From positions 682,121 through 746,120 of the forward strand of contig NW_019217785.1 in the NCBI RefSeq assembly GCF_002571385.2: 64,000 nt of DNA. The letters run 5' to 3'. Made by a program: the position numbers and the translations under genes. How positions within the stretch are numbered: position 1 is the first letter of the stretch; each line of letters starts with the position of its first letter. Below, one piece after another: positions 1 to 64,000 of the stretch. The notes under the pieces are model-generated. The model had not been told where the DNA came from. It made no database searches and was given only the letters and a program-made list of their open reading frames with translations. This DNA is from Stylophora pistillata. Its lineage: Eukaryota.

Positions 1-227
1 AGAGTCTAAGAGGCCAGTAATCTGAAACTTTGTAAGAATCTACATATTAAGGTTATAATTCAAAAGAAATCTTTAAGACCTGGTTTTCAAACAAGCAAAA
101 ATATACATAACCATCATAGAAAATGGAGTCTTTTGTCACAAAGTGTTTTTTTTTTTTTTACAGTTTTTCTCTTTTATTGTTTCTACTTTATTTTAAATTT
201 ATTTGATTAATTTTTTTTTTGTTACAG

Positions 228-3200
228 CTTCGTTATTTGGAGCTATTAAAGCTCCGCTTTGGTGAATCACACTTGCACTTCTGTGAGATTATGTTGAAAG
301 ATGTGGCAGACTCAAGAAGAATTAATTCTCATATTCAGGCATCAGCCGAAAATATTGATAATAAAAAGGTATTTTGGGAATAACCTACTTATAACTCGTA
401 ACCCCCAAGATCTCATTTTAAATTCTCCCCCCCCCCTCTTCAGTTCCTCAGATTTCTTTGTAAATTAGTTCAGAGAATTTGGTGTAAGATAAAGATAACA
501 ACATCTTGATAATTTTGGTATCTTTATTACTTGTCTGCGTGTATGGATGTTAATCATTAATGGGGAGAATTGACAAGTTCATCACTTCAAGGGTTTAAGG
601 GTTAGAAGATAAATCCATGTTGCTGAGGGCTTTTTAGTAATAGATGACAGATTATGTCAAAATGTGGTAAGGTAAAAGACATGGCCTCTGAGGCTAAGCT
701 GAGTGTGTCACTGATGCTATTACCTCTTTGTGATAACTTCTGTGGTTTTAATGCACAGACCTACTGACACTGTAAATAAGAACTAATCAACATGGGTAGA
801 TAATTCAGCTTGTTACATATTAATGAGATTTGTTTGGTCCAAGTTCTGAGCTGACACACAGGAGTGATTATTATGTCATATTTCATCTAACAATTTTAAT
901 ATTTTAGACTCGCAACTACCTGGGAAATAATATTGAAAATCTTTCAGTTATCAAATTGGGGATGTTTCTGTGATATTAAGCCAAATTATCTGCACTAGCC
1001 AATAGACAGAGATTCACTCATAAGTTGCGTGAATTTGTACTCAGGTCAAGGGAGTGACAGGGTTAATAGGTGTTTGGTCAATGTTTTAGGCAAATACCAT
1101 TCCCTTAACATCCATGGTTTTATCTGCTGTATTTTGGCCTGCATTTCGGGAAGAGAAACTCAAAGTTCCTGAGGAAGTGCAAAGGTATTCTTAAAAAAAT
1201 TATCTCAGAGTCCTCAATTTGTAGATATTAGTGTTGATTATTAATAACTAATTAAGTTATTACGTTCCTTTATCATTTAAGTACACAACTTGTGCATTGT
1301 TGATTATGTAAACTGTCATAAATCTGTTAGATAAGGCAATATTGTGCACCCTATACAAAGGATCATCTGTGTTACATTCATCATTCCAAGATATCTGCAA
1401 TTGTCTTAAAGACGAAGGCACGCTATATAAGGAAGTCTTCCCTGGGAAGACCTAGGCTCATTTGTCACTCACCGTTGACGTGTGCGGGTCAAATTTAAAT
1501 GCTGGTAGACAAACAAAAGGAGGTAATGAGATATCTATTGTTTACTTCCACAAGCATGGTGGCATGAGGTAACGTGCGAACCACCTACTTCGATCTCAAA
1601 TTTACCGCCACAAATAAAGACAGTTTCCATTGGAGAAAGGCAATACAAATCTCAAAAATTCTTGTATTGTGATGAAGACATAAAACAATTTTGAGGAATG
1701 CGCCCGCTGTTCACTGCTTTGGAGAAGCTGTAGCTCAAGCTGACTTGACTATAAGAGTTCTACATCACACGACGATTGATTGACAAATGGTCCAGTGGAA
1801 CCTAAGGCTCCTTTATAGCGCGCCTTCATGTTTAAGTGTCCTTAGTAGTGCATCAGGAAGATGGTCAATAGATTATGAGAGGCTTCAAATTCACTGATTG
1901 CAAGTTTGACGAGGGTAATTAGAGGAAACAGAAACAATCAAAGTTCCTTGTTGCTCAGTGGCAGAACATCCTACTTGTAAAATATGAAATGAACAGTGAA
2001 ACTTTGGGAAAATTGATTGTATACTGTTTCTTACATCTCATGAAAAGTACCTTTTTCATATCAGTGCCATGGATGAGTTTACTCGTGGATTTGAGGCCCT
2101 GAAAGGCATGCGAACATTAAGATGGAAACCTCATTTGGGTCTAGTTGAGGTTGAAGTTGAACTGGCTGATCGCACTCTGTCTTTGTCTGTCACACCAACT
2201 CAGGCCACTGCAATTATGCATTTTCAAGAAAAAGGTGTGTCTTAGGAAACTTATGTAGCTGAGCAGAGCTAAGCTATTGACAGAAAAATATTGGACCAAG
2301 TAACTAAAGCTTTTTTTCCAAGAAGCAAATGTCATCATGAACAGGTTACACTTAAAAAATTTCTTTGGTAGAAAACCAACATCAAGTGAGGATGATAGCA
2401 GGACTCCATTCATAAAAGTACTTGTCTTAAGGACAGATGTAAATAATCATCTCACCTGAATTTTTTTATTAAGTCGTTTCTTCAACCACCACTTATCTTT
2501 GTTGAGTTACTAGTATCTTTGACTTGCGTAAAGAGTATTTTACCCCTCAGTTTATTATTTCACCTAAATTTTAAGATGCAGAACTAATGAAGCTGGGCTT
2601 GTCCAAAGCTTCTACTGGAAGGGTACAAAAAAGTTGTGGTGAGATCATAATTTATCATCCCTCCAATAAGAAACATAAATGAATAATTAGATAAATAAAG
2701 TTCCTTCCTTACAGTCGTTCAGCCATGTCAAATATCAGCTGGTAAAGGTCACAATAAAGTGCTGCTTTAACATGTTGACTCTTGCAGAACGCTGGACTGT
2801 GGAAGAGCTTAGTGGCATAATGCATGTTCCTCCTGGTCTCCTGAGAAGGCGTTTAGGATTTTGGGTCAGTCAGGGTGTTCTGAAAGAGGAGTCTACAGAC
2901 ACGTTTATAGTTATGGAAAAGCAAAAAGGACAACAACGAGCTACAGGTTAAGTTGATCACTTGCACTAACACTGATATTAAAAGCAAAAGAACTAGCTAG
3001 TCTAATAGTAATATTTCAATAATTAGGTGGCACCTCATGCACATTTTTCTAACCAAAAGAAAAGAAACAGGTTACCAGTAATGAGTGACCATTGAAGCTT
3101 TTGTATTTGCCTGTTAAGGTATACTTGTTACATGTACATTTCGATGTTGCTTGCAAATAACGACATTACCACTATCATAATGACTTCAAGTGCTTTATTC

Positions 3201-4103
3201 AGATTGTTTGAAAATTTGATTCACCTTTGAGAATGGCCAGTAGACTAATGTAATTTTAGAGGGGCTGTGAGAACTTCAAACTTTGTCATATGTGATGTGT
3301 TTTGTACAAAATAATTTAATTAGAATGTTGTGGCAGCTTGAGATTTTCATTGTGATTTACATTGTTCTCAAGTTTCCAGCTGTTCACCTTTGTATTCTGT
3401 CAGGTTAAAATTTTTTTACCACCTTGTGGATGTGACACAGCTAAATTCTACTTTATTCATTTACTGTATCTAAAAGAGATTTTGGAATGGAAAAAATACA
3501 AGTTCTAAGTTGCAAAAACTTTTACTTGTGTCTGCAGAAGTTGTCATGGATGCAGAAATAGAATCCGTGATGGCTTCTTCACAAGATCAAAGAGAGGAGG
3601 AATTGCAGGTATTAAATCAGTGCAAACATTTGTCAGTTGTTAAAAAAAAAAAAGAAAATGAAAAACTAACGCTTTTTCATGGTTTAATTGTACCTGCTTG
3701 TCGATCACCAAATATTTACACAATTCAAAACCAAGATCAGCAGGAGGAAAACCAGCTCACTATTTTACAAGCTTGGTTTAGGGGTTGAACTTTGGTTGCC
3801 ACAGAAACAAATCCAGCCCTGCCTCCACATAAGTTGTTTTTTTAATTTAAATTTCAACTTTGTTGAGGTTTTTTTTTTTTTTACCTTAAGGTATTTTGGT
3901 CTTACATTGTTGGTATGCTGACCAATCTGGAAAGTCTGCCATTGGACAGAATACATTCCATGTTGCGGATGTTTGCAATGCAAGGACCCTCATCTAGCCA
4001 GTGCAGTGTGGATGACTTGAGGAGGTTCCTAGATCGCAAAGTTAAAGACCAAGAGCTGCAGTTTGTGAATGGATTTTACAGGTTACCCAAGTCAGGCAGA
4101 TAA
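228..4103 (+). CDS. ANAPC2: Anaphase-promoting complex subunit 2, 3' part (cullin domain + C-terminal winged helix); 5' exons lie upstream of the window
   Basis: GT-AG exons 228-368, 1090-1184, 2065-2234, 2788-2946, 3538-3608, 3891-4103 splice in frame: LRYLELLKLRFGESHLHFCEIMLKDVADSRRIN...LSAVFWP...LKGMRTLRWKPHLGLVEVEVEL...VFWSYIVGMLTNLESLPLDRIHSMLRMF...FYRLPKSGR*. These are characteristic APC2 motifs. Confidence 0.96.
1406..1835. mobile_element. Non-autonomous DNA transposon (MITE) with TTAA flanks
   Basis: Imperfect ~25-bp TIRs (TTAAAGACGAAGGCACGCTATATAAGGA / TCCTTTATAGCGCGCCTTCATGTTTAA). Confidence 0.6.
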
Positions 4104-6540
4104 CAGCGAATGTCATGACAAACAAAGAAAGGAATTGGTAACCTTTGGTATACCAGCGATCACAATATAGCTGAGGAGTCAAAGCTAAATAAAAATGGTA
4201 CAACATCACCATTCATGCTCTAATATTTTAGCAGTTGGCACAATTCCCTGTTGGGATGCTTGGTGTGAAAGGTTTCCATCAAAAAACTTACAGTTGTGTC
4301 CATCATGAATGCATTTAGCTTGCATGAAGGAAGTGCTACGGAAGGGAAAATTCACAAATTCCAATAAACTTTTATGACTTTACAAGCACAGATCAGGGCA
4401 CTGCCAAGGAAATCCTCACTCATACTCTTTCTGCTGAAGAAATAAGGATCCAAAATGTGCCTGGATACCTTCCAGCACTTTTCAGTATCATGCTCAGGTT
4501 CAAAAAATGCTTTACTTGTGATGGTTTTCTCTAAACTAAAAGTTAAGAATTTTGAAAGAGTACTCAGAATAAAGAAGCAACCGAAAGAAATGAAAGAATT
4601 GTCTAAAGTTCAACAAAAAGACTACTCTTTCTTAAAACAGTTAACTATTATTTTATTAGTCATTGTATAGTTACATCACTCAAAATTACATTTTAATGGA
4701 ACTTAAAAAGGTTGAACTCATACAATCACACAGTTCCAAGAGTGAAATCTTCATCCCATTCTATTTACACCACCTTTCTATAGCACAAACTTTCTCTTTA
4801 CTTTCTACATCACACACATTATTGCTTCTGTTAAAAAATTATTCAAAACTTACTATGGAGAATCTCTCTTCTTTGTTTCTTTCCATTCTACAACCCTTCA
4901 AATTCTAATTAAATGTCAACCCCTTGAAGTGACTAACATGTAACTCTCAGTAATATCCATACATTATCCAGCAAACAGGTCAGGAGAATACTCAAATTAA
5001 CTTATCAGCAAGAAGTTTTCATCCTGATCTAACACCAAATTCTTGTAACCAATTTACAAGGAAATGTGCAGCTGCTAAAGAAGAGAGTTGACAATTAGAT
5101 CTTTGGAGTTGGCTTAAGAATTACTTCTTTTCATGTTTGTTTTAATGTCGTACTCCATGAGAACCCAAGTACCAAAAAGTACCCAAGTTGAGTATTTACT
5201 AACCGATTGATGAAATATGAAAAATTGTGTCTGTTCTTGGAAACATATGCCACAAAATACAATTTCAAAATGTCTAGGTGAGAAGTACTCAATTAAAAAA
5301 TTCAGAACTTATTTAAAAAGGTTGCCGTCAAAAAAACTTCCACTTCTCAATGCGATTTTTTTGTGAAAAGCTAAGTAATTCTACTGGCTGAATTTTGTAA
5401 ACCTACTGTTGTAATAATTCTTCCTACATTTCATGTAAAAATGCACGAGTGTTTTTGAGTCAGAGATGCACAGTCATATTAAAAATAAAATTCTTCAATT
5501 AACAACCGCTCCATGGTGGATGGGTCTACTCAATTCAAAAAGCTACATATCTGATATGGTTCTTCCAGGGACTGGCATTCATTAATTTTTGTAGTCGTAA
5601 AAATTTACAGTAATAACATTGTACTTTCCAATAAATTATTGTCACTCTTTGCTAAAACTATGTATTAATGCAAATTGGGTATCATTCTGCTGTACATAAA
5701 TTTTTGAAGGTCAATTTTTTTCTGCCCTTCAAGATTTCTCCCAAATCCCCAAAAACAAAATCTGCAAAAATGTCACTAAATTCAGAAAAAATTCTCCTGT
5801 GAGTCAAGTGTTATTCTTTCTATTCCAACAAACTTAAAAAATATTCATGTATGAATCATCTACAACCTTGCCCTTCAGTGTTGAACCTTTTAAATTTCTT
5901 TCCATAACAATGTTGCCAGTAACAAATTTCAATCATCTGGACTGCAAAACAAAACTCCTAATAATTTTCACACCGGATGGCACAAGCACGTGGGATTAAC
6001 TTGCTGAAAGTATGTACAGCTATTGGTATTACACATAACAACTTACAATGCCATTGAATTATTTTTGCAGTTTGCTTTGCAGTAATAATTATGTTTGGTC
6101 ATTGCAATAATTTGTCTAATAATCACCCCCAGAAATTCTTCTGACTTGTCTTTGAAATTGCAATCCCCACAGGACTCATTCACTAATCTAATTCATGCAT
6201 GTTGTACAGAAAATAATCTTATCCTAACTGGAATGATTTGCTACAAGTACTTGTAGTAAACTTTATCTTTACAACCCTTAACTTTTAAAAAGATTTTTAG
6301 TTGATCAAGCTCTCTATTTGATTTGACTTATCAAAATTAACTCTAAAGCCCACAAAGCTTTCTTTAAAAATAATTCAACAGAGGACTTCATGGCTGAGCA
6401 CAATTATGTCTGACTGTGCTAAGGGTGTGCACCTTTAACATTGCCATAAACTACTTGAAGTGTTATCTAAACTTTCCTTCAATTAAAGAAATTAGCCTGA
6501 CATTCACTCACATCCTGAGAAAATACTGAGAATGTATGGG

Positions 6541-9500
6541 TTAAAACAACAAAGCACTTGCATAATCAGTAGAATCTGTGAAGCCTTGTCCTTCATCAGC
6601 ATATTTTATCTCTGAATGACCCTCACTAGCTGTGATATCACTTTTATCAGCCTGTTGTGGAGTTGTCACTTGGTCTTGAAAATGACCTCTCATTTGCCCT
6701 ATTTGCTTTTCCATATTGACCAGGGCAGGAGGTTGATAATTTTGCAAGGTTTTTAACTCCCCAAAGCCATTTCTTTGGTAATCGTCATAAACAGCTACAG
6801 CAGTTTCTTCTGAAGGATAGTCATGTATGGTGTGTGTGCTCTTGAAAGAAACTCTCACTTTGTTCACCTGAAAATTTAAGTAATATTGTTTCTATTAACA
6901 TCTATGTATATGTGCACGATCCTTCGCAGTAAAGCACTATTTGAGCAATAGTGAAAATCAGACCTGAAAAAAATTTCAGGCCTGTACGGGATTCGAACCA
7001 CTGACCTCTGCGATACTAGTGCAGCGCTCTACCAATTGAGCTAACAAGCCAACTGGGAGCAGGCCATCAAATTAATTCGACATAAACCCGTAGATGATAA
7101 ATCAAACAACAACAAACATATGAAACATATGTATGAACTGCAGTTCATACATATGGTTCATACATAATTAATTTGATGGCCTGCTCCCAGTTGGCTTGTT
7201 AGCTCAATTGGTAGAGCGCTGCACTAGTATCGCAGAGGTCAGTGGTTCGAATCCCGTACAGGCCTGAAATTTTTTTCAGGTCTGATTTTCACTATTGCTC
7301 AAATAGTGCTTTACTGCGAAGGATCGTGCACATATATGTTTCATAACCGCAGTTCATACATATGTTTCATATGTTTGTTGTTGATTAACATCTATGCTAC
7401 ATGTGTGACCTACCATTGTCAAAAAAAATTTTGTAGCTTAATTAAGTTACAAATACATGAAAATGTGTGAGTGCTTCTTATCGGTAATCCCAACTCATAA
7501 TTCATAGTCTACAATCAATGTCAACTTTTTGAAAGTGTAGTGTGGTCGCCTGGGTGAGTGTAGTCCTGAGAAGGACTGTTGTTGGTGGTGGTGACTGACG
7601 TTTCAACAACCTGGGCAGAAGTCTTGACTCCAATGATGACTTCCGCCCAGGTTGTTGAAACGTCAGTCACCACCACCAACAACAGTCCTCCTCCAGACTA
7701 CACTCACCCAAACGATCACACTACACTTGCACGTGTTACCCCCGGGTTCAAACCATTTACTGCAGAATGTAAACTTTGTACAAGGTTTTGGATTAATCAA
7801 TTTGCTTTCAACTGCTGAGGATGCTGAAATTTTCACTTGTATACTTTGCAATTGACAGTCGCAACATCTGATCAGAAAACTAAAGACGCCATTTTCTTAA
7901 GTGTATATTTCAAACATACATGTACACTGCGCCTTGACAGTTAATAATGATTATGACTTATCAATTCAAGTTCTTAGGAAAGAGAAATGAAATGTTTTTT
8001 AATAACATGGTAGTTAAAACAGATATAACAAAAAATTGAAAAAGAATTTCCCTTTACTGAGAATCACTGGTAATAGTGAAATCAACATCAAATTCTGAGT
8101 AAAAGTTATTATAATAGTTAGGTCATCCCAACATGTACTGAATTTCAAGTGACAAGCTGTCTTATTAGTAATTATCTGTGTTTGACATTGTAAAAAAAAG
8201 AAGCCAACATTTGTATTTCAATATCACTGACTTTTTTCTTCTCTTGGTAAAGTAATGCAGGAGGGCCATGTTTGATATTTGCAGAATATTTGATGTAAAA
8301 TGCAGTTCTTGAAGATTTAACCACATTATGAATGGTGAGCAACAAAAGGAAGATTATTTTTAAAAGTTGGTTGGTTCAAGTTTCCATAATCTGAAATCAT
8401 GAGTGAGCATCCCTTTGAGGTCTCATAAAAAGGAAAAAAAAAAAACACAAAAGCAAAATGATCAAACTTAACACATGAATTCCATTCATTCATCAATGAA
8501 TATTAATGAAATACAAAAATTTGCCGCAAAATTAATTATAGTGAAAAAAGCCACAAAATTTTTGACAGACAGTGGATGCTTCTTTGTTAAAATGTTTTTC
8601 TAACTTATTAATAATTAGCATGAACTGAAAAAAGTATTGAGAATCCTTTTCAAAGTAAAAAATTCTCCCTAACTTGAAAGTTGAATGAAGATCCTGCCAA
8701 GAACATGTAAAAAATATGAATTATTTACATCACTTTAAATATTCATTACTGACAAAACAAGGCAGTGATATTCAAAATGATTTCCTCTTGCATGATTTAA
8801 TTATTTTTTCTCAATGTCAAATACATTTCATTACTAATTAAAACTTTTAAATTGCCACTTGAAATTTTAAATAAACTGGGATGAACTACAGAAATGGATA
8901 TTAAATTGTCTTCTGTCAACAGATCTCAGTCTGGCAACAACAGTCTTGATTTTTTCTCACATCATTAATATAACTTGGATTGGTTTCTACCAAGGAGAAA
9001 ATTAATAAGTTCTTTTCTTAGTTTTGTTGGCATAACCATGAAAAGCTTTTCTTACACAATGAACATTTTAAGTTAGACAAACACAAACACCAAAAAATGA
9101 AGAATACACCAAGGAAGAATTACAAACTTTAAGGTTAAAAAAGGCAAATATCGACACAGTGATACAAACGATGAACTTTGTATGTTGAAAATGAATTTTT
9201 CAAAGTAAAAAAAACCCTGATGTAACTCACATAATCCTTCAGCTCTCATGATTGATTAAGACAGAATTTCTCCTTACAATATCAAGCAAACAAGTGGTGA
9301 GGAGAAAGAGAAATATCAGTTTGGGGTTAGTACATGTAGTTGACCCAATATCAATTTCACTGAACTAAAATCAAAAGAATTATTTAGGAGACAGAAAGGA
9401 GAAGTACTACCAAGATCTTGGGAGTGAAAGGGTATATAAAATGGACCGAGTCTTACCCTCCTTCTCTCTGTCTTTGGACTTAAACAGGACTTTAACTGAA

Positions 9501-12500
9501 CAGGCTCTGAATCAAAGACCACTTGGGGTACTGAATACTGTGGAGCAGCTCCAATATAAGATATAGGTACATCTTCTTCAGTCTCGTCTTCCTCCTCTTC
9601 TTCTTCCTCTTCATCCTCAGAAATGTCACCATTAACTAAGTGTGTCACTTCACCTGTGGCAAAATCATAGCTTCCTTCCACATCATCTGTATCACTACCA
9701 TCAGAAAGCTCATCTGTTTCCAAGTACCCACCCTGGAAGGTATTTGTCTGTTCATTAATAATAGGTGAAGGCACATCAATCACTGAAACACTAACATCAT
9801 TGCCAGTGTGTTCCACCTTTCCTTGGAAACCATTCATAAAAGAAACATTTTGGGCACTATGGACATCAGGAGAAGGGGGGACATCAATCACAGATACAGT
9901 AACATCACTATCCTGGGGCAACTCTGGAATGTCAATGGCAGATACTGGCACCTCATCAATTGATGTTATTGGAACTGACTCACTCATGCTCCTTTCCACT
10001 TCTGAACTCTGTGAATTTCCATTCCAGTCCTGGGTCTCAACAGCTGGAGCACAAGTTTCAACTCTTTTTTCCTCTGTTTTTGAATGGTTCACTTTCCTGG
10101 CAGACATCTCCTTTTGCTCTGGTGCAGAAATCTGAACACTTGGCTTTGGTTTCTGGTAAACACCCATTGGAGGTGTGTTGTCATGGCTTGCATTGCTTAT
10201 TATCACAACATTGCCCACCAACCGCTGCTCCATCTTTCCAGTCTTGCCTACTGGTCGCAAACCATGAGAAGAAAGGGATACTGTTTCACAATTATCATTT
10301 GGAGGACTACTACTATTCTTCTGATATTTGTCCATAACCTCTTTCGTTTTAAGGCTTGCTGTGCTCTCTTTTTCCTTGCTATTCTTTTTCATCCAAGGGA
10401 AAATGGACTGCTGTTTCTCCTTCTGCCCTGACTTCACCTCTGTCTTGTTAGATCTGTTAAAGAGATTGGATTTCTTGCTATCAACTTTGTTCTCTGATGA
10501 GCTTTTCTTGCTTGATTTCACTGGAGCATGGGACCTGTCCTGATTGTTAACTTTGTTCTTGGATTTTTCTTCATTTGCACTCTTGTCTTTCTTATTTGGT
10601 CTCCAAACACTGGAACCAAATAATGCTGACAGTTTGTGAACAGAACCTTTGGCTGGCTTGACCTGCTCAAAAGCTTCAGTAGGCTCAGGGTCTATGGGAG
10701 TAACTGGCTTGGTCTCAACTACAGGCAAAGTCTCCATTTTCAGCATTACTGGAATTGGTTCTTTGACACTGTCCTCCATTTGGACAACAGAAACTTTTGA
10801 AACACATCCTAGGGTCTTGTCCCCTTCTGAATCATCTACATCTGACTGTTGAGATAATTGCTGATGAAGAAGTTCTGTCACCCTGTGTTCAATGTCACTT
10901 GAAACACTGCGCTTTCGGGCAAATACTGGTTTCATGTCTTGGTCTTGTGAATGTGTAACTGCTGGCAAAAACACATCATTTTCTTTTGGTGTAGATACGT
11001 GATCAGTGGAAGTGATTTCATTCTCAAATGTGCCATGTAAATATGCCTCACTTATAGGGTCATCTTCACTTGTTGAGTCTGATTCTTCATCATCAACAAG
11101 CAACAGGTCTGACACAGATGCTCTTCTTATCAGCTTGTTAACACGGTGTTCAATCCCATGAGCAACATTTGATTTATGCTGAAAGCAGTCATTACTTGCG
11201 TCTTCTCTAACATCAATAAGTGATGATGATTTGCCTCTTTCAAGACTGCTGCTTGGTGAAGACTTCTTGCCAGTGTCACTTCTGGGAGAAAAATTTGTGG
11301 CTCCATCATCAGTCCATGGTGACACCACACTCATGACATCTGCTGTCCACCTCTTTGTAGGACCAGGGGGTCTCTTTGGCAGACTGTTAGCCGATGAAAG
11401 GGTTGATTTAGTGTCACTACAAGGAGACAAACTTGACACACCATCATCATCATCATCAACTGGTTTTGACATCAAACTTAAGACATCTGCTGACCATCTC
11501 TTTATGGGAGGCGCAGGTCTCTTTAATTCTGCAGACCTACGTATAACACATTCCTGTTCATTCAATGGTGCAGACTGATTGCCTCTCAGAAAAAGATTTT
11601 CTTCAGATGGGGTCCGTTTTCGAAAACCACCCACTGCACCAAACTTACTTCGCAATGACTCAATAGAGCTTGCATTGAAAATGTCATCTGCTTTGAGAGT
11701 TTCAGATTCATGTGGAAGTTGAGAAACATTGTTTATAGTGGCATTAACAAATTTTATATCTATATTATTGGAAGGAATTGATTCTTGTTGACTTTTTCCT
11801 TCAATCAGAATGTACTTTTGATTCTCTAGATTTTTGTCAGACTTAAAGGATTCCACTTCCCCTTTCGAGTCTGCATCCTTGACAAGTAAGTATTTCTGTA
11901 AACTTTGCTTCTGTGGTACAATTGTTTTCTCAGCACATGTTTGTACAGCTTTTTCTCTCTGCGAGTCCATACAAGGTATGACCAGATCACTGTGATCATT
12001 AAACTTGGTTCTCTGTGCCTGCTTATCAACACTGTCAAAAGCATGCTCTCCTTTAGAATCTAGAACCACATCTTTCTTGTGATCTGAGTTGTCAAAATTC
12101 TTTGAAGCACTGTGTACGTCAAAAGCATGCTCTCCTTTAGAATCTAGAACCACATCTTTCTTGTGATCTGAGTTGACATTAGCTACCAGTAAGTCTTCCT
12201 TACCGGCCAGGAAAGCAGAATTTGTCGATGCACCATGTTTCAACCAAGGAGAAGTAGCGACGAAATTTTTGTATGGTTTAGGGGCGACAAACGGTATTGC
12301 AGAAGTTGGTTTTCGTCCAATCGAGTCTACGGGCAAACTCGATGAATTCTCTGTGTCGGAGATTGATTGTGCATTGTCTACGGCACTTGTGGTCAAAATT
12401 TGCAATTGCAAGGAAAGTTGATGTGATTCGCCATTAGCAGCACCTAATGCACTTTCTACAGTCCTCTTGTCGCTTAGTACACGGGCTCTACTTTCAGTGT

Positions 12501-13194
12501 TTTTGAGGAATAGCGGCACGTTCGTTCCCCCGTTTATTTCTGGTTTCGAATGTTCAAACATTCGTCGATAGTTGGGAACAGATGGTGTCTTGACGTGCTC
12601 AATGTCGTTGCCAGGGTTTAAAACTGAAGAATTAACATCATTCGAACTCGCTTTTAAATCTTCTCCGTTCGCAATAGCTTTCGATTGTTGGGAACTTTGC
12701 TGGTTACTTTCGATCTCTATTCGAGTGCCCAGTTTGTTTGGTTTGTGTTCCAGTTCTGTCGGAATCTCAACACCTTTGGTAACACAACTATTTGTGTCTG
12801 CGGGGCTTGAACACAATGCAGGACCACCCTGGCTCGCGTAAATATCGGTTAAAATAATTTTCTTCTTGTCTTCTTCTCCATTCTTGACAACTGGCTTGCA
12901 GCTTGAATTTAAGACCAGTGTATTAGTCTGTGATGCCTTACGTACAATCCGTGGACCAAACAAAGTATTGACATGTAAGGCTTGTTCCTTAGTTTCCGGC
13001 GAATCGATGGTACTCTCCTTTTTTTTTTCTAGCAGCGATCGCTTCCACTCTGGGATAGATGTTTTGCGAGATTTCTCTTGTTCGAGCTTCTGTCGCTGGT
13101 CTTGCTCCTTTCTCTTCTTCTTCTCTATCAGTTCTACTTTCCATGCCGGTAAAACGGTAGTCATATCGAAAGATTTATCCTTGGTAATGGACAA
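6541..13194 (-). CDS. Taperin/phostensin (TPRN/PPP1R18)-family PP1-regulatory, probably actin-associated protein, ~1354 aa, 2 exons
   Basis: Exon 1 13194-9457 (donor AGG|GTAAGA) and exon 2 6867-6541 (acceptor TTTTCAG|GTG), phase 0. N-terminal LPAWKVELIEKKK and IPEWKRSLLEKKK motifs, a poly-E tract, then LKSCL...KVRVSF (RVxF PP1 site)...HDYPSEE, and C-terminus DYASALLF*. This matches the taperin layout (MPAWK.E.LERK...KISF...FEYPSE...PALYF*). Confidence 0.8.
6894..7396. mobile_element. tRNA-like-core repeat element inserted as an inverted duplication (perfect 171-bp arms) with 13-bp TSD
   Basis: TSD ATTAACATCTATG at 6894-6906 and 7384-7396. Arms 6907-7077 and 7166-7336 are exact reverse complements; the insert ends in a (TTG)n-like tail. 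Confidence 0.85.
7193..7264 (+). pseudogene. tRNA-Thr(AGT)-like cloverleaf inside the repeat element (identical mirror copy at 6979-7050, - strand)
   Basis: GGCTTGT/ACAGGCC acceptor stem, GCTC/GAGC D-stem, A-box TAGCTCAATTGG, loop CTAGTAT, B-box GGTTCGAATCC. The T-stem has 2 mismatches and the anticodon stem 1, so it is repeat-derived rather than a canonical tRNA. Confidence 0.7.
7533..7761. mobile_element. Penelope-like-element-derived palindromic insertion with degenerate minimal hammerhead core
   Basis: ~90-bp imperfect inverted arms span 7533-7728. The centre GACTCCAATGATGACTTCCGCCCAGGTTGTTGAAACGTCAGTC resembles the CTGANGA...GAAAC hammerhead of PLE pseudo-LTRs, but the CTGA is mutated. 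Confidence 0.65.
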
Positions 13195-16067
13195 CCTGTT
13201 TGTATAATTATTCAGCGACCGGCGCTTATCGATTCAAGATATAGCAAAGCTGTTCCATGCTTGACAGGAATTTTTCTGTTATAGTGAATCCTTTAGAAAA
13301 CTCTAAAACTTCCTTAATGCCTGAAATCTCTCGACAGTTCCAGCGTAAAGGGATTACGAATTGACGCGACAGTTCCCAGAACCGCGACTAACTTTGCTCA
13401 TGCTCCGCGAAGCATGGAATTGTATCGATGATGTCACACGGTTAAATAAATATTTGAAGCAGGCACTTGAACAGGCCATAACACTCGCTGATTGGTGATA
13501 GCAATCGCTTGGCCGGCGCCCGATTGTTTGCCACAAATTGTATGAAAATTTAAAGCTTTTTATGTACAAAAGCCTATTGGATTAACATCTCCACAAGCGC
13601 TGCAGGAGATTTAATTGTTTACAGTGCTAGCACTGGATTTCTTTAGTGAAAGCATGCAAATTTTCTAACTAGATGGGAGTAAAATCGACTATCGGACGAG
13701 TTCTAAATATTATGCATGGGGTTCTCGAAAGGTTTGCACAAAAGAAAAGATTCGGAAATACATGATGAATAGGTGTTACTTGTCCATCGAGGCAAAAAAA
13801 AAGGAAAACTTTCCAAAGTAACCCTATTTTTAGAGTTTGTCAGAAATTGAACATCTTCGCTCATCTCGAAAATGACTTTTACACATGGTTTTACATTTGA
13901 GAGCAAGCAGAAATGGATATTACTTTGCATAATAGCCAAGTGTCAAAACAAACTTTATTTATCTAGAAAATCACTTAAAGCGATCTTAATCTTCTTTAGA
14001 AACAGCTAAGTTCTGTACAAACTCGACGGAAAACGATTCTACTATTTTCATGCAAATTACTTCCTACCAAGAAAGCCTCTTGCTTAGAGAATTAGGACAT
14101 CATTATTTCGAAACGAGTAATATTGAGCAGAAACTTTAATTCTGTGAATCAGCAGTATAAATATGGCATCTGACTCTTACACAAATCGATAATAGCTGCC
14201 TTCTTGCTGCAGGACTAATACTGCTTATGGCCATTATGCTTTATCGGCAGCCGGTTTCAGTCTCCCGTCTCAATTCTTTGTGGCCTACGGAAGCGATGTT
14301 TTAATAGACATACCTTGCCACTTGTAACTTGCCTTATAGGGCAGATTAACCACCCAAGAGACCAATAAACAACTCACTAAAAATATTGTTTGTGATCAAC
14401 AAGTCACAAGGAATTAAGAGTCACTTTATTAGCAGTACATTATCACACTATCATTGTAAAATTTGCATGCACGTCAACGTCTGATATTTGAGTGATTTTT
14501 TTTTCCTTTGATTTTTGCTACAGGTGCACTTACTCAGCCCGATATATGTGCAGGAATTTTGATTGACCACTCAACAGAACCCAAAGGAAATTCGTCACGG
14601 TCACCACAAGTGCTTGAATTTTAACGCATCTGTGCACAGAAATAATAATTTTAATGAACGACGTGCGTCACGAGTATTTTAAACAACCACGCCAACCCCG
14701 GCTATGTTAGATGGTTGCTTGTTCTCCGACTATGCAAATATTATGATGGATTTTAGTCTTCTCCTCCTGTTTTGTTCTCCACTTCTACTTCATTTTGACG
14801 AGAATTGAAAGGCATCTATGGTTTAACAGCAAGGCAAGTTTGGTCAAGTCTATTCGACGGGACGAAATTTGTCACTTAGATTTTCTTTTTTTTTTTTCAG
14901 ACAACTTTCAATTACCCTCTATTTCTATTCTCTAACAATAAAATACATAAATAAATAACAAAAAATATATGCATTAATTCAATCATCGTGTTATATCTTT
15001 ACAAATTTTTGTCTGACAGGAGTAAATAAAAAAAACTGAAAATGTCCTTTAAAATGCTTTGGGCAGGTTTGCTCCGTAACTTATAAAAGGGAATAAAATC
15101 TAATACCATGGGAAGATCATTTTGACCTGTTATAGAAGTGATCCTTCTAAAATTTTCTTAAGGACTTAGTGCTCTGAAGTCTCTGAAGAATGTTTCATAA
15201 GCTTCGATCGCTCAAACCGTTTTGCATAAGACGAATAGACGTCCACCGGAATGCCCGTCGGTGAGCAAAATTCGCGACACTAGGAAATACCCTTCTGCAT
15301 CTCCGAAAACGGGAGCGTGTTGATTTAAACTTAAAGAATGGTCACCTCAGGAATAACGCCTTGCAAAATTTTCAATTGATTGTTGTGAAACATGGCCTGG
15401 GTACTCGCGGCGACCAATCGGAACAGAGAAAAATCACACGGAGCCAATCAAATCTCAACAAGAAAACAAAGAAACTACCCAGAGCGCGGGAAGGCACGAT
15501 TGGTTTTAGTAGTTACACATCTGATTGGAAGAGAGGGAGACGCGATTCATATAAGACCATTCAGAGTGCGTAGTGAGGTAAAAACTTAAGTAAAATACTG
15601 CATTCATTTCGACACCAGATGGAAAATTGCCCATAAGGGATATAATTATCTACGCTATACATATCGGTTATCACAGACCTTCTTAGATCACCACCCAGAC
15701 TGCGAGCGAAGTAGAGGCGCAGGGAATTGAACGAAAACAAACCCAGGTTGCCTCGCCTGACCAAATAAGCATATTAAAGCGGCTGTTAACAGACTAGCAT
15801 GAGGTAGGTTAATAATTGACTCAGTGTTATAGATTTGTCTGTTCGCTGCTCAGTCGTAGTACAATTTCAAAATTTAATTGTATCTTTTTTCCCACACTCC
15901 TCCCTTGAGCGAATGAAAACGTAGCGTGATGCTTCTTCGTGTTCGTCCCGTGCTGTGATCGTAGATGAAAGAAAAACCAACTATCGCCCATTTTTTTTTA
16001 TTTTTTATTAAGACGCCGATCTACGTACTGTTCACTATCTGTGTACGGTTACTTGCTCTAGAATGTC

Positions 16068-16218
16068 ATTATCCTGCAATCAGGCGTTCTTCTTTGCGGG
16101 AGAGCGCTACAGTGCAGTAGCGCCAGAGACTGTGGGCGAAGCAATGCCCAACCGCCTCCTCACGAGCTGCTACACTATGGCGCTTCCCCGAAAAAAGGAG
16201 CGCCTGATCGCAGGTTAG
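16068..16218. mobile_element. Short MITE-like element
   Basis: Terminal inverted repeats CCTGCAATCAGGCG / CGCCTGATCGCAGG. Confidence 0.5.
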
Positions 16219-16789
16219 ATTCTCATCATCAGGTGATACCATTTGTACAAACAACGAATTGAGGATCATACAACTCCGAGATCTGGAAAAACAAAAAAGC
16301 TCCCGATGAACTAATCACAAATAATATAGTAAAAGTCTTAACTTTTTTATTTGTCTGTAGGACTCAACTGAATTACTTTGGGGTATCACTGTTAGGTCAC
16401 TTTAAGATTCTGAACAGAATAACTTGAGTATTCCGATAGCTGCAGCCTTTTTTTCTTATATACGGCATTTTTCATCATTACTCAAGAAGATCCGTGAAGT
16501 CAATCCACAAAATGATCGGGATGTCCTATTGAAATTCTAAAGTTGCGAGAAGCTTTCTGCTCTCTGTCTTCTTTACAAAAGAAACTAACTGCTTTGAGTG
16601 GCAGAATAACCTCGTATATCATTGACGTTGTGATATTCTCATCTTCCTCGACAACCGAATCACCTTCCTAGCGTTAGTTGAAAGGTTAATTCAAATTTGT
16701 GCTGCCCTTCCGTAGAATTACAAGGCGTATCTTTCAGTGAGAACAAATAGATGACTCGACAGCTGAATGAAGTTGCTTTGATCTACACT

Positions 16790-19700
16790 CTACCACATTT
16801 GCCCGTCTTCTTGTTCGTATCTTCTCTTATCACCAGTCTCATAACTTTCTCTTCGTTTTTCACGGTGACTATGTTTTTCTTTATTGCGAGACCTCTCACT
16901 GTCTCCATAACGATCACGGTCTTTGTAACGATCCCGCGATCTGTCACTGTCACGCTCACGGTATCGCTTTCCTTCAGTATCACCCTCGCGATCATGAAAG
17001 TAAGAACTGCCTCGAGAGCTTTCTTTGTTACGTTCACGTTTGTCACGAGATCCATCTCGATCACGTTCACGCTCACGGTGATAATAATTCTCACGAACGT
17101 TGTCGCTCTTTCGTTCACGATAAGTGTCACGGGGATTATCACGTGAACCGCGATTTCCCTCGTGGTCTCGCGAACCCCGTAAAAACTTGTGTTGGTTTCC
17201 AACTTGTTGTGTTGGACTGCAAAGTAAAAGTAAATTAATCTATCACTCAATTTTACAGCGACTTAATAAAGAGAAACTATTTTGGTCACTTCAAATTACA
17301 AATACAGCCCTGGCTAACAGATATTAGACGAAAAAAAAAATGTTCAGTTAGCTATAAGACCAGTCTGAATTTCAACAGGGACCGTGAAGGGTGGGAGAAA
17401 AATGACTGAAGAATTCTTTTCCAGCACGTGCAAATTCATGTTAGTTTTAGCAACCCTCTTTCTCGTCTCCTTAATAAATGCTCCGCCTGTGCAGGAGAAA
17501 GTGTAGTTTTGTCATGTTTCATTGTTATTCAAGGCTACTGAGTTAATGAGATTTGTACAGCTCTCTGAAAACCAGGGGTAAGTGTTACAAGCCCACTGGC
17601 CCCCTATTGCCAAAGCTGTTCCTGGTTTCCTTGGCATCTGTACAAAAACAACCAAGGGCCAATATCACCCAGTCGGGCTCAAGCAAGCAAGGTTAATAAG
17701 TAGCTCATAGTATGGCACTCTAACCAAACTTTTACATTTTAAATTTGCCGGCTTTTGCGACCAAAAATATACAGCTGATGGCCGTTTCCAAGGAGACAGT
17801 GGAAATGGCACAATTCAGAGCAAATAAGAACCAAACAGACCTCAGTTTTACCTCAGGACTACTTTGCCATAAAAGTATCTTACACAAGAACAAAATGACT
17901 CAACAAAATGACTCAACAAAATGACTCAACAAAATGACTCAACAAAATGACTCAACAAAATGACTCAACAAAATGACTCAACAAAATGACTCAACCAGGG
18001 CTCAGGCATGACATTTGAAAACTGGGTTCTAGCATGTCCCTCATTTGGAATTATAACATTTATGTCTAGCTGTTGGGGTGGAAGGGGGAGTTTGAACAAA
18101 TAAAAAAAATTGTATTCAAACAACTCACATTGGTCTTCTGAAGAGACGATCCCTTCCTCCGAACCTCAGTTGTCCCGATTCTTTCTTTCCTCCAAAGCCA
18201 CCTCCTAAAATGATTAAAACTTGTGAATTCTGTATCCAATTTTATCCACTGCTTTGGAAAGTAATCTAAAACATATAGTACCTTTACTTTGTTATCTTTT
18301 GCAACAATTTTCCTGAGATGTAAAGCCATACTCCACCAATAATACTTTTGAGGTGGTCATTAATATTTTGCCTCTGTTACTTTGGTCTCTGTAGCATGTA
18401 TTTCCTTCAACTGAGTTTTTAATTCCTTGACTAATGATTTCAAATGTCTGCTTTGGTTTCTGGTTTGAACATTCCACAAACTGGTAGGTGTATAACTTAC
18501 TATCTTGTACTTACAGTCTGATGCTTTCAACATGATGTCTGTTAAAAAATGAATAGGTTTACATGATACTCAAAAAATAAATAAATAAATAAAGATGTAG
18601 CCTTTACCCAGACGTCTTGGGATCCAGCCCTTAAGAGATCTTGCGGCTTCATATTCTACTAATATGGTACAGCCATCTACTTCTTTACCTTGCAGTTCCT
18701 AAAGTGATTGAATGAAACAACTGATCATTACCGTTGTTAAGTTAACAAGTTCAAGCTCATACTGACACTCAACTCACCCTCCAGGCCACATTAGCATCTC
18801 TCTCACTTCTGTACTCCACAAATGCATATCCTTTTGAAAATCCAGTCACTACAAGAGAAGGAAAAGTTCAAATTACTGACCTCAATGAAAGAACTTTTCC
18901 CATGATGTAAAAATCTGTATCTAATACTTTACGTCATGAAAATAATCCGGTTCTATTGTGAGAAGAGAACACTGTTTCTAGCTGAATCAGCTGAAGCGAT
19001 TGTACCTACAGCTGCTACCTCATCTCAAAGGTCAGAAAACTACTCCATGCATTTCAATAACTTTTTCCAAAAGAAGCTTCAACGGTGTAATAGGTGGGCT
19101 GTGCCTGGAAGGTGGGACACAAGTCGAAACCCAAACAAGAATGCCTGCTCGTAAGCTAAACAGACAGCAGTAGGAAGACTTCTAGGCAATGGTAAATCTT
19201 TAGTAACCACTTTTAATGAAACCTCTGCAATGCTATTTTTCAGTACCAAGGTGCAGTTAACAATACTTTAATTTGTAAGTGCCTGCTAAGTATGTTGCAA
19301 CTAAAAACAAATTATCTTGAAATGATCTTGGCAACAAAAAAACAAAGGCCAACAAAATTAATTTAAATTTATTTATACCAGGTTCAAATTCATACTAATC
19401 AGTCATGTGCTAGTTGTGTTCAGAGGAGCAATAAAAATCTTTTAACCCCAACAGTAACTCACTTTACTCAGGATGTAAGCAGAAAAACCCAACAGTTGGG
19501 TAAGCTCAGATGACCACCAATAGCTCAGCAAAGCATTTGTTGAGCATCAGAGAGAATTGTACAGCTACTCTTCTGAATTCTAAAATTAATGTCAATGAAT
19601 TGAGCTGTTTTTTAAGTAAGGTATGGAGAATAATGTCCTCTCACTTTACAACATTTTCCTTCTTCTATTTATTTCTTAATACAAAACTGAATCAGCATCG

Positions 19701-21093
19701 CACAAAACAATCTTAACTGGCATGGAAATTACGATATAAAATGTAAATTGTTTAACTGTCTGAGTAACATTACTTACCAACATCTCTCACAAGTCTACAT
19801 CTTGTTAACTCGCCACATTTTGCAAATATCTTGTACACAGTTCCTACAGGGAAATAACAAAGGGAGGTGGTATACAAACAATAAAACCTCAGTATCATGA
19901 CTATGGAAAAAGTTCTGCAAGTACTGCACTTTTTTTTCACTTATTTTCTCTGCCTGACTATCTTATTTTCAATTATATAATGTTTATCAAATATTACTGA
20001 TGAATGTAAACTACCATTAACCTTCAGTTTCTCTCTTTGTCAGAAAATATTATAATTTTGGATATTTCTAACCTTCACTAGTATCCTTGCTTAATTTTCC
20101 AACAAATAAAGTGCTGTCTGGATCACCATTTACTCTTTTGTTTGGCTTATCTAGAGAAGAGAAGATAAAAATTCATCTATCATCTATGTTGATGTCATAT
20201 GTAACTGTCCTCAAATGAATCATGACTAAGAACTAATCATGATGCATGTATTCACTCTGACAAAGGGCTAATGCTTGAAACATCAGCTTTTTAACCTTTT
20301 AAGGTGGCCAACTTACAAATTCAACTTATGTATGGTGCACGATCCTTGCAGTAAAGAGCACTATTTATGCAATAGCGAAAATCAGACCTGAAAAAAATCA
20401 GGCCTGTACGGGATTCGAACCACTGACCTCTGCGATACTAGTGCAGTGCTCTACCAAGAGCTAACAAGCCAGCTGAGAGCAGGCCGTTAAGTTGATTCTT
20501 AATAAACCCGTCGTGATAAACCAGATACGATGAATATATGAAGTTCATATATTTTGAACTGCGGTTATAGATACATATGATGTACAATCCTCGCAGTAAA
20601 GAGCGCTATTTATGCAATAGCGAAAATCAGACCTGGAAAAAATCAGGCNNNNNNNNNNNGCGCGTGGAGTACAGGTAGGCGCGTCATAGATGACTTCAAC
20701 TTGTGTGGCGATTTGAAATCTCTTGTGGAACGATGTGACGATGTTTTGGAACGTTGTGACCGAAACTTGGAACGAACTGACTTGGAACGAAATGACCATA
20801 GAAGGACCGGAGACCGACTGAAACCAAAACAAACTTGAAGCTGGCAAAACAAACTTACAAGCAAACCTTTCTACGTAAGCTGCCTTTCACCAGATGGCAA
20901 TGAATAGTGAATCAAACTTACATTTTGCAAGCATCGCACGGATCACTGCCTTATCATGTGGCACTGTGTCAGTTCCATCAATGCTGCCAGCTTGTAAAGG
21001 GTGGTAAAATTTTGCAAGTGGAGACCAGTTGTCCCAAGTAGGAATTTCGTAGCCCAAATCTGTCGTGGTAACTTGTTCCGTGACTGATTCCAT
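16790..21093 (-). CDS. SNRNP35: U11/U12 small nuclear ribonucleoprotein 35 kDa protein (RRM + R/D/E-rich tail), 326 aa
   Basis: Exons 21093-20922, 20150-20073, 19843-19778, 18848-18778, 18698-18608, 18204-18129, 17216-16790 splice in frame: [32 protein letters not shown]...[12 protein letters not shown]...[19 protein letters not shown]...[34 protein letters not shown], then an RD/RE-rich tail. Confidence 0.95.
17889..17995. repeat. Minisatellite, 8 perfect copies of 13-bp AACAAAATGACTC
   Basis: Units start at 17889, 17902, 17915, 17928, 17941, 17954, 17967 and 17980; no spacers. Confidence 0.95.
20251..20327 (+). mobile_element. Penelope pseudo-LTR remnant (degenerate hammerhead motif)
   Basis: CTCTGACAAAGGGCTAATGCTTGAAACATCAGC, followed by ...GGTGGCCAA, homologous to 48185-48245. 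Confidence 0.55.
20328..20648 (-). mobile_element. Head-to-tail tandem copies (period ~245 bp) of the same tRNA-like-core repeat, running into an assembly gap
   Basis: tRNA-like core at 20401-20470. The segment GCAGTAAAGAGC...GAAAATCAGACCTG recurs at 20348 and 20593. Clearly homologous to 6907-7100. Confidence 0.8.
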
Positions 21094-21439
21094 CTTGTAA
21101 ATAAACCAGTTAGAGTATCATTTCGATTTGTTCTATCCAAAAACTCCGCTTCATGTGAAAAATATTAAACATCTTTCGTGTTAAAAGGCTTCCTTCGTCC
21201 GCCATTTTGGAAGAATGCTGTTTGGTCAGTGCTTTGTTTCCCTCGTTCTTCCTGCAGGCGAGGTTACTAATTTGTGTATTTTCATTCCCGCGTGAACCTG
21301 GTTGTTGTGTTACTGACACTTCAACATCCTGTAGTCCTAAAAAATGTGGATGTGCAAGGGAGGTTGGAAGCTTTGTCTTTCGTCCTTGACTGCAGAGAAG
21401 CTATTAGTTGTGTTTTACACGTGAAAGTATCGAAATAAC
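21094..21439. promoter_or_regulatory. Probable bidirectional promoter between SNRNP35 and TDRD5-like, with YY1-type motif CCGCCATTTT (21199-21208)
   Basis: The divergent start codons are only 346 bp apart; the interval is locally CpG-richer and carries the AAAATGGCGG motif on the - strand. Confidence 0.65.
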
Positions 21440-24400
21440 ATGGTAGGAGCTCAGTCGATGGCAGCCAAGGACGAAAAGTCGTCACGTGGAAAAGATAAAG
21501 AAGCTCTTCGCAAAGAAGTCACTAAGAATGTTCGCGGGCTTCTTCTATCCGTGCAAAATGGACTCACAGTGGCAGAGATTCAGAGAGATTATAAAAGTAT
21601 GATCGGAAAACCGTTCCCATTTCGTGAATTGGGCTTCAACACTCCTTTAGACTTACTGAAAGACTTGCCAGATGTTGCTCGACCAAGTTGGGAAAATGGC
21701 GAGTTGGTTCTTCAAGGTAAGTATGGCTGAACTATCCCAGCCTTTTTTTTTTCGTACGATAAGTGGTTAAGTAACATTTATGTGCTGCAGAATACCACTT
21801 TAAGTTGTGAATGAAAGTTTTTTGACTCTCTAACAATTTTGAAGAATCACTGAGTGCGTTAATGCTCTGCTGGTCGTGGAAACATGGGGGTGCCCAGCTG
21901 CAGCTCATAAAAACTCTAATTTACAACAAAGTCTTTTTCATCAGTTGTACAAGGTCTAAAGTTAGTCACCTGTGGCACCCGGATTTTGCTAGAGCTGATT
22001 TTAAAAGCTAATCTCAATTATATAGCAATTTGGTAAAATGATACTGTTACAAACTACATGTACTTGCATTGAAAGCAATCCTTACTCTTTTCTCTAATTG
22101 CCAAAGTAGAAAACTACTTGAGTAGCAGGTTACATTGTGTTGCTTACCAGGCAATGGGACCAGTGGTTAGGGTGCTGGACATGTAATCTGGTGGTCCCAA
22201 GTTCAAACCTTCCACCCTGCTACTCGCTGGATTTGTTCTCAGTTGCCCCAAGTTCAGCTCCTTGGCTGCACTTTGTATGTGGCCCAACTGGTTTGCCTGT
22301 AGCCAGTTGGGAGTTTTAAGAACTCTTTGATTATTTGCAATGTTTGAGGGCCATTATGTAAACTTTTGAGTTATCTGCAATTTACAGTATGTTACCCTTG
22401 CAAAACAAAGCCCATTAATCTGATGTAAATGTCTTCAGGGAACTAAAGGGCATGTAAACCCTAAAATCGTACATTTTCTTTTCACATAGTTTAAGTTTAA
22501 GTTTAGTTTANNNNNNNNNNNNNNNNNNNNNAAGTCAGCTCGCTATTATAGGGTCTCAAATTCATCCCAACACTCATGACAAACCATAAAACCAAACCAA
22601 CTCTTGCTAGATTTATTCGCAAGATGAACGCGCCTCAAAAACAACTTTCACAGACAAAACAAAGAGCCACATCTGTCTCATATCAAACTGAATGCCACCG
22701 GTTCAGCCTTCTGTTGCCCTTTAGAGCTAACCTGCAGAGATTACTTATCCAAGTCATTAAAGAATTTGTAATGCAATGAAGTAACGGCGCTTAAAGAGTT
22801 AAAAAAAACTTTGCTTTAAACCTCACAAAAGCAACACAACAACAGTCATCAGTCATCAAAGTGCAACTCGACAATGGAATTCACTTCAAACCTCTCAAAG
22901 AACCAATACTAAAAGACACGCAGGAAAGGGTTTATTAGATCATTGACCAAATGTATCAAGGCAAACACACTTTAATGGCATGACTAAGAAATGGCTTCAA
23001 CAAACTCCTAATTCACCTGGATACACAGTCCACCCTTGCTGAAAACAATTTTCATATATTATCCGTTTATCTTTGAAAACTTAAACAGAAAAATCACTGA
23101 GGACACACTTTTGAAAGAAAAAAAAAGTACAATTTGAAGATGATAATGCGACATGACTACAAAAGCCATATGGTGAGTCATTGCCGGTCTGTCTATACCT
23201 TTGTTCCTAGTCGTTTTTGGTGTGATTATTTGTGAGGTACTGCTGCCTGTACACGTGATAGCCCGTCTCCAGCACCTATCTATCGAGGCAGGTTGTTTGA
23301 AAACCTGGATGTTTAGTAACTCATCTTGGTTTCAGGCTCTTGTTCCTTTACATTTTGCCACACTTGCCCAATTTCCGTACAACAGACGCTTTCATGTGTT
23401 TTTGGCTTTGGCTGACAAATTCCGTACTCGCACCATTGATAATTTTATATAAAACAAGCACAGAAGCTTATGTTAAAGAAATTATCTTGCATTCATTTAG
23501 ATTTTCAACTTACTTTATTAGGTTTTCGTGCCAAATGAAAATAAATCACACAATGGATTAAATACCAGTCTGTGTTTCCGAGACACTCGGTATTGCTGTC
23601 AACCGGCTTTGTGCTGCCTTTGTGTGGATCATTCAGTGAACCCTAGCGGCTTATATTGATAAGGACATGACCCAGACTCTCCTAAAGGTTCTGAAGTATC
23701 CCCATTGCTGTCATATAAGTTTAAGGCATTCGAATCACTCTCTCCTGAAAGACATCGTCCTGACTATTGCTACCCGTACAAGCTGCCCTATCATTCTACT
23801 GAAAACCGTGTTGTGCAATATTTTAGTTCCACTGCTTACATCACAACCCCTCACTATTGTTTTCACCAGAAGTGGAATTTCAGTTAAAAATGCCAACTGT
23901 CTCCCTAAAAGAAGTCGAATTGGCCAAAACAAATCACAAATTCGTCTTCTAAACCACCTTTTACATAGTATAAAAAAAAACATGTATTTTTAGGTTTACA
24001 TGCCCTTTAAATTGGTTTTAAAATAGGGTCAGCAATAATCATACTGTTAGCATATTTGGAGATGACTTCAAAACAGGTAGTTCACTGTTTGCAATGTTAA
24101 AATGTGATAAGTAGTAAACTGTCAGAAGTACTGTGGTTTCTAATCATGAAAAATAAAAATTACAAGGAATATTTTTCTGTAATCTATTTCTCTGTTTCTT
24201 TGTTCTTTATCAGGCATTCCTGACGCTACCACAAGACATATAGCTCGTTTAGTTGCCAGGCAAAGGAAGAGTTCTCCTAGGAGAAAAACTCGTCTCACCT
24301 CATATCAACCTGAGCAAACACCAGTTTTGCCTCATTTTATACGAACAAAAATAAAAGAACTTCTAGTTGGTTATCCATCAGGGTTACTGGGCTCCATGTT

Positions 24401-64000: not shown

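Follow-up and report, generated by a model that had tools for sequence, protein, structure and literature searches.

The window, i.e., the whole stretch of 64,000 nucleotides of Stylophora pistillata DNA that was analysed, carries a 477-bp insert (6907-7383) enclosed by two copies of a 13-bp target site duplication (TSD), ATTAACATCTATG (left copy, 6894-6906; right copy, 7384-7396; both read on the + strand). A 13-mer common to both ends occurred in just 7 out of 20,000 random 477-bp spans. The insert is composed of two arms of opposite orientation, the repeat unit of which is numbered from the first base of its tRNA core (q1). The left arm (6907-7145, - strand) runs from q153 to q247 and continues from q1 to q144, where it stops at the 'short' one of two fixed 3' ends; hence, a tail-to-head junction lies inside this arm, as had been claimed from the sequence alone. 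The right arm (7166-7383, + strand) runs from q221 to q247 and from q1 to about q191, stops at the 'long' fixed 3' end, and carries a one-sided tail of approximately 48 nt. Both arms are 5'-truncated, and the inner junction between them (7136-7165, +) holds a short fold-back piece (q153-179). Two identical tRNA-Thr(AGT)-like cores were retrieved with ARAGORN on opposite strands (7050-6978, -; 7193-7265, +, q1-73), and the Rfam tRNA model scores the core at 48.9 bits. Both contain A and B boxes, located at 7200-7211 and 7244-7254 in the right core. The latter core also harbors a palindromic hexamer (q31-36; 7223-7228) for which, together with the adjoining bases (7223-7230, +), pairing with its counterpart in the following unit is predicted, in the form of a bulge-helix-bulge-like junction. 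Downstream of it on the + strand are hairpin H1 (q67-92; 7259-7284), formed around a T7 run (7270-7276) that resembles a Pol III terminator and predicted to hide the 3' strand of the acceptor stem; hairpin H2 (7290-7308), three pairs of which covary between families; and stem H3 (7313-7318 with 7348-7353) followed by hairpin H4 (7358-7374), together spanning 7313-7374. The short end falls within the H3 loop and the long end comes after H4. The insert, its TSD, the opposite cores with their boxes, and the three stems were all found as the sequence-only reading had described them. A third, older copy of the family, which belongs to another subfamily and is partially tandem, is cut by an N gap (20327-20648, -).

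The monomer of this tRNA-cored repeat measures 247 bp, as seen in a perfect array (L031), with variants of 244 to 251 bp. It is abundant, with 8,398 exact matches of a 25-mer from the core in the 398-Mb genome (the reversed 25-mer, used as a control, matches nowhere), and it occurs in hosts other than S. pistillata too. Perfect arrays reach 11 to 12 units in the assembly, and the head-tail joint was also seen in contigs of DNA reads. Two samples of loci were used, namely the loci with the best BLAST scores (L001-L050), a sample in which young perfect copies are favored, and the full set of loci from the first 100 pattern matches on two contigs (C1 and C2; L051-L090), which is unbiased as to score, yet chosen to hold q22-46. 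These were complemented with 30 older copies and with 120 metagenome stretches from several assemblies, for which the search pattern contained fixed parts of q37-76. Assembly N gaps interrupt the arrays at recurrent positions, and ends beside N were left out of the end counts. Inner ends recurring at q166 (and q139) were considered as a fixed 5' end and rejected, since they are the edge of such gaps. Poly(A) RNA contigs of three studies hold the unit, a kind of contig that cannot reveal ends, strand or circles. A search of viral contigs for the unit gave no matches. As to its tRNA of origin, a tRNA-Ile(AAT) motif gave no match; a tRNA-Ile(GAT)-type gene (L308) resembles the core, as judged by eye only.

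The ends of the insertions differ in nature. Among the 75 outer 3' ends of the unbiased set, 37 are located at q140-154, 25 at q186-202, and 13 elsewhere, so that 62 fall in two windows. These two fixed ends lie about 48 nt apart and usually occur one per arm; indeed, 21 of 31 head-to-head insertions combine a short and a long end. Inner 5' ends (n = 73) scatter across the unit, with at most three at any single position. The unit of about 245 bp anticipated by the sequence-only reading is confirmed in size but is not permuted at both ends, and the dispersed breakpoints that it predicted hold for the inner ends, not for the outer ones. A TSD of 12-17 bp with at most one mismatch flanks 23 of the 31 head-to-head insertions; when all 49 insertions of this type are taken together, 33 have a TSD of at least 10 bp, of which 31 measure 12-15 bp. 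Similarly, elements of the same genome that encode a reverse transcriptase and a GIY-YIG domain (Pfam) have TSDs of 11-13 bp and tails on one side only, about 35 and 90 nt long, and a small neighbor of the insert (7530-7765) displays this same anatomy. Hallmarks of Penelope-like elements (PLEs) are partial tandems, an inverted truncated arm, a one-sided tail of 30-40 bp and a variable TSD (PMC8557442), and the inverted 5'-truncated arm, one-sided tail and variable TSD that characterize non-autonomous PLEs were found in the unit insertions. Given the TSDs, the fixed outer ends, the scattered inner ends, and the same anatomy in local elements with both domains, the unit is very probably mobilised by a Penelope-like reverse transcriptase/endonuclease, which bears out the Penelope-type insertion of tandem and inverted multimers that had been suggested. 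Among 50 GIY-YIG loci (150 of 1,590 candidates scored), none proved to be an autonomous PLE that has sequence in common with the unit or bears it as a terminal repeat; an independent unit insertion adjoins a PLE in one case (L120), and a 55-bp scrap of the unit was present in another (L133). Among the unit loci, no PLE open reading frame ran into an arm.

An ordinary tRNA-derived SINE (SINE2) was rejected as an explanation. Although the unit possesses, at the sequence level, the internal A and B boxes by which SINE2 elements are recognized, its 5' end is not fixed at the head of the tRNA, as only 2 of 73 inner ends lie within q244-q4; the earlier remark that its 5' end is not that of a normal SINE is supported. 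A tRNA-headed SINE family of the same genome starts at or near the tRNA, occurs without tandem or head-to-head copies, and has lost its fold, a cloverleaf being detected by ARAGORN in none of 17 loci. A Helenus-type TRIM, which has two direct LTRs and a TSD that is short and of fixed length, was ruled out by the head-to-head arms and the TSDs of 12-15 bp.

The arms of one insertion have a common history. Rare alleles were common to both arms in 17 of 28 arm pairs, versus 89 of 1,592 control pairs from the same subfamily. Furthermore, in one insertion (L069), 9 to 10 private alleles were fixed in all five full units, in both arms and on both strands. This sharing of private alleles fits repeated copying of one template. 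The change from an aged monomer to a homogeneous two-armed array is explained most simply by a circle that is copied round from two priming sites, and the template for reverse transcription was probably a circular RNA. The same outcome could result from a linear source array that was itself homogeneous, from gene conversion between the inverted arms as the source of the shared alleles, or from smoothing by the assembly. Some arrays are mosaic or heterogeneous, or have a two-unit periodicity (L038 and L311), and array interiors in a gapped assembly may be mosaics.

The tRNA core is under selection. Two representatives of young subfamilies differ at none of 48 non-ascertained core positions versus 41 differing columns outside the core (p = 3e-5). 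In addition, the core accounts for 3 of 34 inherited alleles, i.e., those present in both arms, all three at q59, versus 24 of 89 differences between arms (p = 0.03). The covariation that had been called for as a check was obtained in part. In a set of 27 copies, taken both from this genome and from other hosts, the acceptor pair 7-66 covaries (UA in 14, AU in 12) and three H2 pairs are altered on both sides; H3 and H4 were marginal (16-85 of 500 shuffles), and H1 did not rise above shuffles (118 of 500, percent paired). The stems tolerate G-U intermediates. Although pairing between A31 and C39 is impossible in the monomer, both bases are invariant, being found in all eight family majorities, and C33 occurs, together with G34, in seven of these eight. 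The T-stem of the young family contains two mismatches, its T-arm having a predicted probability of at most 0.13, and a run of six to seven T residues follows every core. A functional tRNA gene array was rejected as a candidate, since U33, 31-39 pairing and an intact T-stem are lacking; C33 combined with a GGT anticodon, as in the widespread form, is not that of a normal animal tRNA. In support of the suggestion that the unit is free of ribozymes, Rfam found only tRNA above noise in the units, and a strict hammerhead core was absent from both strands of a unit trimer, the PLE control being detected. The hammerhead pattern, which misses degenerate motifs such as that of the neighbor at 7530-7765, gave one stray match in a single degraded metagenome copy. 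An HDV-like fold was dismissed too, as by eye the nested P2/P3/P4 order is lacking and Rfam finds none.

The young family has ACTAGT at positions 31-36 of the core (109 of 112 copies), where the old families, both local and from metagenomes, have ACCGGT, the palindrome being preserved through a double change. The loop CCGGTAT was present in 87 of 118 metagenome copies and in 9 of 19 old local copies, the remainder consisting of scattered variants. Position 33 can pair with 34' in all 27 aligned copies (CG in 19, UA in 6, UG in 2). The evidence on the palindrome amounts to a single compensatory event, which separates two states of the family; CCGG includes a CpG, so that changes there are cheap, and CTAG is what an ordinary tRNA with an AGN anticodon has at 32-35. 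A few insertions (L312, L316, and L317) carry palindrome-breaking alleles in adjacent units or in both arms. Variants at adenines number 74 at A34, 37 at A31 and 21 at A37, the excess at A34 being mostly changes to G, and in one insertion (L315) the arms differ in the base at position 34. A change of A34 to G keeps G-U pairing, and wobble tolerance and inosine editing both fit, so that these counts decide nothing.

In the predicted fold of the monomer, the 6-nt palindrome is located within a 9-nt loop. When an RNA extending from q1 through the whole core of the following unit was folded without constraints, q1-7 paired with q66-72 of that following unit, with a probability of 0.97-0.98 in all eight units, because H1 captures q67-76 of the first unit. 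This two-core fold also swaps the anticodon stems, so that the palindromes pair with each other between bulges of 3 nt. This pairing reached a probability of 1.0 in the widespread-family majority sequence and of 0.61-0.92 in five of seven young variants; the other two (V11 and V12) folded mostly unswapped (0.09 and 0.26), and two degraded metagenome dimers swapped with a probability of only 0.15-0.17. In this majority sequence (4 + 4 copies), every arm is formed (0.96-1.0; 0.98 for the acceptor, 0.96 for D and 0.99 for T), so that the predicted tRNA body around the intron is complete in the widespread family; in the young variants, the T-arm is unformed. Single substitutions in silico abolished the swapped pairing, and a compensatory pair restored it. 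Addition of a 70-nt trailer led to loss of the cross-unit acceptor in all ten dimers; this helix is predicted to form only when the RNA ends at the second T-run. In circular monomers, the predicted probability of the acceptor helix was 0.0 in all eight units, H1 taking its 3' strand. These folds suggest that a two-core transcript is a pre-tRNA, the 'intron' of which is exactly one unit.

Such a pre-tRNA would be a candidate substrate for the tRNA splicing endonuclease (TSEN). For the metazoan enzyme, a C-G proximal pair that is conserved, a bulge of 3 nt at the 3' site, and a spacing of 6 nt between this pair and the end of the exon have been described (PMC6614914), and the canonical register of the unit (C32:G35', bulge 36'-38') displays all three by sequence. 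Folding favors a 6-bp helix with bulges at 37-39, shifted by one pair from the canonical register (4 bp, bulges at 36-38), and fully paired or over-paired helices lower the yield of tRNA intronic circular RNAs (tricRNAs; PMC6614914). Furthermore, animal TSEN needs the tRNA body and its cut position at 37/38 is fixed (PMC10485636). The host genome encodes genes with the catalytic TSEN domain (tRNA_int_endo) as well as RtcB genes. Long inserts have been circularised in cells by HARBOR, which combines a human pre-tRNA scaffold with some, not all, archaeal bulge-helix-bulge (BHB) motifs (10.64898/2026.10.12.758436), and the monomers of retrozymes are closed by RtcB (PMC7229834). A precedent for activity confined to dimers is provided by tandem-repeat hammerheads, which have a palindromic loop and are active only as a dimer, i.e., the same logic as proposed here for the palindrome of the unit (PMC4209133).

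The following route can be envisaged. A transcript would begin at one tRNA core, using its A and B boxes, pass the first T-run and end at the next; alternatively, the RNA would derive from read-through of a host transcript. As a T6-T7 run follows each core, most Pol III transcripts should stop within the first unit, and only read-through or host transcripts would reach a second core. H1 would block the acceptor stem of the first unit, the 5' half of which would pair with the 3' half of the next unit. The resulting pre-tRNA would possess a one-unit intron and an anticodon-intron helix made of two palindromes, with C32:G35' as the proximal pair and bulges of 3 nt. Cleavage of both 37/38 bonds by TSEN would release the 247-nt 'intron', the ends of which RtcB would join into a circle, in which H1 would give protection from RNase P and RNase Z. 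The PLE enzyme would then cut its target with a stagger of 12-14 nt, and priming on the same circle, at about q194 from one DNA end and at about q145 from the other, would yield head-to-head, variably truncated, multi-unit arms. The step in which host TSEN and RtcB excise and circularise one unit as a template for rolling reverse transcription is possible and is proposed tentatively, on the basis of the predicted folds. Taken as a whole, a PLE, a circle and host tRNA splicing in place of a ribozyme may be the best explanation of the data, with a confidence that falls a little short of even. No footprint was detected at 37/38, as none of 73 inner ends lies at q35-41 and genome counts show no step across it (8,796 versus 8,398). 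Such a missing genomic trace is expected for a circle, and equally so if no cut exists.

If the template were linear instead, the PLE would copy read-through multimers or jump between templates, the core would be a Pol III promoter, and the palindrome would be incidental. Intact A and B boxes next to a decayed T-stem in the most successful family would be in line with this, as would the heterogeneous or two-unit-periodic arrays mentioned above and the lengths of complete arms, 41 of 67 of which do not exceed one unit in the unbiased set (26 do). Moreover, PLEs produce partial tandems with no circle known to be involved (PMC8557442). However, a Pol III transcript would end at q78-84, without the priming sites at q145 and q194, and 5' ends are not piled up at q1. 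Neither the private alleles that are fixed over whole arrays nor the compensated retention of the acceptor and anticodon stems, which contrasts with the lost fold of the local tRNA-headed SINE, would be expected, making a linear template rather unlikely.

The palindrome might also be a kissing-loop signal, comparable with the dimer initiation site of retroviruses, that brings together two templates or two reverse transcriptases, the RNA being circular or dimeric and cut by another nuclease or an unrecognised ribozyme. The predicted exposure of the palindrome in the monomer loop, the preference of the dimer for a 6-bp core instead of the 4-bp BHB core, and the two priming events required by head-to-head arms speak for such a signal. 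It is nevertheless unlikely, as the shared private alleles indicate one template rather than two unrelated ones, the cross-unit acceptor helix and H1 would be left unexplained, and the searches for ribozymes retrieved nothing but tRNA and no strict hammerhead core.

RNase P and RNase Z leave 5'-phosphate and 3'-OH ends, which are unsuited to RtcB. This weighs against the monomerising step of the sequence-only reading, in which one of these enzymes would cut each cloverleaf of a multimer into monomers that are then circularised. Cuts at both ends would in addition drop the tRNA from the template, and inner 5' ends do not pile up at q1, with only a weak accumulation at q71-77 (4 of 73). In its favor, the acceptor stem has remained intact and includes one compensatory pair, and circularly permuted tRNAs of algae are cut from circles by RNase P and RNase Z (PMC3978253). 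Both enzymes read the acceptor/T-arm half (PMC3978253), and the T-stem is broken in the young and most abundant family. H1 is predicted to hide the acceptor stem and to remove its helix wherever a trailer is present, for which reason cleavage by RNase P or RNase Z is not supported and is regarded as very unlikely; tRNA splicing by TSEN and RtcB at an anticodon junction formed by the dimer appears to fit better. Finally, amplification without reverse transcription, as a satellite, a MITE-like or fold-back DNA repeat or a tRNA gene array, might produce perfect arrays of 11-12 units with hairpins that act on single-stranded DNA, but is highly improbable in view of the dispersed arrays flanked by TSDs of 12-15 bp, the asymmetric fixed ends with random inner truncation as in local PLEs, the tolerance of G-U intermediates, and the non-canonical C33 and GGT anticodon of the widespread form.

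If the proposed route through TSEN and RtcB is true, tRNA splicing and tricRNA biogenesis would be linked to retrotransposition, a host protein pathway could stand in for the hammerhead in retrozyme-type elements, and the unit would be a natural long-intron TSEN substrate resembling engineered scaffolds for circular RNA. Leaving the TSEN step aside, the young insertions, which number in the thousands and have two fixed priming sites and arms that share a template, record the poorly understood integration of PLEs. The family may also inflate the tRNA counts of coral genomes, in one of which 6,951 tRNAs have been predicted (PMC12005167). A search of full-text literature returned no description of the unit family or of a TSEN-dependent mobile element; Repbase and Dfam lay outside this search, and the family may well be present there as an unclassified or SINE/tRNA consensus. 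The nearest literature includes the coral CMITEs (PMC2872659) and a sea-anemone repeat library (PMC12070523), the available text of neither of which describes the unit family.

Several known systems resemble the unit in part. With tRNA-derived SINEs (SINE2), it has in common A and B boxes in a tRNA-derived segment and a high copy number; it differs from them by the absence of a fixed 5' end, its tandem and inverted insertions, and the retention of a full cloverleaf. Helenus and Cassandra TRIMs (PMC10886601) similarly hold a small-RNA gene inside the repeat of a non-autonomous retroelement, inflating tRNA-Thr predictions, but these are of the LTR type, with a primer binding site (PBS) and a polypurine tract (PPT), are mobilised by LTR retrotransposons, and lack head-to-head arms and a one-sided tail. 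With tricRNAs (PMC6614914) and circularly permuted tRNA genes, the unit shares its predicted TSEN geometry and predicted circularisation by RtcB, and a tandem transcript of an intron-containing tRNA has been cut in vitro by an archaeal endonuclease (cited in PMC3978253). Those are cellular tRNA genes, however, whereas the unit itself is intronless, the following repeat being the would-be intron, and its circle would serve as a template for transposition. PLEs and their non-autonomous derivatives have partial tandems, an inverted 5'-truncated arm, a one-sided tail and a variable TSD in common with the unit, the tail of which is longer (about 48 nt versus 30-40 nt in PMC8557442) and which contains neither an open reading frame nor a hammerhead. 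The unit also resembles the non-LTR retrozymes of animals, i.e., non-coding tandem monomers of 150-450 bp with long TSDs that are abundant in corals and for which PLE-driven rolling-circle copying of RtcB-closed circles has been proposed (PMC7229834; 10.64898/2026.07.22.740005). Monomer size (244-251 bp), tandem arrangement and TSDs of 12-15 bp are shared with these, and it is possible that the unit represents a ribozyme-free class of retrozymes that parasitises tRNA splicing, the RNA being its own tRNA intron, and that has spread across corals. In any case, the unit is real and abundant; as a ribozyme-free tandem element, it behaves like a non-LTR retrozyme, yet lacks the type I hammerhead by which that family is defined and has a conserved tRNA fold in its place.

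In two arrays of the 247-bp tRNA-cored unit elsewhere in the genome (L311:1816-2523 and L038:1997-3280), alleles recurred in every second unit, hinting at a template of two units. Both arrays adjoin assembly gaps and may be assembly products. In the head-to-head insertion at a further locus (L315:1048-1624), one private allele was common to both arms, its opposite-strand halves. At unit position q34, within the anticodon palindrome (q31-36, counted from the first base of the tRNA core), both arms carried a non-reference base, which differed between them, a pattern that could arise if a modified base were misread.

The window contains another small head-to-head element (7530-7765), 133 bp right of the 477-bp insertion, with a 12-bp target-site duplication (TSD; one mismatch) and a tail of 34 nt on one side only. 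Judged by eye, it resembles a degenerate minimal-hammerhead end of a Penelope-like element (PLE); the strict hammerhead pattern had no match in this element. Among the 50 GIY-YIG (PLE) loci sampled (L091-L140), six or more young families of PLEs were represented; these have motifs resembling hammerheads 3' of the ORF and family-specific tails (approximately 35-95 nt). More small palindromic or inverted repeats occurred in the window at 34611-34793 and 25059-26153, around which a search retrieved no TSDs. The minus strand contained a stop-to-stop frame of 1,305 codons (9318-13233), one end of which lies approximately 1.9 kb from the insertion; it is probably a long host exon.

By eye, the core of the 247-bp element looks similar to a minus-strand tRNA-Ile gene (L308:961-1035) with a GAT anticodon, which is unusual in animals for this tRNA. 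As a control for the element, a tRNA-headed SINE family (17 loci, L291-L307) was used; this distinct family has its tRNA at the head, a fixed 5' end, a long body common to the copies, and a non-palindromic loop.
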